Assembly: GCF_056746865.1 (NCBI RefSeq)
Contig: NZ_CM163382.1
Length of the DNA: 64,000 nt
Reading direction: 5' to 3' (one strand)
Shown: piece after piece, positions 1 through 64,000 of the stretch
Numbering within the stretch: the first letter of the stretch is position 1
Layout: the number at the start of each line of letters is the position of its first letter
Translations under genes and position numbers: made by a program
The notes under the pieces: generated by a model
What the model was told of the DNA's origin: nothing
Database searches by the model: none
The model's input: only the letters and a program-made list of their open reading frames with translations

Positions 1-19
1 CCATCAAAAGACGTTCACG

Positions 20-1174
20 ATGCTGCTGGTTCTGGTGCTGATTGGTCTTAATATGCGACCACTGCTCACCTCCGTCGGACCACTGCTACCGCAATTGCGT
101 CAGGCGAGTGGAATGAGCTTTAGCGTGGCAGCCCTGTTGACTGCTCTGCCGGTGGTTACCATGGGCGGGCTGGCGCTGGCCGGAAGCTGGCTTCATCAGC
201 ATGTCAGCGAACGTCGCAGCGTCGCCATCAGTTTGTTACTGATTGCCGTCGGTGCATTGATGCGTGAGCTTTACCCCCAAAGTGCGCTGCTGCTTAGCAG
301 CGCACTGCTTGGTGGAGTGGGGATCGGCATCATTCAGGCAGTGATGCCTTCGGTAATTAAGCGGCGGTTTCAGCACCGTACGCCACTGGTGATGGGGCTG
401 TGGTCCGCGGCTCTGATGGGCGGCGGTGGACTTGGTGCCGCCATTACGCCCTGGTTAGTTCAACATAGCGAAACCTGGTATCAAACACTCGCCTGGTGGG
501 CGCTGCCTGCCGTTGTTGCGCTCTTTGCCTGGTGGTGGCAAAGCGCCCGCGAGGTCGCCTCTTCTCACAAGACAACAACCACTCCGGTTCGCGTGGTATT
601 TACTCCCCGCGCCTGGACGCTGGGTGTTTACTTCGGTCTGATTAACGGCGGTTACGCCAGCCTGATTGCCTGGTTACCCGCTTTCTATATTGAGATTGGT
701 GCCAGCGCGCAGTACAGCGGTTCCTTGCTGGCATTGATGACGCTTGGGCAAGCAGCAGGGGCATTGCTAATGCCTGCTATGGCTCGCCATCAGGATCGGC
801 GCAAACTTTTGATGCTGGCGCTGGCGTTACAACTGGTGGGGTTCTGCGGCTTTATCTGGCTGCCGCTGCAATTGCCGGTATTGTGGGCAATGGTGTGTGG
901 GTTAGGTCTGGGCGGCGCATTTCCGCTCTGTTTGCTGCTGGCGCTCGATCACTCTGCGCAACCCGCTATTGCTGGCAAACTGGTGGCGTTTATGCAGGGG
1001 ATCGGTTTTATCATCGCCGGGCTTGCCCCGTGGTTTTCTGGTGTGCTGCGTAGTATCAGTGGCAATTACTTGATGGACTGGGCGTTTCATGCGCTGTGCG
1101 TCGTTGGGCTGATGATCATAACCCTGCGTTTTGCACCAGCACGTTTTCCGCAGCTGTGGGTCAAAGAGGCATGA
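20..1174 (+). CDS. cynX: cyanate transporter CynX (MFS family)
   Basis: 384-aa hydrophobic multi-span ORF; directly upstream of and convergent with lacA as in the E. coli cyn-lac locus. Confidence 0.85.
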   Translation: MLLVLVLIGLNMRPLLTSVGPLLPQLRQASGMSFSVAALLTALPVVTMGGLALAGSWLHQHVSERRSVAISLLLIAVGALMRELYPQSALLLSSALLGGVGIGIIQAVMPSVIKRRFQHRTPLVMGLWSAALMGGGGLGAAITPWLVQHSETWYQTLAWWALPAVVALFAWWWQSAREVASSHKTTTTPVRVVFTPRAWTLGVYFGLINGGYASLIAWLPAFYIEIGASAQYSGSLLALMTLGQAAGALLMPAMARHQDRRKLLMLALALQLVGFCGFIWLPLQLPVLWAMVCGLGLGGAFPLCLLLALDHSAQPAIAGKLVAFMQGIGFIIAGLAPWFSGVLRSISGNYLMDWAFHALCVVGLMIITLRFAPARFPQLWVKEA

Positions 1175-1214
1175 TGCGACGCTTGTTTCGCCAGATAATG
1201 GAAGAGTGAATTAT

Positions 1215-1252
1215 TGTCGGATGTGCCCAATGGCGCATCCGACATTTATTTC
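1215..1252 (+). terminator. hairpin plus T-tract between convergent cynX and lacA
   Basis: inverted repeat tgtcggatg / catccgaca followed by tttatttc. Confidence 0.4.
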
Positions 1253-1261
1253 AGTGCTAAT

Positions 1262-1873
1262 TTAAACTGAAGGTTCAACTTTATAATCTTTGTAATAATA
1301 GTGCTTATCCCGGTCGTTTATTTCGCGAATAACCCGGCAAGGAACGCCAGCAGCCACGACGTTTGGTGGAATGTCTTTTATGACGACACTACCCGCGCCA
1401 ATAACAGAATTATCCCCGATGGTGACGCCTGGATTAATGACCACATGACTTCCGATCCAGACGTTATTGCCAATCGTTATCGGAAAAGAGTACATCTCAC
1501 CGTTTTTTCTTAATTCATGGTGTACCGGGTGTCCCGTAACGGAAAGAGTAACGTTGGGTGCAATCAGTACGTTATCACCGATTGTTACCGTGTAGTCATC
1601 GACAATGGTTAAATTAAAATTTGCATAAAAATTGCGGCCTATATGGATGTTGGAACCGTAAGAGAAATAGACGGGAGGTTCTACCCAGGCGTTTTCCCCT
1701 ACCGTGGCAAACATTTCTTTAATCAGGCTTTCTCTTTTTTCAACTTCTGATGGATGCGAGTGATTAAACTCATACATTAACGTTTTCCCACGAAGTCTTT
1801 TTTCCGGTAAGCCTTCGCACATATCGGTAAATAGCTTGCCTGCTTTTATTCTTTCGGTCATTGGCATGTTCAT
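1262..1873 (-). CDS. lacA: galactoside O-acetyltransferase
   Basis: protein begins MNMPMTERI at the internal Met of the 220-aa track ORF (203 aa); hexapeptide-repeat acyltransferase; downstream of lacY. Confidence 0.92.
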   Translation of the reverse strand: MNMPMTERIKAGKLFTDMCEGLPEKRLRGKTLMYEFNHSHPSEVEKRESLIKEMFATVGENAWVEPPVYFSYGSNIHIGRNFYANFNLTIVDDYTVTIGDNVLIAPNVTLSVTGHPVHHELRKNGEMYSFPITIGNNVWIGSHVVINPGVTIGDNSVIGAGSVVIKDIPPNVVAAGVPCRVIREINDRDKHYYYKDYKVEPSV

Positions 1874-1898
1874 TGCGATCATTCCGTTATGATATGTT

Positions 1899-1930
1899 GG
1901 TCGGATAAGGCGCTCGCGCCGCATCCGACA
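1899..1930. repeat. REP-like palindromic element between lacY and lacA
   Basis: ggtcggataaggcgctcgcgccgcatccgac imperfect palindrome. Confidence 0.5.
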
Positions 1931-1938
1931 TTGATTGC

Positions 1939-3237
<1,299 letters not shown>

Positions 3238-3243
3238 TTATTA

Positions 3244-6356
<3,113 letters not shown>

Positions 6357-6362
6357 CCACAC

Positions 6363-6430
6363 AACATACGAGCCGGACGCATAAAGTGTAAAGCCTGGGG
6401 TGCCTAATGAGTGAGCTGACTCACATTAAT
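6363..6430 (-). promoter_or_regulatory. lac promoter (-10, -35) and CRP (CAP) binding site
   Basis: minus-strand tttaca ... tatgtt hexamers and tgtgagtcagctcact CRP-like palindrome (taatgagtgagctgactcacatta on the plus strand). Confidence 0.75.
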
Positions 6431-6448
6431 TGCGTTGCGCTCACTGCC
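6428..6448. promoter_or_regulatory. lac auxiliary operator O3 (overlaps lacI 3' end)
   Basis: aattgcgttgcgctcactgcc = reverse complement of GGCAGTGAGCGCAACGCAATT. Confidence 0.6.
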
Positions 6449-7523
6449 CGCTTTCGAGTCGGGAAATTTGTCGCGCCAGCTGCATTAAAGAATCTGCCAA
6501 CGCCTGGGGAGAAGCGGTTTGCGTATTGGGCGGAAGGGTGGTTTTTCTTTTCACCAGTGAGACGGGCAACAGCTGATTGCCCTTCACCGCCTGGCCCTGA
6601 GAGAGTTGCAGCAAGCGGTCCACGCTGGTTTGCCCCAGCAGGCGAAAATCCTGTTTGATGGTGGTTAACGGCGGGATATAACACGAGCTGTCTTCGGTAT
6701 CGTCGTATCCCACTACCGAGATATCCGCACCAACGTGCAGCCCGGACTCGGTAATGGCGCGCATTGCGCCCAGCGCCATCTGATCGTTGGCAACCAGCAT
6801 CGCAGTAGGAACGATGTCCTCATTCAGCATTTGCATGGTTTGTTGAAAACCGGACATGGCACTCCAGTCGCCTTCCCGTTCCGCTATCGGCTGAATTTGA
6901 TTGCGAGTGAGATATTTATGCCAGCCCGCCAGGCGCAGACGTGCCGAGACAGAACTTAATGGACCTGCTAACAGCGCGATTTGCTGGTGACCCAATGCGA
7001 CCAGATGCTCCACGCCCAGTCGCGTACCGTCTTCATGGGAGAAAATAATACTGTTGATGGGTGTCTGGTCAGAGACATCAAGAAATAAAGCCGGAACATT
7101 AGTGCAGGCAGCTTCCACAGCAATGGCATCCTGGTCATCCAGCGGATAGTTAATGATCAGCCCACTGACGCGTTGCGCGAGAAGATTGTGCACCGCCGCT
7201 TTACAGGCTTCGACGCCGCTTCGTTCTACCATCGACACCACCACGCTGGCACCCAGTTGATCGGCGCGAGATTTAATCGCCGCGACAATTTGCGACGGCG
7301 CGTGCAGGGCCAGACTGGAGGTGGCAACGCCAATCAGCAACGACTGCTTGCCCGCCAGTTGTTGTGCCACGCGGTTGGGAATGTAATTCAGCTCCGCCAT
7401 CGCCGCTTCTACTTTTTCCCGCGTTTTCGCAGAAACGTGGCTGGCCTGGTTCACCACGCGGGAAACGGTCTGATAAGAGACACCGGCATACTCTGCGACA
7501 TCGTATAGCGTTACTGGTTTCAC
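6441..7523 (-). CDS. lacI: lactose operon repressor
   Basis: GTG start giving (M)KPVTLYDVAEYAGVSYQTVSRVV HTH, 360 aa, ends RLESGQ. Confidence 0.95.
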   Translation of the reverse strand: MKPVTLYDVAEYAGVSYQTVSRVVNQASHVSAKTREKVEAAMAELNYIPNRVAQQLAGKQSLLIGVATSSLALHAPSQIVAAIKSRADQLGASVVVSMVERSGVEACKAAVHNLLAQRVSGLIINYPLDDQDAIAVEAACTNVPALFLDVSDQTPINSIIFSHEDGTRLGVEHLVALGHQQIALLAGPLSSVSARLRLAGWHKYLTRNQIQPIAEREGDWSAMSGFQQTMQMLNEDIVPTAMLVANDQMALGAMRAITESGLHVGADISVVGYDDTEDSSCYIPPLTTIKQDFRLLGQTSVDRLLQLSQGQAVKGNQLLPVSLVKRKTTLPPNTQTASPQALADSLMQLARQISRLESGQ

Positions 7524-7599
7524 ATTCACCACCCTGAATTGACTCTCTTCCGGGCGCTATCATGCCATACCGCGAAAGGTTTTGCGCCATTCGATGGTG

Positions 7600-8433
7600 T
7601 CAACGTAAATGCATGCCGCTTCGCCGTCCGGCCACCAGAATAGCCTGCGATTCAACCCCTTCTTCGATCTGTTTTGCCACCCGTTGTAGCGCCGGAAGAT
7701 GCTTTTCCGCTGCCTGTTCAATGGTCATTGCGCTCGCCATATACACCAGATTCAGACAGCCAATCACCCGTTGTTCACTGCGCAGCGGTACGGCAATAGA
7801 GGCGATCTTTTCTTCTTGATCCCAGCCGCGGTAGTTCTGTCCGTACCCCTCTTTGCGCGCGCGCGCCAGAATGGCTTCCAGCTTTAACGGTTCCCGTGCC
7901 AGTTGATAGTCATCACCGGGGCGGGAGGCTAACATCTCGATTAATTCCTTGCGTTCTTGTTCCGGGCAAAAGGCCAGCCAGGTCAGGCCCGAGGCGGTTT
8001 TCAGGAGCGGTAAACGTCGCCCGACCATTGCCCGGTGAAAGGATAAGCGGCTGAAACGGTGAGTGGTTTCGCGTACCACCATTGCATCAACATCCAGCGT
8101 GGACACATCTGTCGGCCATACCACTTCGCGCAACAGATCGCCCAGCAGTGGGGCCGCCAGTGCAGAAATCCACTGTTCGTCACGAAATCCTTCGCTTAAT
8201 TGCCGCACTTTGATGGTCAGACGAAAACTGTCATCGGAGGGACTACGCCGGACATATCCCTCTTCCTGCAGCGTCTCCAGCAGTCGCCGCACAGTGGTGC
8301 GATGCAGGCCGCTGAGTTCCGCCAGCAGCCCGACGCTGGCACCGCCATCAAGTTTATTTAACATATTTAATAACATTAGACCGCGGGTTAAGCCGCGCAC
8401 GGTTTTGTATTCCGTCTGCTCATTGTTCTGCAT
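7600..8433 (-). CDS. mhpR: IclR-family transcriptional activator of the mhp operon
   Basis: protein from MQNNEQTEYKTVRGL (277 aa) within a longer track ORF; divergent from mhpA. Confidence 0.88.
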   Translation of the reverse strand: MQNNEQTEYKTVRGLTRGLMLLNMLNKLDGGASVGLLAELSGLHRTTVRRLLETLQEEGYVRRSPSDDSFRLTIKVRQLSEGFRDEQWISALAAPLLGDLLREVVWPTDVSTLDVDAMVVRETTHRFSRLSFHRAMVGRRLPLLKTASGLTWLAFCPEQERKELIEMLASRPGDDYQLAREPLKLEAILARARKEGYGQNYRGWDQEEKIASIAVPLRSEQRVIGCLNLVYMASAMTIEQAAEKHLPALQRVAKQIEEGVESQAILVAGRRSGMHLR

Positions 8434-8465
8434 ATTAATTGACATTTCTATAGTTAAAACAACGT

Positions 8466-8482
8466 TGTGCACCTGGTGCACA
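8466..8482. promoter_or_regulatory. 17-bp palindrome in the mhpR-mhpA intergenic region (probable MhpR operator)
   Basis: tgtgcacc-t-ggtgcaca perfect 8+1+8 inverted repeat upstream of mhpA. Confidence 0.55.
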
Positions 8483-8623
8483 TTCGGGCATGTTTTGATT
8501 GTAGCCGAAAACACCCTTCCTATACTGAGCGCACAATAAAAAATCATTTACATGTTTTTAACAAAATAAGTTGCGCTGTACTGTGCGCGCAACGGCATTT
8601 TGTCCGAGTCGTGAGGTACTGAA

Positions 8624-10288
8624 ATGGCAATACAACACCCTGACATCCAGCCTGCTGTTAACCATAGCGTTCAGGTGGCGATCGCTGGTGCCGGTCCGGT
8701 CGGGCTGATGATGGCGAACTATCTCGGCCAGATGGGCATTGACGTGCTGGTGGTGGAGAAACTCGATAAGTTGATCGACTACCCGCGGGCGATTGGTATT
8801 GATGACGAGGCGCTGCGCACCATGCAGTCGGTTGGCCTGGTCGATAATGTTCTGCCGCACACTACGCCGTGGCACGCGATGCGTTTTCTCACCCCGAAAG
8901 GCCGCTGTTTTGCTGATATTCAGCCAATGACCGATGAATTTGGCTGGCCGCGCCGTAACGCCTTTATTCAGCCTCAGGTCGATGCGGTGATGCTGGAAGG
9001 ATTGTCGCGTTTTCCGAATGTGCGCTGCCTGTTTTCCCGCGAGCTGGAGGCCTTCAGCCAGCAAGATGACGAAGTGACCTTGCACCTGAAAACGGAAGAA
9101 GGGCAGCGGGAAACGGTCAAAGCCCAGTGGCTGGTGGCCTGTGATGGTGGGGCAAGTTTTGTCCGTCGCACCCTGAATGTGCCGTTTGAAGGTAAAACTG
9201 CGCCAAATCAGTGGATTGTGGTAGATATCGCCAACGATCCGTTAAGTACGCCCCATATCTATTTGTGTTGTGATCCGGTGCGCCCGTATGTTTCTGCCGC
9301 GCTGCCTCATGCGGTACGTCGCTTTGAATTTATGGTGATGCCGGGAGAAACCGAAGAACAGCTGCGTGAGCCGCAAAATATGCGCAAGCTGTTAAGCAAA
9401 GTGCTGCCTAATCCGGACAATGTTGAATTGATTCGCCAGCGTGTCTATACCCATAACGCGCGACTGGCGCAACGTTTCCGTATTGATCGCGTACTGCTGG
9501 CGGGCGATGCCGCGCACATCATGCCGGTGTGGCAGGGGCAGGGCTATAACAGTGGTATGCGCGACGCCTTTAACCTCGCATGGAAACTGGCGTTGGTTAT
9601 CCAGGGGAAAGCCCGTGATGCGCTGCTCGATACCTATCAACAAGAACGTCGCGATCACGCCAAAGCGATGATTGACCTGTCCGTGACGGCGGGCAACGTG
9701 CTGGCTCCGCCGAAACGCTGGCAGGGTACGTTACGTGACGGCGTTTCCTGGCTGTTGAATTATCTGCCGCCAGTAAAACGCTACTTCCTCGAAATGCGCT
9801 TCAAGCCGATGCCGCAATATTACGGCGGTGCGCTGGTGCGTGAGGGCGAAGCGAAGCACTCTCCGGTCGGCAAGATGTTTATTCAGCCGAAAGTCACGCT
9901 GGAAAACGGCGACGTGACGCTGCTCGATAACGCGATCGGCGCGAACTTCGCGGTAATTGGCTGGGGATGCAATCCACTGTGGGGGATGAGCGACGAGCAA
10001 ATCCAGCAGTGGCGCGCGTTGGGCACACGCTTCATTCAGGTGGTGCCGGAAGTGCAAATTCATACCGCACAGGATAACCACGACGGCGTACTACGCGTGG
10101 GCGATACGCAAGGTCGCCTGCGTAGCTGGTTCGCGCAACACAATGCTTCGCTGGTGGTGATGCGCCCGGATCGCTTTGTTGCCGCCACCGCCATTCCGCA
10201 AACCCTGGGCAAGACCCTGAATAAACTGGCGTCGGTGATGACGCTGACCCGCCCTGATGCCGACGTTTCTGTCGAAAAGGTAGCCTGA
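8624..10288 (+). CDS. mhpA: 3-(3-hydroxyphenyl)propionate hydroxylase (FAD monooxygenase)
   Basis: 554 aa; [10 protein letters not shown] dinucleotide-binding motif; first gene of the mhp cluster. Confidence 0.9.
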
Positions 10289-10289
10289 T

Positions 10290-11234
10290 ATGCACGCTTA
10301 TCTTCACTGTCTTTCCCACTCGCCGCTGGTGGGGTATGTCGACCCGGCGCAAGAGGTGCTCGATGAGGTCAATGGCGTGATTGCCAGCGCCCGCGAGCGT
10401 ATTGCGGCTTTCTCCCCTGAACTGGTGGTGCTGTTTGCGCCAGATCACTACAACGGCTTTTTCTATGACGTGATGCCACCGTTCTGTTTAGGCGTTGGAG
10501 CGACGGCAATTGGTGATTTCGGTAGTGCGGCAGGAGAGCTGCCCGTGCCTGTTGAGCTGGCGGAGGCCTGTGCGCATGCCGTCATGAAGAGCGGGATCGA
10601 TCTTGCCGTTTCTTACTGTATGCAGGTGGACCACGGGTTCGCCCAGCCGCTGGAGTTCCTGCTCGGCGGGCTGGATAAGGTGCCGGTTTTGCCTGTGTTC
10701 ATCAACGGTGTCGCCACGCCGTTGCCCGGTTTCCAGCGTACCCGCATGTTGGGTGAAGCCATTGGACGTTTCACCAGTACTCTCAATAAACGCGTGCTGT
10801 TCCTGGGTTCCGGTGGGCTTTCCCATCAGCCGCCGGTGCCAGAACTGGCGAAAGCCGATGCCCATATGCGCGACCGTCTGTTGGGGAGCGGGAAAGATTT
10901 ACCCGCCAGTGAGCGCGAATTGCGTCAGCAACGGGTGATTAGCGCCGCTGAGAAGTTTGTTGAGGATCAGAGAACGCTGCATCCCCTCAACCCGATTTGG
11001 GATAACCAGTTCATGACTTTGCTGGAGCAGGGACGCATACAGGAACTGGATGCCGTCAGTAACGAAGAGCTTTCCGCCATTGCCGGAAAGTCGACACATG
11101 AAATCAAAACCTGGGTCGCCGCTTTTGCCGCTATTTCTGCGTTTGGCAACTGGCGTAGCGAAGGGCGTTATTACCGCCCAATCCCGGAGTGGATTGCCGG
11201 ATTTGGCTCGTTAAGCGCCAGAACAGAGAACTGA
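10290..11234 (+). CDS. mhpB: 2,3-dihydroxyphenylpropionate 1,2-dioxygenase (extradiol)
   Basis: 314 aa; operon position after mhpA. Confidence 0.88.
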
Positions 11235-11251
11235 ATATGCAGGAGAAGATG

Positions 11252-12118
11252 ATGAGTTATCAGCCACAAACCGAAGCCGCCACCAGTCGTTTTCTGAATG
11301 TAGAAGAAGCGGGTAAAACGCTGCGCATCCATTTTAATGACTGCGGACAAGGCGACGAAACTGTTGTCCTGCTGCATGGTTCCGGCCCGGGTGCTACTGG
11401 CTGGGCGAACTTCAGCCGCAATATCGATCCGCTGGTAGAGGCGGGCTATCGGGTGATCCTGCTGGATTGTCCGGGTTGGGGTAAGAGCGATTCGATCGTT
11501 AATAGTGGTTCGCGATCGGATCTTAATGCGCGAATCCTGAAAAGCGTGGTGGATCAACTGGATATCGCCAAAATCCACCTGCTGGGCAACTCGATGGGCG
11601 GCCACAGTTCTGTGGCGTTCACTCTTAACTGGCCGGAGCGCGTCGGCAAACTGGTGCTGATGGGCGGCGGTACGGGCGGCATGAGTTTGTTTACGCCGAT
11701 GCCAACCGAAGGTATTAAGCGACTGAATCAGCTTTATCGTCAGCCGACTATCGAAAACCTGAAGCTGATGATGGATATCTTCGTTTTTGATACCAGCGAT
11801 TTGACCGACGCCCTGTTTGAAGCGCGCCTGAATAATATGCTGTCGCGCCGCGATCACCTGGAAAACTTCGTTAAGAGCCTGGAAGCCAATCCGAAACAGT
11901 TCCCGGATTTTGGCCCACGTCTGGCGGAAATCAAAGCGCAAACCCTGATTGTCTGGGGGCGCAACGACCGCTTTGTGCCGATGGATGCGGGTCTGCGTCT
12001 GCTGTCCGGCATTGCCGGTTCTGAACTGCATATCTTCCGCGACTGTGGTCACTGGGCGCAGTGGGAACATGCCGACGCTTTCAATCAACTGGTGCTGAAT
12101 TTCCTCGCACGCCCTTAA
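11252..12118 (+). CDS. mhpC: 2-hydroxy-6-oxononadienedioate hydrolase (alpha/beta hydrolase)
   Basis: [21 protein letters not shown] start preceded by aggag; GNSMGG nucleophile elbow; 288 aa. Confidence 0.88.
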
Positions 12119-13880
<1,762 letters not shown>

Positions 13881-13884
<4 letters not shown>

Positions 13885-14894
13885 ACGGTAAAAAACTTTA
13901 TATTTCGGACGTCACGTTGCGTGACGGTATGCACGCCATTCGTCATCAGTATTCGCTGGAAAATGTCCGCCAGATTGCCAAAGCACTGGACGATGCCCGC
14001 GTGGATTCGATTGAAGTGGCCCACGGCGACGGTTTGCAAGGTTCCAGCTTTAACTATGGTTTCGGCGCACATAGCGACCTAGAATGGATTGAAGCAGCGG
14101 CGGATGTGGTGAAGCACGCCAAAATCGCGACGTTGTTGCTGCCAGGAATCGGCACTATTCACGATCTGAAAAATGCCTGGCAGGCTGGCGCGCGGGTGGT
14201 TCGTGTGGCAACGCACTGTACCGAAGCTGATGTTTCCGCCCAGCATATTCAGTATGCCCGCGAGCTCGGAATGGACACCGTTGGTTTTCTGATGATGAGC
14301 CATATGACCACGCCGGAGAATCTCGCAAAGCAGGCAAAGCTGATGGAAGGCTACGGTGCGACCTGTATTTATGTGGTGGATTCTGGCGGTGCGATGAACA
14401 TGAGCGATATCCGTGACCGTTTCCGCGCCCTGAAAGCAGAGCTGAAACCAGAAACGCAAACCGGCATGCACGCTCACCATAACCTGAGTCTTGGCGTGGC
14501 GAACTCTATCGCGGCGGTGGAAGAGGGCTGTGACCGAATCGACGCCAGCCTCGCGGGAATGGGAGCGGGCGCAGGTAACGCGCCGCTGGAAGTATTTATT
14601 GCCGCCGCGGATAAACTGGGTTGGCAGCATGGGACCGATCTCTATGCGTTAATGGATGCCGCTGACGACCTGGTGCGTCCGTTGCAGGATCGACCGGTAC
14701 GAGTCGATCGCGAAACGCTGGCGCTGGGATACGCTGGTGTTTACTCCAGCTTCCTGCGTCACTGTGAAACGGCGGCGGCGCGTTATGGCTTAAGCGCGGT
14801 GGATATTCTCGTTGAGTTGGGCAAACGCCGGATGGTTGGCGGTCAGGAGGATATGATCGTCGATGTGGCGCTGGATCTGCGCAACAACAAATAA
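13881..14894 (+). CDS. mhpE: 4-hydroxy-2-oxovalerate aldolase
   Basis: 337 aa; 4-bp overlap with mhpF. Confidence 0.9.
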
Positions 14895-14942
14895 TGATGA
14901 CTGCCGAGAACGTGCATTTTGTATGCCCATCCCAGCACGACT

Positions 14943-14973
<31 letters not shown>

Positions 14974-15069
14974 TATATTTCGCCCGTAGGCAGTCATTAA
15001 ATGGTTCTGATTACGCGGCTGACAATGTATCAGCCGCGATTCACCTGCACTCGCAACGAGGTTCATCTT

Positions 15070-16281
15070 ATGTCGACTCGTACCCCTTCATCATCTTCAA
15101 CCCGCCTGATGCTGACCATCGGGCTTTGTTTTTTGGTCGCTCTGATGGAAGGGCTGGATCTTCAGGCGGCTGGCATTGCGGCGGGTGGCATCGCCCAGGC
15201 TTTCGCACTCGATAAAATGCAAATGGGCTGGATATTCAGCGCCGGAATACTCGGTTTGCTACCCGGCGCGCTGGTTGGCGGAATGCTGGCGGACCGTTAT
15301 GGTCGTAAGCGTATTTTAATTAGCTCAGTTGCGCTGTTTGGTTTGTTCTCACTGGCAACGGCGATTGCCTGGGATTTCCCCTCACTGGTCTTTGCGCGAC
15401 TGATTACCGGTGTCGGGCTGGGGGCGGCGTTGCCGAATCTGATCGCCCTGACGTCTGAAGCCGCGGGGCCACGTTTTCGTGGGACGGCAGTGAGCCTGAT
15501 GTATTGCGGTGTTCCCATTGGCGCGGCGCTGGCGGCGACACTGGGTTTCGCGGGGGCAAACTTAGCATGGCAAACGGTGTTTTGGGTAGGTGGTGTGGTG
15601 CCGTTGATTCTGGTGCCGCTATTAATGCGCTGGCTGCCGGAGTCGGCGGTGTTCGCTGGCGAAAAACAGGCCGCGCCTCCACTGCGTGCGTTATTTGCGC
15701 CAGAAACGGCAACCGCGACGCTGCTGCTGTGGTTGTGTTATTTCTTCACTCTGCTGGTGGTCTACATGTTGATCAACTGGCTACCGCTGCTTTTGGTGGA
15801 GCAAGGATTCCAGCCATCGCAGGCGGCAGGGGTGATGTTTGCACTGCAAATGGGTGCGGCAAGCGGGACGTTAATGTTGGGCGCATTGATGGATAAGCTG
15901 CGTCCAGTAACCATGTCGCTACTGATTTATAGCGGCATGTTAGCTTCGCTGCTGGCGCTGGGAACGGTGTCGTCATTTAACGGTATGTTGCTGGCGGGAT
16001 TCGTCGCGGGGTTGTTTGCGACAGGTGGGCAAAGCGTTTTGTATGCCCTGGCACCGTTGTTTTACAGTTCGCAGATCCGCGCAACAGGTGTGGGAACAGC
16101 CGTGGCGGTAGGGCGTCTGGGGGCTATGAGCGGTCCGTTACTGGCCGGGAAAATGCTGGCATTAGGCACTGGCACGGTTGGCGTAATGGCCGCTTCTGCG
16201 CCGGGTATTCTTGTTGCTGGCCTGGCAGTGTTTATTTTGATGAGCCGGAGATCACGAATGCAGCCGTGCGCCGATGCCTGA
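15070..16281 (+). CDS. mhpT: 3-hydroxyphenylpropionate MFS transporter
   Basis: MSTRTPSSSSTRLMLTIGL start (403 aa) inside a longer track ORF; multi-span MFS protein. Confidence 0.85.
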   Translation: MSTRTPSSSSTRLMLTIGLCFLVALMEGLDLQAAGIAAGGIAQAFALDKMQMGWIFSAGILGLLPGALVGGMLADRYGRKRILISSVALFGLFSLATAIAWDFPSLVFARLITGVGLGAALPNLIALTSEAAGPRFRGTAVSLMYCGVPIGAALAATLGFAGANLAWQTVFWVGGVVPLILVPLLMRWLPESAVFAGEKQAAPPLRALFAPETATATLLLWLCYFFTLLVVYMLINWLPLLLVEQGFQPSQAAGVMFALQMGAASGTLMLGALMDKLRPVTMSLLIYSGMLASLLALGTVSSFNGMLLAGFVAGLFATGGQSVLYALAPLFYSSQIRATGVGTAVAVGRLGAMSGPLLAGKMLALGTGTVGVMAASAPGILVAGLAVFILMSRRSRMQPCADA

Positions 16282-16381
16282 CGCGCCTTATTAAGCAGGG
16301 ACGAAAGGGACTTGCCCCAATACACCTACGGCGTTTACAGGTATACTCGCTAAAAATTATTCAGCGGGTTTGGAAACAAAG

Positions 16382-16921
16382 ATGGCAAAACTTACCTTAC
16401 AAGAGCAGTTGCTCAAAGCAGGATTAGTCACCAGCAAAAAAGCGGCGAAGGTCGAGAGAACGGCGAAAAAATCGCGCGTTCAGGCGCGTGAAGCTCGGGC
16501 GGCGGTAGAAGAAAATAAAAAGGCACAGCTTGAACGTGATAAACAGCTTAGCGAGCAGCAAAAACAAGCGGCGTTGGCGAAAGAATATAAAGCTCAGGTG
16601 AAGCAGCTCATTGAAATGAACCGAATCACCATTGTTAATGGCGATATTGGTTTTAACTTCACTGACGGTAATCTGATTAAGAAAATCTTTGTCGATAAGC
16701 TCACGCAAGCGCAGTTAATTAATGGTCGTCTGGCGATTGCCCGCTTGTTGCTCGATAACAATAGCGAAGGTGAATACGCCATTATTCCCGCCAGCGTTGC
16801 CGATAAAATTGCTCAGCGTGATGCCAGCAGTATTGTGTTGCACAGCGCGCTCAGTGCCGAAGAGCAGGATGAAGACGATCCGTATGCCGACTTCAAAGTG
16901 CCTGATGATTTGATGTGGTAA
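16382..16921 (+). CDS. yaiL: DUF2058-family protein YaiL
   Basis: MAKLTLQEQLLKAGLV start, 179 aa, lysine-rich N-terminal half. Confidence 0.8.
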   Translation: MAKLTLQEQLLKAGLVTSKKAAKVERTAKKSRVQAREARAAVEENKKAQLERDKQLSEQQKQAALAKEYKAQVKQLIEMNRITIVNGDIGFNFTDGNLIKKIFVDKLTQAQLINGRLAIARLLLDNNSEGEYAIIPASVADKIAQRDASSIVLHSALSAEEQDEDDPYADFKVPDDLMW

Positions 16922-16944
16922 ACATAGATAAGTCGTGCGCAGAT

Positions 16945-17031
16945 GCCTGATGCGACGCTATGCGCGTCTTATCATGCCTACGGCCTGCGGGCGAAATGTA
17001 GGCGGATAAGGCGTTCACGCCGCATCCGGCA
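16945..17031. repeat. pair of REP elements between yaiL and frmB
   Basis: gcctgatgcgacgctatgcgcgtcttatcatgcctac and gtaggcggataaggcgttcacgccgcatccggca. Confidence 0.6.
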
Positions 17032-17045
17032 GTCGTGCACTATTA

Positions 17046-17879
17046 TTAACGCATATTCAGTTTATTGGCGTGATAGGCAATATGCTCGCCAATAAAACTG
17101 GAGACAAAATAATAGCTGTGATCATAACCCTCGTGATAACGGATTAACGTCTTGATATTCATCTCCTGGCAGATCTTTTCAAGATTTGGAGTCCGCAGCT
17201 GTTCTGCGTAAAAATCATCACTCAACCCCTGATCAACCATGATTTCCGCAACGCGTTGACCTTGTGAAATAAGGCTCACCGGGTCGTAATCCAACCAGGC
17301 TTCTTTATTTTCACCAAGATATGCGGTAAAGGCTTGCTGTCCCCACGGTACTTGCGATGGGGAGACAATGGGCGAAAACGCTGAGACGCTGACATATTCA
17401 TCTGGATTACGTAACGCCAGCACCAGTGCGCCCAGCCCGCCCATAGAATGACCTGAGATAGACTTTCTGGCCGTTGCCGGAAAATGTTGCATCACTAAAT
17501 CCGGCAGCTCGTTGCGGATATAGTCATACATTTTGTAATGTTCATTCCACGGCGCTTGCGTTGCGTTCAGGTAAAACCCGGCACCTTGCCCGAGATCGTA
17601 ACGGTCAGCATCTGCGACATGACTGCCTCGCGGACTGGTGTCCGGCGCAACAACAATAATGTTGTGCTCAGCCGCGTAACGTTGCATCCCCGATTTAGTA
17701 ATGAAATTCTGCTCGTTGCAAGTCAGCCCTGAAAGCCAGTACAACACCGGCAATTTTTCACTTGCGGCTTTTGGTGGGAGATAGACGCCGACATTCATTT
17801 CACATTTCAGTGATGGGGAATAATGCCGATACACATTTTGCCAGCCGCCAAAGCTGGCATGTTTTTCAATGAGTTCCAT
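17046..17879 (-). CDS. frmB: S-formylglutathione hydrolase
   Basis: 277 aa esterase with GHSMGG motif; downstream of frmA. Confidence 0.9.
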   Translation of the reverse strand: MELIEKHASFGGWQNVYRHYSPSLKCEMNVGVYLPPKAASEKLPVLYWLSGLTCNEQNFITKSGMQRYAAEHNIIVVAPDTSPRGSHVADADRYDLGQGAGFYLNATQAPWNEHYKMYDYIRNELPDLVMQHFPATARKSISGHSMGGLGALVLALRNPDEYVSVSAFSPIVSPSQVPWGQQAFTAYLGENKEAWLDYDPVSLISQGQRVAEIMVDQGLSDDFYAEQLRTPNLEKICQEMNIKTLIRYHEGYDHSYYFVSSFIGEHIAYHANKLNMR

Positions 17880-17970
17880 CAGTCATTATCTCACGGTTAA
17901 TCCCCCGGACGGCTGCCCGGGGAGAGTATTAAGAACCCCGTCTGAACTGGACGGGTAAACCTGCGGGAAA

Positions 17971-19110
<1,140 letters not shown>

Positions 19111-19114
19111 TCAG

Positions 19115-19390
19115 CTATTTAAGATAGGCACGAACCAGTTCAATAGTGTCGTCAACGGATTGGCTGACTTCGCGGCTGTAGCAGTCATTTCGGTCAAACG
19201 TTTCCCGGATATGGCTTTCAAGCACTTCTGCCATCAGCCCGTTAGCCGCGCCCCGAACGGCAGCGATCTGTTGGAGTATGGCACGGCATTCGGCATCACC
19301 CTCCAGCGACCGTTCCAGAGCATCAATCTGCCCCCGAATACGACGAACTCGAGTAAGGACCTTTTTCTTCTCTTCCGGAGTACTGGGCAT
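19115..19390 (-). CDS. frmR: formaldehyde-responsive repressor (CsoR/RcnR family)
   Basis: [29 protein letters not shown], 91 aa; first gene of frmRAB. Confidence 0.9.
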
Positions 19391-19416
19391 TTCGCACCTC
19401 ATCATCTGCACGCAAT

Positions 19417-19465
19417 ATACTATAGGGGGGTATGCTATATGTCAATGCATACCCCCCTATAGTAT
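19417..19465. promoter_or_regulatory. probable FrmR operator in the frmR promoter region
   Basis: atactatagggggg ... cccccctatagtat inverted repeat (TACT-G6 / C6-AGTA type, as for RcnR/FrmR family sites) immediately upstream of frmR. Confidence 0.65.
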
Positions 19466-19577
19466 ATAACACTGGAGAATAAAATTTATCCGGTGAATGT
19501 GGTCGGAAAACAAAGAGGAAAGGGGGTGGGGCTAATCGGCAGGGAAGGCCGCCCCGGATAGCGGGCGGCAGAAGCAA

Positions 19578-20351
19578 TCAGAATTTCCAGGTCAGATGGG
19601 CTGCAAGTTGCAGACCGTTATAATCATCGGTTGGGGTGTCGTACCACACTTTACCTGCCGTCAGCCCGAGATTAAGTTGCTCAGTCAGCGGTTGAATACG
19701 TTGCAAACTGACGCTCTTCATGCTGCCGTAGCGTGTTTCTGGCGTCCAGTCATAGGTGTAAGCACCTGTTCCGCGGCTTAGCCATAGTTGCGTATAACCA
19801 GTGCCGCGCGGGTCATTCAGACGCACGGAAATCATATTGCTGTAACTACCACCTGCATCGCTGGAGTCATAATGGGTATAGCGGTAGCTGGAGATCACCG
19901 GGCCAGTATAGAGTGATACGCCGCCTTGCCAGGCATCGACTTCGACATCATCGTAATATTTAGTGTAGCGATAACCGGTCGTGAAAAGCGTTTTTGGCAA
20001 CAGTGCCAGGTTAATATCCTGACGAAAATCCTGGCGGGCAAAGACCGGCGTATTATCCGCAAAGGCAATACCCATTCGGGTTGTCAGCCAGTTATTCCAT
20101 TTATACCAGACCGCACCCTGACCGCGAGTGGCATTGAAATGTTCAGTTTCATAATCACGACGCCCCTGGGAAAGATTAAAAAGCAGCGTTGCGTTTTCAA
20201 CTTTCGCCACCAGTTCAGCATACGCTAAATTACGGTTGCCATGATCGCCAGAATAATCGGTAAAATCGTAGCCCGCGGTAATGGAAGTTAACCCGGCATA
20301 AGCGGGCAATGTGCTAAAAATTGCTGCCGCTAATAACGTCCGTTTTATCAT
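19578..20351 (-). CDS. yaiO: outer membrane beta-barrel protein YaiO
   Basis: 257 aa; signal peptide MIKRTLLAAAIFSTLPAYA; aromatic-rich, ends TWKF. Confidence 0.85.
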   Translation of the reverse strand: MIKRTLLAAAIFSTLPAYAGLTSITAGYDFTDYSGDHGNRNLAYAELVAKVENATLLFNLSQGRRDYETEHFNATRGQGAVWYKWNNWLTTRMGIAFADNTPVFARQDFRQDINLALLPKTLFTTGYRYTKYYDDVEVDAWQGGVSLYTGPVISSYRYTHYDSSDAGGSYSNMISVRLNDPRGTGYTQLWLSRGTGAYTYDWTPETRYGSMKSVSLQRIQPLTEQLNLGLTAGKVWYDTPTDDYNGLQLAAHLTWKF

Positions 20352-20352
20352 T

Positions 20353-21045
20353 TTAATCTCCTGTACGGATAAGTTCTTGTCGGAGTGAATAAGTTCCGGG
20401 AGGTAAATTACGTTCTACAATCACGCGCGGGCCAAGTTGCGTGTTCGGGGAAATAATTCGCCCAGGCAAAATAATAACTTGTACGCCAAGGCGTGAACGC
20501 TGCCCGATATAACAACCTAATTTATCGCATCCGGTAGCGATAATTCCCTCTGGAGTTCGAACAGACACGGGCTGTTGATCCAGACGATGATTACTGGTAC
20601 GTACTTGTGCGCCCAAATATGCCTGGTTTGCAACTACCGAGTCGGCGATAAAGCATTGCGGACCAATCGTTGCTTCCGCTTCAATAACCGCATTTTTAAT
20701 TTCGGTGGCGAAACCAATTTTTACGCCATTGCTGATTATTGTGCCAGGACGAATAAACGCATAATTACCTATCAGGCAGTTTGCGCCAATCACTACCGGA
20801 CCCTGAATAACGGCACCGTGACAAATACGGGTATTCGCGCCGATAACAACTTCACCTGCAGTTTCATCAATAATTACCTGGTCTGCAATCTGAATATTTT
20901 TCTCTTTAACATTAAGCTTCAGAAAGTTTTTCAGTTCCTGTGACAGAAGGTTGGGAATAAGAGGTTGACGCTTCCACCAGTGCGGAATAGCGGGTGGGTT
21001 TGTCGCGCTGAGGTTCGCGTCCAGTAAAAAAGGCAATAAGTCCAT
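20353..21045 (-). CDS. yaiX: hexapeptide-repeat acyltransferase YaiX (intact here)
   Basis: left-handed beta-helix hexapeptide repeats (GANTRICHGAVIQGPVVIGANCLIG...); start uncertain (ATG 21063, ATG 21045 or TTG 21036); no IS interruption. Confidence 0.7.
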   Translation of the reverse strand: MDLLPFLLDANLSATNPPAIPHWWKRQPLIPNLLSQELKNFLKLNVKEKNIQIADQVIIDETAGEVVIGANTRICHGAVIQGPVVIGANCLIGNYAFIRPGTIISNGVKIGFATEIKNAVIEAEATIGPQCFIADSVVANQAYLGAQVRTSNHRLDQQPVSVRTPEGIIATGCDKLGCYIGQRSRLGVQVIILPGRIISPNTQLGPRVIVERNLPPGTYSLRQELIRTGD

Positions 21046-22108
21046 AAATAATCCAGATGGCATAAGCTAATAATACATACACAACGGAAAGCGGTGCTAA
21101 AGGCACCAACAACCAGCAACGATGAAACCAGGCGCTAAAAGCACCAATAACACAAACTACGCCGACCCAGATAAGCGGAAACATTGCCAACACCACACCA
21201 TACGGCCCGGTGGTGATGAATTCATTAAACCAGGTAGTGAGATAAATCCCAACGCCATAAAGCACAACCAACAGCATAGGAAATATACTGAAGATACCGA
21301 AGCGGCTAAATAAAAGCCTTTTATGCAGGCGCATACAGACCGCGTAGCCCACAATCCAACGCCGCCAGCGACGCCATTCCTCACGCGGGCTGTTGCATTC
21401 CTGTGGGTATACGATGCAGCGATTCGCCTGCCGAATACGATAGCCGTTTGCCACCAATGTCCAGGTGAGATCAAGGTCTTCGACTTTAGTACGATCAGAG
21501 AAACCGAACTTACGCAATACATCAGTACGGAACATCCCGCAGGCACCGCTGATAATAAACGGTGCGCCGCCCAGGAGCTGCTGTAGCGTGCGCTTCATAA
21601 CAATCATCGGCAACTTTACGGTCGCGCGGATGTGCGGTAACAGACCCGCGCCTTTCAACGCAGTAGAGGGAATGCCGCCTACGGCATCAGCACCGCGCTC
21701 TATTTCTGCAAGCATATAGCCCATTCCGTCTTGATCGGGCGGAACATAGGTGTCGGCATCACTTAAAAAAACCTGGTCGCAGGTGGCGTAATTGAGGCCA
21801 TTCATCAGCGCACCACCTTTACCGGTATTTTTTTGCGTGACGGCAACAAAGCGGTCGCCCCATTTGCGTTTGACTTCCGCCATGACCGCTTCGGTATTGT
21901 CCGTGGAGCCGTCGTTTACGCAAATTACCCGGCAAAAATAAGGATTACGCAGCAGATTATCCAGTGACTGTGCCAGACACGGGCCTTCGTTATAAGCAGG
22001 TATAATGGCGTCAATACAGCCTTTCTTTTGACTGGGTTTACGTTTTAGCGTACTTAAAAACCATAGCAACATTGCTATGGACATACAGATAAATATCCAG
22101 GTTTTCAT
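20912..22108 (-). CDS. yaiP: family-2 glycosyltransferase with membrane domain YaiP
   Basis: 398 aa; N-terminal TM, GT-A fold motifs (VNDGSTD, DAD), C-terminal TM segments. Confidence 0.8.
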   Translation of the reverse strand: MKTWIFICMSIAMLLWFLSTLKRKPSQKKGCIDAIIPAYNEGPCLAQSLDNLLRNPYFCRVICVNDGSTDNTEAVMAEVKRKWGDRFVAVTQKNTGKGGALMNGLNYATCDQVFLSDADTYVPPDQDGMGYMLAEIERGADAVGGIPSTALKGAGLLPHIRATVKLPMIVMKRTLQQLLGGAPFIISGACGMFRTDVLRKFGFSDRTKVEDLDLTWTLVANGYRIRQANRCIVYPQECNSPREEWRRWRRWIVGYAVCMRLHKRLLFSRFGIFSIFPMLLVVLYGVGIYLTTWFNEFITTGPYGVVLAMFPLIWVGVVCVIGAFSAWFHRCWLLVPLAPLSVVYVLLAYAIWIIYGLIAFFTGREPQRDKPTRYSALVEASTSYSQPSVTGTEKLSEA

Positions 22109-22117
22109 GCAATTTGC

Positions 22118-22789
22118 TCAAAGAATCATTTTATGAATTACAAAGCCTTCACCCAGATCGCTATTGACCTGTTGCCCGCGAAATTGTGCAACTGCACGCA
22201 GGCGATCATGACGCATATAATCGCGTCGTTCCTGGCTTTTATGTTTTTTTAATGCAGCAAGTTTGACTGTGAAATATTCTTCTTTAACGGATTCAAAAAC
22301 CTGAGGCATAAATGAAAGCCAGGTGCTTGGGGTTTCGTAGCCGAGAATTTGTGGAATAGTTCGGCAGGCAACCATTGAAGCTTGATAAACAGCAAGATGA
22401 TCCTGATGGCGGTCGGCATCATGCATGGTATATACCCGCATGATTTCAACATCAGAAGGAATTTGATTTTTAATGATGTCTTCCAGGGCGGAAATCATAT
22501 CATTGAGCTGCAAATGCGCGCGGGTGTCAGCAAAATTAAGATGAATAGTTTGGTGGCACCCTAATATCTTTAGGGCGTTGCGCGATTCTTCATGGCGATC
22601 GATTATTCCATCTGTGCCAGAGTTGCCGGTAGTCATCACCACGGCTGCGATATAAATTCCTTTTTGCGCAAGACGAGCAAGCGACGCGCCACAGCCCAAT
22701 TCTATATCGTCAGGATGTGCGTCAATAGCAAGGATACCCTTTCTTTTATTTGCCGAAGAAAGGATGGCTGAATCTAAAACCTTATCCAC
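22118..22789 (-). CDS. yaiS: LmbE/PIG-L family deacetylase YaiS
   Basis: AHPDDIELG motif typical of the PIG-L/LmbE N-deacetylase family; 223-aa ORF (start may be internal). Confidence 0.75.
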   Translation of the reverse strand: MDKVLDSAILSSANKRKGILAIDAHPDDIELGCGASLARLAQKGIYIAAVVMTTGNSGTDGIIDRHEESRNALKILGCHQTIHLNFADTRAHLQLNDMISALEDIIKNQIPSDVEIMRVYTMHDADRHQDHLAVYQASMVACRTIPQILGYETPSTWLSFMPQVFESVKEEYFTVKLAALKKHKSQERRDYMRHDRLRAVAQFRGQQVNSDLGEGFVIHKMIL

Positions 22790-23397
22790 TTAATGACACT
22801 CCATTTTATTTATTATACTACAAGCACAACGATGCCCGCAGAGACGTAATCTCTGGCACAGACAGATGCTAATTTTTAAGTGTTAAAAATTACTGATAGC
22901 TGAAAAATAAGGGGCTTTCAGGTACGGGGATACGACTGCGTAATCTTTTATGTAGTTCATATGTTAAGTGTTTGTGTGTTTGGTTTGTATAGTTATTTTG
23001 TTTTATATATTGTATTTAGATGTGATTTAGTTTGTCAATTAATTACATATTAAAAATATGTTCTAGGCACAAATATGGATTATATACATTATGTGAATGT
23101 ATTATGTGGTTGATTGAGAATGATACAGTTATATATGCAATGTGAATATAATGATTTCATTATATGTATTGCTGTTAATAAAATAAAAGACATTATGTTC
23201 TGCTTGTTTATGCATTAATAAAAATGAAGTGCAGTAACTTACTGAATTGTCAGCGTGGGTGTAATTGCATATTTAATCTTTCCTTTGCCGCTTTTTTGCT
23301 AAGAATAAAATCATCTGTGCGATAACGACTAATTCTTTTAATGAATGTTTTTATTCCTGAATACTGCTCCTATAACAAGACAGGGGAGCAGACAATC

Positions 23398-24360
23398 ATG
23401 GCAATTTCATCGCGTAACACACTTCTTGCCGCACTGGCATTCATCGCTTTTCAGGCACAGGCGGTGAACGTCACCGTGGCCTATCAAACCTCCGCTGAAC
23501 CGGCGAAAGTGGCTCAGGCTGATAACACCTTTGCTAAAGAGAGCGGGGCGACGGTGGACTGGCGTAAGTTTGACAGCGGAGCCAGCATCGTGCGGGCGCT
23601 GGCTTCAGGCGATGTCCAAATCGGTAACCTCGGTTCCAGCCCATTAGCGGTGGCAGCCAGCCAACAGGTGCCGATTGAAGTCTTCTTACTGGCGTCAAAA
23701 CTGGGTAACTCCGAAGCGCTGGTGGTAAAGAAAACTATCAGCAAACCGGAAGATCTGATTGGCAAACGCATCGCCGTACCGTTTATCTCCACCACCCATT
23801 ACAGCCTGCTGGCGGCGCTGAAACACTGGGGTATAAAACCCGGACAAGTGGAGATAGTGAACCTGCAGCCACCCGCGATTATCGCCGCATGGCAACGGGG
23901 AGACATTGATGGTGCTTATGTCTGGGCACCGGCGGTTAACGCCCTGGAAAAAGACGGCAAGGTGCTGACCGATTCTGAACAGGTCGGGCAGTGGGGCGCG
24001 CCGACGCTGGATGTTTGGGTAGTGCGCAAAGATTTTGCCGAGAAACATCCTGAGGTCGTGAAAGCGTTCGCTAAAAGCGCCATCGATGCTCAGCAACCGT
24101 ACATTGCTAACCCAGACGCGTGGCTGAAACAGCCGGAAAACATCAGCAAGCTGGCGCGTTTAAGCGGCGTGCCGGAAGGTGACGTGCCGGGGCTGGTGAA
24201 GGGGAATACCTATCTGACGCCGCAGCAACAAACGGCAGAACTGACCGGACCGGTGAACAAAGCAATTATCGACACCGCGCAGTTTTTGAAAGAGCAGGGC
24301 AAAGTCCCCGCCGTGGCGAATGATTACAGCCAGTACGTTACCTCGCGCTTCGTACAATAA
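23398..24360 (+). CDS. tauA: taurine ABC transporter periplasmic binding protein
   Basis: MAISSRNTLLAALAFIAFQAQA signal peptide, 320 aa. Confidence 0.9.
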   Translation: MAISSRNTLLAALAFIAFQAQAVNVTVAYQTSAEPAKVAQADNTFAKESGATVDWRKFDSGASIVRALASGDVQIGNLGSSPLAVAASQQVPIEVFLLASKLGNSEALVVKKTISKPEDLIGKRIAVPFISTTHYSLLAALKHWGIKPGQVEIVNLQPPAIIAAWQRGDIDGAYVWAPAVNALEKDGKVLTDSEQVGQWGAPTLDVWVVRKDFAEKHPEVVKAFAKSAIDAQQPYIANPDAWLKQPENISKLARLSGVPEGDVPGLVKGNTYLTPQQQTAELTGPVNKAIIDTAQFLKEQGKVPAVANDYSQYVTSRFVQ

Positions 24361-24372
24361 AAGGAGGCGCGG

Positions 24373-25140
24373 ATGCTGCAAATCTCTCATCTCTATGCCG
24401 ATTATGGCGGCAAACTGGCGTTGGAAGATATCAACCTGACGCTGGAAAGCGGCGAGCTGCTGGTGGTGCTGGGGCCGTCTGGCTGCGGCAAAACCACCTT
24501 GCTGAATCTGATTGCCGGTTTTGTGCCTTATCAGCATGGCAGCATTCAACTGGCGGGTAAGTGCATTGAGGGACCGGGAGCAGAGCGGGGCGTGGTTTTT
24601 CAGAATGAAGGGCTGTTGCCGTGGCGTAATGTGGTAGACAACGTGGCGTTCGGCCTGCAACTGGCAGGTGTAGAGAAAGCACTGCGCCTGGAAATCGCGC
24701 ACCAGATGCTGAAAAAAGTGGGGCTGGAAGGCGCAGAAAAACGCTATATCTGGCAGCTTTCCGGCGGTCAACGTCAGCGGGTAGGGATTGCCCGCGCGCT
24801 GGCGGCGAATCCCCAGCTGTTATTACTCGACGAACCGTTTGGCGCGCTGGACGCCTTCACCCGCGATCAGATGCAAACTCTGCTGCTGAAACTCTGGCAG
24901 GAGACAGGTAAGCAGGTGCTGTTGATTACCCACGATATAGAAGAAGCGGTGTTTATGGCAACCGAACTGGTTCTGCTTTCACCCGGCCCAGGCCGTGTGC
25001 TGGAGCGGCTGCCGCTCAACTTTGCTCGCCGCTTTGTTGCGGGAGAGTCGAGCCGCAGCATCAAGTCCGATCCACAATTCATCGCCATGCGCGAATATGT
25101 TTTAAGCCGCGTATTTGAGCAACGGGAGGCGTTCTCATGA
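24373..25140 (+). CDS. tauB: taurine ABC transporter ATPase
   Basis: Walker [10 protein letters not shown], signature LSGGQRQRV; 255 aa. Confidence 0.92.
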
Positions 25141-25964
25141 GTGTGCTCATTAATGAAAAACTGCATTCGCGGCGGCTGAAATGGCGCTGGCCGCTCTCGC
25201 GTCAGGTGACCTTAAGCATTGGCACGTTAGCGGTTTTACTCACTGTATGGTGGACGGTGGCGGCGCTGCAACTGATTAGCCCGCTGTTTTTGCCGCCGCC
25301 GCAACAAGTACTGGCAAAACTGCTCACCATTGCCGGACCGCAGGGATTTATGGACGCCACCCTGTGGCAGCATCTGGCAGCCAGCCTGACGCGCATTGTG
25401 CTGGCGCTACTTGCGGCGGTGTTGATCGGCATTCCGGTTGGGATCGCCATGGGGCTAAGCCCGACGGTGCGCGGCATTCTGGATCCGATAATTGAATTGT
25501 ATCGCCCGGTGCCGCCGCTGGCGTATTTGCCGCTGATGGTGATCTGGTTTGGTATTGGTGAAACCTCGAAGATCTTACTGATCTATTTAGCGATTTTTGC
25601 ACCTGTGGCGATGTCGGCGCTGGCGGGGGTGAAAAGCGCGCAGCAGGTTCGCATTCGTGCCGCCCAGTCGCTGGGTGCCAGCCGTGCGCAGGTGCTGTGG
25701 TTTGTTATTTTGCCCGGTGCGCTGCCGGAAATTCTCACCGGATTACGCATTGGTCTGGGTGTGGGCTGGTCTACCCTGGTGGCGGCGGAGCTGATTGCCG
25801 CGACGCGCGGTTTGGGTTTTATGGTCCAGTCAGCGGGTGAATTTCTCGCGACTGACGTGGTGCTGGCGGGGATCGCGGTGATTGCGATTATCGCCTTTCT
25901 TTTAGAACTGGGTCTGCGCGCGTTACAGCGCCGCCTCACGCCCTGGCATGGAGAAGTACAATGA
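25137..25964 (+). CDS. tauC: taurine ABC transporter permease
   Basis: 275 aa multi-span permease; 4-bp overlaps with tauB and tauD. Confidence 0.9.
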
Positions 25965-26582
25965 GTGAACGTCTGAGCATTACCCCGCTGGGGCCGTATA
26001 TTGGCGCACAAATTACGGGTGCCGACCTGACGCGCCCGTTAAGTGATAACCAGTTTGAACAGCTTTACCATGCGGTACTGCGTCATCAGGTGGTGTTTCT
26101 GCGTGAACAGGCCATTACGCCGCAGCAGCAACGCGCGCTGGCCCAGCGTTTTGGCGAGCTGCATATTCATCCTGTTTACCCTCATGCCGAAGGGGTTGAC
26201 GAGATTATCGTACTGGATACTCATAACGATAATCCGCCAGATAACGACAACTGGCATACCGATGTGACATTTATTGAAACGCCTCCTGCTGGGGCGATTC
26301 TGGCGGCGAAAGAGTTACCCTCGACTGGCGGCGATACGCTATGGACCAGCGGTATTGCGGCGTATGAGGCACTCTCTGTTCCCTTCCGCCAGCTGTTGAG
26401 CGGGCTGCGTGCGGAGCATGATTTCCGTAAATCGTTCCCAGAATACAAATACCGCAAAACGGAGGAGGAGCATCAACGCTGGCGCGAGGCGGTCGCGAAA
26501 AATCCGCCGTTACTACATCCGGTGGTGCGAACGCATCCGGTGAGCGGTAAACAGGCGCTGTTTGTGAATGAAGGCTTTACTA

Positions 26583-26587
26583 CGCGA
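26583..26587. repeat. IS2 target-site duplication, upstream copy
   Basis: cgcga immediately flanking the IS2 end. Confidence 0.8.
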
Positions 26588-26598
26588 TGGATTTGCCC

Positions 26599-27504
26599 CT
26601 ATATTTCCAGACACCTGTTATCACTTAACCCATTACTGGCCCGCTGCCGTAGATATTCCCGTGGCGAGCGATAACCCAGTGCACTATGCGGATGCCATTC
26701 GTTATAATGCTCGAACGCCTCTGCAAGGTTCTTTGCTGCCGTTAACCCGTCTGGTTTAGGCATGATACTGATGTAGTCACGCTTTATCGTTTTCACGAAG
26801 CTCTCTGCTATGCCGTTACTCTCCGGACTCCGCACCGCCGTGTTCTTCGGTTCAAGCCCCAACATCCGGGCAAACTGCCGTGTTTCATTAGCCCGGTAGC
26901 ATGAACCATTATCCGTCAGCCACTCTACTGGAGACGCCGGAAGCTCGTTGCCGAAGCGGCGTTCCACCGCTCCCAGCATTACGTCCTGTACTGTTTCACT
27001 GTCGAAGCCGCCCGTAGTGACTGCCCAGTGCAGTGCCTCACGGTCACAGCAGTCCAGCGCGAACGTGACTCGCAGTTTTTCTCCGTTATCACAGCGGAAC
27101 TCGAACCCGTCAGAGCACCATCGTTGATTGCTTTCTTTCACGGCCACTTTGCCAGTATGTGCCCGTTTCGATGGCGGTACAGCGGTTTTTCGCTCAAGCA
27201 ACAGCGCATTCTGGCGCATGATCCGGTAAACACGTTTGGCATTGATCGCAGGCATACCATCAAGTTCGGCCTGTCTGCGAAGCAGCGCCCATACCCGACG
27301 ATAACCATACGTGGGCAGCTCTCCGATAACATGGTGTATACGGAGAAGCACATCCGTATCATCTGAGTGACGGCTGCGGCGACCATCTTTCCAGTCATCG
27401 GTTCGTCTGAGAATGACGTGCAACTGCGCACGCGACACCCGGAGACAACGGCTGACTAAGCTTACTCCCCATCCCCGGGCAATAAGGGCGCGTGCGCTAT
27501 CCAC
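26599..27504 (-). CDS. insD: IS2 transposase OrfB (InsD), DDE integrase-like
   Basis: 301 aa, GTG start, [30 protein letters not shown]... Confidence 0.9.
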
Positions 27505-27827
27505 TTTTTTGCACGCCCGTATTCAACGGCTTCTTTAAGGAGTTCATTTTCCATCGTTTTTTTGCCGAGCAGGCGCTGGAGTTCTTTAATCTGCTTCATG
27601 GCAGCAGCAAGTTCAGAGGCAGGAACGACCTGCTCTCCTGCGGCCACAGCAGTAAGACTTCCCTCCTGGTATTGCTTGCGCCAGAGAAATAACTGGCTGG
27701 CTGCCACACCGTGTTGCCGGGCAACAAGGGAGACCGTCATTCCCGGTTCAAAACTCTGCTGAACAATAGCGATCTTTTCCTGTGTAGTACGCCGTCTGCG
27801 TTTCTCCGGTCCTAAGACATCAATCAT
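27462..27827 (-). CDS. insC: IS2 transposase OrfA (InsC), HTH protein
   Basis: [56 protein letters not shown], 121 aa. Confidence 0.9.
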
Positions 27828-27918
27828 CTGCTCTCCAATGACTAGTCTAAAAACTAGTATTAAGACTATCACTTATTTAAGTGATATTGGTTGTCTGGAG
27901 ATTCAGGGGGCCAGTCTA

Positions 27919-27923
27919 CGCGA
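27919..27923. repeat. IS2 target-site duplication, downstream copy
   Basis: cgcga directly after the IS2 left end. Confidence 0.8.
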
Positions 27924-28187
27924 ATTGTTGATGTCAGCGAGAAAGAGAGCGAAGCCTTGTTAAGTTTTTTGTTTGCCCATATCACCAAACCGGAGTTTCA
28001 GGTGCGCTGGCGCTGGCAACCAAATGATATTGCGATTTGGGATAACCGCGTGACTCAGCACTATGCCAATGCGGATTACCTGCCACAGCGGCGGATAATG
28101 CATCGGGCGACAATCCTTGGGGATAAACCGTTTTATCGGGCGGGGTAAGGGGGAAATGCCGGGTTGGATAACCCGGCATAATGATCA

Positions 28188-29162
28188 TTAACGCAGAATC
28201 TTCTTCTCAGCCAAATCCAGCGCAAAGTAGCTGAAAATCAGATCCGCACCCGCACGCTTAATCGAACCTAAGCTTTCGAGCACGACTTTCTCTTCATCTA
28301 TAGCACCCGCCAGCGCGGCGAACTTAATCATCGCATACTCACCGCTCACCTGATACGCGCCAATCGGCAATTCAGTACGTCCACGCAGCTCACGCACGAT
28401 GTCGAGGTACGCTCCAGCTGGTTTCACCATCAGGCAGTCTGCGCCCTGGGCTTCATCCAGCAATGATTCACGAATCGCCTCACGACGGTTCATTGGGTTC
28501 ATCTGATAGCTTTTGCGGTCGCCTTTTAATGCGCTTCCTGCCGCTTCGCGGAACGGGCCATAAAAGGAAGAGGCAAACTTGGTCGAATACGACATAATCG
28601 CCGTATCTTTAAAGCCCGCAGCGTCCAGCGCCTGGCGAATCGCCTGTACCTGACCATCCATCGCGGCGGAAGGGGCGATGAAGTCCGCACCTGCAGCAGC
28701 TGCAACCACGGCTTGCTTGCCTAAATTTTCCAGAGTCGCGTCGTTGTCGACGCCATGCTCGCACAGCACACCGCAGTGACCGTGAGAAGTGTATTCACAA
28801 AAGCAGGTGTCTGACATCACGATCATTTCAGGCACGGTCTGCTTGCAGATGCGCGACATCCGCGCCACCAGTCCATCTTCCCGCCAGGCATCGCTGCCGG
28901 TTTCATCGGTATGGTGAGAGATGCCGAAAGTCATCACGGAACGAATACCGGCGTTGGCGATGCGTTCAATTTCGCGTGCCAGATGTTTCTCAGGAATGCG
29001 CATCACGCCTGGCATGGCTTCAACGGCTTTGTAGTCGTCAATTTCTTCTTCAACAAAGATCGGCAACACCAGGTCGTTAAGGCTAAGTGTTGTCTCTTCA
29101 AACATAGCGCGCAGCGCAGGAGATTTGCGCAGGCGACGAGGGCGTTGGATTAAGTCTGTCAT
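28188..29162 (-). CDS. hemB: porphobilinogen synthase (delta-aminolevulinate dehydratase)
   Basis: protein from [28 protein letters not shown] (324 aa) inside a longer track ORF. Confidence 0.92.
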
Positions 29163-29687
29163 GGTCTGCCTGATGTTTGTGGAATCGAGGGGCATAGTAT
29201 ACCTGAAGCAGGGTGGGGATGTTTTACGAAAGTTGTCGCGATGTTGACAAGAAGAGAATGAAAGAGAGTCCATGACATCTTTGTAATAGAAACAGCAATA
29301 ATTTCATATTCACTGAAAATATTTTTAATTTTTATTTATATCCCTGGATTATTGTTTTTACGGATTTGATTGCGTTATCAAAAACAGAATGATTTAAAGT
29401 TCATTGGTTATTGATAGATTATTTGTCTGGTTTGTGTGTTTGATATTTTAAATGCATATGCTTTAAAAATGGAACTCCTGTTAACTTGTTGAAACATCAA
29501 GCCTTTATCAATTTTTTCTTTGTGTGTTCCTCCGTGCTTTATATATGTCCGTAACCGGACTTCGGGGAAAGAATAATTGAACCATTCCTCTATAACGCCG
29601 CATAATCGTCAACGCGAAACATAAGATGTTTTCTATGCATTGATAATTGATGGATCAACTTATTACGTCCCTGAGGAGGGATGACAA

Positions 29688-32606
<2,919 letters not shown>

Positions 32607-32620
32607 TGAAGAAATAGGTT

Positions 32621-33303
<683 letters not shown>

Positions 33304-34458
33304 TCAGGATGCGGGGATGACCAACGGTTTATTCCCGCTCAGTTCGGTCACCAGGTCATTGATGCCATCGCTCATATTTTTAAAGCGCGTCAATGGCGAA
33401 CGAGTGACCACCACAAATGCGCCAATGTTCTTCTGCGGGATCATCGCCATATAGGTAATGAAACCGCCACCACCTGTCTTCTGAATAATCCCTGGACGAC
33501 CCTCTTTCGGGGCCATATATACCCAGCCTAAACCAAGCGCGTCCGCTTTGCCGGGGACATCCATGCCAATCACTTTCGTAAACTGCGCGCGCTGATAAAT
33601 CAACGTCTGCATGCGATCTGCCTGGTTACTGCGCTGATAAAAATCAGATGACAAATACTGCTGCATCCAGCGCATCATATCGCCAGGCGTGGAATAGACT
33701 CCGCCGCTGCCAATTGCCGCCAGCGTGTTATTGCACGGACTGGCACCACGCTCAGCAACCATTAAACGGCGGCACTGGTCCGGCGAGGGGGTGTAGGTGG
33801 TGTCTTTCATCCCCAATGGGCGGGTAATCTGCTCTTCAAACAACTGGGTATAAGGCTTGCCGGACGCATTCGCCAGTGCATCTGCCAGCAGGTCGAACGC
33901 AAGGTTGGAGTACGCGGCCTGGCTGCCCGGCGCGGCTTTTAGTTTGGCAGTGGAAAGGTATTTCCAGCGTTGCTCGCGCGTTGGCCAGACAAATACCGGA
34001 CGATGTGCCGCGCCACCGGGCTGTTCACGGGGCAGGGCGCTGGTATGGGTTGCCAGATTCACTAGCGTAATGGGCGTCCCATTGTAGGTCGGTACGCGTG
34101 CGCCTGGCGGAGCATATTTACTTAGCGGATCGTTTAACTTCACGGTCCCCTGATCGAGCAATTTCACCAGCATCTCACTGGTCATTAACTTGGTGAGGGA
34201 AGCAATACGTATGACCGAATCCAGCTGCGGGCGAACGTTATTACCAGGTCGCGTTTCGCCATAACTACGAAAGACGCGCTGGTTACCGTCGATAACTACC
34301 AGCGCCATCCCCGTGGCACCGCTGCCGTAAAAAATATAATCGGCATAACGATCGACAATATCAGAGGCAAACTCCGGTTCAGTGATCGGCTGCGCCGCAT
34401 GGACGGAGGTCAATGACGCCGCACACAGCACGGCAGAAAAAAGCAGACTACGTTTCAA
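33304..34458 (-). CDS. ampH: penicillin-binding protein AmpH (class C beta-lactamase fold)
   Basis: signal peptide MKRSLLFSAVLCAASLTSVHA; SLTK active-site motif. Confidence 0.9.
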   Translation of the reverse strand: MKRSLLFSAVLCAASLTSVHAAQPITEPEFASDIVDRYADYIFYGSGATGMALVVIDGNQRVFRSYGETRPGNNVRPQLDSVIRIASLTKLMTSEMLVKLLDQGTVKLNDPLSKYAPPGARVPTYNGTPITLVNLATHTSALPREQPGGAAHRPVFVWPTREQRWKYLSTAKLKAAPGSQAAYSNLAFDLLADALANASGKPYTQLFEEQITRPLGMKDTTYTPSPDQCRRLMVAERGASPCNNTLAAIGSGGVYSTPGDMMRWMQQYLSSDFYQRSNQADRMQTLIYQRAQFTKVIGMDVPGKADALGLGWVYMAPKEGRPGIIQKTGGGGFITYMAMIPQKNIGAFVVVTRSPLTRFKNMSDGINDLVTELSGNKPLVIPAS

Positions 34459-34809
34459 CGGTGGTGTCCATAGATTGAATGAAGGTAACTGAGCGTATTT
34501 ATACTACTCATTGATGGATTGCAAAGGGCGAATTAGTGCAATAATAGTGTTAAAAACGTAACGGCGCGTAAACACGATCTTTTTCCTGCTCACCAATGCC
34601 TGCATTTGTGATCCTGCGCGTGTTAATCCGCTTATGTAAACAATCTTTGGTTTGTGAAATCCGTCGAAACAATTCTTATGCTCAGGCTGGCGAACTAAGC
34701 GCCTTGCTATGGGTCACAATGGGCGGTTTCATTTGGCTGACTCTTTGTAGCGGTCATGCGGTTAATACACAGCAGTTGTTAAAACGATAAGAAGTTAGCA
34801 GGAGTGCAT

Positions 34810-36030
34810 ATGTTTAAGTCTTTTTTCCCAAAGCCGGGAACGTTTTTTCTCTCGGCCTTTGTTTGGGCATTGATTGCCGTTATCTTCTGGCAAGCAGGTG
34901 GGGGTGACTGGGTGGCGCGTATCACCGGAGCTTCCGGGCAAATCCCGATTAGCGCCGCGCGTTTCTGGTCGTTGGATTTTCTGATTTTTTACGCTTACTA
35001 CATTGTTTGTGTAGGACTTTTTGCATTGTTCTGGTTTATCTACAGCCCGCATCGTTGGCAATACTGGTCAATACTCGGTACTGCACTGATCATCTTCGTC
35101 ACCTGGTTTTTGGTGGAAGTCGGGGTCGCCGTCAACGCCTGGTATGCGCCGTTCTATGATCTGATTCAAACCGCGCTAAGTTCGCCGCATAAAGTCACCA
35201 TCGAACAATTTTACCGCGAAGTGGGCGTCTTTCTGGGGATTGCGCTGATCGCGGTGGTGATCAGTGTGCTGAACAACTTCTTTGTCAGTCACTACGTGTT
35301 CCGCTGGCGTACAGCGATGAACGAATATTACATGGCGAACTGGCAACAACTGCGTCATATCGAAGGTGCCGCACAGCGTGTGCAGGAAGACACCATGCGT
35401 TTTGCTTCAACGCTGGAGAATATGGGCGTCAGCTTTATCAACGCTATCATGACGTTGATCGCCTTCCTGCCGGTGCTGGTAACGCTCTCCGCGCATGTGC
35501 CGGAGCTGCCGATTGTCGGGCACATTCCGTATGGCCTGGTGATTGCCGCTATCGTCTGGTCGCTGATGGGGACCGGATTGCTGGCAGTGGTAGGGATCAA
35601 ACTGCCGGGGCTGGAGTTTAAAAACCAGCGTGTAGAGGCTGCCTACCGTAAAGAGCTGGTTTATGGTGAAGACGATGCCACGCGCGCGACGCCGCCTACG
35701 GTACGCGAGCTGTTTAGCGCCGTACGGAAAAACTATTTCCGCCTCTATTTTCACTATATGTATTTCAACATCGCCCGCATTCTCTATTTGCAGGTCGATA
35801 ACGTTTTCGGTTTGTTCTTGCTGTTTCCGTCAATTGTTGCCGGTACGATTACGCTCGGCCTGATGACGCAGATTACCAACGTTTTTGGTCAGGTTCGCGG
35901 AGCTTTCCAGTACCTGATTAACTCATGGACCACACTGGTTGAGTTGATGTCTATCTACAAACGTCTGCGCAGCTTTGAACATGAGCTGGATGGTGACAAA
36001 ATTCAGGAAGTAACCCATACCTTGAGCTAA
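34810..36030 (+). CDS. sbmA: peptide antibiotic / antimicrobial peptide transporter SbmA
   Basis: [31 protein letters not shown] start, 406 aa inner membrane protein. Confidence 0.92.
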
Positions 36031-36042
36031 AAAGGAGAAGTA

Positions 36043-37137
36043 ATGTCGCGCGTCAATCATCTATCTTCGCTGTCATTGTTGGCGGTTCTGGTTTTAGCGG
36101 GGTGTAGTAGTCAGGCTCCGCAACCGTTGAAAAAGGGCGAAAAAGCGATAGATGTGGCGAGCGTCGTGCGGCAGAAGATGCCTGCGAGCGTGAAAGACCG
36201 CGATGCCTGGGCGAAAGATCTCGCCACCACGTTTGAAAGTCAGGGGCTGGCACCGACGCTGGAAAACGTCTGCTCGGTGCTGGCGGTGGCGCAGCAGGAG
36301 TCAAATTATCAGGCAGATCCGGCCGTTCCGGGCTTAAGCAAGATCGCCTGGCAAGAGATTGACCGTCGTGCTGAACGGATGCACATTCCTGCTTTTCTGG
36401 TGCATACCGCGCTAAAAATCAAATCGCCAAACGGCAAAAGCTATAGCGAGCGGTTAGATTCGGTGCGTACAGAAAAGCAATTGAGCGCGATTTTTGACGA
36501 TCTGATCAGCATGGTGCCAATGGGGCAGACGTTGTTTGGTTCGCTTAATCCGGTGCGCACCGGTGGGCCGATGCAGGTCAGCATTGCTTTTGCCGAACAG
36601 CATACCAAAGGGTATCCGTGGAAAATGGACGGTACAGTCCGTCAGGAAGTCTTCAGTCGTCGCGGCGGGTTGTGGTTTGGTACTTACCATTTACTGAATT
36701 ATCCCGCCAGCTATAGCGCGCCGATATACCGTTTTGCTGATTTTAACGCTGGCTGGTACGCCAGCCGTAATGCCGCGTTTCAGAACGCGGTCAGTAAGGC
36801 CAGCGGCGTGAAGCTGGCACTGGACGGTGATTTAATTCGTTACGACAGTAAAGAGCCCGGGAAAACCGAACTGGCAACGCGCAAACTGGCGGGAAAACTG
36901 GGGATGAGCGACAGTGAAATTCGCCGCCAGTTAGAGAAAGGCGACAGCTTCTCTTTTGAGGAGACGGCGCTGTACAAGAAAGTTTATCAACTTGCCGAAG
37001 CGAAAACGGGGAAATCACTACCCCGCGAAATGTTGCCTGGCATTCAACTGGAAAGCCCGAAAATCACCCGCAACCTGACTACGGCCTGGTTTGCGAAGCG
37101 CGTAGACGAACGGCGGGCGCGTTGTATGAAACAGTGA
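36043..37137 (+). CDS. yaiW: lipoprotein YaiW
   Basis: 364 aa; lipobox LAGCSS; co-oriented directly after sbmA. Confidence 0.85.
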   Translation: MSRVNHLSSLSLLAVLVLAGCSSQAPQPLKKGEKAIDVASVVRQKMPASVKDRDAWAKDLATTFESQGLAPTLENVCSVLAVAQQESNYQADPAVPGLSKIAWQEIDRRAERMHIPAFLVHTALKIKSPNGKSYSERLDSVRTEKQLSAIFDDLISMVPMGQTLFGSLNPVRTGGPMQVSIAFAEQHTKGYPWKMDGTVRQEVFSRRGGLWFGTYHLLNYPASYSAPIYRFADFNAGWYASRNAAFQNAVSKASGVKLALDGDLIRYDSKEPGKTELATRKLAGKLGMSDSEIRRQLEKGDSFSFEETALYKKVYQLAEAKTGKSLPREMLPGIQLESPKITRNLTTAWFAKRVDERRARCMKQ

Positions 37138-37194
37138 TCAAACAGGAATGTCATGCCAGATAAGGCGTTTTAGGCCCTATCTGGCAAGTAAATC

Positions 37195-37503
37195 TTACTG
37201 GCGACGATGTCGCCAGTGCAGCCATAGCGCCACTACTGCAAAAATGAGGCAGCCTACTAAAAACGGGATCAGCCCGAAAATGGTGCCGACACCTAAACCA
37301 ATTTCCACCCGTGGGCGACCTGTTTCCTGGACCTGCATTAAACGCTCATAGACGCCGGGCGCATGCACTAACAGGTTCAGCAATTGCGCCCCAGCCCAAA
37401 AGCAAAACAGCACAAACAACGCATAGGCAATATTGCCAGGCGTTGAAGAGGCATTGCGATATTTTCCGCTAAACAGCGATTTTGACAGGGTGAAATCAGC
37501 CAT
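37195..37503 (-). CDS. yaiY: inner membrane protein YaiY
   Basis: 102 aa, two hydrophobic helices. Confidence 0.75.
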
Positions 37504-37762
37504 AAAAACCTCCGGAAGTCATCTGCTTCTCTTCTGGTGTGATACCAGCGGCTTATGGCAAGTCTGACAGGACATTTAGATTGTCAATATCAGAATCATG
37601 GTAAATTGATGTTGGGAATATTCCCGAAGCGTGAATCTTCGTCGTGAGTCACAAAATGATAACCTTAAGTTAAATTTATTAACAATTACGGAAGTGTTGT
37701 CTACGCCACAGACGGTTGTTGCAGAATATGCAAGGATGTTGTTTTTCGTTAACGGAGCTGCC

Positions 37763-37975
37763 ATGAACTTGCCTGTAAAAATCCGCCGTGACTGGCACTA
37801 CTATGCGTTCGCCATTGGCCTTATATTCATTCTTAATGGCGTGGTGGGTTTACTGGGATTTGAAGCAAAAGGTTGGCAGACCTATGCCGTCGGTCTGGTG
37901 ACGTGGGTGATTAGTTTCTGGCTGGCGGGGCTGATTATTCGTCGTCGCGATGAAGAAACTGAAAACGCCCAATAA
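37763..37975 (+). CDS. yaiZ: small membrane protein YaiZ
   Basis: MNLPVKIRRDWHYYAFAIGLIFILNG..., 70 aa, inside a longer track ORF. Confidence 0.7.
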   Translation: MNLPVKIRRDWHYYAFAIGLIFILNGVVGLLGFEAKGWQTYAVGLVTWVISFWLAGLIIRRRDEETENAQ

Positions 37976-38021
37976 CAGAGGATTGGGCGTTCTGGGAGCT
38001 GACAAAGTGCTCGTTGTTTTT

Positions 38022-38121
38022 GCCGGATGCGGCGCGAACGCCTTACCCTGCCTACAAAATCATGCAAAATCAGTATATTGCAATTATCTGGTAGGCCTGA
38101 TAAGCAAAGCGCATCAGGCAA
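38022..38121. repeat. REP elements between yaiZ and ddlA
   Basis: gccggatgcggcgcgaacgccttaccctgcctac and ggtaggcctgataagcaaagcgcatcaggca. Confidence 0.6.
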
Positions 38122-38177
38122 TCTTACTTTTTCCATCAGTCTTAAATGCCCAATAAAAGTTATCAGGCATTTAAAAA

Positions 38178-39272
38178 TTACATTGTGGTTTTCAATGCGT
38201 TATCCGCAGCGTGACGCTCCAGCGCCAGTTCAATCAAACGGGTGATCAGGTCGGTGTAACCCAGACCGCTGGCTTGCCACAGCTTCGGATACATACTGAT
38301 GTTGGTGAAGCCAGGCAGTGTGTTGATCTCGTTGATCACCACTTCGTTCTCTGGGGTTAAAAACACGTCTACACGCGCCATGCCTGCGCATCCCAACGTC
38401 TGATAAGCCTGAACGGCAATCGCCCGGATCTTATCGTTGATTTCTGGCGCAATGGCTGCCGGAACTACCACTTTCGCGCCATCTTCATCAATGTACTTGG
38501 TGTCGTAGGCATAGAAATCGCTGGTGAGTACGATCTCGCCACAGGTGCTGGCTTGCGGATTGTCGTTGCCCAGAACTGCGCATTCGATCTCACGACCTTT
38601 GATCCCTTGCTCAACGATCACTTTATGGTCGAACTCGAACGCCAGATCGACGGCAATTGCGTACTGTTCTTCACTGGTTACTTTGCTGACACCAACAGAA
38701 GAGCCCTGATTAGCCGGTTTTACAAACAGCGGTAACCCCAGTTTAGACTCCACTTCGGCAAAACTGATGTTGTGACGATTAGCGCGCGTCAGGGTAATAA
38801 ATGGCGCAATGTTCAGCCCGGCATCGCGCAGCAGACGTTTGGTGACATCTTTATCCATACAGGCCGCTGAAGCCAGAACATCAGAACCTACAAACGGTAA
38901 ATTGGCGACCCGCAGCATTCCCTGCAAAGAACCATCTTCGCCCAGCGTACCGTGGACAATCGGGAAAATGACATCCACCGTCGGCAACGGCTGACCGTTT
39001 TGCGTGTCGATAAGCTGATGTTCATGTTTACCAGGCACCTGCGCAAGACTGGTCGCCGAAGGGCGCAATGCAATATGGGCAGGATCGTCTGCATTTAGCA
39101 GATAATTGCTGGCATCGCTGACGTGCCATTGCCCTTGTTTATCAATGCCCAGCAGCACAACGTCGAAGCGACTTTTATCAATGGCATCGACAATGTTTTT
39201 TGCCGATTGCAGAGACACTTCATGTTCCGCTGATTTACCACCAAAAACGATTCCTACCCGCAGTTTTTCCAT
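38178..39272 (-). CDS. ddlA: D-alanine--D-alanine ligase A
   Basis: 364 aa, [30 protein letters not shown]-grasp ligase. Confidence 0.93.
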
Positions 39273-39733
39273 CTTAAAAACCTATCCCGTCTAACACAAA
39301 GTGCATACATTACCACGACAAAACGGGGGATTCGCGGCCTTCTGACAGAATGTTGCAATCTTCTGCTGACAAAGCGTGCAACGTACTGGTGAAGAAAGTG
39401 CGTTATCTCAATGATGTGCGCAAGATCACAAAAATGATGAACGGGAAGCTAATTTATTCCTGGCTTGTATGGCCATGCAGTGAGTTTTTTCTCTTAATTA
39501 TAAGTTAACGAAGAGAATATATTTCATAACTTTTATTTATAATAAAGGTTGATAATTAAAAGCCTATATTTTGTGTGGGTAATTATTAAAATAAGAGAAA
39601 CGTTTCGCTGGTAATCAAACAAAAAATATTTGCGCAAAGTATTTCCTTTGTCATAAAAATAATACTTCCAGACACTATGAAGTTGTGAAACATAATGTTA
39701 ACTTCTCCATACTTTGGATAAGGAAATACAGAC

Positions 39734-39994
39734 ATGAAAAATCTCATTGCTGAGTTGTTATTTAAGCTTGCCCAAAAAGAAGAAGAGTCGAAAGAACTGT
39801 GCGCGCAGGTAGAAGCTTTGGAGATTATCGTCACTGCAATGCTTCGCAATATGGCGCAAAATGACCAACAAAGGTTGATTGATCAGGTAGAGGGGGCGCT
39901 GTACGAGGTAAAGCCCGATGCCAGCATTCCTGACGACGATACGGAGCTGCTGCGCAATTATGTAAAGAAGTTATTGAAGCATCCTCGTCAGTAA
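39734..39994 (+). CDS. iraP: anti-adaptor protein IraP (RpoS stabiliser)
   Basis: 86 aa, [33 protein letters not shown] coiled-coil. Confidence 0.88.
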
Positions 39995-40014
39995 AAAGTT
40001 AATCTTTTCAACAG

Positions 40015-40032
40015 CTGTCATAAAGCTGTCAC
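40015..40032 (+). promoter_or_regulatory. pho box upstream of phoA
   Basis: ctgtcataaagctgtcac matches the PhoB box direct repeat. Confidence 0.8.
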
Positions 40033-40093
40033 GGCCGAGACTTATAGTCGCTTTGTTTTTATTTTTAATGTATTTGTACATGGAGAAAATAAA

Positions 40094-41509
40094 GTGAAAC
40101 AAAGCACTATTGCACTGGCACTCTTACCGTTACTGTTTTCCCCTGTGACAAAAGCCCGGACACCAGAAATGCCTGTTCTGGAAAACCGGGCTGCTCAGGG
40201 CGATATTACTGCACCCGGCGGTGCTCGCCGCTTAACGGGTGATCAGACCGCTGCTCTGCGTGATTCTCTTAGCGATAAACCTGCAAAAAATATTATTTTG
40301 CTGATTGGCGATGGGATGGGGGACTCGGAAATTACTGCTGCACGCAATTATGCCGAAGGTGCGGGCGGCTTTTTTAAAGGTATCGATGCCTTACCGCTTA
40401 CCGGACAATACACACACTATGCGCTGAATAAAAAAACCGGCAAACCGGACTACGTTACCGACTCGGCTGCATCAGCAACCGCCTGGTCAACCGGTGTCAA
40501 AACCTATAACGGTGCGCTGGGCGTCGATATTCACGAAAAAGATCACCCAACGATTCTGGAAATGGCAAAAGCCGCAGGTCTGGCGACCGGTAACGTTTCT
40601 ACCGCAGAGTTGCAGGATGCCACGCCCGCCGCGCTGGTGGCGCATGTGACCTCGCGCAAATGCTACGGTCCGAGCGCGACCAGTGAAAAATGTCCGGGTA
40701 ACGCTCTGGAAAAAGGCGGGAAAGGATCGATTACCGAACAGCTGCTTAACGCTCGTGCCGATGTTACGCTTGGCGGCGGCGCAAAAACCTTTGCTGAAAC
40801 GGCAACCGTCGGCGAATGGCAGGGAAAAACGCTGCGTGAACAGGCACAGGCGCGTGGTTATCAGTTGGTGAGTGATGCTGCCTCGCTAAATGCGGTGACG
40901 GAAGCGAACCAGCAAAAACCCCTGCTAGGACTGTTTGCTGACGGCAATATGCCAGTGCGCTGGCTAGGACCGAAAGCAACGTACCACGGCAATATCGACA
41001 AGCCCGCAGTTACCTGTACGCCTAATCCGCAACGTAATGACAGCGTACCGACCCTGGCGCAGATGACCGACAAAGCCATTGAATTGTTGAGTAAAAATGA
41101 GAAAGGTTTTTTCCTGCAAGTTGAAGGTGCATCAATCGATAAACAGGATCACGCTGCGAATCCTTGTGGGCAAATTGGCGAGACGGTCGATCTCGATGAA
41201 GCCGTACAACGTGCGCTGGAATTCGCTAAAAAGGATGGCAACACGCTGGTCATAGTCACCGCTGATCACGCCCACGCCAGCCAGATTGTTGCGCCGGACA
41301 CCAAAGCGCCGGGCCTCACCCAGGCGCTAAATACCAAAGATGGCGCAGTGATGGTGATGAGTTACGGGAACTCTGAAGAGGATTCACAAGAACATACCGG
41401 TAGTCAGCTGCGTATTGCTGCGTATGGCCCACATGCCGCCAATGTCGTTGGACTGACCGACCAGACCGATCTCTTCTACACCATGAAAGCCGCCCTGGGG
41501 CTGAAATAA
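40094..41509 (+). CDS. phoA: alkaline phosphatase
   Basis: GTG start, signal peptide [20 protein letters not shown], active-site DSAASATAW, 471 aa. Confidence 0.96.
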
Positions 41510-41512
41510 AAC

Positions 41513-41549
41513 CGCGCCCGGCAGTGAATTTTCGCTGTCGGGTGGTTTT
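41513..41549 (+). terminator. intrinsic terminator after phoA
   Basis: cccggcag ... ctgtcggg hairpin followed by gtggttttttt. Confidence 0.6.
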
Positions 41550-41627
41550 TTTGCTGTTAGCAACCAGACTTAATGGCAGATCACGGGCGCATATGCTCAT
41601 GGTTAAAACATGAAGAGGGATGGTGCT

Positions 41628-41948
41628 ATGAAAATAACATTACTGGTTACCTTGCTTTTCGGTCTGGTTTTTTTAACCACCGTCGGCGCTGCCGAGAGAA
41701 CCTTAACCCCGCAACAACAGCGTATGACCTCCTGTAATCAGCAGGCGACGGCGCAGGCGTTGAAAGGGGATGCTCGTAAGACCTACATGAGTGATTGCCT
41801 GAAGAACAGCAAGTCTGCGCCTGGTGAAAAAAGTTTGACGCCACAGCAGCAAAAGATGCGCGAATGTAATAATCAAGCAACGCAACAATCTCTGAAAGGT
41901 GATGATCGTAATAAGTTTATGAGCGCCTGCCTCAAGAAAGCCGCCTGA
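41628..41948 (+). CDS. psiF: phosphate starvation-inducible protein PsiF
   Basis: MKITLLVTLLFGLVFLTTVGA signal peptide, 106 aa with internal duplicated motif (TPQQQ...CN.QAT.Q.LKGD). Confidence 0.88.
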   Translation: MKITLLVTLLFGLVFLTTVGAAERTLTPQQQRMTSCNQQATAQALKGDARKTYMSDCLKNSKSAPGEKSLTPQQQKMRECNNQATQQSLKGDDRNKFMSACLKKAA

Positions 41949-42049
41949 TACCTGATAGTGCTAACGGGTGAGCTACGAAAATGGCTCACCCGAAATTTCA
42001 TACTTCTGCCTTTAGCCCCGTCTCTATAATTTGGGAAAATTGTTTCTGA

Positions 42050-43165
42050 ATGTTCCCAAAAATAATGAATGATGAAAACTTTTTCAAAAAAGCGGCGGCG
42101 CATGGGGAGGAACCTCCTTTAACTCCTCAAAACGAACATCAGCGGTCCGGGCTGCGCTTCGCCCGTCGCGTCAGACTACCCCGCGCGGTTGGCCTGGCTG
42201 GTATGTTCTTACCGATTGCTTCAACGCTGGTTTCGCACCCGCCGCCGGGCTGGTGGTGGCTGGTGTTGGTCGGCTGGGCGTTCGTCTGGCCGCATTTAGC
42301 CTGGCAGATAGCGAGCAGGGCCGTCGATCCGCTTAGCCGGGAAATTTACAACTTAAAAACCGATGCAGTATTAGCGGGAATGTGGGTAGGCGTAATGGGC
42401 GTAAACGTGCTGCCTTCCACCGCGATGTTGATGATTATGTGTCTGAATTTGATGGGGGCAGGCGGCCCCCGTCTGTTTGTCGCGGGTCTGGTGTTGATGG
42501 TGGTTTCCTGTCTTGTCACCCTTGAACTGACGGGCATCACCGTGTCGTTCAATAGTGCGCCGCTGGAATGGTGGCTCTCCCTTCCCATTATCGTCATTTA
42601 TCCTCTGCTGTTTGGCTGGGTCAGCTACCAGACGGCGACTAAACTGGCGGAACATAAACGCAGGTTGCAGGTCATGAGTACCCGCGACGGTATGACGGGC
42701 GTGTATAACCGACGTCATTGGGAAACTATGTTACGCAATGAATTTGATAACTGTCGGCGGCATAACCGCGATGCGACATTACTGATTATCGATATCGACC
42801 ATTTCAAGAGCATCAACGATACCTGGGGCCATGATGTGGGCGATGAAGCGATTGTGGCGCTTACCCGACAATTACAAATAACCCTGCGCGGTAGCGATGT
42901 GATTGGTCGGTTTGGCGGCGATGAGTTTGCGGTAATCATGTCCGGTACGCCAGCTGAGAGCGCCATTACCGCCATGTTACGAGTGCATGAAGGGCTAAAT
43001 ACATTACGTCTGCCGAATACGCCACAGGTAACTTTACGGATTAGTGTGGGGGTTGCGCCGCTGAACCCACAAATGAGTCACTATCGTGAGTGGTTGAAAT
43101 CGGCAGATTTGGCGCTTTACAAAGCAAAGAAAGCCGGACGTAACCGCACCGAAGTGGCGGCCTGA
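42050..43165 (+). CDS. dgcC: diguanylate cyclase (GGDEF) DgcC/AdrA
   Basis: 371 aa, N-terminal membrane domain, RFGGDEF active site. Confidence 0.9.
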   Translation: MFPKIMNDENFFKKAAAHGEEPPLTPQNEHQRSGLRFARRVRLPRAVGLAGMFLPIASTLVSHPPPGWWWLVLVGWAFVWPHLAWQIASRAVDPLSREIYNLKTDAVLAGMWVGVMGVNVLPSTAMLMIMCLNLMGAGGPRLFVAGLVLMVVSCLVTLELTGITVSFNSAPLEWWLSLPIIVIYPLLFGWVSYQTATKLAEHKRRLQVMSTRDGMTGVYNRRHWETMLRNEFDNCRRHNRDATLLIIDIDHFKSINDTWGHDVGDEAIVALTRQLQITLRGSDVIGRFGGDEFAVIMSGTPAESAITAMLRVHEGLNTLRLPNTPQVTLRISVGVAPLNPQMSHYREWLKSADLALYKAKKAGRNRTEVAA

Positions 43166-43181
43166 CGTCCGGCAAAAGTCA

Positions 43182-43991
43182 TCAGGATTTACTGAGTTTT
43201 TCTGATTTTTCCATACACTTCGTCATCGCTTCGATCACTGCGGCACGGAAGCCTTTCTCTTCCAGTACGCGTACCGCCTCAATGGTGGTGCCTCCCGGTG
43301 AGCAGACCATATCTTTCAGTGCCCCCGGATGTTCTCCCGTTTCCAGCACCATTTTTGCGGAACCCATTACCGCCTGAGCGGCAAATTTATACGCCTGGGC
43401 GCGTGGCATCCCGCCCAGCACGGCAGCGTCGGCCATCGCTTCGATAAACATAAAGACGTAGGCTGGCGAAGAACCGCTCACACCGACCACCGGGTGGATC
43501 ATCGGCTCGGCAATTACTTCCGCTTCGCCAAAGCAGCGGAAAATATTCAGCACATCAGCGGTATCTTCTGGGGTTACCAGCGCGTTTGGCGTTACGGAGG
43601 TCATCCCGGCATTAACCAGCGCGGGAGTGTTCGGCATGGCGCGGATAATTTTCCGGTCATGGCCCAGCGCGCGGGCAAGCTGGTCGAGTGTGATACCTGC
43701 AGCAATAGAAACGACCAGAGAGTCTTTATTCAGGCTGGAGGTGATTTCGCTAAGCACTTTAATCATGATGCCAGGTTTAACGGCGGCAAAAATGATGTCG
43801 GCGATTTGCGCCACTTCTTGCGCCGATTCTGCGGCGTTGATGCCGAACTGGTCATGCAGGGCGGCGACTTTATCCGGGGAGGGGGTATATACCCAGATTT
43901 GCCCTGGAAGCACCTGACCGCTGGCAATCAGACCGCCGAGAATGGCTTTTCCCATATTGCCGCAGCCAATAAAACCGATTTTCTTTTCCAT
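43182..43991 (-). CDS. proC: pyrroline-5-carboxylate reductase
   Basis: [21 protein letters not shown] start (269 aa) inside a longer track ORF. Confidence 0.93.
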
Positions 43992-44110
43992 TGCCTCACT
44001 CCTGCCGTGAAATTCATTGTTTTGATAATCGCTGGCAGAAGCATAAACAGAACTATGCCGGAAGGCAAAAGCGCGACACAATAGAGGATTACCCAACAAA
44101 GGATGACTTT

Positions 44111-44569
44111 ATGACAATTTGGGTGGATGCCGACGCGTGTCCCAATGTAATTAAAGAGATTTTGTATCGCGCGGCTGAACGTATGCAGTTGCCGCTGGTA
44201 CTGGTAGCAAACCAGAGTTTACGCGTGCCGCCATCGCGATTTATTCGTACGCTGCGCGTCGCGGCAGGTTTCGACGTTGCCGATAACGAAATTGTCCGGC
44301 AGTGTGAAGCGGGCGATTTGGTGATCACCGCAGATATTCCTTTGGCTGCTGAAGCCATCGAGAAAGGCGCGGCGGCGCTTAATCCACGCGGCGAACGTTA
44401 CACTCCAGCGACCATTCGTGAGCGTCTGACGATGCGCGATTTTATGGATACCTTACGCGCCAGTGGGATCCAGACCGGGGGACCAGATAGTCTTTCACAA
44501 CGTGACCGCCAGGCCTTTGCCGCGGAGCTGGAGAAGTGGTGGCTGGAAGTGCAACGTAGTCGTGGCTGA
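44111..44569 (+). CDS. yaiI: UPF0178 family protein YaiI
   Basis: [26 protein letters not shown], 152 aa, inside a longer track ORF. Confidence 0.85.
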
Positions 44570-44570
44570 A

Positions 44571-44664
44571 TGTAATTTATTATTTACACTTCATTCTTGA
44601 ATATTTATTGGTATAGTAAGGGATGTATTAAAATTTTCACTTTAAGTGGAATTTTTTCTTTACA
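44571..44664 (+). promoter_or_regulatory. TyrR-box-like motifs in the aroL promoter region
   Basis: tgtaatttattatttaca (TGTAAA-N6-TTTACA type) plus two weaker copies (tgtattaaaattttcac, tggaattttttctttaca) upstream of aroL. Confidence 0.55.
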
Positions 44665-44751
44665 ATCGAAATTGTACTAGTTTGATGGTATGATCGCTAT
44701 TCTCATGACACCGGCTTTCGCCGCATTGCGACCTATTGGGGAAAACCCACG

Positions 44752-45276
44752 ATGACACAACCTCTTTTTCTGATCGGGCCTCGGGGCTGTGGTAAAACAA
44801 CGGTCGGAATGGCCCTTGCCGATTCGCTTAACCGTCGATTTGTCGATACCGACCAGTGGTTGCAATCACAGCTCAATATGACGGTCGCGGAGATCGTCGA
44901 AAGGGAAGAGTGGGCGGGATTCCGCGCCAGAGAAACGGCGGCGCTGGAAGCGGTAACTGCGCCATCCACCGTTATCGCTACGGGCGGCGGCATTATTCTG
45001 ACGGAATTTAATCGTCACTTTATGCAAAATAACGGGATCGTGGTTTATTTGTGTGCGCCAGTATCAGTCCTGGTTAACCGACTGCAAGCTGCACCGGAAG
45101 AAGATTTACGGCCAACCTTAACGGGGAAACCGCTGAGCGAAGAAGTTCAGGAAGTGCTGGAAGAACGCGATGCGCTATATCGCGAAGTTGCGCATATTAT
45201 CATCGACGCAACAAACGAACCCAGCCAGGTGATTTCTGAAATTCGCAGTGCCCTGGCACAGACGATCAATTGTTGA
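44752..45276 (+). CDS. aroL: shikimate kinase II
   Basis: 174 aa, Walker [12 protein letters not shown]. Confidence 0.93.
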
Positions 45277-45316
45277 TTTTCGAGCGCCTATACTTAACGT
45301 TCATCCCGTGAAATAA

Positions 45317-45517
<201 letters not shown>

Positions 45518-45774
45518 CCGCATCAGACTGCTCGGAAGGGATTCTGAGTGCCACCACAAGGGATCTGCGTCACATTTTTCACAATTCATGTTTTTCAAAT
45601 AATTAGAATATTAGACAATAACAATCCATTACTGGAATCATTTGGAATCTTTACATTATGCCGTGCAGGTCTGCTGCTACGCTTTTTGTCATTTGTAGCA
45701 CAGGTAAGTGTCAGCAGTGGTGCTTAGCGCTTGCCCGGTAATTAACGACGAAATAAAAGTAAGGTGGAAGAACA

Positions 45775-46452
45775 ATGAGTGCGTCGTTGGCGATCCTGAC
45801 CATCGGCATTGTACCTATGCAGGAAGTTTTGCCGCTCCTGACAGAATACATTGACGAAGATAATATTTCCCATCATAGCCTGCTGGGGAAGTTAAGTCGT
45901 GAAGAAGTGATGGCGGAGTACGCGCCAGAAGCAGGCGAAGACACCATTCTCACATTATTAAATGACAACCAGCTGGCCCATGTTTCGCGTCGTAAAGTGG
46001 AACGAGACCTGCAAGGTGTGGTTGAAGTGCTCGATAATCAGGGTTATGACGTCATTTTATTAATGAGTACAGCAAACATTAGTAGTATGACTGCGCGTAA
46101 TACGATCTTTCTTGAGCCGTCGCGGATATTGCCACCGCTGGTTTCCTCTATTGTTGAAGATCATCAGGTGGGGGTTATCGTACCGGTTGAGGAGTTGCTG
46201 ACCGTTCAGGCGCAAAAATGGCAAATTTTGCAGAAACCGCCAGTATTTTCATTGGGTAACCCCATTCATGATTCAGAACAAAAAATCATTGATGCCGGGA
46301 AAGAATTACTGGCAAAAGGGGCAGATGTCATCATGCTGGATTGTTTGGGATTTAACCAGCGTCATCGCGATTTACTGCAAAAACAGCTCGATGTTCCTGT
46401 CTTGCTCTCTAACGTATTGATTGCACGGCTGGCTGCGGAATTACTGGTGTAA
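45775..46452 (+). CDS. aroM: protein AroM
   Basis: 225 aa, downstream of aroL/yaiA. Confidence 0.85.
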
Positions 46453-46523
46453 TTTTGCGTGACAGCCAGCGCCTCTGGCCCCTATAGTGAAGTAGATGTT
46501 CAACTACCAGACAGGGCCAGTTT

Positions 46524-46808
46524 ATGCTTCAAAGTAATGAGTACTTTTCCGGCAAAGTGAAATCGATCGGCTTTTCCAGCAGCAGCACTGGTCGCGCCAG
46601 CGTGGGTGTTATGGTTGAAGGCGAATACACCTTCAGCACCGCTGAGCCGGAAGAGATGACGGTAATCAGTGGCGCGCTGAATGTGTTACTGCCTGACGCG
46701 ACCGACTGGCAAGTGTATGAAGCCGGTTCGGTGTTTAATGTTCCCGGTCACAGTGAGTTTCATCTGCAAGTTGCCGAACCCACCTCTTATCTGTGCCGCT
46801 ATCTGTAA
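46524..46808 (+). CDS. ppnP: pyrimidine/purine nucleoside phosphorylase PpnP (YaiE)
   Basis: 94 aa, [17 protein letters not shown]... Confidence 0.88.
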
Positions 46809-46811
46809 TTC

Positions 46812-46850
46812 CTCGCCTTCCCCTTGAACGGGAGGGCATTTTTCTGAAAT
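46812..46850 (+). terminator. probable intrinsic terminator after ppnP
   Basis: gccttcccc / gggagggc imperfect hairpin followed by atttttct. Confidence 0.45.
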
Positions 46851-47015
46851 GTTCTCTCATAAACCCATAATAATATTTCCTTTGCTGCGATTTTTTCGAT
46901 TTCCGATATATTCATAATTCATCAAGGTTGATATAAATATCAGCGAAGATCTCCAGATATTGTTGCGGAACTGGCGACGATAAAAGATAAATCAGATGAT
47001 GAATGGTGGCGTGCA

Positions 47016-47297
47016 TTGCTGCAAAGTCGCAATGATCATTTGCGCCAAACGGCATTGCGCAACGCACATACCCCGGCGTCGTTGTTAACGGCATTGACTG
47101 AGCCTCAGGATCGGGCGTTGGTTATTAATAATCCACAGTTGGCTGCCGATGTGAAAACGATGTGGTTAAAAGATGATCCATCATTACTCTTATTTGTCGA
47201 TCAACCCGCTCTTTCGCAGTTACGGGATTTAGTGAAAACCGGGGCAACGCGGAAAATTCGCAGTGAAGCGCGTCACCGGCTTGAGGAAAAACAATGA
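47016..47297 (+). CDS. hypothetical small ORF in the ykiA position (possible gene remnant)
   Basis: 93-codon ORF with TTG start only; lies between ppnP and rdgC where K-12 annotates ykiA; coding status doubtful. Confidence 0.3.
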   Translation: MLQSRNDHLRQTALRNAHTPASLLTALTEPQDRALVINNPQLAADVKTMWLKDDPSLLLFVDQPALSQLRDLVKTGATRKIRSEARHRLEEKQ

Positions 47298-47402
47298 CAC
47301 AACGCCCATGGAGCAAGTTACAGCGTAAAACGCATAATATTGCTGCGCTAAAAATTATTGCCCGCCGTAGCGAATAATTATATGCCTGGTGTGGCTTCGT
47401 AC

Positions 47403-47435
47403 GCCGGATAAGACGCGGCAGGCGTCGCATCCGGC
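47403..47435. repeat. REP element upstream of the rdgC 3' end
   Basis: gccggataagacgcggcaggcgtcgcatccggc. Confidence 0.6.
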
Positions 47436-47454
47436 ATTAAAGGTAAATCAGCAA

Positions 47455-48366
47455 TTAACGTTGTGCTTCGCCACCTAATCCTTCAATCAGGTTTTGAATT
47501 AACGCTGCCAGTTCACCAGTCATCAGGATGAAATCGGCATCAAAACGCTGGGCGAAATCTTCACGGTCGATATCTTCGTTTTGATCGCGCAGCTCGTCGC
47601 AGAACTTCAGACGCTTGAGCGAACCATCGTCGCACATCACAAACTGAATGCGCTGCTGCCAGTCGAGCGCCAGTTTAGTCACCACTTTTCCGGCTTCAAT
47701 GTGATTGGTGATCTCTTCGCTGGTCAGATCTTGTTTCTTCGCGCGGATCACTCCACCATCTTCCAGCAGCGATTTCAGCTCGGCTTCATCAAGCAGCTGG
47801 AAGCCCTGTGCCGCGCTGCCGGAGCGTACCCATTCGGTCAGCGTCAGTTCAATCGGGTTTTCCATGCTCAATGGTACAACCGGTAACGACCCCAGGCTTT
47901 TACGCAGTAATGCCAGCGTATCTTCCGCTTTTTTGGCACTGGCGCAGTCCACCATAATCAAACCGTTAACCGTGTCGATCCACATCATTGTCTGGCTAAA
48001 ACGGCTGAAAGCACGTGGCAGCAGAGAGTGCAGCACTTCGTCTTTCAGCGAATCTTTTTCGGTTTTCTTCAGCTTACGCGCCTGTTCCGCTTCCAGTTTG
48101 GCGATTTTCGCTTCCAGCGCCTGTTTAATCACCGGAGACGGGAGGATTTTTTCTTCTTTGCGCGCGCAGATAACAATTTGACCATTGGCAACGTGCGTTA
48201 ACGCATCGCTGTGCGATCCCATCGGAGGAACCCAGCCCATCTTCGCCATGTCCTGGCTGCCGCATGGGGTAAATGCCATCGAGGCTAGCTGTTTTTCCAT
48301 CTCTTCTGCACGCAGCGAAATCTCGCGGCTAAGACGGTAAACCATTAAATTTTTGAACCACAGCAT
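47455..48366 (-). CDS. rdgC: recombination-associated protein RdgC
   Basis: [37 protein letters not shown] start, 303 aa. Confidence 0.92.
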
Positions 48367-48490
48367 GATAATTTCCACGGCCTTGTCGTTAAATTTAGCG
48401 GGCATGATAACGAATTGTCGGCGGCCTTGCATTGCCAATCCGGTTGTCCGTCTCTACGCTATTGATATTGAAAAAAATAAGGAGAGTACC

Positions 48491-49399
48491 GTGCGTATAG
48501 GTATCGATTTAGGCGGCACCAAAACTGAAGTGATTGCACTGGGCGATGCAGGGGAGCAGTTGTACCGCCATCGTCTGCCCACGCCGCGTGATGATTACCG
48601 CCAGACCATTGAAACGATCGCCACGCTGGTTGATATGGCGGAGCAGGCGACAGGGCAGCGCGGAACAGTAGGGATGGGCATTCCTGGCTCAATTTCGCCT
48701 TACACCGGCGTGGTGAAGAATGCCAATTCAACCTGGCTCAACGGTCAGCCATTCGATAAAGACTTAAGCGCGCGGTTGCAGCGGGAAGTGCGGCTGGCAA
48801 ATGACGCCAACTGTCTGGCGGTTTCAGAAGCAGTAGATGGCGCGGCAGCGGGAGCGCAGACGGTATTTGCCGTGATTATCGGCACGGGATGCGGCGCGGG
48901 CGTGGCATTCAATGGGCGGGCGCATATCGGCGGCAATGGCACGGCAGGTGAGTGGGGACACAATCCGCTACCGTGGATGGACGAAGACGAACTGCGTTAT
49001 CGCGAGGAAGTCCCTTGTTATTGCGGTAAACAAGGTTGTATTGAAACCTTTATTTCGGGCACGGGATTCGCGACGGATTATCGTCGTTTGAGCGGACATG
49101 CGCTGAAAGGCAGTGAAATTATCCGCCTGGTTGAAGAAAGCGATCCGGTAGCGGAACTGGCATTGCGTCGCTACGAGCTGCGGCTGGCAAAATCGCTGGC
49201 ACATGTCGTGAATATTCTCGATCCGGATGTGATTGTCCTGGGGGGCGGGATGAGCAATGTAGACCGTTTATATCAAACGGTTCCGCAGTTGATTAAACAA
49301 TTTGTCTTCGGCGGCGAATGTGAAACGCCGGTGCGTAAGGCGAAGCACGGTGATTCCAGCGGCGTACGCGGCGCTGCATGGTTATGGCCACAAGAGTAA
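48491..49399 (+). CDS. mak: fructokinase / manno(fructo)kinase (ROK family)
   Basis: GTG start, (M)[16 protein letters not shown] sugar-kinase motif, zinc-binding CYCGKQGC, 302 aa. Confidence 0.9.
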
Positions 49400-49424
49400 A
49401 AAACGTAGGCAATTGGCTCATCAT

Positions 49425-49514
49425 GCCTGATGCGACGCTTGCCGCGTCTTATCAGGCCTGCAAAATGTGCCAGAACCGCGTAGGGCGGATAAGGCGTTCA
49501 CGCCGCATCCGGCA
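49425..49514. repeat. pair of REP elements between mak and araJ
   Basis: gcctgatgcgacgcttgccgcgtcttatcaggcc and gtagggcggataaggcgttcacgccgcatccggca. Confidence 0.6.
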
Positions 49515-49541
49515 ATAAGCAACGTGCTCCGTGACTGCAAT

Positions 49542-50726
49542 CTACCCCACTGGTTTCGCCAGCACCGGACTATCCGCCGCTTGCTGGCGCTTATAGCGAC
49601 CATACAGCAGCAACGACGACATCGCAGCAAACGAAAGCAGGGCGGCAGGTAGCGCCACGTAATTATATGCCAGCCCCAGCGTCAGCATCATACCACCGCA
49701 ATATGCGCCGACGGCGCTACCGAGGTTAAACGCTATTTGCCCACCTGCGGCACCTAATAACTCTCCGCCTTTGGCATTTTGCAGTAACAATATTTGCAGT
49801 GGTGCTGAAAGGGCAAATAATCCCGCGCAACAAAAAAATGCAAAAATAAGCGACGTTGTTTTCATGCCGCCGAAGAAAAAGAGCATCAGCAGTGCCAGCA
49901 CAATAATAAAGTCAGTTACTGCCGCAATGCGCAGTGGTGAATAACGTCCTGAAATCCGGCCACTTAGCACATTCCCCAGCACCATCCCTAGCCCAACTAA
50001 CATCATAATAAAAGTCATCGCCGTTTCCGAAAAACCGGAAATAAACATCATGTATGGCTTTACGTAGCTGAACCAGGCAAATACACCTGCGTTGCCAAAC
50101 ATGGTGGCGGCGAAAATTAACCACGGGGCCGGGCTGCGCAAAAAGTGAAATTGTTCGCGTAGCTTCCCTTTCGCCTCGTCGCGAATATCCGGCACCCAAA
50201 AATAGACCGATGCCATCACCGCAATATTAAAAACAGCGATCAATAAAAAGGTGTAACGCCAGCTAAATTCCTGACTTAAATACGTTCCCAGCGGAATGCC
50301 CAGCAAATTGGCGACTGTCATCCCGGAAACCATCCCCGCCACGGCGGCGGTGACTTTGCCGGGTTTGATAATTTTCGATAACACGATCGCGCCGACGCCA
50401 AAAAATGCACCATGCGGAAAGCCGGAAACCAGCCGACCAATGGCGAGCATCAGGTAAGACGAAGAGAGCGTGAACATGGCGTTGCCAATGACGCACAACG
50501 CCACCAGAAACAATAAGATATGTTTGAGTGAGTAGCGGCTGGAAAAGAGTGCGATGATTGGCGCACCGACCACCACCCCCAGCGCATAATACGAGATCAT
50601 ATGCCCGGCAGCAGGAATTGAAATTCCTACGTTATGCGCCAGCTCCGTGAGCACGCCCATAATGCCAAATTCGGCCATCCCCAAACCAAACGTGCCCAGA
50701 GCCAAAGATAAAATAACTTTTTTCAT
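49542..50726 (-). CDS. araJ: MFS transporter AraJ
   Basis: MKKVILSLALGTFGLGMAEFGIMGVL start (394 aa) inside a longer track ORF. Confidence 0.88.
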   Translation of the reverse strand: MKKVILSLALGTFGLGMAEFGIMGVLTELAHNVGISIPAAGHMISYYALGVVVGAPIIALFSSRYSLKHILLFLVALCVIGNAMFTLSSSYLMLAIGRLVSGFPHGAFFGVGAIVLSKIIKPGKVTAAVAGMVSGMTVANLLGIPLGTYLSQEFSWRYTFLLIAVFNIAVMASVYFWVPDIRDEAKGKLREQFHFLRSPAPWLIFAATMFGNAGVFAWFSYVKPYMMFISGFSETAMTFIMMLVGLGMVLGNVLSGRISGRYSPLRIAAVTDFIIVLALLMLFFFGGMKTTSLIFAFFCCAGLFALSAPLQILLLQNAKGGELLGAAGGQIAFNLGSAVGAYCGGMMLTLGLAYNYVALPAALLSFAAMSSLLLYGRYKRQQAADSPVLAKPVG

Positions 50727-50851
50727 ACCACCATCACAACCACCAGAACGGCTACTAATCACCGTAGCCAATAAAGTGATAGCTTGCAGGATAACGACCA
50801 GCGAGGCCAAGAGATAATTCGCCCCTCTGTATTCATTATCCTGCTGAATAG

Positions 50852-53800
50852 TTATTTCACTGCAAACACACTTTCCAGTTTGCTGTAGCCCAGTCCATTG
50901 ATCTTCTTCACTTTGATCTGCACCGGAATACGCTCTTTCATCGCTTCAACGTGGCTAATCACACCGATGGTTTTGCCGCTGGCATTCAGGGCATCCAGCG
51001 CATCAAGGGCGGTATCCAGCGTTTCACTATCCAGTGTGCCAAAACCTTCATCAAGGAACAGCGAGTCAATACGCGTTTTATGGCTGACCAGATCCGAAAG
51101 CGCCAGCGCCAGCGCCAGACTGACGAGGAAACTTTCGCCGCCAGAAAGGGTACGGGTGTCGCGTACCGCATCTGCCTGCCAGGTATCAACAACCTCGACT
51201 TCCAGCGCCTCGCTGGCTTTGCGCTGTAACAGATAGCGCCCGTGCAGCCGGGTAAGTTGCTGATTAGCGAGATGGACTAAATTATCCAGCGTCAGCCCCT
51301 GGGCAAACTTGCGGAATTTATCGCCCTCTTTGGAACCTATTAGCGAATTCAGATATCCCCAGTCCTCAACCTGCTGCGTCATTTGAGCAATTTGCTGCAG
51401 TAAGGTTTGTTGTTGCTGACGGTTATCTGCATCCTGCTTCAGCTGCTGGCGAATCTCGCCCTGACTGGTGGTGTTTTCACGCAACTTTTGCTGAGTTTGC
51501 GCTAACTCTTGCTGAATCTGCTCCACCGTTACAGTGAGAGCCAACCCGCCAGGTCGGTGTTGCTGATGCTGTGTCAGCGTTTCTGCTGTCTGAATGGCCA
51601 ACGCTTGCGCCTGACGACGCTGGTTTTCCAGATTCTGTTTCAGCTGTTCCAGCTGCGTTAGCGTCTGCTCATCCATTAACGCCGCAAGAAATGCCTGCTG
51701 ATCGTCAAAAATGCTGTCCTGTAGCGCGGTGTCAAACTGCGCCTGGGCTTTTTGCAGACTTTGCGCTGCCAGAGCCTCCTGTTGCTGCAACGTTTGCTGC
51801 TGGCTTTGCAACGCGAGGCATTGTTCGTGAACTTGCCGCCAGTTTTCCAGCGCTACAGTTTCTTCGCTGTGCGGGAGTTCATCACTTTGCGGCAACGTTT
51901 CCAGAATCGGCGTCAGTTGCTGAATACAGTTTTGCAGCGCGGTTAATTCGTTCTGGCGATGCTGCCAGCTCTGCGCTTCTTGCTGACGCGTCGCCAACCA
52001 GCTCTCTTCTTCATCTTCCTGTGGCAATGTCAGCGCATAACCCGCCAATGCCGTTAAGAGCTGCTGCTGGCGTTGTTCAATTTGCTGTTGATACTGGATA
52101 ATTTGCTGATTATGCGCGGCAATCTGCCCTTGTAATTCATGCCGTTGGCTGAGTAACCGCAGCTGGCGTTCGTGCTCATCTTGTGCATCCAGCCACGGTT
52201 GAATATCGTCCTGTGGCTGCAAGGTGATATTGAGGCTGGCCGTGACGGCTTGCCATTGTTGAGTAAGTGCTTGCTCATCTTGTCGGAGGCTTTGCGCTTC
52301 GTTTTCATCACGCTGAAGTTGCTTTGTTAAGGCGTCCAGTTGCCCACGTAGCGTCGCACCTTCTTCACCGAGCTTTTTAACTTCGTTTTCCAGCGCCAGT
52401 AATCGAGACTGATTAACGCCAGGCTCCAGCGCCTGATACGCCTCGACCGCCGGGTGGCTGGTGGAACCACAAAGTGGACAAGGCTGACCCGCCTGTAACT
52501 GTGCACGTTGAGCTTCCAGCGTTTTGATGCGCGCTTCCTGCTCGCAAATGGTTTTCACATCGGCAAGTTGCTGCGTCTTTTCTTTATAACGCTGGCGCAT
52601 TTCGTTAAGTGCGGCGTTACGTTGCGTCTGTTCTTGCGTGACATTCTGGATAGTGACCTGTAATTGCGCCAGGCGTTTTTGTTGGGGAACAATCTGTCCA
52701 TGCAGCGCGACCAGGCGCTGACGCAGTGGGCGTTGCTCAGCATGTTGCGCCAGGGCGCTAGCAACTTCATCGGCGGTTAACGTCAACGTGATCGCCGCAA
52801 GCGCATTAAGTTTTTGCTCTGCATGGGTTAACTGTTGCTGCCATTGCCGCAGATGCTCGCGATCGCTGGTTTGTTGGGAGAACTGCGCACGCCAACCCGC
52901 CAGTTCGTTGTTCCACTGACGGAAGCGGTCGTGTTCCTGTAACCAGGTATTCAGGCTTTGTTGCTGCTGCTGTAATTCTGCTGACTGCTTCGCCGCGTGG
53001 TGGCGAATGCTCGCGCGAAGCGCCATTGTGCTCTGTAAGCGAGTATTTACTTCTTCAATCTGCTGGCGAGTATGCGCCAGCGCCGCGCTGTGTTCTGCGA
53101 TGCGTTCCCAGTGCGGACGAAGATTTCGTGCCGGTTGTGCCAGACTGAGCGCCGCCAGTTGAGGTTGCGCTTTTTCTTCTTCGGCTAACGCCTGTTGCAA
53201 GGCCTGTTGACGGCGGCTGGCTTCTTGCTGCAATTCGTCCAGACGCGTTAACCAGTTTAGTGATTGTTGTTCTTGCTGCTGCGCGGTAAGTAACTGTTTT
53301 TCTTCGTCAGTAAGTACCTGCAAACTCGCTGTCAGCGATTGCACTTGTTCTGGCGTGAGCAACGCGACGCCGCTGGCCTGCGCTTGCAGCTTCTCCAGCT
53401 CTGTGCGGGCCGATTTGTGCTGCTCAAAAACCATCGCCGAGATTTGCCCGTAGATTTCAGTGCCGGTTAACTCCTCGAGCAATTCCGCGCGTTCTTTGGG
53501 TTTGGCATTCAGGAAGGCAGCAAATTGCCCCTGCGAAAGCAGCATCGAACGGGTGAAGCGCCCGTAATCCAGTCCGGTTAACGTCGCCGTCAGTTCCAGC
53601 TTATCTTTCACTTTGTCGGCGAGAATTTTGCCATCGGCACAGCGCGCCAGCTCAACGCGTGGCACCTGCAAATTACCGTCCGGCTGGTTACGCGCCCGAT
53701 TCTGGCTCCAGAATGCACGGTACGCTTCACCTTTGACTTCAAACTCCACTTCCGCCAGACATTCGGCGGTATCGCGGGTCATGAGATCATTTTGCGATTG

Positions 53801-53995
53801 TGAAACGTTAGAAAGGCGCGGAGTTTCGTGATACAGCGCCAGACAAATGGCGTCCAGCAGGGTGGTTTTCCCCGCACCGGTTGGGCCGGTAATGGCAAAC
53901 AGCCCGTTGCTGGCGAACGGCTCGCGGGTGAAATCAATCTTCCATTCGCCTTTTAATGAGTTCAGGTTTTTCAGGCGCAGGCTGAGAATTTTCAT
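50852..53995 (-). CDS. sbcC: SbcCD nuclease ATPase subunit (SMC-like)
   Basis: 1047 aa, N-terminal Walker [10 protein letters not shown], long Q/L-rich coiled coil with CPLCGS zinc hook, C-terminal signature/Walker B. Confidence 0.95.
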
Positions 53996-55194
53996 GCTTC
54001 GTGTTCTCCGGCGAGGGTATGCAACGTCGTGGTGAAAAGATGCTGCAGACGTTGCTGCTGCGATTCATCCAGTTCTTCCAGTGCCAGACGGCGATTGAAC
54101 ACCTCTTCGACGCTGAGTTCGCTGAGGGTTTCACGCTGTTGGCTGGCTAACACTCGCTCGCGCTGTTCACGACTCCGGCGTACCAGCAATACTTCGACAG
54201 GCAATGATTCGGTTAATGCCTGGATTTTGCGCTGAATATCATGCAGATACTCATCAGTAGTGATTTCGATATCCAGCCAGACAGGTGGCTCCTGTGATAC
54301 ATCGCGCCACTGTTCCAGCTGTTCGGTAATCGACGCCAGATCGCCTTTCAGCACCGCCATGGGTTGCGTTACCGGTACGTTCAGGTTTTCCACGCTCTCT
54401 AATTTGCCGTTTGAAAATGTCACCAGATGGACATATTTACTCTTACCGCATTCATCAAAACTCAGTGGTATGGGGGAACCGCAATAGCGAACATGTTCCA
54501 TGCCGCCAATAATCTGCGCGCGGTGAATATGCCCGAGCGCGATGTAGTCGGCTGGTGGAAAGTTTTGTGCCGGAAACGCGTCCAGCGTGCCAATATAAAT
54601 GTCACGCACGGCGTCACTTTTACTGGCACCCACGGTCGTTAAATGTCCCGTGGCGATGATGGGCAGAGGCTGATCGCCGCGCAGTTTGCAGGCATCGGCA
54701 TAATGTTGTTGATAATAATCAGTAATAGCCGCCAGCAAATGCTGCTGTTTTTCAATACCGTTAAGCCCCGCCTGGCTGGTAATAATGTCACGCGGACGTA
54801 AAAACGGAATAGGGCACAGCACTGCGCCTGGCGTCCCGTCGCGACGAGGCAAGATTTGCGGCGCATGTCCGGCGCTGGCGACCACGGTCGTATTGAGGAA
54901 CGCCATGATATCGCGCGATTCATTCAGCGTGGCGACCGAGTCATGGTTTCCTGCCAGTACCACCAGATGACAGCCAGTTTGCTGTAAATTGACAACAAAA
55001 CGGTTGTATAACGTGCGGGCGTAACTGGGGGGCGAGCCGGTATCGAAAACATCACCGGCAACAATAATCGCATCCACCTGATGGGTTTGTGCTGTCTCCA
55101 GCAGCCAGTCAAGAAAAGCCTGATGTTCAGCTTCGCGGCTTTTACTGTAGAAGTTCTGGCCGAGATGCCAGTCTGAGGTGTGAAGGATGCGCAT
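53992..55194 (-). CDS. sbcD: SbcCD nuclease subunit (Mre11-like phosphoesterase)
   Basis: [16 protein letters not shown] start, 400 aa, 4-bp overlap with sbcC. Confidence 0.94.
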
Positions 55195-55303
55195 AACGGT
55201 TCCCTGGCGAAAAAGCATGGGCGCGATTATACCCAAACAGATGTGCCATTTGCTTTTTTCTGCGCCACGGAAATCAATAACCTGAAGATATGTGCGACGA
55301 GCT

Positions 55304-55328
55304 TTTCATAAATCTGTCATAAATCTGA
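55304..55328 (+). promoter_or_regulatory. pho box upstream of phoB
   Basis: ttttcataaatctgtcataaatctgac direct repeats followed by cataat -10-like hexamer. Confidence 0.75.
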
Positions 55329-55383
55329 CGCATAATGACGTCGCATTAATGATCGCAACCTATTTATTACAACAGGGCAAATC

Positions 55384-56073
55384 ATGGCGAGACGTATTCT
55401 GGTCGTAGAAGATGAAGCACCAATTCGCGAAATGGTCTGCTTCGTGCTCGAACAAAATGGCTTTCAGCCGGTCGAAGCGGAAGATTATGACAGTGCTGTG
55501 AATCAACTGAATGAACCCTGGCCGGATTTAATTCTCCTTGACTGGATGTTACCTGGCGGCTCCGGTATCCAGTTCATCAAACACCTCAAGCGCGAGTCGA
55601 TGACCCGGGATATTCCAGTGGTGATGTTGACCGCCAGAGGGGAAGAAGAAGATCGCGTGCGCGGCCTTGAAACCGGTGCGGATGACTATATCACCAAGCC
55701 GTTTTCGCCGAAGGAGCTGGTGGCGCGAATCAAAGCGGTAATGCGCCGTATTTCGCCAATGGCGGTGGAAGAGGTGATCGAGATGCAGGGGCTAAGTCTC
55801 GACCCGACATCCCACCGGGTGATGGCGGGCGAAGAGCCGCTGGAGATGGGGCCGACAGAATTTAAACTGCTGCACTTTTTTATGACGCATCCTGAGCGCG
55901 TGTACAGCCGCGAGCAGCTGTTAAACCACGTCTGGGGAACCAACGTGTATGTGGAAGACCGCACGGTCGATGTCCACATTCGTCGCCTGCGTAAAGCACT
56001 GGAGCCCGGTGGGCATGACCGCATGGTGCAGACCGTGCGCGGTACAGGATATCGTTTTTCAACCCGCTTTTAA
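55384..56073 (+). CDS. phoB: phosphate regulon response regulator
   Basis: 229 aa, receiver domain ([11 protein letters not shown]) plus winged-helix output. Confidence 0.96.
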
Positions 56074-56130
56074 CGCCTTGCTCATCGGACGCAGAGCAGG
56101 GCTTATGATTTCTTAACTGGAGTATCTTAC

Positions 56131-64000: not shown

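What the first reader, a model, noticed from the sequence alone, without database searches (positions are those of the whole stretch)
8466..8482. Perfect 17-bp palindrome in the mhpR-mhpA divergent promoter region
tgtgcacc-t-ggtgcaca is an exact 8+1+8 inverted repeat about 140 bp upstream of mhpA, in the position expected for the IclR-type activator MhpR; a CRP site is expected nearby.
Basis: partly seen in the sequence, partly recalled or inferred. Interest (0 to 1): 0.25.

Follow-up and report, generated by a model that had tools for sequence, protein, structure and literature searches.

The report
Known MhpR operator upstream of mhpA
The 17-bp palindrome is the already published binding site of the activator MhpR, which switches on the E. 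coli genes for degrading 3-hydroxyphenylpropionate, so the finding is correct but ordinary.

Summary
TGTGCACCTGGTGCACA is an exact 8+1+8 inverted repeat at 8466-8482. It lies in the 190-bp spacer between mhpR (7600-8433, minus strand) and mhpA (8624-10288, plus strand) of E. coli.

A perfect 8+1+8 palindrome is expected about 1.2 times per 64 kb by chance. The evidence that it is real therefore comes from its location and conservation, not from its symmetry.

It is the known MhpR operator. The published K-12 motif is GGTGCACCTGGTGCACA, which matches 16 of 17 bases. The single difference, T versus G at 8466, is a common E. coli polymorphism, and Klebsiella carries the identical perfect 17-mer.

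In 78 of 80 loci encoding MhpR relatives (Escherichia, Citrobacter, Kluyvera, Pseudomonas, Azotobacter, Marinobacterium, Nitrincola and others) the core GTGCAC-N3-GTGCAC lies just upstream of mhpR. It sits in fixed register with a T-tract, a weak -35 (TTGTAG) and a -10 (TATACT). That puts its centre about 58-60 bp upstream of the predicted mhpA start site, an activator position.

The arms show no covariation, so the constraint is on sequence, as expected for protein binding, not RNA pairing. No strong CRP consensus is visible nearby, although the literature reports one.

Side observations are the T/G allele split and a rare expansion of a 9-bp unit to 3-4 copies. Novelty: already known.

The parts
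8466..8482 (.). MhpR operator: a perfect 17-bp palindrome TGTGCACC-T-GGTGCACA. The window carries the T allele at 8466; K-12 has G.
   Evidence: Sequence read. Published motif. K-12 sequence.
8467..8481 (.). Conserved 15-bp core made of two self-complementary GTGCAC hexamers (8467-8472 and 8476-8481) separated by a variable triplet. The core is at once an inverted repeat and a 9-bp-period direct repeat.
   Evidence: The hexamer positions are invariant or nearly so (73-76 of 76 unique orthologous sites), while the central triplet takes 16 different forms. The core matches exactly in 70 of 80 loci.
8493..8504 (+). T-tract (8493-8496) followed by the predicted weak -35 hexamer TTGTAG (8499-8504) of the mhpA promoter Pa.
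   Evidence: Conserved in ungapped register with the operator from Escherichia to Pseudomonas and Nitrincola. Invariant in 13 enteric sequences. TTGTAG matches only 3 of 6 consensus positions, so it falls below the sigma-70 scan threshold.
8521..8526 (+). Predicted -10 hexamer TATACT of Pa, 16 bp downstream of TTGTAG. The implied start site is about 8532-8534, which puts the operator centre (8474) at about -58 to -60.
   Evidence: Conserved TATACT or TATAAT at a fixed distance from the operator. The start-site position is inferred, not measured here.
8455..8462 (.). Conserved box TAAAACAA on the mhpR side of the operator; function unknown.
   Evidence: Information content is 1.3-1.8 bits at -18 to -12 from the operator centre in 76 unique sites. 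The box is absent at second operator copies that are not next to mhpR.
7600..8433 (-). mhpR, the IclR-family regulator (277 aa) that binds the operator.
   Evidence: ORF. RefSeq annotation. Pfam HTH_IclR (E = 1.9e-14) and IclR_C (E = 1.2e-12).
8624..10288 (+). mhpA, the first gene of the activated catabolic operon mhpABCDFE.
8426..8447 (.). Weak CRP-like sequence TTCTGCATATTAATTGACATTT. One good half-site, TGACA, is conserved in Citrobacter and partly in Kluyvera. It is only a candidate for the reported CRP site.
   Evidence: Third-best hit of a consensus scan, with 6 of 10 core positions. Alignment. The assignment rests on my recollection of the literature (CRP centred near -95.5 of Pa) and was not verified here.

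Best explanation
The palindrome is the DNA operator of MhpR, the IclR-family activator encoded by the adjacent divergent gene.

Proposed mechanism: an MhpR dimer recognises the two GTGCAC-containing half-sites. When loaded with 3-hydroxyphenylpropionate or phenylpropionate, it sits about 58-60 bp upstream of the mhpA start site, immediately upstream of a T-tract and a weak -35 (TTGTAG). From there it recruits RNA polymerase to the Pa promoter, together with cAMP-CRP, and so turns on mhpABCDFE.

Shown here: the sequence identity to the published motif, the location, the adjacent cognate IclR-family gene, and deep conservation of the operator in fixed register with the promoter elements.

Taken from the literature: MhpR binding, inducer dependence and cooperation with CRP.

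Inferred: the exact start site, the dimer stoichiometry and the polymerase contact.
For: (1) The K-12 sequence at this position, GGTGCACCTGGTGCACA, is the published MhpR motif (PMC8222616 Table 1 citing Torres 2003). The supplement lists it at b0346 and b0347, and lists the window's exact 17-mer in Klebsiella.

(2) It lies in the mhpR-mhpA divergent spacer, and MhpR has the HTH_IclR and IclR_C domains.

(3) Of 80 loci encoding MhpR relatives, 78 carry the core with at most 2 mismatches within 400 bp upstream of mhpR, and 70 carry it exactly. The hexamers are invariant while flanks and the central triplet diverge.

(4) The operator keeps a fixed distance to the T-tract, the -35 TTG and the -10 TATACT across orders.

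(5) In Marinobacterium and one Pseudomonas locus, a second operator copy precedes another catabolic operon with the same operator, T-tract, TTG, -10 layout and no mhpR next to it. The conserved role is therefore at the catabolic promoter.

(6) The two Vibrio loci that lack the motif also lack mhpA and mhpB nearby.

(7) There is no covariation in the arms; the score equals the shuffled expectation in 257 of 500 shuffles. This is conservation of sequence, as expected for protein recognition.

(8) The literature states that inducers stimulate MhpR binding to its operator in the mhpABCDFE promoter (PMC11237407), and that MhpR is a 3HPP-dependent activator of Pa needed for CRP binding (PMC8753852).
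Against: The primary papers (Torres 2003; Manso 2009 and 2011) are not in the held library. The footprint boundaries and the measured start sites could therefore not be read directly; only secondary citations were available.

Binding was shown for the K-12 G allele, not for the window's T allele.

The sigma-70 scan reports no promoter in the spacer at its default threshold, so the Pa elements rest on conservation.

The same sequence is called terminator-like on the minus strand.

An in vitro NtrC gSELEX peak maps to this spacer, so MhpR may not be the only protein that can bind here.
Confidence: 0.93

Rival explanations
1. The palindrome acts as an RNA hairpin in the mhpR 5' leader on the minus strand. 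There it would be an attenuator, terminator or stability element that controls mhpR post-transcriptionally.
For: The terminator scan flags the minus-strand sequence TGTGCACCAGGTGCACA followed by ACGTTGTTTT. A TTG(T/A)TTTA tract follows the palindrome on the mhpR-sense strand in most taxa. mhpR mRNA rises 15-fold at pH 4.4 without a change in promoter activity, which the authors ascribe to a post-transcriptional mechanism (PMC11237407).
Against: The RNA fold of 8434-8500 on the minus strand gives -10.9 kcal/mol with z = -0.76, and 41 of 200 shuffles fold at least as well. No compensatory changes are seen among 71 distinct sequences from very distant taxa. The only variable pair is unpaired in 30 of 71, and the covariation score equals the shuffled expectation. 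Second copies of the motif occur in front of catabolic operons with no mhpR and no U-tract. Whether the mhpR transcript starts upstream of the palindrome was not established here.
Confidence: 0.04
2. The site is, additionally or instead, a target of the nitrogen regulator NtrC, whose box TGCACCAnnnTGGTGCA shares half-sites with it.
For: In an NtrC gSELEX screen the mhpR/mhpA spacer gave a peak of 88% intensity and is entry no. 1 in the target table (PMC8743547). The palindrome contains TGCACC and GGTGCA. The K-12 allele contains TGGTGCA twice.
Against: The half-site spacing is wrong: 1 nt lies between TGCACC and GGTGCA, against 5 in the NtrC box. The gSELEX peak has low resolution and is in vitro only. 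The motif co-occurs with mhpR and catabolic genes across taxa, not with nitrogen genes. No sigma-54 promoter was examined or found here.
Confidence: 0.02
3. It is a chance palindrome, or a CRP site, with no specific relation to MhpR.
For: About 1.2 perfect 8+1+8 palindromes are expected per 64 kb by chance. The outer bases TGTG....CACA recall the CRP half-sites.
Against: Exact conservation of the core in 70 of 80 orthologous loci rules out chance. As a CRP site it fails: the halves are 7 nt apart instead of 6, and the best alignment at 8464-8485 matches only 5 of 10 core positions. The motif is also conserved in Pseudomonas and Azotobacter.
Confidence: 0.01

Closest known systems
MhpR operator at the Pa (mhpA) promoter of E. 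coli K-12 (Torres et al. 2003, as cited in PMC8222616)
   Same: Same locus, same position and the same 15-bp core GTGCACCTGGTGCAC, with 16 of 17 bases identical.
   Different: The window has T where K-12 has G at the outermost left base (8466). This makes the dyad perfect over 17 bp instead of 15. The T-type 61-mer is found in 2083 of about 4900 E. coli records and the K-12 type in 1338.
Predicted MhpR sites in Klebsiella pneumoniae (KPN_02122/KPN_02123) and K. variicola, from the IclR-family comparative study PMC8222616
   Same: The identical 17-mer TGTGCACCTGGTGCACA in the mhpR/mhpA divergon.
   Different: None at the level of the site; a different genus.
Other IclR-family operators for aromatic catabolism (PcaU, PobR, HmgR, GenR and others; the GTNCG-N5-6-CGNAC group)
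   Same: A 15-19-bp palindrome recognised by an IclR-type HTH regulator encoded divergently from the catabolic operon.
   Different: The half-site sequence is GTGCA rather than GTNCG. No external direct-repeat half-site of the PcaU/PobR kind was recognised. Each MhpR hexamer is itself a palindrome.
NtrC box TGCACCAnnnTGGTGCA
   Same: It shares the half-site letters TGCACC and GGTGCA, and an in vitro gSELEX peak maps to this spacer.
   Different: The half-site spacing is 1 nt rather than 5. There is no nitrogen-regulated context.
CRP site TGTGA-N6-TCACA
   Same: The outer TGTG...CACA letters, and the fact that CRP is reported to act at this spacer.
   Different: The spacing is off by one and only 5 of 10 core positions match. 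The palindrome is not the CRP site.

Membership tests
MhpR operator (IclR-family activator site of the mhp catabolic promoter) | The sequence matches the published MhpR motif GGTGCACCTGGTGCACA. | tested here: met
   16 of 17 bases match. The one difference is the polymorphic base 8466. K-12 carries the published sequence, and the site is listed for b0346 and b0347.
MhpR operator (IclR-family activator site of the mhp catabolic promoter) | It lies in the divergent mhpR-mhpA spacer next to the cognate IclR-family regulator gene. | tested here: met
   mhpR is at 7600-8433 (minus strand) and mhpA at 8624-10288 (plus strand). HTH_IclR and IclR_C domains are present.
MhpR operator (IclR-family activator site of the mhp catabolic promoter) | It is conserved at orthologous loci, in a phylogenetic footprint that co-occurs with mhpR and the catabolic genes. 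| tested here: met
   78 of 80 loci carry the core with at most 2 mismatches, and 70 carry it exactly. The hexamers are invariant and the flanks are diverged. The motif is absent in the two Vibrio loci that lack mhpA and mhpB.
MhpR operator (IclR-family activator site of the mhp catabolic promoter) | It is positioned upstream of the core promoter at an activator distance. I recall a centre of -58 from the literature, but could not verify this. | tested here: inconclusive
   The conserved -35 TTGTAG (8499-8504) and -10 TATACT (8521-8526) imply a start site near 8532-8534 and an operator centre at -58 to -60. No start-site data were available here.
MhpR operator (IclR-family activator site of the mhp catabolic promoter) | Physical binding by MhpR, stimulated by 3HPP or PP. 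| not testable with these tools
   Only secondary citations were available (PMC11237407; PMC8753852). The primary papers are not held.
CRP binding site | TGTGA-N6-TCACA, a 16-bp core with 6-bp spacing. | tested here: not met
   The halves are 7 nt apart, and the best alignment at 8464-8485 matches 5 of 10 core positions.
NtrC box | TGCACCA-nnn-TGGTGCA, a 17-bp dyad. | tested here: not met
   The half-site letters are present, but 1 nt separates them instead of 5 (sequence; consensus). The in vitro gSELEX peak in the spacer remains unexplained.
Intrinsic terminator or structured RNA element | A stable hairpin followed by a U-tract, with pairing maintained by compensatory change. | tested here: not met
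   There is a pattern hit on the minus strand. However, the fold z-score is -0.76 and covariation is not above shuffles.

The most novel reading that the evidence does not exclude
Natural variation of the operator tunes mhp regulation between E. coli lineages. Two variants are involved. The first is the T/G polymorphism at 8466, giving a consensus-like perfect dyad or the K-12 form. The second is the rare expansion of the 9-bp unit GGTGCACCT to 3-4 copies, which creates overlapping operators and shifts upstream elements by 9 or 18 bp. The same GTGCAC repeats may also recruit NtrC, or form a leader hairpin that contributes to the reported post-transcriptional rise of mhpR in acid.
Probability: 0.12. 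Interest if true: 0.35.

Novelty: already known. Interest (0 to 1): 0.08.

Why it matters
It matters little as a discovery. The site, its regulator and its cross-species conservation are already published.

It is useful as a positive control for the scan, because a reader working from sequence alone found a real operator and assigned it correctly.

Two minor practical points follow. First, the operator characterised in K-12 is the less symmetric, non-consensus allele. About 2083 of about 4900 E. coli records, as well as Klebsiella, carry the perfect 17-mer seen in this window. Second, the K-12-type allele forms a 9-bp tandem repeat that has expanded in 16 of 5426 complete genomes. That is a natural series for testing how operator copy number and phasing affect an IclR-type activator.

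Tried and rejected
Primary literature: Torres 2003, Manso 2009, Tropel and van der Meer 2004, Diaz 2001 and Ferrandez 1997 are not held. Footprint limits and measured start sites could therefore not be read.

The PredCRP paper and its supplement contain no mhp site.

The sigma-70 scan found no promoter in 8300-8700 at its default thresholds. I defined the Pa elements from conservation instead.

A consensus scan for CRP found nothing better than 6 of 10 core positions in the spacer. I could not decide which weak match is the reported site, and could not place the mhpR promoter(s). Several -10/-35 combinations tried by eye on the minus strand had poor hexamers or 20-nt spacers.

Counting 3-copy alleles with a 70-mer query failed, because 2-copy genomes were joined into full-length 'places'. 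A 34-mer spanning three units solved this.

The repeat finder at a minimum length of 10 did not list the palindrome, because its arms are 8 nt.

RNA hairpin hypothesis: tested by folding and pair counting and rejected as the main explanation.

Chance palindrome and CRP-site readings: rejected.

Full report
**Observation.** The window reads TGTGCACCTGGTGCACA at 8466-8482. The reverse complement differs only at the central base, so this is an exact 8+1+8 inverted repeat.

The window is the E. coli lacZ-lacI-mhpR / mhpABC region. A 401-bp stretch around the site is 100% identical to strain 118UI and at least 95% identical in 4900 RefSeq E. coli records. RefSeq annotation places mhpR at 7600-8433 on the minus strand and mhpA at 8624-10288 on the plus strand, leaving a 190-bp spacer. 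The palindrome ends 142 bp before the mhpA ATG and begins 33 bp from the mhpR ATG.

The mechanical ORF that runs from 8547 across the palindrome is not the annotated gene. Relatives align from residue 1 of the 277-aa product.

**Is it more than chance?** Not by symmetry alone. Simulated sequences with the same dinucleotide statistics contain on average 1.18 perfect 8+1+8 palindromes per 64 kb. The window holds nine perfect 8-bp-arm palindromes with spacers 0-3, against 4.7 expected. What makes this one real is where it lies and that it is conserved.

**Identity.** K-12 MG1655 has GGTGCACCTGGTGCACA at the homologous position. That string is the MhpR binding motif listed, with reference to Torres et al. 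2003, in Table 1 of a comparative study of IclR-family regulators (PMC8222616).

The supplement of that study lists the site for b0346 (mhpR, -48) and b0347 (mhpA, -159). It lists TGTGCACCTGGTGCACA, the window's exact 17-mer, for Klebsiella pneumoniae KPN_02122/02123. MhpR in the window has the HTH_IclR and IclR_C domains.

Other papers state that 3HPP, PP and DHPP stimulate binding of MhpR to its operator in the mhpABCDFE promoter (PMC11237407). They also state that MhpR is a 3HPP-dependent activator of Pa and is needed for CRP binding (PMC8753852). The primary papers are not in the library.

**Independent test by conservation.** A scan of one genome per species with MhpR returned 80 loci. 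They come from Escherichia, Citrobacter, Kluyvera, Edaphovirga, Shimwellia, Pluralibacter, Vibrio, Pseudomonas, Stutzerimonas, Azotobacter, Azomonas, Marinobacterium, Zobellella, Nitrincola, Oceanospirillum and Xanthobacter.
- In 78 of them the core GTGCAC-N3-GTGCAC, with at most 2 mismatches, lies within 400 bp upstream of mhpR, usually 41-46 bp from the start.
- 70 loci carry it exactly, normally once per 5.8 kb.
- In 76 unique sites the twelve hexamer positions are invariant or nearly so.
- The central triplet takes 16 forms.
- The outer pair is T/A in only 39 of the 76, and the flanks are diverged.
- Most loci have mhpA and mhpB divergent from mhpR. The two Vibrio loci without the motif also lack mhpA and mhpB.

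**Anatomy and mechanism.** Each hexamer GTGCAC is self-complementary, so the site is both an inverted repeat and a direct repeat of period 9.

Aligned on the operator without gaps, all taxa share three further elements:
- a T-tract at +19 to +22 from the operator centre (8493-8496);
- TTGT at +25 to +28, which gives the -35 hexamer TTGTAG at 8499-8504;
- after a 16-bp spacer, TATACT (or TATAAT) at 8521-8526.

The -35 matches only 3 of 6 consensus positions. This explains why the sigma-70 scan finds no promoter, and it fits an activator-dependent promoter. The implied start site is about 8532-8534, so the operator centre (8474) is at about -58 to -60. That agrees with my unverified recollection that the published centre is -58.

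In Marinobacterium (L047, L052, L061) and one Pseudomonas locus (L086), a second operator copy precedes another catabolic operon. It has the same operator, T-tract, TTG, -10 layout and no mhpR beside it. The conserved function is therefore activation of the catabolic promoter.

I infer, but did not show, that a dimer binds the two half-sites and contacts RNA polymerase from this class-I-like position.

**CRP.** The literature places CRP at this spacer. The palindrome itself is not a CRP site: its halves are 7 nt apart and it matches 5 of 10 core positions. The spacer has only weak candidates, at 8579-8600, 8497-8518 and 8426-8447, each matching 6 of 10.

The last candidate has a conserved TGACA half-site. 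It would be centred at -95.5 if the start site is 8532, which matches a figure I recall but could not check.

**Rivals.**
- The minus-strand sequence is flagged as terminator-like, and mhpR is reported to be up-regulated post-transcriptionally in acid. However, the fold is no better than shuffles (z = -0.76). Pair counting on 71 distinct sequences shows no covariation. The only variable pair is unpaired in 30 of 71, and the covariation score is reached by 257 of 500 shuffles.
- An NtrC gSELEX peak maps to this spacer, and the NtrC box shares half-site letters with the operator. The spacing differs, 1 nt against 5.
- Chance is excluded.

**Population variation.** The 61-mer centred on 8466 is matched exactly by 2083 records for the window's T allele and by 1338 for the K-12 G allele. 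T is also the majority base at this position in orthologous sites (56 of 76), so K-12 carries the less consensus-like form.

The G allele makes a tandem repeat GGTGCACCT-GGTGCACAT. Of 5426 complete genomes, 15 have three copies of this unit and one has four. All four that were sequenced through (L003, L004, L006, L007) are on the G background. Many come from one Korean chicken series and may be clonal.

**Verdict.** The feature is the known MhpR operator. Interest is low and novelty is 'already known'.

Noticed in passing
window 8466: There is a T/G polymorphism at the outermost base of the operator. The window's T allele (perfect 17-bp dyad) matches 2083 E. coli records exactly over a 61-mer, and the K-12 G allele (15-bp dyad) matches 1338. 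T is the majority base in orthologous sites of other genera.
   Followed up: yes
L003 182-205, L004 181-204, L006 181-204, L007 218-250 (homologous to window 8466-8482): The 9-bp unit GGTGCACCT is expanded to 3 copies in 15 complete E. coli genomes and to 4 copies in 1, out of 5426. The four loci whose sequence I read are all on the G-allele background. The expansion creates overlapping operators and shifts everything on the mhpR side by 9 or 18 bp. Many of the strains come from one chicken series and may be clonal.
   Followed up: partly
window 8455-8462: A box TAAAACAA sits 12-19 bp from the operator centre on the mhpR side. It is conserved from Escherichia to Pseudomonas but absent at second operator copies that are not next to mhpR. 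Its function is unknown; it may relate to mhpR expression.
   Followed up: partly
window 8434-8623 (mhpR/mhpA spacer): A published in vitro gSELEX screen reports a strong NtrC peak (88%) in this spacer (PMC8743547). The operator contains the NtrC half-site letters TGCACC and GGTGCA at the wrong spacing.
   Followed up: partly
window 8537-8564: A block ATAAAAA..TT(T/C)ACAT..TTAACAA is invariant or nearly so in Escherichia, Citrobacter and Kluyvera. It lies downstream of the predicted Pa start site. It could be mhpA leader sequence or part of the mhpR promoter on the other strand. I could not place the mhpR promoter(s).
   Followed up: partly
L047 2671-2685, L052 3301-3315, L061 3323-3337, L086 3343-3357: Second copies of GTGCAC-N3-GTGCAC lie downstream of mhpR, in front of another catabolic operon (MhpB-like, 45-47% identity, in the three Marinobacterium loci). 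They have the same operator, T-tract, TTG, -10 spacing.
   Followed up: partly
window 8526-8538 and 8579-8591; also 8571-8592: Inverted repeats are present in the predicted mhpA 5' leader: TGAGCGCACAATA / TACTGTGCGCGCA (85% complementary), and TTGCGC...GCGCAA. They might form a leader structure.
   Followed up: no
window 7600-8433 (mhpR): The literature reports that mhpR mRNA rises 15-fold at pH 4.4 with unchanged promoter activity, so the rise is post-transcriptional and its mechanism is unknown (PMC11237407).
   Followed up: no
window 6407-6428: The best CRP-like match in the whole window is ATGAGTGAGCTGACTCACATTA, at the lac promoter. From memory, it differs from the canonical K-12 lac CRP site by one base in the spacer (CTGAC versus CTAAC).
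   Followed up: no
window 62889-62906, 37198-37216, 13337-13354, 22062-22079, 22872-22890, 23147-23164, 27868-27885: These are other perfect palindromes with 8-bp arms, for example TTCATTTCCGGAAATGAA and CTGGCGACGATGTCGCCAG. With spacers 0-3 allowed, nine are observed against about 4.7 expected. None was examined.
   Followed up: no

Follow-up and report, generated by a model that had tools for sequence, protein, structure and literature searches.

A perfect palindrome between yaiO and frmR of Escherichia coli as the very probable FrmR operator around the frmRAB promoter

The yaiO-frmR intergenic region of Escherichia coli contains a long perfect palindrome that is very probably the operator of the repressor FrmR, laid out around the frmRAB promoter and acting by steric repression that formaldehyde relieves. 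Each arm of the palindrome is a complete CsoR/RcnR type 1 site, and the two sites are inverted. Both the feature and this interpretation have already been published. The anatomy of the palindrome, the match of the promoter to consensus and the conservation of the dyad come from the present analysis, and FrmR binding, its release and its repression in vitro and in vivo are taken from the literature; from these we infer where transcription starts, which contacts FrmR makes and in what stoichiometry it binds the two-site E. coli DNA. The original prediction that the repeat is the FrmR operator agrees with the published work and with the comparative analysis described here. The features discussed are listed below, in coordinates of the window, the whole 64-kb stretch of DNA (64,000 nucleotides) that was analysed.

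19415-19467, unstranded: the whole palindrome, 53 bp, with 21-nt arms (19415-19435 and 19447-19467) and an 11-nt spacer (19436-19446)
19417-19433, unstranded: FrmR site nearest frmR, ATAC-N9-GTAT, reading ATACCCCCCTATAGTAT on the frmR strand; assigned from the dyad match, its conservation, identity with the Salmonella probe and PMC5146963
19449-19465, unstranded: FrmR site further from frmR, ATAC-N9-GTAT, reading ATACTATAGGGGGGTAT on the frmR strand; assigned from the dyad match, an alignment of 12 promoters and PMC5146963
19440-19445, minus strand: -35 hexamer TTGACA of Pfrm, from the promoter scan, within the palindrome spacer; its TTG is invariant in 12 two-site promoters
19417-19422, minus strand: -10 hexamer TAGTAT, from the promoter scan, in the outer half-site of the site nearest frmR; TATAGTAT is invariant in the 12-promoter alignment
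19409-19413, minus strand: predicted transcription start zone, placed from the promoter hexamers; the 'centre at -29' of Denby et al. (PMC5146963) implies about 19412
19396-19400, minus strand: frmR Shine-Dalgarno sequence GAGGT, read in the sequence and kept in most of the 12 aligned promoters
19115-19390, minus strand: frmR coding sequence, 91 aa plus stop, a CsoR/RcnR-family formaldehyde-responsive repressor (NF008464 equivalog, RefSeq annotation)
17971-19080, minus strand: frmA, S-(hydroxymethyl)glutathione dehydrogenase (TIGR02818, 743 bits), a co-transcribed target
17046-17879, minus strand: frmB, S-formylglutathione hydrolase (TIGR02821, 398 bits), a co-transcribed target

The genes yaiO, frmR, frmA and frmB all lie on the minus strand. 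FrmR scores 189 bits against the NCBIfam equivalog NF008464, for which the cut-off is 133, an unambiguous identification. The upstream gene, identified as YaiO by NCBIfam, occupies 19578-20351 on the same strand, 110 nt upstream of the palindrome, so that the repeat does lie between frmR and yaiO as had been proposed. A 501-nt query around the palindrome finds matches, annotated frmR / yaiO, in 5415 of 5426 complete E. coli genomes, at a median of one place per genome (highest 2) and in a fixed position. A 98-aa open reading frame beginning with GTG at 19411 was considered as the start of frmR and rejected, as RefSeq and the 91-aa NCBIfam model favour the ATG at 19390. In the Shine-Dalgarno sequence preceding that ATG, the second G and the T of GAGGT are invariant among the 12 aligned two-site promoters. 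Just after the yaiO stop codon, the minus strand carries a GC-rich hairpin, GCCGCCC-N8-GGGCGGC (approximately 19546-19567), which is without a U-run and was not called as a terminator.

On the plus strand, positions 19417-19465 read ATACTATAGGGGGGTATGCTATATGTCAATGCATACCCCCCTATAGTAT. This stretch had been described as a pair of 14-nt arms around a 21-nt spacer, which is correct, yet represents only part of the repeat. A repeat finder and our own scan give perfect arms of 21 nt, ATATACTATAGGGGGGTATGC (19415-19435) and GCATACCCCCCTATAGTATAT (19447-19467), separated by an 11-nt spacer, TATATGTCAAT, that is not palindromic. Beyond the 14-nt arms, two further bases pair on each outer side. The partial palindromy attributed to the longer spacer (tatgc...gcata) reflects a pairing that exists, but these bases simply continue the arms. 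The distance to the frmR start, given as 27 bp, is borne out when counted from 19417 to the RefSeq start at 19390 (19417 minus 19390 = 27); from the end of the full palindrome to the ATG, it is 24 nt.

With loops of up to 30 nt allowed, no other perfect inverted repeat in the 64-kb window is as long as this palindrome, the runner-up having arms of 13 nt. Twenty shuffled versions of the window yielded longest arms of 9-13 nt, never more than 13, and the analytic chance expectation for arms of at least 21 nt in a 64-kb window is 4.5e-7. The palindrome is real and not a chance event. Of the six G6/C6 runs in the window, two fall within it, one per arm, the G6 at 19425-19430 and the C6 at 19452-19457. 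The runner-up, at window positions 32633-32662 (TAATGCCCGTCAA / TTGACGGGCATTA, 13-nt arms, 4-nt loop), may be a terminator or a protein-binding site.

The dyad ATAC-N9-GTAT has two matches in the 64-kb window, one in each arm of the palindrome. A promoter scan of 19300-19650 returned a sole sigma-70-like site, on the frmR strand, which matches the consensus at 10 of 12 positions and has a 17-nt spacer. The FrmR site nearest frmR spans this promoter spacer and the -10 hexamer, and the far site lies immediately upstream of the -35. The centres of the two sites are 32 bp apart, equivalent to 3.05 helical turns, with the sites in inverted orientation on either side of the -35. The predicted start at approximately 19409-19413 is consistent with the -29 centring of Denby et al. 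to within 2-3 nt. The presence of the promoter hexamers inside the palindrome had been missed in the original prediction.

Type 1 sites and the RcnR box were defined by Iwig and Chivers (2009), and the definitions, restated in PMC3902906, are matched by the K-12 rcnR-rcnA sites. The frm sites show three of the type 1 characters: one G/C tract of 3-8 bp, without interruption, in every site (G6 and C6), half-site dyads flanking the tract (ATAC-N9-GTAT in each arm), and a location at the promoter of a DUF156 (CsoR/RcnR-family) repressor gene, with the hexamers inside the palindrome and the FrmR equivalog downstream. Counted as 5-nt half-sites, the dyad leaves a 7-nt gap in each frm site. The repeat had been read as the TACT-G6 / C6-AGTA architecture of CsoR/RcnR repressors, which names the right family but joins half-sites that belong to different arms and lie about 40 bp from each other. 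In the K-12 rcnR-rcnA intergenic region, read directly as TACTGGGGGGTAGTA-tcagg-TACTGGGGGGGAGTA, TACT and AGTA flank each site's own G-tract. The RcnR box, with TACT and AGTA around one G6 within 15 bp, is not found in the frm arm, which reads TACT-ATAGGGG-GGTA.

Like the frm operator, the E. coli rcnR-rcnA operator is of type 1: two sites in tandem at the promoter of a gene for a DUF156 repressor, each with a G/C tract between TACT/AGTA-like half-sites that are separated by 7 nt (PMC3902906). The RcnR sites, however, are direct repeats placed 20 bp start to start (approximately 1.9 turns) with a G6-7 run filling the core, whereas the frm sites are inverted, 32 bp apart (approximately 3.05 turns), have an asymmetric core of a C-tract plus TATA, and flank the -35. 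CsoR type 2 operators, such as ATATACCCCTNAGGGGTATAT of Streptomyces (PMC3902906), share with frm the TAC/GTA anchor dyads 9 bp apart, the G/C tracts and recognition by a tetrameric DUF156 repressor. They differ in having two short G/C tracts split by 2-4 bases in each site, where the frm arm has one uninterrupted tract.

Much of the functional evidence comes from a study of E. coli Pfrm, in which the same inverted repeat was described as tandem type I FrmR sites centred at approximately -29 (Denby et al., 2016; Sci Rep 6:38879, PMC5146963). The sites were given as ATAC/GTAT repeats around 9-bp G/C-rich cores with centres 31 bp apart (32 by the coordinates used here), and there is no substantive difference between that feature and the palindrome. 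The Kd of EcFrmR for a PCR fragment of Pfrm is ∼220 nM, and formaldehyde releases the protein from this DNA; EcFrmR specifically represses Pfrm during in-vitro transcription, and a stop codon in frmR renders Pfrm constitutive (PMC5146963). These observations support the earlier suggestion that frmRAB is autoregulated by FrmR. The site assignment in that study came from sequence inspection and modelling, and the transcription start was described as 'predicted' (PMC5146963); no nucleotide-resolution footprint of E. coli FrmR on Pfrm was found in the literature examined. To this account, the present analysis adds the exact extent of the palindrome (21+11+21), the placement of the -35 and -10 inside it, its conservation across species and its polymorphism within E. 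coli. As a discovery it adds little, this being the textbook-level operator of a well-studied detoxification operon and a widely used formaldehyde biosensor part.

The Salmonella operator provides a second line of biochemical evidence. A 33-bp frmRA operator-promoter probe, TTCTGATAGTATACCCCCCTATAGTATATGGAG, binds two FrmR tetramers with a KDNA of ∼1e-7 M (Osman et al., 2015/2016; PMC4528141, PMC5016687), and mutation of one T/A-rich half-site abolishes FrmR binding to it (PMC5016687). The E. coli and Salmonella promoters were aligned in Fig. 2D of that work, where G/C tracts and inverted repeats are marked (PMC4528141, PMC5016687). The Salmonella operator-promoter (frmRAPro) resembles that of E. 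coli in being bound by FrmR and in having a C6 tract with T/A-rich inverted repeats, and the 17-mer ATACCCCCCTATAGTAT of the near arm in E. coli occurs identically in the probe. The probe nevertheless contains a single 17-bp site on 33 bp and still takes up two tetramers, while E. coli has two sites in a larger palindrome. Salmonella and E. coli FrmR are 52% identical, and the FrmR subgroup is reportedly polyphyletic (PMC5016687). Because the proteins are only 52% identical, binding to the Salmonella 17-mer constitutes support rather than proof for the E. coli site.

Synthetic promoters point in the same direction. In a 2024 biosensor study, ATACN9GTAT sites placed upstream of the -35 and in the spacer of J23100 gave FrmR-dependent repression (PMC11127321). 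Repression was reportedly lost from a shortened Pfrm in which both sites were retained and DNA upstream of them had been removed (PMC11127321), and the operator may thus also depend on sequence beyond the upstream end of the palindrome.

In the model with the strongest support, steric repression, FrmR tetramers would sit on both sites when formaldehyde is absent, the one at the near site covering the promoter spacer and the -10, and the one at the far site abutting the -35. With both sites occupied, RNA polymerase would be excluded and frmR, frmA and frmB would be repressed; because frmR is the first gene of the repressed operon, it would be negatively autoregulated. Formaldehyde cross-links Pro2 to Cys35 of FrmR and remodels its DNA-binding face, upon which the protein dissociates and the operon is transcribed. 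An arrangement in which one tetramer using both faces, or a pair of tetramers, traps the -35 in a loop or wrap, or in which a cruciform formed under supercoiling tunes the promoter, is considered unlikely; some room is left for looping or wrapping because of the truncated-Pfrm report (PMC11127321), the 3-turn spacing and the suggestion by Denby et al. that both faces are used (PMC5146963). The symmetry extends beyond the 17-bp dyads by two extra pairs on each side, and together with the 3.05-turn distance between centres this is possibly not incidental.

Conservation of the dyad was assessed in a comparative set in which one genome per species was scanned, giving 80 loci with FrmR relatives of 52-100% identity from Escherichia, other Enterobacterales, Aeromonas, Pasteurellaceae, Betaproteobacteria, Xanthomonadales and many Alphaproteobacteria. 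A frmA homologue lies directly downstream of frmR on the same strand at 75 of the 80 loci. At 65 of them, the 120 nt upstream of frmR include an exact ATAC-N9-GTAT; the set takes in many close relatives, including Brucella/Ochrobactrum genomes, the 65 nearest sites representing 48 distinct 25-mers. The dyad is found at 8.65 per kb in these upstream regions compared with 0.0126 per kb over the other 395 kb of these loci, an enrichment of ∼690-fold, and it is placed alike relative to frmR in three classes of Proteobacteria. For the 65 loci, the near-site consensus, ATACTCCCCTATAGTATAT, corresponds to TACT-N7-AGTA, thus having the half-sites and spacing of the RcnR box, but an asymmetric core in which a C-tract is followed by TAT. 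The E. coli site departs from this consensus by one difference, T5 to C, and owes its C6 run to this change, which joins the C of ATAC to CCCC.

The number of sites varies with lineage. A pair of sites, 32-35 bp apart around a TTGAC-like -35, is present in Escherichia, Pantoea, Edwardsiella, Providencia, Morganella, Serratia, Erwinia, Aeromonas and Deefgea; in most Alpha- and Betaproteobacteria there is just one. The second site, and with it the large palindrome, is limited to some lineages. Where two sites occur, their cores are mostly inverted, with 5-9 of 9 positions matching. In Erwinia endophytica (L016:2411-2506), the dyads flank the -35 as in E. coli and the cores are direct (7/9), matching at only 2/9 positions when inverted; a two-site operator can therefore do without the large palindrome.

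Alignment of 12 two-site promoters indicates which positions matter. The invariant columns comprise ATACT...GTAT, the TTG of the -35, ATAC...TATAGTAT, part of the Shine-Dalgarno sequence, and ATG-CCC, which encodes Met-Pro, Pro2 being the formaldehyde-sensing residue. No column of the G/C tract is invariant, and the weight that had been placed on the G6/C6 tracts as the determinant is not sustained. Many of the relatives that keep the dyad have GTGGAG/CTCCAC in place of homopolymeric G6/C6, and others have TCCCC or further variants, the tract being G/C-rich in most loci and not a conserved homopolymer. The GTGGAG/CTCCAC loci (L008, L010 and L018) still form perfect palindromes, with arms of 18-21 nt and a 17-nt spacer. 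It is the ATAC/GTAT half-sites with 9-bp spacing, not the G6/C6 runs, that define a FrmR site. This definition may be of modest use in annotating frm operators, including the plasmid-borne ones now common in clinical Enterobacterales, and in designing FrmR-controlled synthetic promoters.

Several loci in the comparative set have features of their own. The GTGGAG/CTCCAC version is represented by plasmid 1 of Edwardsiella anguillarum (L008:2400-2780). The Edwardsiella segment holding the promoter and frmR has matches on 487 plasmids, with an identity of at least 99% on 223; the plasmids are mostly conjugative and occur mainly in Klebsiella and Enterobacter, and also in Citrobacter, Escherichia and Salmonella. 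The plasmid GTGGAG form is a mobile formaldehyde-resistance operon with its own operator variant. A FrmR that is 91% identical is found, without a neighbouring frmA, in a Citrobacter freundii MAG, Klebsiella grimontii and Maribrevibacterium harenarium (L006, L009 and L011); after a gap of ∼700 nt these loci contain a 383-aa ORF with no homology to frmA or frmB at 1e-20, and their far site has 10-nt instead of 9-nt spacing. The near-identical upstream sequence in a marine Oceanospirillales genome and in enterics suggests transfer or contamination. In a Lysobacter sp. MAG (L035), a perfect inverted repeat with 28-nt arms, GGTGGAGTAAGCGCAGCGCAACTCCACC, and a 25-nt loop lies ∼160 to 80 nt upstream of frmR and is unrelated in sequence to the FrmR dyad.

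The palindrome could also act as RNA, with a hairpin in yaiO read-through transcripts terminating or attenuating transcription, or stabilising the 3' end of the yaiO mRNA, and FrmR binding being secondary. The location of yaiO on the same strand, only 110 nt upstream, fits this reading, as does the predicted read-through RNA, in which the palindrome forms a perfect hairpin (z-score -4.35 for a 211-nt region). Nevertheless, a terminator scan gave no terminator-like site in the region, the base of the stem is rich in A and T, AUUGCGUGCAG and not a U-run comes after the hairpin, and the predicted frmR transcript begins downstream of the palindrome. Conservation, moreover, tracks the ATAC/GTAT half-sites of each arm and not the pairing of one arm with the other: the Erwinia sites are direct, and most Alpha- and Betaproteobacteria have a single site without a long hairpin. 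A role as RNA is thus very unlikely. An intrinsic (Rho-independent) terminator was rejected as a candidate, the scan being empty and the stem being followed by ATTGCGTGCAG in place of a T-run. A search of 19000-20000 against Rfam 15 in E-value mode returned only eukaryotic miRNA-precursor models, at 20-27 bits compared with gathering thresholds of 73-139.

Two further explanations concern the partner of the palindrome as DNA. Binding mainly by another regulator, or cross-talk from RcnR, with FrmR acting elsewhere in Pfrm, draws on the TACT/AGTA half-sites and 7-nt gap common to the RcnR box and on the 68 bits that FrmR scores against the RcnR model. It is extremely unlikely given that the cores differ (TACT-G6-N-AGTA in direct orientation 20 bp apart for RcnR; C4-6 plus TAT(A), inverted and 32 bp apart, for frm), that inactivation of frmR alone makes Pfrm constitutive (PMC5146963) and that, from species to species, the dyad accompanies frmR-frmA operons. 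The idea that the palindrome is what is left of a repetitive or mobile element (a REP, a MITE or the terminal inverted repeat of an IS), or that it is a chance or structural (cruciform) palindrome with no specific protein partner, is scarcely credible. Such elements do typically have long perfect palindromes, and cruciform extrusion is physically plausible, the arms folding as single-stranded DNA at -21.5 kcal/mol (z-score -7.4). Against this stand the fixed position in E. coli genomes, with a median copy number of one, the absence of the dyad elsewhere in the window, its constant position relative to frmR across three Proteobacteria classes, and the published FrmR binding and repression. The many dispersed copies per genome expected of REP or MITE elements were not seen, the highest count being 2 places per E. 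coli genome.

As the FrmR operator, the palindrome varies to some extent within E. coli. A 100-nt query matches at 99% identity or more in 3480 of 5416 E. coli records. Eight variants of 19361-19520 (L081-L088), a small sample taken down the ranking, were aligned, and the ATAC and GTAT half-sites are intact in all eight. Variant H21 has G7 in place of G6, H28 has TTGGCA in place of the -35 TTGACA, and H35 has a C to T change within the C6 tract of the far site. H33 and H38 are changed at 19434, a G just outside the dyad, and one spacer change was seen among the eight. The spread of these variants implies that the perfect 21-nt symmetry belongs to the common allele and is not strictly required. 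Polymorphisms in the operator-promoter could alter basal frmRAB expression between strains. Upstream of the palindrome, within 19468-19577, H38 additionally carries a deletion of ∼20 nt and a G9 run.

Follow-up and report, generated by a model that had tools for sequence, protein, structure and literature searches.

The yaiS-yaiP-yaiX-yaiO operon of Escherichia coli: a conserved mobile cassette and candidate synthase-type pathway for a surface glycan

Introduction

What do the four adjacent genes yaiS, yaiP, yaiX and yaiO of Escherichia coli make, in an organism whose inventory of surface polysaccharides (LPS, ECA, capsules, colanic acid, cellulose and PNAG) is treated as essentially complete? 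A preliminary description of the locus, made from the DNA alone, proposed that the genes build or modify a surface glycan or glycolipid and that they had probably not been studied, yaiX being interrupted in K-12. Our literature searches on yaiO, yaiP, yaiS and yaiX found no functional study of the operon, and to that extent the proposal stands; it has to be qualified by a 2011 meeting abstract which, in the form in which EcoGene 3.0 cites it, links repair of yaiX to YaiP-dependent clumping (PMC3531124), and by a 2026 paper on overexpression phenotypes of a 71-aa YaiX fragment, in which the operon is left out of account (PMC13058169). Papers that mention yaiO mostly use it as a PCR marker for E. 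coli.

Results

Gene layout

The four genes lie on the minus strand of the stretch of 64,000 nucleotides that was analyzed (the window), which is 100% identical to E. coli CFSAN061770, and are read in the order yaiS-yaiP-yaiX-yaiO. The first gene, yaiS (22118–22789; 223 aa), has a GTG start preceded, 9 nt upstream, by a GGAG (22802–22799), and a gap of 9 nt separates it from yaiP (20912–22108; 398 aa). The longest open reading frame of yaiX occupies 20353–21063 (236 aa); the probable version begins with the ATG at 21045 (20353–21045; 230 aa), and the version annotated by PGAP begins at 20934 (193 aa). Read in a different frame from yaiP, it shares 23 nt with the 3' end of that gene if the PGAP start is used, and 134–152 nt with the upstream ATGs. 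Both reading frames are constrained in the overlap, as determined by a two-frame conservation analysis, and the Trp-Trp N-terminal motif of distant YaiX orthologues is encoded 5' of PGAP's yaiX start. After a further gap of 1 nt follows yaiO (19578–20351; 257 aa), the gene of a predicted outer-membrane 14-stranded beta-barrel with a Sec signal peptide ending in AYA, before a glycine (G).

These junctions (9 nt, overlap, 1 nt) bear out the earlier view of four co-oriented, tightly packed genes, and the identities given to them agree with NCBIfam profile matches for YaiO, YaiX, YaiP and YaiS. Each protein was recovered as a single end-to-end tblastn segment against its orthologues, free of frameshifts and stops. 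The module had also been called fully intact, which holds in so far as all reading frames are open and of full length; it is to be read with the pseudogene label that PGAP attaches to yaiS, a Gly23Asp replacement in YaiS and the uncertain start of yaiX.

Promoter and upstream region

Upstream of yaiS lies the yaiS-tauA intergenic region (22790–23340, assigned to neither strand in particular), which the operon shares with the divergent tauA promoter. Its AT-richness, already remarked upon, was confirmed by measurement: the GC content is 28%, and likewise 28% over positions 22800–23400, as against approximately 50% within the genes. The only near-consensus match in a promoter scan, TTGACA-18-TACAAT on the minus strand (23009–23038; 11 of 12 consensus positions; approximately 220 nt upstream of yaiS), is the probable promoter of the operon. 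Identical hexamers form the yaiS constitutive promoter identified in K-12 by genomic SELEX, where they carry an H-NS flag (PMC3946193), and the equivalent K-12 region is an H-NS-associated "promoter island", yaiS(-)/tauA(+) (PMC3661553). The intergenic region is thus a probable site of H-NS silencing, and we infer H-NS control in this particular strain as well. Within the operon, promoter and terminator matches were no more common than in shuffled sequence (for terminator-like matches, 3 observed and 4.9 expected), and they speak neither for nor against sub-operons.

Distribution and mobility

Co-occurrence of the four genes, on which the preliminary description had made its reading depend, was found at every orthologous locus examined and on plasmids. 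The order yaiS-yaiP-yaiX-yaiO is kept in 17 of 17 such loci, which come from at least eight genera and have unrelated flanks (Citrobacter, Superficieibacter, Salmonella, Stenotrophomonas, Pseudomonas viridiflava, Acinetobacter and metagenome-assembled genomes). A second E. coli site with all four genes adjoins an IS66 remnant, and IncF conjugative plasmids also bear the complete set, in one case together with the cnf2 toxin gene. Given this constant gene order, the unrelated flanks, the second site and the plasmids, we conclude that yaiS-yaiP-yaiX-yaiO is one conserved, horizontally mobile, self-contained operon. In approximately 78% of complete E. coli genomes at least 80% of the cassette is covered. 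A search for related loci returned, among the matches listed, at least eight true orthologous loci and then generic GT2 proteins at no more than 32% identity, so that an identity gap separates the two groups among these matches.

In a clostridial cassette, YaiO is replaced by a membrane-anchored, exported CE4 polysaccharide deacetylase with intact TFDDG and HxxxH motifs, and a GH16 glycanase gene is a neighbor. In Mumia the pairing recurs as a PgaC-like synthase near a receiver-LmbE fusion. At a further locus, L092, the apparent fourth gene encodes an IS30 transposase, and this locus is therefore uninformative on alternative fourth components.

YaiP, a predicted synthase-class GT2

The AlphaFold2 model of YaiP (pLDDT 89) comprises a first transmembrane helix (residues 2–21), a GT-A domain (32–235), an interface helix (241–261) that carries W245-RRWRRW251, and three C-terminal transmembrane helices. 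In Foldseek comparisons, it reached a TMq of 0.67–0.69 to HAS over 400–440 columns, including the membrane helices, and of 0.59 to BcsA, whereas values of 0.34–0.39 were obtained for ArnC, GtrB and DPMS, of which the GT-A domain alone superposed. As the fold comparison favors HAS and BcsA, an assignment as a generic GT2 or polyprenyl-phosphate transferase was rejected. Across 43 homologues, with identities as low as 21%, residues D66/D70, D117xD119, E210-D211 and W251 do not vary and R250 hardly does; G188 is likewise invariant or almost so. At position 247 the YaiP family carries R in place of the Q of distant homologues, so that its motif reads R-W-R-R-W, and its invariant C-terminal tail, EPxRDKP(T/K)RY, is family-specific.

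The best curated family is PgaC_IcaA (7.7e-29, NCBIfam), and the AFDB neighbors are PgaC-like synthases, often with a NodB-type deacetylase fusion. YaiP was rejected as a true PgaC or NodC orthologue because the curated cutoffs are not reached: it scores 100.9 bits against a cutoff of 422.3 for the PgaC/IcaA equivalog (TIGR03937), of which only profile positions 37–300 of 407 are matched, and 29.7 bits against a cutoff of 550 for NodC (TIGR04242), with a match confined to the N-terminal 100 residues. Judged by its modeled fold, YaiP is an inner-membrane GT2 of the hyaluronan/cellulose/PNAG synthase class. Since this class builds glycans, the "build" in the earlier "build or modify" is the better supported half, and "modify" the less so. 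Non-processive glycolipid synthases that are structurally close to YaiP exist.

YaiS and the lesions of K-12

YaiS belongs to the LmbE/PIG-L family. It matches positions 4–223 of the 226 of the BshB1 profile (NCBIfam), PF02585 is annotated on every orthologue, and its closest solved relative is diacetylchitobiose deacetylase (Dac; 1.3e-12, residues 4–218). The metal-binding motifs HPDD (of AHPDD) and HQDH are shared without exception by 14 members of the family. Directly before AHPDD, the YaiS of the window has Asp23, where 13 of 13 orthologues have glycine and Dac has glutamate. A signal peptide is absent on reading the sequence, and YaiS is predicted to be a cytoplasmic zinc de-N-acetylase.

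PGAP labels yaiS a pseudogene in the record identical to the window, a label that we rejected: the reading frame is open, the whole family profile is covered and all orthologues are matched. In K-12, a CAG to TAG change introduces an amber codon that truncates the protein. We report this as a second, independent K-12 lesion beside the IS2 insertion that interrupts yaiX, which the preliminary description had noted and which we confirmed. The label on the intact gene looks like an artefact of using the truncated K-12 protein as reference.

YaiX and YaiO

YaiX matches GlmU-type left-handed beta-helix domains (NCBIfam), and among proteins of solved structure its best match is to the GlcN-1-P N-acetyltransferase domain of ST0452 (2e-22, residues 241–397, 157 residues ungapped). 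Family members keep E78/K80, D97-S98, VRTSN, KLG and LPG. The P-H-L-S-Y segment of GlmU and ST0452 holds the catalytic histidine (His363 in E. coli GlmU, His308 in ST0452); its counterpart in 14 YaiX family members is an invariant G-P-(Q/L/M)-(C/S)-(F/Y). As the histidine position is thus occupied by an invariant Gly-Pro, YaiX was not filed as a canonical GlmU-type acetyltransferase; it is predicted to be a cytoplasmic left-handed beta-helix (hexapeptide) transferase. Beta-helix N-acetyltransferases that work without a catalytic base are known, QdtC among them.

YaiO has a signal peptide and matches TIGR04390 (/PF19413) with 183.8 bits against a cutoff of 32. Its model is a 14-stranded beta-barrel (pLDDT 90; mature protein approximately 237 aa), for which the oligosaccharide channels CymA and OmpG are the best structural matches, with KdgM and NanC also scoring well; it resembles oligosaccharide/hydrophobic-solute channels more than the 16-stranded exporters PgaA, BcsC and PelB. 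When YaiO domains fused to TPR were sought with a family profile, within the limits set by the word index of the search, only stand-alone barrels of 250–285 aa came up. A defence-system assignment was rejected, as none of the four proteins matched a PADLOC defence model at E ≤ 0.001.

Discussion

The reading that we prefer, and to which we give an even chance, is that the operon encodes a minimal pathway of the synthase type for a surface or secreted glycan derived from GlcNAc, a pathway that is silenced by H-NS and causes clumping when expressed. Transcription would start at the strong sigma-70 promoter within the H-NS-silenced AT-rich region, and this silencing would keep the pathway cryptic in culture. 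At the cytoplasmic face, YaiP may polymerize a UDP-activated amino sugar, presumably processively, and thread the chain into the inner membrane or across it. Lacking export signals, YaiS and YaiX would act in the cytoplasm, where they might determine how the sugar is N-acylated, working on the precursor or on a chain end exposed there, with YaiX as a beta-helix acyltransferase. YaiO could then form a 14-stranded channel across the outer membrane, and the product would make cells adhere to each other. The closest solved relatives of YaiS, a diacetylchitobiose deacetylase, and of YaiX, a GlcN-1-P N-acetyltransferase domain, point to GlcNAc chemistry; by analogy, the clostridial CE4 deacetylase in the place of YaiO suggests an exported N-acetylated product, and clumping after yaiX repair fits such a pathway.

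Several observations weigh against this reading. YaiP has only four transmembrane helices, which may not suffice for a channel without a partner; PgaC depends on PgaD. Neither a periplasmic scaffold or TPR protein nor a c-di-GMP receptor is encoded in the cassette, which sets it apart from every established Gram-negative synthase system known to us. In a strictly coupled synthase-translocase, cytoplasmic tailoring reaches the donor or the terminal sugar only. The clumping comes from a meeting abstract, known through its citation, and repair of the IS2 insertion would at the same time lift its polar effect on yaiO. The catalytic histidine of GlmU-type enzymes is missing from YaiX, YaiP lies far below the PgaC cutoff and YaiO is unlike the 16-stranded exporters.

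An alternative, which we consider unlikely, is a product resembling a Nod factor: YaiP, in the role of NodC, would make a short GlcNAc oligosaccharide that can still be reached from the cytoplasm, YaiS would de-N-acetylate its terminus as NodB does with another fold, YaiX would re-acylate or acetylate it in the manner of NodA or NodL, and the product would leave through the narrow YaiO as a signal or decoration. The likeness to NodABC lies in the succession of GT2 synthase, de-N-acetylase and acyl/acetyltransferase, all on the cytoplasmic side, and placing both tailoring enzymes in the cytoplasm makes no sense unless the product, or its end, lies there too. NodC is similar in size and topology to YaiP, with its one N-terminal and three C-terminal transmembrane helices and approximately 400 aa. 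Furthermore, Dac, to which YaiS is closest among solved structures, removes the acetyl group from the non-reducing GlcNAc of chitobiose, the best matches of YaiO are oligosaccharide channels, and a small product needs no periplasmic scaffold. However, PgaC is a much better match to YaiP than NodC (29.7 bits, cutoff 550), NodB has a CE4 fold, NodA is unrelated to YaiX and other beta-helix transferases, and the cassette has no equivalent of the inner-membrane exporter NodIJ; clumping and the clostridial exported deacetylase suit a polymer better. We know of no outer-membrane barrel in Nod systems.

Decidedly unlikely, in our estimate, is a glycolipid product, in which a non-processive YaiP would add GlcNAc to a membrane lipid in the manner of monoglucosyl-diacylglycerol or glucosylceramide synthases, YaiS would de-N-acetylate it as PIG-L does GlcNAc-PI, YaiX would acylate the amine or a hydroxyl, and YaiO would aid placement in the outer membrane. 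YaiO has no FadL hatch domain and a mature length of only approximately 237 aa, the clostridial CE4 deacetylase and the neighboring GH16 glycanase point to a polymer, and PgaC_IcaA is the best curated family of YaiP, whose best solved-structure matches are polymer synthases. Very improbable is modification of an envelope glycan (LPS, ECA or peptidoglycan), in which YaiP would load GlcNAc on Und-P, YaiS would deacetylate it and another enzyme would transfer it: the ArnC/ArnD and FlmF2/NaxD routes do offer precedents in which a GT2 works together with a cytoplasmic deacetylase or deformylase, and ArnC and GtrB are among the sequence and fold matches of YaiP, but ArnC, GtrB and DPMS superpose on GT-A only (TMq 0.34–0.39 versus 0.67–0.69 for HAS), neither a flippase nor a periplasmic GT-C transferase is encoded, and the cassette is self-contained across hosts with differing LPS and ECA and in a Clostridia species.

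Among the nearest established systems are those for PNAG (PgaABCD/IcaADBC), with which the cassette shares a membrane GT2 synthase, a predicted de-N-acetylation step, the Gram-negative outer-membrane barrel and, as far as the cited abstract goes, an aggregation phenotype; the clostridial CE4 deacetylase resembles IcaB. Counterparts of PgaD, of the periplasmic CE4 protein PgaB and of PgaA, with TPR and 16 strands, were not found in the cassette. With class I HAS and BcsA, YaiP has in common the GT-A domain, interface helix, membrane helices and the D, DxD, ED and (Q/R)xxRW motifs; it differs in being only 14–17% identical and smaller, with four transmembrane helices, no PilZ domain and a tail of its own. 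Mycothiol (MshA/B/C/D), bacillithiol (BshA/B/C), GPI (PIG-A/PIG-L/PIG-W) and teicoplanin (Orf2*) synthesis likewise use an LmbE-family member. In these LmbE pathways, a glycosyltransferase first transfers GlcNAc, and its deacetylation then frees the amine for modification. Unlike the yai cassette, with its synthase-class GT2 and outer-membrane component, they use GT4 or GT1 enzymes and make small molecules or lipid anchors. An LmbE and beta-helix pair together with a synthase-class GT2 was described in none of the literature found, and we know of no characterized system that joins such a cytoplasmic pair to a synthase of this class.

A bolder reading, possible if doubtful, is that the cassette is a hitherto unrecognized fifth type of synthase-dependent glycan secretion, a minimal one consisting of a synthase, two cytoplasmic N-acyl editors and a small barrel without TPR. 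Before polymerization or in its course, the sugar would lose its N-acetyl group and be acylated anew; the resulting adhesive polymer or oligomer would bear an N-substituent other than acetyl, and the type would travel on virulence plasmids and pass between gamma-proteobacteria and Clostridia. NfrB/NfrA/YbcH of E. coli is a recently recognized, normally silent glycan system with a GT2 synthase and an outer-membrane protein; its NfrB has a c-di-GMP-binding domain, NfrA is a large TPR-barrel protein, and the system is not known to include LmbE or beta-helix enzymes.

The cassette seems to be a route to an aggregation or biofilm glycan that has been overlooked. It has probably gone unstudied for so long because K-12 carries two breaks in it and keeps the operon silenced; with IS2 in yaiX, the amber codon in yaiS and a probably H-NS-bound promoter, K-12 knockouts and clone libraries cannot report its function. 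The flagging of intact yaiS genes by PGAP looks like a systematic annotation error.

Organization of the yai operon

The genes yaiS, yaiP, yaiX and yaiO lie on the minus strand, flanked by frmR and the divergent tauABCD operon, in a 4.1 kb region (window 19300-23400) that a genome comparison found to be 100% identical to E. coli CFSAN061770. The open reading frames are yaiS (22118-22789; 223 aa, with a GTG start and GGAG in front of it), yaiP (20912-22108; 398 aa), yaiX (20353 to 21063 for the longest ORF) and yaiO (19578-20351; 257 aa), with yaiS and yaiP 9 nt apart and a single nucleotide separating yaiX from yaiO. In NCBIfam, (i) YaiS matches LmbE/BshB1 over the entire profile; (ii) the top family for YaiP is PgaC_IcaA (7.7e-29); (iii) YaiX matches GlmU-type beta-helix domains; and (iv) YaiO scores 183.8 bits against TIGR04390, for which the cutoff is 32. 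The GC content is about 50% in the cassette genes versus 28% upstream of yaiS (22800-23400). Coordinates, gene descriptions and the AT-rich upstream region thus agree with the preliminary description of this locus.

The choice of yaiX start sets the length of its out-of-frame overlap with yaiP (window 20912-21063), which is between 23 and 152 nt. PGAP places this start at 20934 (193 aa). Non-enteric yaiX orthologues begin with ATG-TGG-TGG, overlapping the yaiP stop codon, and the E. coli DNA upstream of the PGAP start still encodes Trp-Trp in frame, which favours ATG 21045 or 21063 as the probable start. Conservation of the overlap indicates that both frames are constrained, with one stretch of DNA encoding both the YaiP tail EPxRDKPTRY, which is invariant, and the N-terminal extension of YaiX.

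Intact and disrupted alleles

Each Yai protein aligns with its orthologues in one segment, end to end, as expected of the fully intact cassette proposed earlier. The yaiX start is uncertain, and one caveat concerns residue 23 of YaiS. At this codon (22720-22722), directly preceding the AHPDD metal-binding motif, the window encodes Asp while 13 of 13 orthologues have Gly, and the 61-nt haplotype containing Asp23 was found exactly in just 107 of 3708 E. coli genomes. Since the archaeal diacetylchitobiose deacetylase (Dac) has Glu at the aligned position, Asp23 need not inactivate YaiS.

PGAP labels yaiS a pseudogene with a "missing C-terminus", both in a record identical to the window (L001 6080-6490) and in another strain (L003 4628-4990). 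Alignment with K-12 revealed that yaiS codon 186 is CAG in the window (22232-22234) and TAG in K-12 (K-12 locus L002, 5769-5771), resulting in the 185-aa "YaiS" that is the reference protein. The 223-aa window protein spans the LmbE profile and agrees with all orthologues, and the 185-aa reference is a truncation of it; apparently, full-length yaiS is flagged because the reference is the truncated K-12 form. Counting exact matches in allele-specific 61-nt searches, we obtained 2212 for the CAG allele (2577 genomes with a hit) and 355 for the TAG allele (2576 genomes with a hit), the TAG examples among the matches listed being K-12-type laboratory strains. The K-12 operon has two lesions: this amber codon, and the previously noted interruption of yaiX, which we confirmed as an IS2 inside the gene.

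A small plus-strand ORF (22133-22252), which annotations call ykiC or "hypothetical protein", is antisense within the 3' part of full-length yaiS. In K-12 it is situated between yaiP and truncated yaiS, and it has been counted among the small proteins of that strain (PMC6001520).

Conservation and mobility of the cassette

The four genes recur, in an unchanged order and as tightly packed as here, at 17 loci encoding YaiP orthologues of 60-84% identity (in Citrobacter, Superficieibacter, Salmonella, Stenotrophomonas, Pseudomonas viridiflava, Acinetobacter and genomes from metagenomes), and the surroundings of these loci are unrelated (a fimbrial operon, rpoBC, ccdAB, a TonB receptor). The four genes are thus co-conserved, as expected of the module that had been proposed. 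Identity to the window proteins decreases from YaiP (60-84%) through YaiX (52-82%) and YaiS (44-80%) to YaiO (30-80%). The YaiP clade is discrete: among the matches listed, identity drops from at least 60% directly to 32% or less, and of 1.84 billion cluster representatives no more than 46 scored below 1e-30. Within complete E. coli genomes, at least 80% of the region is covered in 4251 of 5426 (about 78%).

That the cassette is mobile follows from several observations. In some E. coli, a 91%-identical cassette occupies a different chromosomal site, adjoining an IS66 remnant (L096 4999-8205), and Citrobacter braakii ATCC 51113 has two divergent copies among the matches listed (L014 and L016). 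Complete cassettes are also present on the IncF conjugative plasmid KS-NP019_P1, together with cnf2 (L098 5333-8531), and on an STEC plasmid (L099 1-3102); in PLSDB, 49 records contain a YaiP homologue, 33 of which are predicted to be conjugative. In O157:H7 FRIK2533, the frmR-adjacent position is occupied by a different island lacking yaiO (L097 7251-14183), with an fbpC-type ABC transporter, a uhpC-like gene and a MASE1 sensor kinase. Published work treats yaiO as a PCR target specific to E. coli (PMC4453288).

Predicted folds and the nature of the product

In the AlphaFold2 model of YaiP (pLDDT 89), an N-terminal TM helix precedes the GT-A domain, which is followed by a long interface helix with W245-RRWRRW251 and by three C-terminal TM helices. 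In Foldseek searches of the PDB, hyaluronan synthases ranked highest, with TMq 0.67-0.69 over 400-440 columns. Next came the minimal cellulose-synthase-like PcManGT and after it BcsA (0.59), whereas the polyprenyl-phosphate transferases ArnC, GtrB and DPMS reached no more than 0.34-0.39. Across 43 homologues, the D, DxD, ED and (Q/R)xxRW residues show no or almost no variation. Outside the family, the AFDB neighbours of YaiP are PgaC-like synthases, many of them with a fused NodB-type deacetylase, as well as monoglucosyl-diacylglycerol synthases. The nearest solved relative of YaiS is the archaeal diacetylchitobiose deacetylase. YaiX matches the ST0452 GlcN-1-P N-acetyltransferase domain (2e-22) and retains much of its framework; an invariant Gly-Pro in place of the catalytic His of ST0452 and GlmU rules out a canonical GlmU-type enzyme. 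YaiS and YaiX both lack an export signal.

It is close to certain that the four genes constitute some glycoconjugate biosynthesis module. The best-supported reading, to which we give about an even chance, is a minimal synthase-type pathway, in which the synthase step would yield a GlcNAc-derived surface or secreted glycan, N-acyl editing would occur in the cytoplasm and the product would leave through an outer-membrane conduit. Four points speak against this pathway: (i) the cassette has neither a periplasmic scaffold nor a c-di-GMP receptor; (ii) YaiP has just four TM helices; (iii) the YaiO barrel has 14 strands, not 16-18; and (iv) it is hard to picture how cytoplasmic enzymes would gain access to a polymer under translocation. 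These points keep two alternatives alive, a tailored oligosaccharide resembling Nod factors, which we consider unlikely, and a GlcN-glycolipid, which we regard as improbable. That the cassette modifies an existing glycan via an Und-P-linked sugar is very unlikely: the fold comparison speaks against it, as does the self-sufficiency of the cassette across very different hosts.

More distant versions of the module bear on the synthase-type pathway as well. The deacetylase-synthase-transferase trio is still together at 38-41% YaiP identity, and in one such lineage the place of YaiO is taken by a CE4 deacetylase that is membrane-anchored and has its catalytic motifs intact; the YaiP homologue of this lineage equals an Anaerosolibacter (Clostridia) AFDB protein in length and YaiP identity. 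This replacement would be expected if the pathway exported an N-acetylated glycan and its fourth gene were adapted to the envelope type. In the actinobacterium Mumia quercus (L021 5287-11783; also L022), a PgaC-like GT2 (1.2e-48 to PgaC_IcaA) lies near a histidine kinase and a response-regulator receiver domain fused to an LmbE deacetylase, so that in a distant phylum, too, a synthase is paired with a cytoplasmic LmbE enzyme.

The operon is a synthase-class system with an accessory set that we do not know from any characterised system. Of the earlier proposal that it builds or modifies a surface glycan, building is the part retained: YaiP is closer in fold to HAS and BcsA than to ArnC, GtrB and DPMS, which does not suit mere modification. 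The surface-glycan interpretation is otherwise supported, refined further by the second K-12 lesion and by some prior study. Its wide distribution, its mobility and its link to virulence plasmids make the cassette of interest, as does the fact that it is directly testable and, for identifiable reasons, cryptic in the model strain.

Previous work and regulation

We found no functional characterisation of the operon in the searchable literature, and to this extent the suggestion that it has probably not been studied in K-12 stands; some prior work does exist. According to a 2011 abstract, as cited in EcoGene 3.0 (PMC3531124), repair of yaiX in K-12 caused vegetative clumping that required YaiP. 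In a 2026 paper that leaves the neighbouring genes unmentioned, overexpression of the 71-aa K-12 YaiX fragment conferred multidrug tolerance and virulence in silkworms, a 236-aa form having a weaker effect (PMC13058169); these overexpression phenotypes say little about native function.

The sole near-consensus sigma-70 match in the region, TTGACA-18-TACAAT (23038-23009), has been reported by genomic SELEX as the K-12 yaiS promoter, with an H-NS flag (PMC3946193), and the yaiS/tauA spacer appears in a list of H-NS-associated promoter islands (PMC3661553). From these K-12 data we infer that the operon may be silenced in the window strain. A motif scan detected no terminator-like site in the yaiO-frmR interval. 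A promoter-like TTGACA-17-TAGTAT on the minus strand (19417-19445) closely follows yaiO and precedes frmR; the K-12 SELEX study (PMC3946193) lists the frmRAB promoter at this position.

What the first reader, a model, noticed from the sequence alone, without database searches (positions are those of the whole stretch)
20912..21045. Long out-of-frame overlap between the yaiP 3' end and the yaiX 5' end
The yaiP stop is at 20912..20914, but the only plausible yaiX start codons (ATG 21063, ATG 21045, TTG 21036) lie more than 120 nt upstream of it. The yaiX frame has no ATG, GTG or TTG between 21036 and the yaiP stop. So either the genes overlap by about 125-150 nt in different frames, or one boundary is wrong (for example the true yaiP C-terminus is shorter through a sequence difference).
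Basis: seen in the sequence. Interest (0 to 1): 0.3.

Follow-up and report, generated by a model that had tools for sequence, protein, structure and literature searches.

The report
Real 134-base yaiP/yaiX gene overlap
Two neighbouring E. coli genes for making a cell-surface sugar polymer (yaiP and yaiX) most likely do share 134 bases read in two different frames, an unusually long overlap that grew from a 14-base one when yaiX lost its old start codon and yaiP lost its old stop codon.

Summary
yaiP ends at TAA 20914-20912. In the yaiX frame the only ATG/GTG/TTG codons upstream are 21063, 21045 and 21036.

The overlap is very probably real. Relatives outside the enterobacteria start at (M/V)WW and overlap the glycosyltransferase by only 14 nt. 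Candidate-phyla relatives start at WW with no overlap at all. E. coli keeps WW (20979-20974) but has His where the start codon was, and Ala where the yaiP stop was. yaiX therefore gained 21 codons at its 5' end and yaiP gained 19 at its 3' end (14+63+57 = 134 nt).

Three results support ATG 21045 as the start:
- All 15 enterobacterial loci keep this ATG with an open frame to WW.
- The only stretch of yaiP with frozen synonymous sites is codons 355-363, exactly at this ATG.
- This is the least structured spot of the mRNA.

Between WW and RefSeq's CTG starts (20946, 20934), substitutions follow the yaiX frame. Those annotated starts are therefore too far downstream.

The K-12 record already carries the same 134-nt overlap, for an IS2-disrupted pseudogene. 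No direct translation data exist. This is a well-supported example of a known kind of feature, of moderate interest.

The parts
20912..22108 (-). yaiP CDS, 398 aa: a membrane GT2 glycosyltransferase resembling PgaC/IcaA
   Evidence: ORF. Pfam PF00535 at 5e-28. NCBIfam PgaC_IcaA scores 100.9 bits, below its 422.3 cutoff. RefSeq annotates it as yaiP.
20353..21045 (-). yaiX CDS as best supported here, 230 aa: a left-handed beta-helix (hexapeptide) acetyltransferase starting at ATG 21045
   Evidence: Pfam Hexapep at 5.3e-18. The K-12 annotation uses the same start. The ATG is conserved in 15/15 enteric loci. A synonymous-constraint block and a structure minimum both sit at this ATG.
20912..21045 (-). 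The 134-nt dual-coding overlap, with yaiX in the +1 frame relative to yaiP
21020..21046 (-). Block of frozen yaiP synonymous sites: yaiP codons 355-363 (YGLIAFFTG), which are yaiX codons 1-9 (MDLLPFLLD)
   Evidence: across nine enteric sequences 87% of yaiP third positions vary. The only 9-codon windows with <=2 variable third positions start at codons 352-357, with the minimum at codon 355. One search shows the codon alignment. No conserved RNA structure, promoter or Rfam match accounts for it.
20983..21045 (-). 5' extension of yaiX: 21 codons (MDLLPFLLDANLSATNPPAIP) overprinted on the ancient, conserved yaiP segment YGLIAFFTGREPQRDKPTRYS
   Evidence: In this segment substitutions follow the yaiP phase ([7,4,16] at yaiP codon positions 1, 2, 3).
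20980..20982 (-). Position of the ancestral yaiX start codon, now CAC (His)
   Evidence: Non-enteric relatives have ATG or GTG here, directly before WW. In enterics the residue varies (H, Y, P, R).
20974..20979 (-). WW motif (TGG TGG), the conserved N-terminal hallmark of the YaiX family
   Evidence: W23 and W24 are >=90% conserved among 62 homologues, most of which begin MWW or VWW. The motif is also present in candidate-phyla genomes where no gene overlaps it (L014, L016).
20969..20971 (-). Position of the ancestral yaiP stop codon, now GCG (Ala)
   Evidence: 7 of 7 non-enteric proteobacterial loci end ...RDKPxRYxxVVx* at this position, giving a 14-nt overlap.
20912..20971 (-). 3' extension of yaiP: 19 codons (ASTSYSQPSVTGTEKLSEA) plus TAA, overprinted on ancestral yaiX coding sequence
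   Evidence: The tail is poorly conserved as protein (30% mean pairwise identity, against 55% for the yaiX frame). Substitutions are most frequent at yaiX third positions.
20932..20934 (-). CTG used by RefSeq/PGAP as the yaiX start (193 aa); probably an internal Leu codon
   Evidence: The aligned codon is CTG, GTG, TTG or ATG in other enterics. The yaiX frame is under selection upstream of it.
20944..20946 (-). CTG used by RefSeq/PGAP as the yaiX start in other strains (197 aa)
20986..20988 (-). ATT (Ile26 of the 236-aa ORF), at the position where some enterics keep a proximal ATG; a possible weak near-cognate start
   Evidence: It lies in a GC-rich, structured stretch (dG -15.1, 25th percentile).
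21061..21063 (-). Upstream ATG that gives the 236-aa version used by KEGG
   Evidence: PMC13058169 uses the '236-aa variant'. The codon is not conserved in Citrobacter and other genera, and no Shine-Dalgarno (SD) pairing was found.
22118..22789 (-). yaiS, a PIG-L family deacetylase and first gene of the operon; intact here
19578..20351 (-). yaiO, an outer-membrane beta-barrel and last gene of the operon; it starts one base after the yaiX stop

Best explanation
yaiP and yaiX form a true co-directional overlapping gene pair. yaiX translation most likely starts at ATG 21045, inside the codons for the last membrane helix of YaiP, and runs in the +1 frame for 134 nt before yaiP stops at 20912.

The arrangement is derived. 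The ancestral junction, still seen in Pseudomonas, Acinetobacter and alphaproteobacteria, was a 14-nt overlap of the form nATGTGGTGGnnnTAA, with YaiX starting MWW. In the enterobacterial lineage an ATG created by the Tyr/His-Gly codon pair of yaiP (TAT GGA) became the start. The old start decayed and is His in E. coli. The yaiP stop was lost, so YaiP reads on for 19 more codons.

Each gene's new end is written over the other gene's older, constrained sequence. YaiP dictates the sequence in the 5' half of the overlap. YaiX dictates it in the 3' half.

Initiation probably depends on an A/U-rich, unstructured start region with at most a weak SD (CUGGAU). It is probably helped by ribosomes translating yaiP that keep the mRNA open.

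Shown here: the reading frames, the family-wide WW N-terminus, the 14-nt ancestral junction, the conserved ATG, the frozen synonymous sites and the substitution phase.

Inferred, not shown: that ribosomes actually initiate at 21045, and the order of the evolutionary steps.
For: 1. Family N-terminus. Most of 62 homologues begin MWW or VWW, and both W are >=90% conserved. Candidate-phyla loci L014 and L016 start at WW with no overlapping gene, so WW belongs to YaiX itself.

2. Ancestral state. 7 of 7 non-enteric proteobacterial loci show a 14-nt overlap with the GT2 gene ending ...RDKPxRYxxVVx*.

3. Conserved start. All 15 enterobacterial loci keep the upstream ATG and an open frame to WW. Salmonella loci look like intermediates, with a short YaiP tail and overlaps of 83-95 nt.

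4. Frozen synonymous sites. 87% of yaiP third positions vary, but codons 355-363 are nearly invariant. This is the global minimum among the 9-codon windows tested. Fisher tests give p = 2.8e-5 for the 20 codons of segment A. For the first nine codons one search gave 2.7e-8 with 0/9 entered; the true count is 1/9 variable, so that figure is slightly overstated.

5. Selection on the yaiX frame. In the 13 codons between WW and CTG 20934, substitutions at yaiX positions 1, 2, 3 number 16, 14, 30. A yaiP-only model is rejected at p = 3.5e-8. Amino-acid identity is 55% in the yaiX frame against 30% in the yaiP frame.

6. mRNA structure. The 61-nt windows around 21055-21037 are the least structured in the yaiP-yaiX mRNA (dG -2.5 to -3.9, against a mean of -12.8).

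7. Function. The K-12 curators already annotate the same start. Repairing the K-12 yaiX pseudogene is reported to restore a clumping phenotype that also needs yaiP, which suggests the native junction can be expressed; this is an abstract-level report and the construct is not described (PMC3531124).
Against: - There is no direct evidence of initiation. I found no ribosome-profiling or N-terminomics data for yaiX.
- The SD at ATG 21045 is weak (-3.1 kcal/mol).
- Some enterics (Enterobacter PGRG2, Superficieibacter, one Salmonella) also keep an ATG 2-4 codons before WW. The upstream ATG need not be the one used in those species.
- Conservation of MDLLPFLLD is partly forced by the conserved YaiP helix.
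- The comparative set is small (9-15 sequences) and the sequences are related, so the p-values are only indicative.
- A second unstructured island lies at 20938-20884, around the RefSeq CTG start and the yaiP stop.
- The AlphaFold model gives no information on the N-terminus (pLDDT <50 there).
Confidence: 0.68

Rival explanations
1. The RefSeq/PGAP model is right. YaiX starts at a CTG (20934 or 20946), is 193-197 aa long, lacks WW and overlaps yaiP by only 23-35 nt. It might be translated by ribosomes re-initiating near the yaiP stop. The long open frame upstream would be an untranslated relic.
For: RefSeq annotations use these starts. In some relatives the aligned codon is GTG, TTG or ATG. 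An unstructured, A/U-rich island lies at 20938-20884 with AGGA just upstream of CTG 20934.
Against: RefSeq picks different CTGs in different strains, and a GTG giving 174 aa in others. The AGGA is at spacing 0. From general knowledge, CTG initiates poorly in E. coli. The codon varies as an ordinary Leu/Val/Met position. The 13 codons upstream evolve in the yaiX phase with 55% against 30% identity. WW is a family hallmark that this model would discard.
Confidence: 0.08
2. YaiX starts at a near-cognate codon just before WW, most plausibly ATT 20988, a degraded remnant of the proximal ATG kept in some enterics. That gives a 77-nt overlap and very low expression.
For: Enterobacter PGRG2, Superficieibacter and Salmonella have ATG at or near this position (VMLPWW, AMPPRWW, AMPWW). 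Most other enterics have Ile (ATT or ATA) there.
Against: There is no SD, and the region is GC-rich and structured (dG -15.1, 25th percentile). This model does not explain the frozen synonymous sites at 21046-21020. From general knowledge, ATT initiates at a very low level in E. coli.
Confidence: 0.12
3. YaiX starts at ATG 21063 (236 aa, 152-nt overlap), as in KEGG-style annotations.
For: It is the first ATG after the in-frame stop. It is used in PMC13058169. It is present in E. coli and E. whittamii, and the local mRNA is weakly structured.
Against: It is absent in Citrobacter (Thr) and in more distant enterics, some of which have a stop codon between it and the conserved ATG. No SD pairing was found. 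yaiP synonymous sites vary freely between 21063 and 21046.
Confidence: 0.05
4. No independent yaiX start exists. A programmed +1 ribosomal frameshift inside the overlap makes a YaiP-YaiX fusion; or yaiX is an untranslated, decaying gene in E. coli.
For: The yaiX frame is +1 relative to yaiP, and no strong ribosome-binding site is present. yaiX is often hit by insertion sequences.
Against: None of 526 homologues is a GT2-LbH fusion. The overlap contains no in-frame yaiP stop before 20914, so a prfB-like CUU-UGA site cannot be present; I ran no dedicated slippery-motif scan. The gene stands alone with its own start in other phyla. The yaiX-only region shows strong purifying selection ([38,21,126]). 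The repaired gene gives a phenotype (PMC3531124).
Confidence: 0.04

Closest known systems
[quoted passage not shown]
   Same: It is a same-strand, out-of-frame overlap of two conserved genes in one operon. It is conserved at the nucleotide level across enterobacterial genera, and its length is genus-specific.
   Different: holD/rimI overlaps by 32-56 nt. yaiP/yaiX overlaps by 134 nt in E. coli (at least 71 nt if WW is translated at all), and here the 14-nt ancestral state and the intermediates can be seen.
Category v of long-overlap misannotations ('5' and 3'-end extension') in Palleja et al. 2008
   Same: Compared with distant orthologues, the downstream gene is longer at its 5' end and the upstream gene is longer at its 3' end. 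That is exactly their flag for an erroneous overlap.
   Different: Both extensions are conserved throughout an enterobacterial clade, and no shorter canonical start exists. The old start and stop codons are demonstrably gone, and selection is detectable at the new start. It would therefore be a false positive of that rule.
Model for the origin of unidirectional overlaps by loss and replacement of start or stop codons (Fonseca, Harris and Posada 2013, PMC3887535)
   Same: The mechanism is the same: loss of a stop codon elongates the upstream gene, and loss of a start codon recruits an upstream one.
   Different: This is a concrete case in which both events occurred at one junction, and outgroups allow the polarity to be inferred.
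Short operon overlaps (4 nt ATGA, 14 nt and similar) used for translational coupling
   Same: The ancestral yaiP/yaiX junction is of this type (14 nt).
   Different: In E. coli the yaiX start lies 131 nt upstream of the yaiP stop codon, so termination-reinitiation coupling cannot deliver ribosomes to it.
pgaABCD / icaADBC poly-N-acetylglucosamine systems (functional context of the operon)
   Same: The operon has a PgaC/IcaA-like membrane GT2 synthase, a deacetylase and an outer-membrane beta-barrel. Repaired yaiX plus yaiP give cell clumping.
   Different: No gene reaches the NCBIfam equivalog cutoff. The deacetylase is of the PIG-L type. The operon also carries a GlmU-C-terminal-like LbH acetyltransferase, which the pga operon lacks (the last point from general knowledge).

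Membership tests
True co-directional overlapping (dual-coding) gene pair | Two ORFs on the same strand in different frames share nucleotides | tested here: met
   The yaiP stop is at 20912-20914. The yaiX frame is open from 21066, and the two frames are offset by +1.
True co-directional overlapping (dual-coding) gene pair | Both ORFs encode bona fide conserved proteins | tested here: met
   GT2 PF00535 at 5e-28 and Hexapep PF00132 at 5.3e-18. Outside the overlap each gene shows third-position-dominated substitution.
True co-directional overlapping (dual-coding) gene pair | The overlap is conserved in orthologues | tested here: met
   15/15 enterobacterial loci show it, with overlaps of 77-134+ nt depending on species and start choice. 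Outgroups have 14 nt.
True co-directional overlapping (dual-coding) gene pair | There is selection on the second frame inside the shared region | tested here: met
   yaiP synonymous sites are frozen at yaiX codons 1-9. Substitution follows the yaiX phase in the yaiP tail. The sample is small and the sequences are related.
True co-directional overlapping (dual-coding) gene pair | Both frames are actually translated across the shared region | not testable with these tools
   No ribosome-profiling or N-terminomics data for yaiX were found. yaiP must be translated to its stop. The yaiX start is inferred.
Misannotated long overlap (Palleja et al. 2008 rule) | Gene length differs significantly from its orthologues | tested here: inconclusive
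   The criterion is met against distant orthologues (206 aa against 230 aa; about 380-385 aa against 398 aa). It is not met within enterobacteria, where the lengths are conserved.
Misannotated long overlap (Palleja et al. 2008 rule) | A shorter, orthologue-consistent start codon is available | tested here: not met
   No ATG, GTG or TTG lies between 21036 and 20880. The codon at the ancestral start position is CAC.
Programmed +1 frameshift (prfB type) | A slippery CUU-stop site with an upstream SD, and fused orthologues | tested here: not met
   The overlap contains no in-frame yaiP stop before 20914. None of 526 homologues is a GT2-LbH fusion. I ran no dedicated slippery-motif scan.
Hexapeptide-repeat (LbH) acyltransferase, GlmU C-terminal-like (YaiX) | Hexapeptide repeats score above the Pfam gathering score | tested here: met
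   PF00132 scores 64.3 bits against a cutoff of 27. The best solved relatives are the ST0452-type LbH domain (5z09, 2ggo) at E = 6e-33.
Hexapeptide-repeat (LbH) acyltransferase, GlmU C-terminal-like (YaiX) | Membership of a named NCBIfam equivalog (archaeal or bacterial GlmU) | tested here: not met
   Arch_glmU scores 129.6 bits against a cutoff of 292.1, and only the C-terminal domain matches.
PgaC/IcaA poly-beta-1,6-GlcNAc synthase (YaiP) | NCBIfam TIGR03937 score above the cutoff | tested here: not met
   100.9 bits against a cutoff of 422.3. It is a generic GT2 member only.

The most novel reading that the evidence does not exclude
The full 134 nt is truly dual-coding and the new YaiX N-terminus (MDLLPFLLD...) is itself a selected, functional peptide, for example one that docks the acetyltransferase to the YaiP synthase or to the membrane. 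That would make this a validated co-directional overlap more than twice as long as the 56-nt holD/rimI record of the Palleja survey. It would also be a clean, stepwise example of two genes each writing a new end over the other.
Probability: 0.35. Interest if true: 0.5.

Novelty: new member of a known kind. Interest (0 to 1): 0.35.

Why it matters
Long same-strand overlaps are usually dismissed as annotation errors. A genome-wide survey found no real one above 60 bp (PMC2478687). This junction looks like a true exception, and its evolutionary path is visible: a 14-nt overlap, then intermediates of 83-95 nt in Salmonella, then 134 nt.

There is also a practical consequence. Public records give YaiX at least five different N-termini (236, 230, 197, 193 and 174 aa). 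The RefSeq starts appear to cut off the family's conserved WW N-terminus.

Anyone cloning or deleting yaiX or yaiP needs to know that the last 44 codons of yaiP and the first 44 of yaiX are the same DNA. This applies to work on the clumping phenotype and on the reported drug-resistance phenotype. Beyond that it is an ordinary operon, and nothing suggests a new mechanism.

Tried and rejected
- **RNA structure at the frozen block.** RNAalifold gave -1.22 kcal/mol with essentially no covariation, so I rejected it.
- **Promoter, terminator or known RNA family in the overlap.** There were no promoter-like sites, one terminator-like match at chance level and no Rfam hit.
- **Structure prediction of the 230-aa YaiX.** I wanted to see whether WW and the extension pack on the beta-helix. 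Mean pLDDT was 61 and the N-terminal 26 residues were below 50, so the model was uninformative and I ran no fold search.
- **Experimental start-site data.** I looked at tetracycline ribosome profiling (PMC4909307), Ribo-RET (bioRxiv 520783, no supplements held) and TRAINSPOTTER N-terminomics (PMC13245402). None had an entry for yaiX or yaiP.
- **YaiP-YaiX fusion by frameshifting.** I found no fused homologues and no stop-linked slippery site.
- **Sequencing error or strain-specific frameshift.** I rejected this because the junction is nearly identical in about 4800 genomes.
- **ATG 21063 as the start.** I rejected this as the conserved start because it is absent outside Escherichia.

Full report
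**What is there.** The window carries the E. coli region frmA-frmR-yaiO-yaiX-yaiP-yaiS-tauA, with the yai genes on the minus strand.
- yaiP (22108..20912) is a 398-aa membrane GT2 glycosyltransferase.
- The next ORF is a hexapeptide-repeat (left-handed beta-helix, LbH) acetyltransferase.
- yaiS is a PIG-L deacetylase and yaiO an outer-membrane beta-barrel.
- The four genes are tightly packed: 9 nt lie between yaiS and yaiP, and 1 nt between yaiX and yaiO.
- EcoGene reported that repairing the IS2-disrupted K-12 yaiX restores a clumping phenotype that also needs yaiP (PMC3531124).

**Checking the observation.** yaiP stops at TAA 20914-20912. The yaiX frame is +1 relative to yaiP and is open from a TAG at 21069-21067. 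Its only ATG/GTG/TTG codons down to 20880 are ATG 21063, ATG 21045 and TTG 21036.

RefSeq/PGAP annotates yaiX from CTG 20934 (193 aa) or CTG 20946 (197 aa). In other strains it uses a GTG that gives 174 aa. Other pipelines give 230 aa and KEGG gives 236 aa. The curated K-12 record places the start of the yaiX pseudogene at the ATG equivalent to 21045, which gives the same 134-nt overlap.

**Where the protein family begins.** Among 526 homologues, those outside the enterobacteria are about 206 aa long and begin MWW or VWW. This aligns with His-Trp-Trp of the E. coli ORF, and both Trp are >=90% conserved in a 62-sequence alignment. In two candidate-phyla genomes the gene starts at (M/V)WW with no gene overlapping it, so WW is intrinsic to YaiX and not a by-product of yaiP. 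In E. coli WW is at 20979-20974, which is 60-67 nt upstream of the yaiP stop and upstream of both RefSeq CTG starts.

**How the junction evolved.** In 7 of 7 non-enteric proteobacterial loci the GT2 gene ends ...RDKPxRYxxVVx*. These are Pseudomonas viridiflava, Acinetobacter, Sphingomonas and several metagenome-assembled genomes. The acetyltransferase there starts at the ATG or GTG of (M/V)WW, giving a 14-nt overlap.

In E. coli and its relatives two things have changed:
- The old start position is His, Tyr, Pro or Arg.
- The old stop position is a sense codon, so YaiP carries 19-24 extra residues.

The relatives examined are E. whittamii, Citrobacter, Enterobacter, Superficieibacter, and a second, diverged operon type found in some E. 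coli.

All 15 enterobacterial loci have an ATG formed by the Tyr/His-Gly codon pair of yaiP (TAT GGA), and the +1 frame is open from there to WW. Salmonella loci look like intermediates: they have the upstream ATG but only 3-7 extra YaiP residues, with annotated overlaps of 83-95 nt. In window coordinates, 134 nt = 14 ancestral + 63 (21 new yaiX codons, 21045-20983) + 57 (19 new yaiP codons, 20971-20915).

**Which frame is constrained where.** I counted substitutions by codon position in ungapped blocks across seven enteric sequences.

| Segment | Frame counted | Substitutions at positions 1, 2, 3 |
|---|---|---|
| yaiP only | yaiP | 48, 20, 101 |
| yaiX only | yaiX | 38, 21, 126 |
| 5' half of the overlap | yaiP | 7, 4, 16 |

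- **5' half of the overlap.** The pattern follows the yaiP phase, but only 9 of 20 third positions vary, against 57 of 62 upstream (Fisher p = 2.8e-5).
- **Scan of the whole yaiP gene in nine enterics.** 87% of third positions vary. The only 9-codon windows with <=2 variable third positions start at codons 352-357, and the minimum is at codon 355, the TAT that contains ATG 21045.
- **What is frozen.** The block is TAT GGA CTT ATT GCC TTT TTT ACT GGA, which reads MDLLPFLLD in the yaiX frame. yaiP synonymous sites vary freely just before and after it.
- **Other explanations for the block.** No conserved RNA structure, promoter or Rfam family accounts for it.
- **3' half of the overlap.** In the 13 codons between WW and CTG 20934, substitutions at yaiX positions 1, 2, 3 number 16, 14, 30 in twelve enterics. 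A yaiP-only model is rejected (p = 3.5e-8). Mean pairwise identity is 55% in the yaiX frame and 30% in the yaiP frame.

yaiX is therefore being selected, and so translated, upstream of the RefSeq starts. The YaiP tail looks like a passenger. These p-values ignore the relatedness of the sequences and are only indicative.

**Initiation context.**
- ATG 21045 has only a weak Shine-Dalgarno (SD) match (CUGGAU, -3.1 kcal/mol, spacing 5). ATG 21063 and ATT 20988 have none. CTG 20934 has AGGA at spacing 0.
- The 61-nt windows centred on 21055-21037 are the least structured in the whole yaiP-yaiX mRNA (dG -2.5 to -3.9, against a mean of -12.8 and sd 4.4).
- A second open island lies at 20938-20884, and ATT 20988 sits in a structured GC-rich stretch.
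- This fits SD-poor initiation at an open, A/U-rich site. It does not exclude a minor shorter isoform.

**Verdict.**
- yaiX translation very probably begins upstream of WW, about 0.85 in my judgement. That alone gives an overlap of at least 71 nt.
- The best single start is ATG 21045 (about 0.68), which gives 134 nt.
- The rivals are a near-cognate start at ATT 20988, the RefSeq CTG starts, ATG 21063, and a frameshift fusion or dead gene.

**Comparison with what is known.** Origin of overlaps by loss of a stop or start codon is a known model (PMC3887535), and the K-12 annotation already contains this overlap. However, a survey of 338 genomes found no real co-directional overlap above 60 bp. 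The longest real one it accepted was holD/rimI, at 32-56 bp (PMC2478687). yaiP/yaiX would be flagged by that survey's rule as a '5' and 3' extension' error, yet it appears real. It is a new, well-supported member of a known kind. It is of moderate interest and has practical value for annotation and for anyone engineering these genes.

**What is missing.** There is no direct evidence of the YaiX N-terminus. I found no relevant entries in the start-site profiling or N-terminomics supplements I could search. The AlphaFold model was too poor to judge the N-terminal region.

Noticed in passing
window 22118-22789 (yaiS); difference at 22234: yaiS is intact here (223-aa ORF, ending 9 nt before yaiP). 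K-12 carries a CAG-to-TAG nonsense change at the position equivalent to 22234, which truncates YaiS to 185 aa. Several RefSeq genomes flag the gene as partial or a pseudogene.
   Followed up: partly
roughly window 22130-22255, + strand (equivalent of K-12 ykiC, b4731): The small protein gene ykiC (39 aa) is annotated antisense to the 3' end of yaiS. Where yaiS is intact, ykiC lies entirely inside yaiS on the opposite strand; for example, L025 has a 39-aa PF23686 YkiC call at 680-799 inside the PIG-L gene at 149-814. This is an antisense overlap that may deserve its own look.
   Followed up: no
window 20353-21063, and protein clusters: Public records give YaiX at least five different N-termini: 236 aa (KEGG), 230 aa (K-12/EcoGene and ENA gene calls, 1737 members), 197 and 193 aa (RefSeq CTG starts, 1845 members) and 174 aa (GTG start, 1174 members).
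   Followed up: yes
L023 3641-3726 (Enterobacter sp. PGRG2): In this lineage YaiX has lost its usual stop and is 241 aa long, with a C-terminal extension. It overlaps the next gene, yaiO, by 86 nt. This is a second long overlap in the same operon, made by the same kind of event.
   Followed up: no
window 20353-21045; K-12 locus L019 2761-4091; hits H1, H6, H7, H9: yaiX is repeatedly hit by insertion sequences: IS2 in K-12 and its derivatives, and IS1 in other strains, including the strain otherwise 100% identical to this window. It may be an insertion hot spot, or a gene often selected against.
   Followed up: no
L026 (E. coli), L009 ('Candidatus Ignatzschineria' MAG contig), P0050 and P0051: Some E. 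coli carry a second, diverged copy (about 62% identity) of the whole deacetylase-GT2-LbH-YaiO operon, partly on plasmids. A 6-kb chicken-gut MAG contig assigned to Ignatzschineria has a closely similar junction sequence, so it may be mis-binned or horizontally transferred.
   Followed up: no
window 20912-20914 and aligned positions in L004-L008, L023-L025: The position of the extended yaiP stop is conserved in 10 of 12 enteric sequences although the codon itself differs (TAA, TGA, TAG). It relies on a T at a yaiX third position, where the 13 yaiX third positions examined just upstream (between WW and CTG 20934) all vary. This suggests some selection on the length of the YaiP tail.
   Followed up: partly

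What the first reader, a model, noticed from the sequence alone, without database searches (positions are those of the whole stretch)
22790..23397. About 600 bp of strongly AT-rich divergent intergenic DNA between yaiS and tauA
This is an unusually long non-coding stretch for E. coli, with many short A/T tracts and repeated tgtg/atat motifs. It must hold the sulfur-starvation-regulated tauA promoter and the promoter of the yaiS-yaiP-yaiX-yaiO unit. The composition suggests curved, nucleoid-protein-bound DNA and leaves room for an unannotated small RNA or small protein.
Basis: seen in the sequence. Interest (0 to 1): 0.3.

Follow-up and report, generated by a model that had tools for sequence, protein, structure and literature searches.

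The report
AT-rich yaiS–tauA promoter island
The long AT-rich gap between yaiS and tauA is real, but it matches a published H-NS-bound "promoter island" of E. coli K-12: a short native tauA control region joined to about 470 bp of fast-evolving AT-rich DNA that comes with an optional four-gene sugar-polymer cassette, and I found no evidence of a hidden RNA or protein gene.

Summary
The yaiS–tauA spacer is 22790-23397 (608 bp, 30% GC, core 23% GC). It is the most AT-rich 608-bp stretch of the window and the longest of about 50 spacers nearby.

The K-12 counterpart is published as one of 78 "promoter islands". It is H-NS-bound in every ChIP study cited there and bound by sigma-70 and sigma-S RNA polymerase in genomic SELEX.

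Forty-three alleles show a block structure:
- a conserved tauA-proximal block (23262-23397);
- a conserved middle block (22958-23049) with a near-consensus promoter facing yaiS (TTGACA-18-TACAAT);
- a conserved yaiS ribosome-binding block (22790-22835);
- two variable blocks, 79-80% identical to K-12, at or above the synonymous-site rate.

yaiO-X-P-S plus the spacer up to about 23260 is an accessory segment. At least 628 of 5426 complete E. coli genomes carry the alternative junction in which frmR abuts tauA, and the four genes sit elsewhere in a Citrobacter.

I found no Rfam match, no terminator, no structure signal and no selectively maintained small ORF. A wedge model predicted no unusual curvature. 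Promoter-like sites are no denser than the base composition predicts.

Verdict: real, ordinary, already described. One weak lead is a 25-codon upstream ORF in the yaiS leader.

The parts
22790..23397 (.). Whole yaiS-tauA divergent spacer, 608 bp, 30.3% GC
22790..22835 (-). Conserved yaiS-proximal block. It holds the Shine-Dalgarno GGAG (22802..22799, 9 nt before the GTG) and a perfect TATAAT (22817..22812) with a poor -35. The RpoS-holoenzyme SELEX peak of K-12 maps to about 22817.
   Evidence: 100% identical to K-12 and 91% to E. whittamii; hexamers; SELEX peak
22839..22855 (-). Conserved inverted repeat CAGAGA-CGTAA-TCTCTG inside variable DNA. It would form a 6-7 bp hairpin in the yaiS leader RNA. 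Function unknown.
   Evidence: Kept in all 78 sampled sequences. The one variant type gives a G-U pair on the minus-strand RNA.
22836..22957 (.). Variable block 1 (yaiS leader), 79-80% identical between the window type and the K-12 type
22883..22960 (-). 25-codon upstream ORF in the putative yaiS leader. No Shine-Dalgarno and the peptide is not conserved. A weak candidate only.
   Evidence: Intact at 25 codons in 77 of 78 sequences, in 17 peptide variants. K-12 type differs by compensating +1/-1 indels. Neutral retention probability is 0.17-0.45 per lineage.
22958..23049 (-). Conserved middle block holding the yaiS-facing sigma-70 promoter: -35 TTGACA 23038..23033, 18-nt spacer, -10 TACAAT 23014..23009. 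The inferred start near 23001 gives a leader of about 210 nt.
   Evidence: 11 of 12 consensus matches. 94.6% identical to K-12 against 79% in the flanks. Same hexamers predicted from RpoD SELEX. The transcription start itself is inferred, not mapped.
22968..22983 (.). Two tandem copies of the 8-bp unit GTGTTTGT (ACAAACAC in the leader). FDAARGOS_1290 has three copies.
22944..23243 (.). Counterpart of the published K-12 'promoter island' (U00096.2 383994-384302). This is the H-NS-bound AT-rich core, about 23% GC.
   Evidence: Coordinates, mapped through the alignment; GC
23050..23261 (.). Variable block 2, 79% identical to K-12, with a 9-bp indel. Strain XJW9B277 has an IS1 insertion here (near 23175).
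23080..23150 (.). Imperfect 22-nt direct repeat (TTATATAYNNNATGTGAATNTA), two copies 49 bp apart. Possibly protein-binding sites; untested.
23262..23397 (+). Conserved native tauA control block. It holds a -10-like TATAAC (23371-23376), the Shine-Dalgarno GGGGAG (23383-23388), and presumably the Cbl/CysB sites characterised in K-12.
   Evidence: 97.8% identical to K-12. It is the only part of the spacer with significant residual homology to the allele of genomes that lack the cassette (23267-23340, 0 of 500 shuffles).
19494..23260 (-). Accessory segment: yaiO (outer-membrane barrel), yaiX (hexapeptide acyltransferase), yaiP (GT2 glycosyltransferase), yaiS (PIG-L deacetylase), plus about 470 bp of the AT-rich spacer
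   Evidence: Replaced by 164 bp in RMDEC465-type genomes. That junction type occurs in 628 of 5426 genomes. The four genes sit in another context in Citrobacter sp. FP75. Pfam assignments.

Best explanation
The spacer is a composite divergent control region made of two parts.

(1) The tauA-proximal part, about 136 bp (23262-23397), is the native sulfate-starvation promoter of tauABCD. It is activated by the LysR-type regulators Cbl and CysB.

(2) The remaining 470 bp or so belong to the optional yaiS-yaiP-yaiX-yaiO exopolysaccharide-like cassette. This part consists of:
- a near-consensus sigma-70 promoter facing yaiS;
- a leader of about 210 nt;
- a core of 23% GC.

The core corresponds to the K-12 'promoter island'. 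In K-12 it binds RNA polymerase avidly but is coated by H-NS, so the cassette stays essentially silent.

Outside the three conserved blocks, the sequence drifts at about the neutral rate. What is maintained there is AT-richness, not sequence. The spacer therefore acts as an H-NS nucleation and silencing platform and as promoter DNA, not as a gene.

Shown here: boundaries, composition, block structure, promoter match, presence/absence of the cassette, and lack of RNA or ORF signals.
Taken from the literature for K-12: H-NS and RNA polymerase binding, and low transcription.
Inferred: the same behaviour in this strain, the yaiS transcription start, and the position of the Cbl/CysB sites.
For: Composition and length.

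Literature on K-12:
- The yaiS/tauA spacer is one of 78 promoter islands. It is H-NS-bound in all data sets cited, and its neighbours are predicted foreign by three methods (PMC3661553).
- As a class, promoter islands bind RNA polymerase but give little long RNA (abstract).
- An RpoD SELEX peak carries the same TTGACA-18-TACAAT (PMC3946193).
- There is also an RpoS SELEX peak (PMC5493296).

Comparative evidence:
- The promoter scans at 11 of 12 and is conserved in all alleles.
- The block structure holds across 43 alleles.
- Variable blocks differ from K-12 by 20-21%, against 14.5-16.5% at four-fold sites of tauABC and 4-6% in yaiSP.
- The cassette is absent in at least 628 genomes, and residual homology is restricted to 23267-23340.
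- The cassette lies in a different context in Citrobacter, with an unrelated upstream region.

Negative results for a hidden gene: no Rfam family or terminator, no fold signal or covariation, and no maintained ORF.
Against: - There are no binding or transcription data for this strain. Its core is only about 82% identical to K-12, although equally AT-rich.
- The yaiS transcription start is not mapped.
- I could not retrieve the primary tau promoter paper, so the Cbl/CysB site positions rest on memory. An alignment with the ssuE upstream region gave no shared motif.
- Promoter-like sites (13 per 608 bp) are in the top 3% of the window but no more frequent than in composition-matched shuffles (18.2 +/- 5.4). 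The H-NS 10-mer motif is not enriched either. The 'island' property is therefore a consequence of composition, not a separate signal.
- The conservation of the roughly 45 bp downstream of the inferred yaiS start (22958-23000) is unexplained.
Confidence: 0.75

Rival explanations
1. The yaiS leader carries a functional 25-codon upstream ORF (22960..22883, minus strand). Translation of this ORF, rather than its peptide, would control the cassette, for example by protecting the long leader from Rho-dependent termination.
For: It is the only one of about 10 ORFs overlapping variable DNA that is intact in all six reference alleles. It is exactly 25 codons in 77 of 78 sampled sequences across three E. 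coli allele clusters and E. whittamii. In the K-12 type the frame is restored by compensating +1/-1 indels.
Against: There is no Shine-Dalgarno sequence. The peptide is highly variable, with 17 variants and a middle section read in a different frame. One allele is truncated at 13 codons. Neutral simulation gives a retention probability of 0.17-0.45 per lineage, or 0.49-0.70 if start and stop are taken as fixed, so the result is not significant after about 10 ORFs were tested. The start codon lies in a block that is conserved for other reasons.
Confidence: 0.1
2. The spacer encodes an unannotated small RNA or small protein on the plus strand, for example the hydrophobic 30-residue ORF at 22961..23053.
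For: The first 28 codons of that ORF are kept in most alleles. There are many promoter-like sites.
Against: - The ORF lies on the conserved yaiS promoter block, so its conservation is confounded.
- It has no Shine-Dalgarno sequence.
- Its C-terminus varies (25, 30, 35, 44 or 48 residues), and an 8-bp duplication frameshifts it in FDAARGOS_1290.
- Window against K-12 shows about 4 replacement changes to 1 silent change, as expected without coding constraint.
- Its hydrophobicity follows from the GT-rich strand composition.
- All other ORFs are broken between alleles.
- There is no Rfam hit at E up to 10 apart from two chance-level matches, and no terminator-like site.
- The held supplementary text of a 3'-end map of E. 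coli RNAs never mentions yaiS or tauA. This is weak evidence, because I did not check how those files label 3' ends or whether they were truncated.
Confidence: 0.05
3. The whole 608 bp is tauA regulatory DNA. On this reading, the distal AT-rich part provides upstream H-NS, IHF or curvature elements needed for Cbl-dependent activation.
For: H-NS is bound across the spacer in K-12. A local predicted bend of 8 degrees per turn occurs at 23292 inside the tauA block. The stretch 23200-23240 is partly conserved.
Against: Genomes without the cassette keep tauABCD with only about 170 bp of tauA-side DNA, and this is homologous only to 23267-23397. The distal part diverges at the neutral rate. Overall predicted curvature is not raised.
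Confidence: 0.08

Closest known systems
E. coli K-12 'promoter islands' (Shavkunov, Panyukov, Ozoline and colleagues); specifically island 383994_309, yaiS(-)/tauA(+)
   Same: It is the orthologous locus. The island maps to 22944-23243 of the window. The AT content is the same (about 77%), the density of promoter-like sites is high, and it adjoins horizontally acquired genes.
   Different: This strain's allele is only about 82% identical to K-12 in the core. Here the promoter-like density does not exceed what the composition predicts. H-NS and RNA polymerase binding are not measured for this allele.
H-NS xenogeneic silencing of AT-rich horizontally acquired operons (for example the bgl, appY and LEE regulatory regions)
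   Same: An AT-rich upstream region sits next to an accessory cassette of lower GC, and H-NS occupancy is reported in K-12.
   Different: No anti-silencer or inducing condition is known for yaiSPXO. The silenced region shares its spacer with a core, activator-dependent operon (tauABCD).
Cbl/CysB-activated sulfate-starvation promoters (tauA, ssuE)
   Same: The tauA-proximal block is 97.8% identical to the K-12 tau promoter region.
   Different: This covers only about 136 of the 608 bp. I could not demonstrate a shared motif with ssuE.
pgaABCD-type synthase-dependent exopolysaccharide loci
   Same: The cassette controlled from this spacer encodes a GT2 glycosyltransferase, a de-N-acetylase-family protein and an outer-membrane beta-barrel, plus an acyltransferase.
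   Different: The families differ (PIG-L rather than PgaB-type CE4, YaiO rather than PgaA). No product or function is known. This resemblance rests on domain content only.

Membership tests
Promoter island (Panyukov & Ozoline 2013) | Listed locus, or an ortholog of a listed locus | tested here: met
   Table 1 and file S2 list yaiS(-)/tauA(+) at 383994-384302. This maps to window 22944-23243.
Promoter island (Panyukov & Ozoline 2013) | At least 300 bp with an exceptionally high density of promoter-like start points and about 71% AT | tested here: met
   A simple hexamer scan gives 13 sites per 608 bp against a window mean of 3.8 (top 3%), and the core is 77% AT. The density is not above composition-matched shuffles (18.2 +/- 5.4). 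I did not run PlatProm, the original tool.
Promoter island (Panyukov & Ozoline 2013) | Binds RNA polymerase and H-NS but gives little full-length RNA | not testable with these tools
   Known for K-12 from the literature only.
Promoter island (Panyukov & Ozoline 2013) | Association with horizontally acquired genes | tested here: met
   The alternative junction without the cassette occurs in at least 628 of 5426 genomes, and the cassette lies in another context in Citrobacter.
Cbl/CysB-dependent promoter | Footprinted Cbl and CysB sites upstream of the -35, and dependence on cbl and cysB | not testable with these tools
   The primary paper (PMID 9401024) is not held. I can only show 97.8% identity to K-12.
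Cbl/CysB-dependent promoter | Recognisable shared operator motif with the other Cbl target, ssuE | tested here: inconclusive
   The best local alignment scores 26, against 22.9 +/- 3.1 for shuffles.
Small regulatory RNA gene | Match to a described family, or a promoter plus intrinsic terminator bracketing a conserved, structured segment | tested here: not met
   Rfam gives only chance-level hits. No terminator-like sites. On the yaiS-leader strand, the only strand folded, the fold z-score is -1.19 and the covariation term +0.16. The variable blocks evolve at the neutral rate.
Small protein gene | ORF with a ribosome-binding site, kept intact and under purifying selection across alleles | tested here: not met
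   The only retained ORFs lie in conserved DNA blocks or have a non-conserved peptide.
Intrinsically curved DNA | Predicted curvature above background | tested here: not met
   The Bolshoy-Trifonov wedge model, run in my own script with parameters from memory, gives a region mean of 3.0 degrees per turn against a window mean of 3.08. 98% of shuffles are more curved. There is one local peak of 8.0 at 23292.

The most novel reading that the evidence does not exclude
The 25-codon upstream ORF in the yaiS leader (22960..22883) keeps its length, but not its sequence, across three deeply diverged E. coli alleles and E. whittamii. It could be a translated leader whose ribosome occupancy gates Rho- and H-NS-dependent silencing of the yaiSPXO cassette. 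That would make this promoter island a conditional switch rather than inert silenced DNA.
Probability: 0.08. Interest if true: 0.4.

Novelty: already known. Interest (0 to 1): 0.15.

Why it matters
It matters little beyond annotation. The analysis explains why this spacer is so long and AT-rich: a native tauA control region of about 136 bp is joined to the silenced upstream region of an optional cassette. It shows that nearly all of the 'free room' evolves neutrally, so the spacer is a poor place to look for a new gene. It gives block coordinates that could guide reporter constructs for the uncharacterised yaiSPXO cassette. It also gives one example where the 'promoter island' property reduces to base composition.

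Tried and rejected
1. Anti-Shine-Dalgarno pairing. The alignment fold suggested that the conserved 5' end of the yaiS leader pairs with the yaiS start region. The best duplex is -11.7 kcal/mol, against -16.0 +/- 2.3 for shuffled leaders, so I rejected it.
2. Plus-strand 30-residue hydrophobic ORF as a membrane peptide or toxin. Rejected because of a frameshift allele, a variable C-terminus, no ribosome-binding site, and overlap with a promoter block.
3. Hypervariability as evidence of diversifying selection. The 20-21% divergence is close to the 14.5-16.5% at four-fold sites in the adjacent tau genes, so neutral drift plus a recombination break near the yaiS start is sufficient.
4. A cassette-borne promoter travelling with the genes. 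The Citrobacter yaiS upstream region has no similarity to this spacer.
5. Mobile-element or plasmid origin of the core. The plasmid-collection hits are mis-filed chromosomes.
6. Shared Cbl motif with ssuE. None detectable.
7. H-NS high-affinity 10-mer. Not enriched.
8. Literature for a mapped tauA start, TSS maps and ribosome-profiling tables. Either not held or uninformative. One ribosome-profiling table uses coordinates that do not match MG1655, so I did not use it.
9. One broad literature search on 'yaiS' returned only the surname Yaish.

Full report
**Observation**

The window has a minus-strand ORF at 22118..22789 starting with GTG, and a plus-strand gene whose annotated ATG is at 23398. 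RefSeq annotation of the near-identical strain 118UI and of K-12 MG1655 names these yaiS (PIG-L family deacetylase) and tauA. Neither record annotates anything between them.

- The spacer is exactly 22790-23397, 608 bp.
- It has 30.3% GC against 51.3% for the window. Its core, 22941-23250, has 23.2% GC.
- It is the most AT-rich 608-bp stretch in the 64 kb.
- It is the longest of about 50 intergenic gaps in 50 kb of strain 118UI.
- TGTG is mildly over-represented (z 2.4) and ATAT is not.

**What is already published**

The K-12 counterpart is 615 bp (384617-385231 in NC_000913.3). It is listed as one of 78 'promoter islands' of E. coli: entry 383994_309, yaiS(-)/tauA(+). It carries code A, meaning H-NS binding in all the ChIP studies compared, and its neighbouring genes are predicted foreign by three methods (PMC3661553). 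As a class, these islands bind RNA polymerase and form open complexes but give very little long RNA (abstract).

- Genomic SELEX with RpoD holoenzyme found a peak in this spacer. The authors predicted TTGACA-18-TACAAT for yaiS and listed H-NS (PMC3946193).
- RpoS holoenzyme also gave a peak here (PMC5493296).
- Mapped through my alignment, the island corresponds to window 22944-23243 and the RpoS peak to about 22817. This mapping assumes the usual 776-bp offset between the two K-12 sequence versions.
- The only small protein reported nearby, YkiC, lies at the yaiP/yaiS junction, outside the spacer (PMC6001520).

**Anatomy from comparison**

Megablast against 5426 complete E. coli genomes found the spacer in 4365. 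The hits fall into discrete identity classes: at least 99% in 452 genomes, 95-99% in 195, 90-95% in 468, and 80-90% in 3251.

Against K-12, the flanking genes on the yaiS side are 98-99% identical in 100-bp bins. The spacer centre is 72-89% identical, and the last 100 bp before tauA are 99% identical.

I aligned six reference alleles. I then aligned 43 distinct alleles recovered from genomes and 96 metagenome contigs. They form three E. coli clusters plus E. whittamii, and they show five blocks:

| Block | Coordinates | Identity to K-12 |
|---|---|---|
| yaiS-proximal, conserved | 22790-22835 | 100% |
| variable 1 | 22836-22957 | 79-80% |
| middle, conserved | 22958-23049 | 94.6% |
| variable 2 | 23050-23261 | 79%, with a 9-bp indel |
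| tauA-proximal, conserved | 23262-23397 | 97.8% |

Four-fold-degenerate sites differ from K-12 by 4-6% in yaiS and yaiP but by 14.5-16.5% in tauA, tauB and tauC. The variable blocks, at 20-21%, therefore evolve at or slightly above the neutral rate of the tau side. A recombination break lies near the yaiS start. I see no need to invoke diversifying selection.

**Promoters**

The only strong sigma-70 match is on the minus strand inside the conserved middle block. It is TTGACA (23038..23033), an 18-nt spacer, then TACAAT (23014..23009), 11 of 12 consensus positions. It is identical in all alleles and identical to the SELEX-based prediction. It implies a start near 23001 and a yaiS leader of about 210 nt. 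This start is inferred, not mapped.

A perfect TATAAT with a poor -35 lies at 22817..22812, near the RpoS SELEX peak.

In the tauA block there is a -10-like TATAAC (23371-23376) and the ribosome-binding sequence GGGGAG (23383-23388). I could not retrieve the paper that mapped the tau promoter and the Cbl and CysB footprints. From memory, it places a single Cbl site well upstream of the -35. I therefore leave the exact sites unassigned. An alignment with the ssuE upstream region, the other Cbl target, gave no shared motif.

**The spacer is a composite**

In strain RMDEC465, frmR lies next to tauA with a 305-bp spacer. Window 19494..23359 is replaced there by 164 bp. That junction type occurs in 628 of 5426 genomes. 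Those 164 bp have significant residual homology only to window 23267-23340 (0 of 500 shuffles) and none to 22790-23099.

A scan of species-representative genomes with YaiS found only two loci:
- E. whittamii, where the locus is syntenic;
- Citrobacter sp. FP75, where the four coding sequences are 77.7% identical but the flanks are unrelated. Its 412-bp yaiS upstream region shows no similarity to this spacer.

The native tauA control region is therefore about 136 bp. The other 470 bp or so belong to an accessory segment, 19494 to about 23260. That segment encodes a PIG-L deacetylase, a GT2 glycosyltransferase, a hexapeptide acyltransferase and the YaiO outer-membrane barrel. This explains the unusual length.

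**Tests of the 'hidden gene' idea**

- Rfam at E up to 10 gave two chance-level hits. No terminator-like site was found.
- The putative yaiS leader folds no better than shuffles (z -1.19). The alignment fold has no covariation (term +0.16).
- A suggested pairing between the leader's 5' end and the yaiS start region is weaker than in shuffled leaders.
- Of 16 ORFs of at least 12 codons, those in variable DNA are broken in other alleles, with one exception.
- The plus-strand hydrophobic 30-codon ORF (22961..23053) sits on the conserved promoter block. It lacks a ribosome-binding site, has C-termini of 25 to 48 residues, and is frameshifted by an 8-bp GTGTTTGT duplication in FDAARGOS_1290.

The exception is a 25-codon ORF on the minus strand (22960..22883) in the yaiS leader.
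- It is 25 codons in 77 of 78 sequences.
- It has 17 peptide variants, a frame-shifted middle in the K-12 type, and no Shine-Dalgarno sequence.
- Neutral simulation gives a 0.17-0.45 chance of retention per lineage, which is not significant after about 10 ORFs were examined.

I keep it as a low-probability lead.

A 6-7 bp inverted repeat, CAGAGA-CGTAA-TCTCTG (22839-22855), is conserved inside variable DNA. Its one variant keeps a G-U pair on the leader strand. Its role is unknown.

**Curvature and nucleoid-protein signals**

A Bolshoy-Trifonov wedge model, run in my own script with parameters from memory, predicts 3.0 degrees per helical turn for the region. This equals the window mean (3.08) and is below 98% of composition-matched shuffles. 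There is one local peak of 8.0 at 23292, in the tauA block.

Promoter-like hexamer pairs number 13 per 608 bp, against a window mean of 3.8. Composition-matched shuffles give 18.2 +/- 5.4. The H-NS 10-mer motif is not enriched. TpA steps are 2.6 times the window density.

So 'curved' is not supported. H-NS binding, documented for K-12, is most simply explained by AT-richness.

**Conclusion**

The finding is real but ordinary and already described for K-12. It is an H-NS-bound, RNA-polymerase-trapping AT-rich region upstream of a silenced accessory cassette, joined to the native Cbl/CysB-dependent tauA promoter. I found no support for an unannotated RNA or protein gene.

What I could not do:
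- obtain transcription, ribosome or binding data for this allele;
- place the published Cbl/CysB footprints on these coordinates;
- compare tauA upstream regions in other genera.

Noticed in passing
window 26588-27918: An IS2-like copy (95.8% identical to K-12 IS2A) interrupts tauD. K-12 and strain 118UI have an intact tauD. Over 26.5 kb up to this insertion, the window differs from 118UI by 2 nt. Taurine dioxygenase is probably inactive in this strain.
   Followed up: partly
window 22118-22789 and 20353-21063: yaiS is an intact 223-codon ORF here, as in E. whittamii and Citrobacter. K-12 has a premature stop at codon 186, and PGAP marks the gene as a pseudogene in several strains whose ORF may be intact (it is in 118UI). 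yaiX is intact here but split by IS2 in K-12. The whole cassette may therefore be functional in this lineage.
   Followed up: partly
window 19494-23260; L004 3734-4038: The yaiO-X-P-S cassette is a presence/absence polymorphism. At least 628 of 5426 complete E. coli genomes carry the junction type seen in RMDEC465, where frmR abuts tauA. Those genomes carry a deeply diverged tauA promoter allele, roughly 55-60% identical by eye over about 110 bp upstream of the last 38 bp.
   Followed up: yes
L010 1900-2669 (about window 23175): An IS1 is inserted in the variable part of the spacer in strain XJW9B277, with a 9-bp duplication GAAATAATG. At least one other genome has the same arrangement.
   Followed up: partly
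window 22968-22983; L009: The 8-bp unit GTGTTTGT is present in two tandem copies here and in three copies in FDAARGOS_1290. This is a short slippage-prone repeat just downstream of the inferred yaiS transcription start.
   Followed up: no
window 23400-26587: The tauABC genes are mosaic against K-12, with 100-bp bins from 85% to 100% identical and four-fold-site divergence of about 15-16%. That is about three times the divergence of the adjacent yaiS and yaiP, which suggests different recombination histories on the two sides of the spacer.
   Followed up: partly
K-12 ssuE/elfA spacer (L011 1014-1368): The other Cbl-dependent operon, ssuEADCB, also shares its divergent spacer with a published promoter island (996773_328, ssuE/elfA) next to a fimbrial operon. 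The cysB/ymiA spacer is listed too. This may be coincidence.
   Followed up: no
window 19494-19577: The 84 bp between the left junction of the accessory segment and the yaiO stop contain a GC-rich inverted repeat (GCCGCCCCGGATAGCGGGCGGC). It looks like the terminator of the cassette.
   Followed up: no

Follow-up and report, generated by a model that had tools for sequence, protein, structure and literature searches.

We observed that, in the 64-kb stretch of Escherichia coli DNA analysed here (the window), the taurine dioxygenase gene tauD is interrupted by a complete insertion sequence of the IS2 type. The explanation that we favour, with a probability of ∼95%, is that the chromosomal tauD was recently knocked out by transposition of an IS2-type element in an E. 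coli strain close to M7424; no sequence evidence contradicts this simple reading. The structure of the insertion, its boundaries, the empty site, the identity of the element and its absence from relatives were observed directly in the comparisons described below. The coordinates of the features are collected in Table 1.

IS2 moves by a copy-out/paste-in pathway that includes a figure-of-eight, a minicircle and the junction promoter Pjunc, which requires a 17-bp spacer. We propose that an IS2-type element would have entered the chromosomal tauD directly after codon 209, presumably by this copy-out/paste-in route through a minicircle intermediate. Integration would have duplicated the 5-bp target CGCGA and placed the transposase genes antisense to tauABCD; a truncated product of 209 + 28 residues would then be made and the taurine dioxygenase activity would be lost.

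Table 1. Features of the interrupted tauD locus (coordinates in the window)
Feature	Coordinates	Strand	Remarks
IS2-type insertion sequence, complete, 1331 bp (IS3 family, IS2 subtype)	26588..27918	-	
Target-site duplication CGCGA, left copy	26583..26587		Single copy in uninterrupted tauD
Target-site duplication CGCGA, right copy	27919..27923		
IRR, 41 bp	26588..26628	-	Outer end ...AATCCA-3' (minus strand); length from PMC3299598
IRL, 42 bp	27877..27918	-	Starts 5'-TAGACTGGCCCC (minus strand); length from PMC3299598
insC (orfA), 121 aa	27462..27827	-	Protein identical to K-12 InsC
insD (orfB), 301 aa	26599..27504	-	Intact; rve / rve_3 integrase-core domains
A6G (AAAAAAG) -1 frameshift window	27504..27510	-	IS position 409
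tauD 5' part, codons 1-209	25961..26587	+	Ends ...NEGFTTR
tauD 3' part, codons 210-283 and stop	27924..28148	+	Ends ...FYRAG*; without own promoter or start codon
hemB, convergent neighbour	28188..29162	-	Intact; not part of the element; no differences from M7424 hemB

Interruption of tauD and boundaries of the element

A stretch of 1336 bp, composed of the element and one extra copy of the target, separates codon 209 of tauD from codon 210. As it stands, the tauD frame enters the IS and reaches a stop at 26674, which gives a product of 237 aa composed of 209 TauD residues and 28 residues encoded by the IS. Joining the 5' part, which ends at 26587, to the 3' part, which begins at 27924 (the IS and one CGCGA removed), restored a TauD of 283 aa. 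All 283 aa of the rejoined frame align with the crystallised E. coli TauD, a taurine/2-oxoglutarate dioxygenase of the TauD/TfdA family (PDB 1GQW, 1GY9, 1OS7, 1OTJ and 6EDH; RefSeq WP_000004074.1); the alignment to 1GQW/1OS7 covers residues 1-283 with E = 1.3e-195 and contains two conservative substitutions. The NCBIfam equivalog model of taurine dioxygenase, NF007104, scored the rejoined protein at 554 bits (cutoff 313) over model positions 1-282 of 282.

A preliminary description of this DNA had suggested alignment to an uninterrupted tauD as a check, and the outcome agreed with its reading: the two halves are adjacent in reference genomes. The empty site was represented by a 323-nt construct carrying a single CGCGA, and it was counted as contiguous when at least 80% of the query was covered. 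By this measure the site was contiguous in 5418 of the 5426 complete E. coli genomes; the uninterrupted gene of many E. coli genomes, 042 and M7424 among them, matched the 323 nt at 100% identity.

With respect to the residues of the enzyme, the 5' part of tauD contains the codons for His99 and Asp101, and the 3' part those for His255, Arg266 and Arg270. From the crystal structures of TauD we take His99, Asp101 and His255 to form the iron triad (with His255 as the third ligand), and Arg266 and Arg270 to serve in binding of 2-oxoglutarate/substrate. The tauD gene as it stands does not encode the iron triad and Arg266 on one polypeptide. The earlier characterization of tauD as a pseudogene was borne out, the frame being broken after codon 209 and the catalytic residues separated; so was the statement that the element is antisense to the tau operon, with insC and insD on the minus strand and tauD on the plus strand.

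Read on the minus strand, the element begins with the letters TAGACTGGCCCCCTGAATCTCCAGACA and finishes with ...GGAAATATAGGGGCAAATCCA. Its ends, TAGACTGGCCCC... and ...GGGGCAAATCCA, are those of an IS2, i.e. an IRL starting with 5'-TA and an IRR finishing with CA-3' in an element of ∼1.33 kb. Repeat detection delineated imperfect inverted-repeat arms of 33 nt with 79% complementarity, 26596-26628 and 27877-27909. Each IS2 terminal sequence has one occurrence in the 64-kb window, against 0 by chance expectation, which indicates exactly one IS2 copy in the window.

The direct repeat around the element has an apparent length of 8 bp (CTACGCGA, 26580..26587 and 27916..27923), the IS-terminal CTA of IRL being the same as the 3 nt that precede the target. 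An 8-bp duplication CTACGCGA was rejected: comparison with four other copies sets the ends of the IS and assigns the additional CTA to IRL; judging from these copies, the apparent 8-bp repeat is a 5-bp duplication extended by a presumably fortuitous 3-nt match to the tip of IRL. We placed the boundaries at 26588..27918 because the element can be aligned in full and free of indels to the annotated IS2A of K-12, and because three further copies end in the same way and are flanked by 5-bp duplications. The 5-bp duplications at other copies are ATTAC (K-12 IS2A), TCTGA (p573-1) and GAGCC (K_EC180), and the ends of these copies are identical. The direct CGCGA repeats that had been described around 1331 bp are therefore confirmed: the two copies are identical and the length is exact.

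The two genes of the element, insC and insD, overlap at AAAAAAG, where a -1 slip would lead, in the correct phase, into an open OrfAB fusion of 409 aa. Pfam domains found on this predicted fusion are HTH_Tnp_1 (8-87), HTH_21 (163-211), rve (232-335) and rve_3 (324-389). The protein thus combines an N-terminal HTH with a C-terminal DDE (retroviral-integrase-like) core, the arrangement of an IS2 transposase. Among the NCBIfam models, 'IS2 transposase TnpB' scored 704 bits (cutoff 597), 'IS2 repressor TnpA' 276 bits (cutoff 229) and the IS3 family transposase model 284 bits (cutoff 160). The published anatomy of IS2 includes a 41-bp IRR, a 42-bp IRL, the A6G window and the OrfAB transposase (PMC3299598). 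Terminal inverted repeats, insC, insD and the A6G motif had all been named in the preliminary description, and every one of these parts could be located (Table 1). Judged by its coding content and ends, the insertion in tauD is an IS2-type element of full length that appears to be functional.

Relationship to other IS2 copies

We compared the element with IS2A of K-12, which resides in yaiX of MG1655 (NC_000913.3 381260..382590). Both are 1331 bp long, and the ends are TAGACTGG...AATCCA in both; they share insC and insD with the A6G window at position 409 as well as a 5-bp target duplication, and no indels separate them. On the other hand, the two copies differ by 56 substitutions (95.8% identity), one of which is in IRR, at IS position 1305. 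The InsC proteins are identical, the differences in insC falling at third codon positions, and InsD has 10 exchanges among its 301 residues; over the whole OrfAB, 399 of the 409 residues are identical to those of K-12.

In ISfinder practice ∼95% nucleotide identity is the threshold for isoforms. With 95.8% identity to the K-12 reference the element would belong to IS2 by this measure, yet as a borderline case. The earlier designation 'complete IS2' thus stands as far as family models and anatomy are concerned; what we have in tauD, however, is not the K-12 form but a subtype that is 95.8% identical to it.

Much closer relatives were found on plasmids. The copy in p573-1, a plasmid of E. coli 573 (NZ_CP102854.1 222386..223716), is 100% identical across all 1331 bp and differs only in the insertion site; in the RefSeq annotation this identical copy is described as 'IS3 family transposase' with a 'programmed frameshift'. 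Many other chromosomal and plasmid copies differ from the tauD element by 1-2 nt. Identity of ≥99% was seen in 1780 records of E. coli; among plasmids it was seen in no fewer than 1345 records, which come from Escherichia, Klebsiella, Salmonella, Shigella, Enterobacter and others; none of the records with this ≥99% identical subtype has the element in tauD. These matches identify the element as an IS2 subtype that is common and carried on plasmids, that differs from the K-12 form and for which the PGAP label is not 'IS2 family'.

One could speculate, at rather long odds, that an IS2 sublineage ∼4% away from the K-12 IS2 is spreading on large conjugative plasmids in Enterobacteriaceae, and that the copy in tauD represents a fresh hop from plasmid to chromosome in a single isolate. 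Less likely still within this speculation, an advantage in a host-associated niche would arise from the absence of TauD or from antisense transcripts reaching into tauABC.

A source nearer to tauD was considered as well. In K-12, yaiX, located ∼4 kb upstream of tauA, is the gene split by IS2A. A local hop from a K-12-type IS2A in the nearby yaiX was rejected: this site is empty in the window, and the K-12 copy is different at 56 positions. The insertion sites of the two elements differ, yaiX for the K-12 IS2A and tauD here. The yaiX-type acetyltransferase gene of the window (20353..20934, minus strand) is intact, as it is in 042 and M7424. Since yaiX is intact here and split by IS2A in K-12, independent IS2 insertions of different subtypes have taken place within ∼7 kb of the same neighbourhood. 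In the same region there is a yaiS-like gene for a PIG-L deacetylase (∼22427..22789, minus strand), a truncated pseudogene by annotation in M7424 and 042.

Neighbouring genes and taurine use

The outward -35 element of IS2 is located in IRR (PMC9330008, PMC3299598), and it forms fusion promoters when the flank provides a -10 at the right distance; ampC, acrEF and neoR are examples (PMC9330008). In the minicircle, the junction promoter is built from the -35 of IRR and the -10 of IRL with a 17-bp spacer (PMC3299598). When IRR and IRL of the tauD element are abutted with a 1-bp spacer, the hexamers TGGAAA and TAGACT come to stand 17 bp apart; we infer that these hexamers and their spacing are consistent with Pjunc of PMC3299598.

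Given the known ability of IS2 to make fusion promoters by means of the outward -35 in IRR (PMC9330008), one has to weigh the idea that the insertion plays a regulatory or adaptive role, in that outward or read-through transcription from IS2 alters the expression of hemB or tauABC, or in that loss of TauD was selected. The orientation of the element adds to this idea: with insC and insD running opposite to tauD and tauC, read-through from the weak promoter PIRL could in principle give antisense tau RNA. However, the IRR at 26588 is directed towards tauC and the 5' half of tauD, with hemB on the opposite side. For the putative outward -35 of this IRR, TGGAAA, the flank hexamers at spacers of 15-19 bp match TATAAT in only 0-3 of 6 positions. 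The promoter scan detected no outward-reading site at either end of the IS; over 3.4 kb it returned two promoter-like sites, against 3.4 expected from shuffled sequence. Besides, hemB is convergent and is read from its own upstream promoter ∼1.2 kb away, and the presence of the insertion in 0 of 5426 genomes gives no sign of recurrent selection. We consider a regulatory or adaptive role very unlikely. The suggestion, made at the outset, that outward promoters of IS2 could affect hemB is not supported, since IRR points away from this gene, a usable -10 is lacking and the scan gave no outward site.

One promoter-like sequence (26576..26605, plus strand) spans the tauD/IRR junction, with a -35 TTTACT in tauD, a spacer of 18 bp and a -10 TATATT in IRR, and would read into the IS, antisense to insD. 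It was dismissed as a candidate, the hits occurring at chance frequency and below the number in shuffles.

Concerning other genes on this side, the ORF that covers hemB (28188..29273, minus strand) has 361 aa and begins 37 codons upstream of the start in relatives (324 aa), which is probably a mere in-frame extension. Downstream of hemB there is an intact autotransporter gene of 968 aa (29688..32594, plus strand); in K-12 the corresponding gene, yaiT, carries the annotation of a split pseudogene.

The activity of TauD is predicted to be lost because the product lacks His255, Arg266 and Arg270; the truncated protein of 237 aa should be inactive. It is known that TauD frees sulfite from taurine in sulfur starvation (PMC6906117), and a role of TauD in the release of sulfur from taurine was described also in PMC12585060. 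Cells of tauD-deficient E. coli do not grow on taurine immediately, and SsuDE-dependent suppressor mutants appear under selection (PMC12585060). The strain with the insertion is thus predicted to have lost immediate TauD-dependent growth on taurine as the sole sulfur source. This growth defect may not be absolute, since the SsuDE suppressors restore the use of taurine (PMC12585060). With tauD at the end of tauABCD, no gene downstream is exposed to polarity, and the coding sequences of tauABC are intact. Most likely, the insertion is neutral or near-neutral. For the annotation of this genome the consequence is that tauD should be recorded as an IS-disrupted pseudogene.

Age and rarity of the insertion

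The nearest complete genome that we found is that of E. coli M7424 (human faeces, Australia), which is 99.98% identical to the window across 49.8 kb and is without the insertion. Over these 49.8 kb we counted eight substitutions and two indels, of 1 bp and 3 bp, none of them in the two halves of tauD; the sole large difference (>3 bp) from M7424 is the IS with its duplication.

Both junctions were absent from all 5426 complete E. coli genomes (0/5426 at ≥80% query coverage). A 31-nt sequence of the left junction had no exact match in species-representative genomes or in JGI metagenomes, and a look-up of the exact 237-aa product, the truncated TauD, returned no record. The collections searched leave out most draft E. 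coli genomes and all Shigella genomes, and 'unique' is to be understood here as 'not found where searched'. No pertinent report on tauD together with IS2 was found in the literature.

The insertion looks recent on the evolutionary scale, and it has so far been seen in one genome only; this follows from its absence from M7424 and from all searched sets, from the perfect duplication and from the intact frames of the IS. The recent date proposed in the preliminary description agrees with these observations and with the lack of mismatches in the tauD halves. Nothing specific to this copy speaks for an old, lineage-fixed insertion or for a recombination of two IS2 copies, which one could invoke for any IS known from a single genome. 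The 5-bp duplication, though, is perfect, the flanks are collinear with those of relatives, and both tauD halves have no mismatches; in addition, another copy matches the IS at 100% identity, the frames of the IS are intact, and M7424, at 99.98% identity over 49.8 kb, does not have the insertion. An old event or a recombination is therefore highly improbable. Misplacement of an IS2 copy into tauD during repeat resolution deserves mention given that IS elements frequently cause misassembly, yet it is hardly credible here, because a misjoin would not yield an exact 5-bp duplication of a tauD sequence that occurs once, nor would it place exact ends of a complete IS at both junctions.

The recent transposition of an IS2-type element is, in itself, an ordinary case. 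Insertion of IS2, the accompanying 5-bp duplication and the resulting gene knockout are textbook matter, and the insertion in tauD is an ordinary IS2 knockout of a kind already understood, in which all IS2 features that can be tested on sequence were found. What is new is limited to the insertion site in tauD, which is absent from the searched collections. The significance beyond annotation is small, and no biological question is opened; still, the junction sequence, absent from the same collections, could serve as a marker of the strain or clone.

The two small indels relative to M7424 lie elsewhere in the window. The 3-bp one is an in-frame deletion at 33467, in a CCA/CCACC repeat of ampH (33304..34458, minus strand); the 1-bp one is intergenic, at 16315.

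Follow-up and report, generated by a model that had tools for sequence, protein, structure and literature searches.

The 525-bp gap that separates hemB from the divergent autotransporter gene yaiT/ehaB/upaC of Escherichia coli is read here, with moderate confidence, as a composite control region of the two genes, in which the spacer and the AT-rich passenger-coding DNA would act as an H-NS silencing domain. According to this explanation, the ~75-180 bp adjoining hemB would carry the hemB leader and promoter, and the 147 bp adjoining the autotransporter gene would carry the promoter of the latter (transcription start near 29613), a dyad ~60 bp upstream of this start and a 5' UTR of ~75 nt with a hairpin at the ribosome-binding site. 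The spacer of ~200-300 bp between them, which is very AT-rich, would be constrained in length and composition and not in sequence. The spacer probably forms an H-NS nucleoprotein domain together with the AT-rich passenger-coding DNA. In ordinary growth conditions the adhesin promoter would be held silent by such a domain, and expression would need relief of silencing or counter-silencing, plausibly via a factor bound at the conserved dyad.

Repression of the gene by H-NS has already been published; what is added here comprises the four haplotypes of the spacer together with the conserved promoter, its dyad and the elements of the leader. These details refine the known picture and leave the current understanding of the control of such genes unchanged, the gap holding no unusual element. 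The adhesin encoded by the autotransporter gene acts in biofilm formation and matrix binding, occurs in most E. coli and has been considered as a vaccine antigen. A predicted promoter position, a set of constrained upstream bases and the lack of a phase switch would narrow the search for the on-signal of this adhesin.

The window, by which is meant the whole stretch of 64,000 nucleotides that was analysed, is E. coli DNA that matches the urine isolate 118UI at 100% identity. A sequence-only reading of it had placed an AT-rich region of about 520 bp between divergent hemB and yaiT, and this proved accurate: positions 29163 to 29687 are the exact 525-bp gap between hemB (minus strand) and the autotransporter ORF (plus strand), with a GC content of 0.350 compared to 0.513 for the whole window. 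The AT-richness extends over hundreds of bp. The GC content is 0.28 over the core of the gap (29250-29550), with local dips to 0.25-0.30 within 29250-29500, and just 1.5% of the 525-bp segments of the window are as AT-rich as the gap. Among the intergenic regions of the first 50 kb, the gap ranks second in length after yaiS-tauA (608 bp). Further AT-rich stretches of the window are found inside the glycosyltransferase gene yaiP (22850-23250, GC down to 0.215, the window minimum) and in the ddlA-iraP gap (39400-39600, GC 0.25-0.29). For the PIG-L deacetylase gene (23715-24125, yaiS in K-12), the annotation of this strain gives a truncated pseudogene.

The gap was found in 5423 of 5426 complete E. 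coli genomes. Its E. coli alleles measure 522-525 bp, i.e. their length is kept within 3 bp, and identity of the whole gap to the window is at least 99% in 167 E. coli records and 80-90% in 4074. A scan of one genome per species returned 28 related loci. The gene order hemB (divergent), autotransporter, iprA, ampH was present in every locus that extended far enough, and the arrangement occurs in Escherichia, Citrobacter, Pseudocitrobacter, Enterobacter, Leclercia, Lelliottia and Huaxiibacter. In at least seven genera the gap has been retained, at 439-549 bp and a GC content of 0.31-0.36; its middle is unalignable between genera, and clear footprints are seen at both ends. An Enterobacteriaceae-type autotransporter with 73% identity to the protein of the window is also carried by a 2-kb contig of a 'Segatella copri' metagenome-assembled genome, where it is most likely a binning contamination. 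Based on an alignment of eight E. coli alleles and on comparison across eight genera, the gap was divided into three zones. Its anatomy and conservation pattern are given in Table 1.

Table 1. Features of the hemB-autotransporter gap and of the flanking genes (positions in the window).
Feature	Position	Strand	Basis or remark
hemB (porphobilinogen synthase)	28188-29162	-	ORF; RefSeq annotation of 118UI (identical strain)
hemB four-fold degenerate sites (yardstick)			Mean pairwise difference 7.8%, range 2.5-13%
Zone 1, hemB-proximal	29163-29340	-	Mean pairwise difference 6.2% among E. coli alleles
Conserved block TGCCTGATGTTTGTGGAA	29167-29184		hemB side; kept in 19 sequences, several genera
Conserved block AGTATA (TATACT on hemB strand, candidate -10)	29196-29201		Kept in 19 sequences, several genera
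Conserved block TGTTTTACGAAAGTTG	29220-29235		hemB side; kept in 19 sequences, several genera
Zone 2, AT-rich hypervariable spacer	29341-29540		GC 0.305; mean pairwise difference 27.6%
Zone 3, gene-proximal block (147 bp)	29541-29687		Mean pairwise difference 4.3%
14-bp dyad GTCCG-N4-CGGAC	29547-29560		Upstream of promoter; outer GT...AC invariant in 26 sequences, 8 genera
Predicted sigma-70 core promoter of autotransporter gene	29577-29606	+	Consensus scan and cross-genus conservation
-35 TTGAAC	29577-29582	+	Invariant in 26 sequences, 8 genera; within conserved AAAGAATAATTGAACC
-10 CATAAT	29601-29606	+	Invariant in 26 sequences, 8 genera; within conserved GCATAAT
Predicted 5' UTR (~75 nt)	29612-29687	+	Cross-genus alignments
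Dyad AAACAT-N3-ATGTTT	29617-29631	+	In 5' UTR; Escherichia and Citrobacter only
Conserved block TGCATTGATAATTGATGGATCAAC	29636-29659	+	Holds the single GATC (29653-29656) and an A-N-GGA motif
Predicted hairpin CGUCCCU-GAGG-AGGGAUG	29666-29683	+	Pairs 3' half of Shine-Dalgarno sequence
Shine-Dalgarno GAGGAGG	29673-29679	+	
Intact AIDA-type autotransporter gene (968 aa)	29688-32594	+	Pfam PF03797, TIGR01414
iprA (yaiV), CRP/FNR-fold DNA-binding protein (predicted)	32680-33303	+	NCBIfam NF008810, Pfam HTH_46

The passenger-coding part of the autotransporter gene is AT-rich (GC 0.34-0.46) and hypervariable, and the beta-barrel part is conserved: in segments of 100 bp, identity to other E. coli alleles ranges from 36 to 80% over 29800-31100, and it is 97-100% beyond 31600. 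According to PMC8281228, the names EhaB and UpaC denote two forms of the gene found at this locus, and SeaB is its positional orthologue in Salmonella (PMC13248724). In the NCBI naming, ehaB is used for some alleles of the yaiT locus. Strain CFT073 bears an intact gene at the hemB/autotransporter/iprA locus, and K-12 yaiT, at the same locus, is split by IS3. Independent inactivation of the gene has occurred in many lineages, either by insertion, as with IS3 in K-12, ISEc52 in ATCC 25922, IS2 in G4/9 and IS1203 in O111:H8, or by frameshift, as in O157 F8797. In strain 4848, an IS1-linked deletion took most of the gap and nearly the whole autotransporter gene.

On the hemB side, the divergence of zone 1 among E. 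coli alleles is near neutral. Zone 1 would hold the hemB leader and a putative promoter. The hemB gene is assumed to be essential. The deletion in strain 4848, which leaves just the first 52 bp adjoining hemB, is a natural test and shows that hemB can dispense with most of the gap. In the strain studied here only, an ATG at 29271-29273 lengthens the hemB frame to 361 aa; other strains read CCAGG at this place, so that the longer frame lacks conservation and probably has no meaning.

On the autotransporter side, 5406 of 5412 E. coli records show 90% identity or more over zone 3 and the first 11 codons together. The spacer of its predicted promoter is exactly 18 bp long in all 26 sequences compared, and the spacer sequence varies freely. 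Fixed hexamers and fixed spacing around a free spacer sequence are what a sigma-70 promoter (here TTGAAC-18 bp-CATAAT) should show, and transcription is predicted to start at 29612-29614. This site scores 9/12 and is the sole plus-strand promoter-like site in the consensus scan. The scan for promoters and terminators as a whole returned no more sites than were found in shuffled sequence; the promoter call rests on conservation. As the conserved promoter, the sole one seen across genera, ends 81 bp before the ATG, the transcribed leader is predicted to be ~75 nt long, and not about 520 as the term 'leader', applied to the whole region by the sequence-only reading, would imply. The regulatory input that had been supposed to reside in the region is supported, with the deeply conserved promoter, the upstream dyad and the 5' UTR elements all located within 29541-29687.

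The centre of the conserved 14-bp dyad lies at about -59.5 relative to the predicted transcription start, which makes the dyad a candidate site for a dimeric regulator. Its inner positions are asymmetric in some genera, and the outer GT...AC geometry of CRP/FNR-type operators is present. One exact match to the dyad occurs in the 64 kb, which is within chance expectation. An RcsB-like half box, AAGAATAA, adjoining the -35 hexamer was also considered and was rejected, its second half-site being a misfit to the consensus.

Zone 2 consists of four discrete haplotype classes that are 25-36% apart in the eight-allele E. coli alignment. The first comprises the window and FUJ80154, the second PRO_A and ATCC 25922, and the third K-12, O111 and G4/9; the fourth is that of O157, which is 34% different from the window. 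CFT073, which stands outside this alignment, matches the PRO_A/ATCC 25922 class in its sliding-window profile against the window. Among 5401 matching records, identity of zone 2 to the window is bimodal (at least 95% in 302, 80-95% in 66 and 60-80% in 5033), and the allele of the window is found in ~6% of E. coli genomes. This bimodality occurs while hemB, zone 3 and the beta-barrel part stay at least 90-97% identical, which is the pattern of a switched intergenic region. Between genera zone 2 is unalignable; its length and AT content are nonetheless kept. Judging from the alleles compared, zone 2 and the passenger are shuffled independently: the window has a K-12-like passenger, yet its zone 2 is 32% different from that of K-12, and FUJ80154 has a window-type zone 2 joined to an O157-type passenger. 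From this shuffling, recombination breakpoints appear to fall within the conserved stretch of zone 3 and the signal peptide. The allele classes of the upstream spacer offer a clear within-species case of non-coding DNA that is far more diverse than the genes around it. This diversity fits the proposal, made in the title of PMC4720273, that H-NS-bound DNA diversifies faster.

The sequence-only reading had also regarded the long AT-rich gap as a pattern common to silenced or phase-variable surface protein genes. Silencing agrees with the AT-richness of the DNA, with the reported H-NS repression of UpaC, with the H-NS binding of neighbouring genes and with phenotypes that appear only upon overexpression; phase variation finds no switch features to support it. 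UpaC is listed as H-NS-repressed in UPEC in PMC5012682, which cites Allsopp 2012, and is cited as H-NS-repressed in PMC3966885 as well. According to these citing papers, repression of upaC (c0478) by H-NS in CFT073 was described by Allsopp et al. (2012, Infect Immun 80:321). In ChIP data (PMC4720273, S2 table), H-NS occupies the downstream neighbours yaiV and ampH, and yaiT and hemB are absent among the supplementary rows listed for that study. Phenotypes of EhaB and SeaB were seen only upon overexpression, which the authors considered to be possibly due in part to repression in vitro (PMC13248724). The high-affinity H-NS motif TCGATAAATT is not enriched in the gap, where it has two matches with 2 mismatches each. 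As a rule, H-NS binds DNA of such AT content in Enterobacteriaceae, whatever its exact sequence. Silencing of the autotransporter gene, already known for the locus, is thus indirectly supported. The reported repression concerns the CFT073 allele only, and the allele of the window would be repressed by analogy with it. Zone 2 is proposed to be H-NS-bound DNA with a silencing and insulating function.

The main rival explanation is that zone 2 is inert, fast-evolving filler produced by AT-biased mutation and recombination of old alleles, with all regulation residing in the 147-bp block. Mutation bias alone can make unconstrained DNA AT-rich, and zone 2 is not only unalignable between genera and shuffled independently of the passenger alleles (window versus K-12; FUJ80154) but also diverges 3-6 times faster than silent sites within E. 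coli; moreover, neither the high-affinity H-NS motif nor the Lrp consensus is enriched in the gap. However, a gap of similar length and GC content persists in at least seven genera, the E. coli alleles hold their length almost constant, and bacterial genomes tend to delete useless DNA. DNA of such composition would in addition generally be bound by H-NS whatever its sequence. Inert filler is regarded as a less likely account of zone 2.

The invariant leader element TACGTCCCTGAGGAGGGATGA places the ribosome-binding site in a predicted hairpin of -10.9 kcal/mol (z = -1.5). This hairpin is the only consensus structure in 19 sequences, and its 7 pairs are essentially invariant. No compensatory base-pair change was found in leader structures across these 19 sequences, and because the hairpin is invariant, covariation neither supports nor refutes it as a selected structure. 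On a speculative reading, the conserved hairpin and the two A-N-GGA motifs (29650-29654 and 29673-29681) could provide a translational layer of control such as CsrA. The roles of both the dyad and the hairpin are putative. The first eight codons of the autotransporter gene (ATGCACTCCTGGAAAAAGAAACTT, 29688-29711) are almost invariant across genera at the nucleotide level, including the third positions of three Lys codons, suggesting that more than the protein sequence is constrained.

Readings of the gap as the source of a riboswitch, of a small RNA or small protein, or of a 5' leader that is long and structured are very improbable. The 109-nt leader RNA does fold slightly better than shuffled sequence (z = -1.85), but the conserved promoter leaves only ~75 nt for a leader, no base pair shows a compensatory change, and a scan of 28900-30000 against Rfam gave no match on either strand, even at E values up to 10. 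A potential upstream ORF starts at the ATG at 29650. With 21 codons in Escherichia (29650-29715), it overlaps the main start codon; the version of Citrobacter and Pseudocitrobacter is 11 codons long (MDQxxYVPEEG) and stops 4 nt short of the main ATG. This ORF speaks for a small protein, but it is devoid of a ribosome-binding site, its frame is not the same in Escherichia and Citrobacter, variation in its codons alters the amino acid, and it is missing in Leclercia and Enterobacter ENT03. No small ORF in the gap is conserved.

A phase switch of a known type, whether Dam/Lrp (pap), Dam/OxyR (agn43), an invertible promoter (fimS, ipuS-upaE) or a slipped-strand repeat, deserves hardly any credence, the points in its favour being the general precedent that surface adhesins of E. 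coli are often phase-variable (e.g. PMC6083910) and one weak match to the Lrp consensus at 29415-29429. This match is all that the search for Lrp-type motifs, suggested by the sequence-only reading, returned in the gap, and the companion search for GATC found a single site, at 29653 in the predicted 5' UTR, where ~2 would be expected by chance. Tandem Repeats Finder detected no tandem repeats in the gap, and the longest homopolymer is T6. No convincing inverted repeats flank the gap, the matches being short, imperfect and AT-rich, and the same holds for direct repeats; nor is a recombinase gene present in the neighbourhood of the gap in the window. In 5379 of 5424 E. coli records, one place covers at least 80% of the query. 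Each of the full-length gap matches listed is a single collinear piece, and no inverted form of the gap occurs among the matches sampled from ~5400 genomes. With the GATC, Lrp, repeat, recombinase, Rfam and collinearity tests all negative, phase variation by a known DNA mechanism is not supported, and this alternative appears largely refuted at the sequence level.

Dam-type switches have three GATC sites (agn43) or two (pap) inside regulator sites. The gap resembles the control regions of agn43 (Dam/OxyR) and pap (Dam/Lrp) in its position upstream of a surface adhesin gene of E. coli, but it has one GATC and is devoid of an array of Lrp sites. Similarly, fimS and ipuS, the latter located upstream of upaE (PMC6083910), are segments, a few hundred bp in length, that precede an adhesin or autotransporter gene, whereas the gap has neither flanking inverted repeats nor an adjacent recombinase gene.

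If expression of the adhesin does depend on a factor bound at the dyad, the product of iprA, a little-studied regulator, may be considered as a local candidate. This gene lies directly 3' of the autotransporter gene in every examined locus that extends that far. Pfam and sequence methods recognise the C-terminal winged helix of IprA alone. An AlphaFold model built from 15 orthologues (pLDDT 82) predicts that IprA is a complete CRP/FNR fold, with a beta-roll, a long dimerisation helix and a winged helix. Full-length CRP, Vfr, NtcA and GlxR align with the model at TM-scores of ~0.7 (0.73-0.75 for CRP and Vfr, at 13-18% identity). Operators of the CRP/FNR family are dyads of 14-16 bp with conserved outer GT...AC, such as GTGA-N6-TCAC for CRP and GTA-N8-TAC for NtcA; the FNR operator is TTGAT-N4-ATCAA. 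The dyad of zone 3 is like them in its length of 14 bp, in its invariant outer GT...AC and in its location near -60, which is a class I activator position, but its half-site sequence GTCCG fits no known member of the family. The predicted CRP fold of IprA, the geometry of the dyad and the synteny in all genera examined lead to the hypothesis that IprA bound at GTC-N8-GAC (~-60) acts as a dedicated anti-silencer or activator of the EhaB/UpaC/SeaB adhesin. This remains a rather unlikely proposal. If true, it would give a widely conserved 'cryptic' adhesin a defined local regulatory circuit.

A second GTC-N8-GAC (32641-32654) was considered as a shared operator and was rejected, since it behaves like the stem of an RNA terminator with wobbles and a compensatory change; it lends no support to the operator hypothesis. 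The hairpin in question (32633-32662; -20.4 kcal/mol, z = -6.5) is located between the stop codon of the autotransporter gene and iprA, and ends only ~18 nt short of the start codon of iprA. Across genera the structure is preserved, showing G-U wobbles and a single compensatory double change. A T-run follows it in Citrobacter and Enterobacter, and not in E. coli; the hairpin is terminator-like.

Several counterparts of the locus have been described. The seaB gene of Salmonella (PMC13248724), positional orthologue of the gene of the window, has the same divergent hemB neighbour. The ehaB gene of O157:H7 (Wells et al. 2009) shares with the window the divergent hemB neighbour, the 525-bp gap and an identical proximal block, but it carries the fourth zone 2 haplotype. 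The upstream region of upaC in CFT073 is at the same locus and likewise has a 525-bp gap, whose promoter hexamers, dyad and 5' UTR agree with those of the window. Identity to the window is 98% over 29600-29699, whereas the middle 200 bp of the gap belong to another haplotype class, ~27% different, and identity in the passenger-coding part is just 52-76% per 100-bp window over 29800-31099. Given such a distance in zone 2 from the CFT073-class allele, regulation could differ between alleles. 'Switched' intergenic regions, or horizontal regulatory switching, have reportedly been described in E. coli by Oren et al. (PNAS, 2014). As in the gap studied here, the genes on either side of these regions are conserved, and the non-coding DNA that they enclose exists as discrete alternative alleles of high divergence. 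In the hemB-autotransporter gap, by contrast, the core promoter and the 5' UTR are constant, and it is the upstream spacer alone that has been switched.

Follow-up and report, generated by a model that had tools for sequence, protein, structure and literature searches.

The ddlA–iraP spacer of Escherichia coli as a probable composite promoter region derived from gene loss, with a candidate RbsR-type operator upstream of iraP

The lifetime of RpoS, the sigma factor of the general stress response, is set by anti-adaptors such as IraP. In the DNA analyzed here (64 kb in total, hereafter the window), the gene for this protein is preceded by a long spacer, and the question raised by this locus is what such a spacer contains. 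A sequence-only reading had described the segment as about 460 bp of AT-rich, non-coding DNA that was large enough for complex regulatory input or an unannotated small transcript. The whole window was found to be Escherichia coli DNA, and the segment under study was the spacer between the divergent genes ddlA (minus strand) and iraP (plus strand). The end of ddlA at 39272 and the iraP ATG at 39734 placed the spacer at exactly 39273–39733, and its length of 461 bp agreed with the earlier estimate. The identity of IraP was confirmed by Pfam PF10796 (E = 3.6e-34) and by the NCBIfam equivalog NF007598 (137.8 bits, cutoff 78). Segment 39200–39800 was 100% identical to strain 118UI and 98–99% identical to K-12 and O157:H7, and it was found in 5,422 of the 5,426 complete E. 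coli genomes. The curated K-12 record has no feature annotated inside the ddlA–iraP spacer. According to the analysis described below, the spacer is probably a composite promoter region made of ordinary promoter DNA that was left by gene loss, and not a gene. Most of the spacer is explained by known biology together with a gene-loss event. The coordinates of the features are summarized in Table 1.

Table 1. Features of the ddlA–iraP region in window coordinates.
Feature	Position	Strand	Description
ddlA coding sequence (D-alanine--D-alanine ligase A)	38178–39272	−	Open reading frame and RefSeq annotation; divergent left neighbor
Block A, conserved ddlA-proximal region	39273–39378		88–95% identity among Escherichia species
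PGAP 'hypothetical protein' WP_001300163.1	39350–39553	+	67 aa in K-12-like strains; 52 codons here, flagged frameshifted
CRP site TGTGCGCAAGATCACA	39415–39430		Center 39422.5; 9/10 match to TGTGA-N6-TCACA, best in the spacer
−10-like hexamer TAATTT of the putative relic promoter	39450–39455	+	19 bp after the CRP site
Hypervariable junction (putative deletion scar, mdtG-like coding sequence missing)	39464–39493		37–43% identity among Escherichia species
AT-rich block	39494–39593		About 23% GC; homologous DNA in other genera lies upstream of iraP
Candidate RbsR-type LacI-family operator AGAGAAACGTTTCGCT	39594–39609		Center 39601.5; 15/16 match to the rbsD operator
Promoter P2 (putative hexamers)	39630–39667	+	−35-like TTGCGC 39630–39635; −10 block CATAAAAATAAT 39652–39663; start 39667 (−67)
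Promoter P1	39696–39711	+	Extended −10 TGtTAACTT 39696–39704; start 39710/39711 (−24/−23)
Shine-Dalgarno sequence AAGGAA (39720–39725) and iraP coding sequence (39734–39994)	39720–39994	+	
phoA	40094–41509	+	Annotation; downstream of iraP

The base composition of the spacer was examined over its length. The GC content of the whole spacer was 34.5%, compared with 51.3% for the whole window. The claimed AT-richness was correct for the iraP-proximal 253 bp (39481–39733, 26.1% GC), in which the interval 39494–39670 reached 23.2%. Only 0.2% of the 250-bp windows had a GC content as low as this half, and four regions of this kind were present in the 64 kb, this half included. The claim did not extend to the ddlA-proximal 208 bp (39273–39480), which had a GC content of 44.7%, near the norm of the window. 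A repeat search of the spacer returned low-complexity AT palindromes only.

The description of the spacer as non-coding was in line with the curated K-12 record but not with most RefSeq E. coli genomes, in which PGAP calls a 67-aa hypothetical protein. If this call were right, the spacer would encode a real small protein, and its annotation in thousands of RefSeq E. coli genomes, with hundreds of identical database entries, speaks for such a reading. However, the curated K-12 record does not contain it, and the loss of one base pair from a T run left it frameshifted in the present strain. The frame was also broken among Escherichia, with the first stop at 18, 18, 24, 44, 52, 52, 52 and 67 codons in eight sequences. 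The product belonged to no Pfam or NCBIfam family, was confined to E. coli/Shigella, and ranged from 45 to 81 aa with many truncated variants, and the conserved stretches of the "peptide" coincided with regulatory blocks A and C. Moreover, no plus-strand start was detected upstream of the frame by Cappable-seq in glucose medium. WP_001300163.1 was judged to be a spurious gene call, and a genuine protein at this position is hardly credible.

The origin of the spacer was explored by comparing the iraP loci of 80 species from about 25 enterobacterial genera. The distance between ddlA and iraP was about 460 bp in six Escherichia species and about 2.4 kb in most other genera. The interval in most Enterobacteriaceae was filled by two genes, an extensin-like gene whose product is Extensin-like_C (PF06904; 53 of the 80 loci) and an mdtG-like MFS transporter gene (66 of the 80 loci). 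Against the MdtG equivalog, the transporter reached 543 bits, slightly short of the 571-bit cutoff, indicating that it was a paralogue of MdtG. Both genes were missing from all Escherichia in the set. The similarity of the E. coli spacer to other genera was divided into three pieces, which matched three ancestral intergenic regions. The first piece (39273–39354) resembled the DNA that separates ddlA from the extensin-like gene, the second (about 39411–39452) resembled the DNA directly upstream of the transporter gene, and the third (about 39501–39733) resembled the iraP-upstream DNA. The hypervariable junction had no similarity to other genera, and no coding remnant of the two lost genes was found in the Escherichia spacer (nothing better than E = 0.3). 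The simplest history suggested by these alignments is that the ancestor of Escherichia lost both coding sequences, which would have left three regulatory spacers fused together. Such a deletion scar would explain the unusual length of the spacer, the presence of a nanomolar CRP site with no obvious gene to serve, and the phantom reading frame that annotation pipelines call in thousands of genomes.

The CRP site lies in the second of these pieces. It corresponds to K-12 positions 401066–401081, where a site assigned to "ddlA / iraP" was reported by Footprint-seq (ttTGTGAtcttgcGCACAtct, center 401077) with a Kd of 1.2 nM in vitro. The CRP site at ddlA / iraP was listed as previously undescribed in the 2026 Footprint-seq preprint, and a weight-matrix scan had predicted the ddlA–iraP CRP site in 2009. 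In about 45 species, a perfect TGTGA-N6-TCACA was located 129–130 bp before the start codon of the mdtG-like gene and was followed 19 nt later by TAAAA[C/T], an arrangement that places CRP close to −41.5 in these species. The E. coli site was homologous to that of the mdtG-like gene, and its spacing to the −10 element was retained. In E. coli, the geometry would place the CRP center at about −39.5 to −41.5 (class II), with a predicted start at about 39462–39464. The block 39414–39463 had 88–98% identity among Escherichia species, whereas the flanking 30–35 bp on each side had 37–60%. The conservation of the CRP block against its decayed flanks indicates purifying selection. The recently reported CRP site thus appears, on sequence comparison, to be a conserved relic of the promoter of a deleted gene, and this is a secondary new point of the work.

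The putative relic promoter was compared with class II CRP promoters. The shared features were a 9/10 CRP site located 19 bp before a −10-like hexamer and a nanomolar affinity in vitro. The relic differed in that the gene that it served was deleted, its −10 element was degenerate, and no transcript was detected in glucose-grown cells. The hexamer TAATTT is weak, and its first T was lost in two Escherichia lineages. Cappable-seq of mid-log M9 glucose cells gave no plus-strand start at the relic promoter. CRP is largely inactive in glucose-grown cells.

FNR was also connected with this part of the spacer. An FNR ChIP-seq summit was reported at 400,328 (U00096.2), which corresponds to about 39453 in the window, and iraP was classed as directly repressed by FNR (Myers et al., 2013). 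The FNR ChIP signal at the spacer was 0.44, against 0.96 in cells mutated in both hns and stpA. No good FNR consensus was found under the summit, and the nearest candidate was the CRP-type palindrome about 30 bp away; hence, FNR was assigned to the CRP site by proximity only. On this basis, FNR most likely binds the CRP-type site in vivo. The AT-rich stretch beside it is probably coated by H-NS/StpA, as suggested by its GC content of 23–26% and, indirectly, by the doubling of FNR occupancy in the absence of hns and stpA.

On the other side of the CRP site, block A presumably holds the 5′ UTR and the promoter of ddlA. Its sequence from 39273/85 to 39354 was 70–87% identical in Salmonella, Citrobacter, Enterobacter and other genera, and the similarity ended at 39354. 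A consensus scan gave a candidate extended −10 element, TGgTAATGT, on the minus strand at 39315–39307.

The transcription of iraP was evaluated with plus-strand Cappable-seq sites from mid-log M9 glucose cells, which represent a single condition. Three starts were recorded (U00096.2, plus strand), at 400543 (score 297.7), 400561 (score 3.3) and 400587 (score 167.6). With the ATG at 400610, these starts are at −67, −49 and −23, i.e., at 39667, 39685 and 39711 in the window. The P2 start at 400543 was the strongest at the locus by relative read score. A start at −24 with the −10 element "GTTAACTT" was obtained by directed 5′ RACE, and a sigma-70 ChIP peak was located at 400584. iraP has two substantial promoters, P1 and P2. 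The sequence-only reading would have been undone by a single promoter immediately upstream that accounted for all iraP transcription; all detected starts were indeed no more than 70 nt from the ATG, but they belonged to two promoters in the one glucose-grown condition.

The two promoters were characterized further by their sequences. The interval 39656–39667 in P2 was 60–99% conserved across about 25 genera. The discriminator of P2, AATACT, was A+T-rich, as expected for a ppGpp-activated promoter, and the discriminator of P1, CTCCAT, did not fit this type. Starvation for phosphate, among other kinds of starvation, is reported to activate E. coli iraP transcription through ppGpp and DksA (Bougdour and Gottesman, 2007; Girard et al., 2018). 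The published ppGpp/DksA-dependent promoter is at the same locus, and the AT-rich discriminator of P2 would fit it. The 5′ UTR of iraP was 95–100% conserved in Escherichia. Earlier work on ppGpp/DksA control reportedly dealt with what was apparently one promoter, without RbsR, CRP or FNR input. A CsgD site has reportedly also been described for the iraP region.

The suggestion of an unannotated small transcript fared less well. There was no significant Rfam match (at a permissive threshold, nothing was better than E = 0.3, and the families were eukaryotic and far below their gathering scores), and a terminator scan of the spacer gave no site. No plus-strand start was detected by Cappable-seq in glucose medium between the yaiZ region and −67. 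The sole annotated open reading frame was not conserved, even within Escherichia. A small RNA encoded in the AT-rich region, or a long regulatory leader of iraP, would be favored by the folding of a hypothetical 296-nt leader from the relic promoter, which was better than that of shuffled controls (z = −3.27), and by the existence of a 218-nt PhoP-dependent leader in Salmonella. However, the 97-nt P2 leader with the first 30 nt of iraP showed no unusual folding relative to shuffled sequences (z = −0.42), and the DNA between the conserved blocks was unconserved. Moreover, the best match to the PhoP box (T/G)GTTTA-N5-(T/G)GTTTA in the E. coli spacer was 9/12, a value equal to or below the maximum of most of 300 shuffles. 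In view of these results, a small RNA or a regulatory long leader is very unlikely.

The region upstream of iraP in Salmonella enterica was compared with that in E. coli in the same respect. Salmonella iraP has a PhoP-activated promoter with a 218-nt leader and several starts (Tu et al., 2006; Zwir et al., 2012). Both published PhoP boxes were present in the Salmonella loci, 272 and 178 bp before the ATG. Two elements are common to both species, the −10 block of P2 and the RbsR-type palindrome, which begins 140 bp ahead of the ATG. Salmonella retains the two genes between ddlA and iraP as well as the PhoP boxes, whereas no match to the PhoP box exceeded chance in E. coli. The place of the distal PhoP promoter of Salmonella is taken in E. 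coli by the deletion junction and the putative relic CRP promoter. The Salmonella region homologous to the AT-rich block 39494–39593 is a long 5′ leader that holds the second PhoP box.

The feature of the spacer that appears to be new is the palindrome upstream of P2. It is a 16-bp dyad with a central CG and the core AAACGTTT, and its halves are AGAGAAAC and GTTTCGCT. The operator core of K-12 rbsD is AGCGAAACGTTTCGCT, and the rbsD operator was read directly from the K-12 upstream DNA as TCAGCGAAACGTTTCGCTGA. The sequence AGAGAAACGTTTCGCT matched this core at 15 of 16 positions with an identical right half-site, and its outer specificity positions agreed with those of the validated rbsD operator (AGCG...CGCT). 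A 15/16 match is calculated to occur by chance about 0.1 times per genome of E. coli size, and the next best match to the palindrome in the 64-kb window was 12/16. The full-text literature searches returned no report linking RbsR to the DNA of iraP, yaiB or ddlA, and an RbsR-type operator before iraP appears to be unreported. Five RbsR peaks are reported from a genomic SELEX study (Shimada et al., 2013), and the iraP palindrome may be among them.

The conservation of the palindrome was evaluated across the same loci. It was invariant (100%) in all Escherichia species, whereas the next 17 bp (39610–39626) were only 24–53% identical. In the window, the palindrome is 140 bp before the iraP ATG. 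In about 60 of the 80 species, the version G[A/C][G/A]AAACGTTTCG[C/T]T was present 123–141 bp before the iraP ATG, with unconserved flanks. Leclercia, Cedecea and Pseudescherichia were among the groups with species that lacked the palindrome. Nearly all species had GTTTCGCT as the right half, which is also the half-site of the rbsD operator. The distance from the palindrome to the −10 block of P2 was 51–53 bp in 23 of the 25 species in which the strict −10 motif was matched. In a conservation profile of 81 sequences, the palindrome ranked with the core promoter and the ribosome-binding site.

These values bear on a plainer reading of the spacer, in which only the proximal iraP promoters and the ddlA promoter are active, the AT-rich DNA is filler (UP-element or H-NS-bound), and the palindrome and the CRP site are non-functional leftovers. 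This reading is consistent with the detected plus-strand starts, all of which were at most 67 nt from the ATG, with the spacer being partly a deletion scar, and with the promoter scan, which gave 3 sites against 2.8 expected, i.e., the chance level in AT-rich DNA. However, leftovers should decay, and the CRP block and the palindrome were retained in Escherichia at 88–98% and 100%, respectively, beside adjacent DNA at 24–60%. Moreover, the palindrome persisted in about 25 genera, and its spacing to iraP was fixed. The plain divergent spacer is thus considered unlikely. The complex regulatory input that had been anticipated was supported, as the spacer serves two divergent genes and has two strong mapped iraP starts (−67 and −23), a high-affinity CRP site beside an in vivo FNR ChIP peak at a gene reported to be FNR-repressed, and a deeply conserved RbsR-type palindrome of the LacI family in addition to the published ppGpp/DksA control of iraP.

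The identity of the protein that would bind the palindrome was also considered. PurR, Cra or another member of the LacI family could occupy it in place of RbsR, because the central AAACGTTT is common to all of them. The left half-site varied by genus, with AGAG, AGAA or AGCA before AAAC, and CTGAATCGTTTTAAT was found at the equivalent place in Cedecea species. This sequence resembles a half-site of Cra. However, the outer specificity bases fitted RbsR, the consensus sequences of Cra and PurR agreed with the palindrome at about 10 of 16 positions, and the 15/16 match to the rbsD operator can be set against 9/16 for the genuine purHD PurR box, with which essentially the AAACGTTT core was shared. 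Among the reported RbsR targets, add, udk and purHD had sites that matched at no more than 9–11 of 16 positions, far below the iraP palindrome. A LacI-family protein other than RbsR is therefore regarded as improbable, more so than the plain spacer, and RbsR is the preferred candidate.

The position of the palindrome was compared with that of known operators. The operator of rbsDACBKR is likewise a 16-bp palindrome with a central CG, but it is located immediately upstream of the ribosome-binding site and the start codon, as would suit classical repression, whereas the putative iraP operator is centered at −65.5 from P2 and −109.5 from P1, upstream of both promoters. It did not overlap or follow a promoter, unlike the operator at rbsD. 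Repressors of the LacI family do not usually bind in such a place, which counts against the RbsR reading. Simple occlusion is thus unlikely, and a non-classical mode of action is suggested. Upstream action is known in the LacI family from GalR at the gal OE operator (−60.5) and from Cra, which acts as an activator when bound upstream. In these cases, as is proposed for iraP, the dimer is placed about 60–65 bp before the start and by an A/T-rich UP-like region; this likeness is an analogy only. Since the palindrome is upstream of the −35 element, the bound protein may act via the alpha subunit of RNA polymerase or the UP-element region, probably as an activator.

A mechanism in which RbsR acts at iraP can be proposed as follows. 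From left to right, the spacer would consist of the ddlA promoter and leader, an orphaned class II CRP promoter, the AT-rich stretch, the 16-bp RbsR-type operator, and P2 with P1. The output of iraP would be set at P2 and P1 by ppGpp/DksA. In the absence of ribose, a LacI-family dimer, most likely RbsR, would occupy the palindrome at −65.5 from P2 and further modulate this promoter. With ribose, RbsR would leave the DNA, which would lower IraP and in turn the stability of RpoS. The distal CRP/FNR site might also let carbon and oxygen status feed in, through a conditional iraP transcript with a long leader or in some other way.

The proposed mechanism was considered in light of the genetics of Salmonella. 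Mutants of rbsR and iraP were obtained from one screen, and both had less RpoS protein; the rbsR mutant showed unchanged transcription of rpoS, and the authors suggested some unknown control at the post-transcriptional or post-translational level (Wenner et al., 2024). The sequence alone does not set the sign of the effect of the palindrome, but these results point to activation. Tentatively, RbsR at the palindrome activates iraP, such that ribose tunes the RssB-dependent proteolysis of RpoS across Enterobacteriaceae, and the orphaned CRP promoter was perhaps co-opted in Escherichia as a distal input to iraP for cAMP and oxygen signals; this proposal is possible rather than probable. According to published work, iraP responds to ppGpp/DksA in E. 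coli and to PhoP in Salmonella, and an RbsR-type operator would add a sugar-sensing input. If the proposal is true, it would directly explain the lower RpoS in Salmonella rbsR mutants and provide the missing post-translational mechanism. A path from RbsR to IraP to RpoS would extend a network that is already well studied by one new candidate link, with no paradigm changed.

The rbsR phenotype of Salmonella also has a rival or parallel route, namely derepressed rbsD mRNA. A 2023 preprint reportedly ascribes an effect of ribose on RpoS to rbsD mRNA, which would lower the translation of RpoS. The proposed IraP route is coherent with the rbsD-mRNA route, and ribose would lower RpoS by both.

Two genes, encoding an extensin-like protein and an mdtG-like transporter, lie between ddlA and iraP in most Enterobacteriaceae and are absent in Escherichia. 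They were also fully or partly lost in eight of the iraP loci compared across species, namely L012–L014 (Citrobacter sp.), L015 (C. amalonaticus), L021, L022, L080 and L085. Such losses in several lineages outside Escherichia suggest that the two intervening genes disappeared repeatedly and independently. The extensin-like gene was kept in C. amalonaticus, and an intact transporter gene was absent; the only match to the transporter gene there was a weak one to its first 11 codons, which was at chance level (E = 0.4). The iraP gene itself was disrupted in E. coli O121 strain 201805972 (NZ_CP119441.1; L005), where IS1A was inserted in the spacer (locus 3330-4427) directly after the position corresponding to approximately 39514 in the window. 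This locus lacked the 5' part of iraP; hence, the isolate is a natural strain without intact iraP and its promoters.

The RbsR-type palindrome found upstream of iraP in other genera was not present in Cedecea and related loci (L070, L075, L078, L079 and L082). Its place, approximately 117 bp before the iraP ATG, was occupied by CTGAATCGTTTTAAT, which is similar to a Cra (FruR) half-site, judged by the Cra consensus. This Cra-like appearance at the palindrome position hints at a regulator swap. A Salmonella hydrogen-peroxide preprint (bioRxiv 10.1101/115360), combining Tn-seq and proteomics, reportedly mentions both rbsR and yaiB (iraP), and may provide further genetic evidence for the two genes in one pathway.

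The features located in the window are listed in the table. Near ddlA, TTCTGaCAGAA and CAGAATGTTGCAATCTTCTG were invariant or nearly invariant among the Escherichia species compared, and these nested palindromes may be an operator of ddlA, or formerly of the extensin-like gene. The ORF of WP_001300163.1, annotated by PGAP in the majority of approximately 5,400 complete E. coli genomes, overlapped the regulatory blocks of the spacer, and its reading frame showed no conservation across the Escherichia species compared. It appears that PGAP systematically miscalls a gene here.

For a hypothetical leader running from the relic promoter, a CRP-type promoter of the lost transporter gene, into iraP, the predicted fold was more stable than those of the shuffled sequences that served as controls (z = -3.27), and none of 200 shuffles matched its stability. 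The block upstream of iraP was equalled or exceeded in AT-richness by three further segments of the window.

Features located in the window and their basis
Feature	Window position	Detail	Basis
Nested palindromes TTCTGaCAGAA + CAGAATGTTGCAATCTTCTG	39340-39365	Conserved ddlA-proximal block	Sequence
'Hypothetical protein' WP_001300163.1 (PGAP)	39350-39553	Within ddlA-iraP spacer	RefSeq annotation
Hypothetical 296-nt leader	39468-39763	Relic promoter into iraP	Prediction
AT-rich segment	22800-23410	Minimum GC 21.6% (250-bp windows)	
AT-rich segment	29191-29597	Minimum GC 25.2% (250-bp windows)	
AT-rich segment	62732-63357	Minimum GC 28.0% (250-bp windows)
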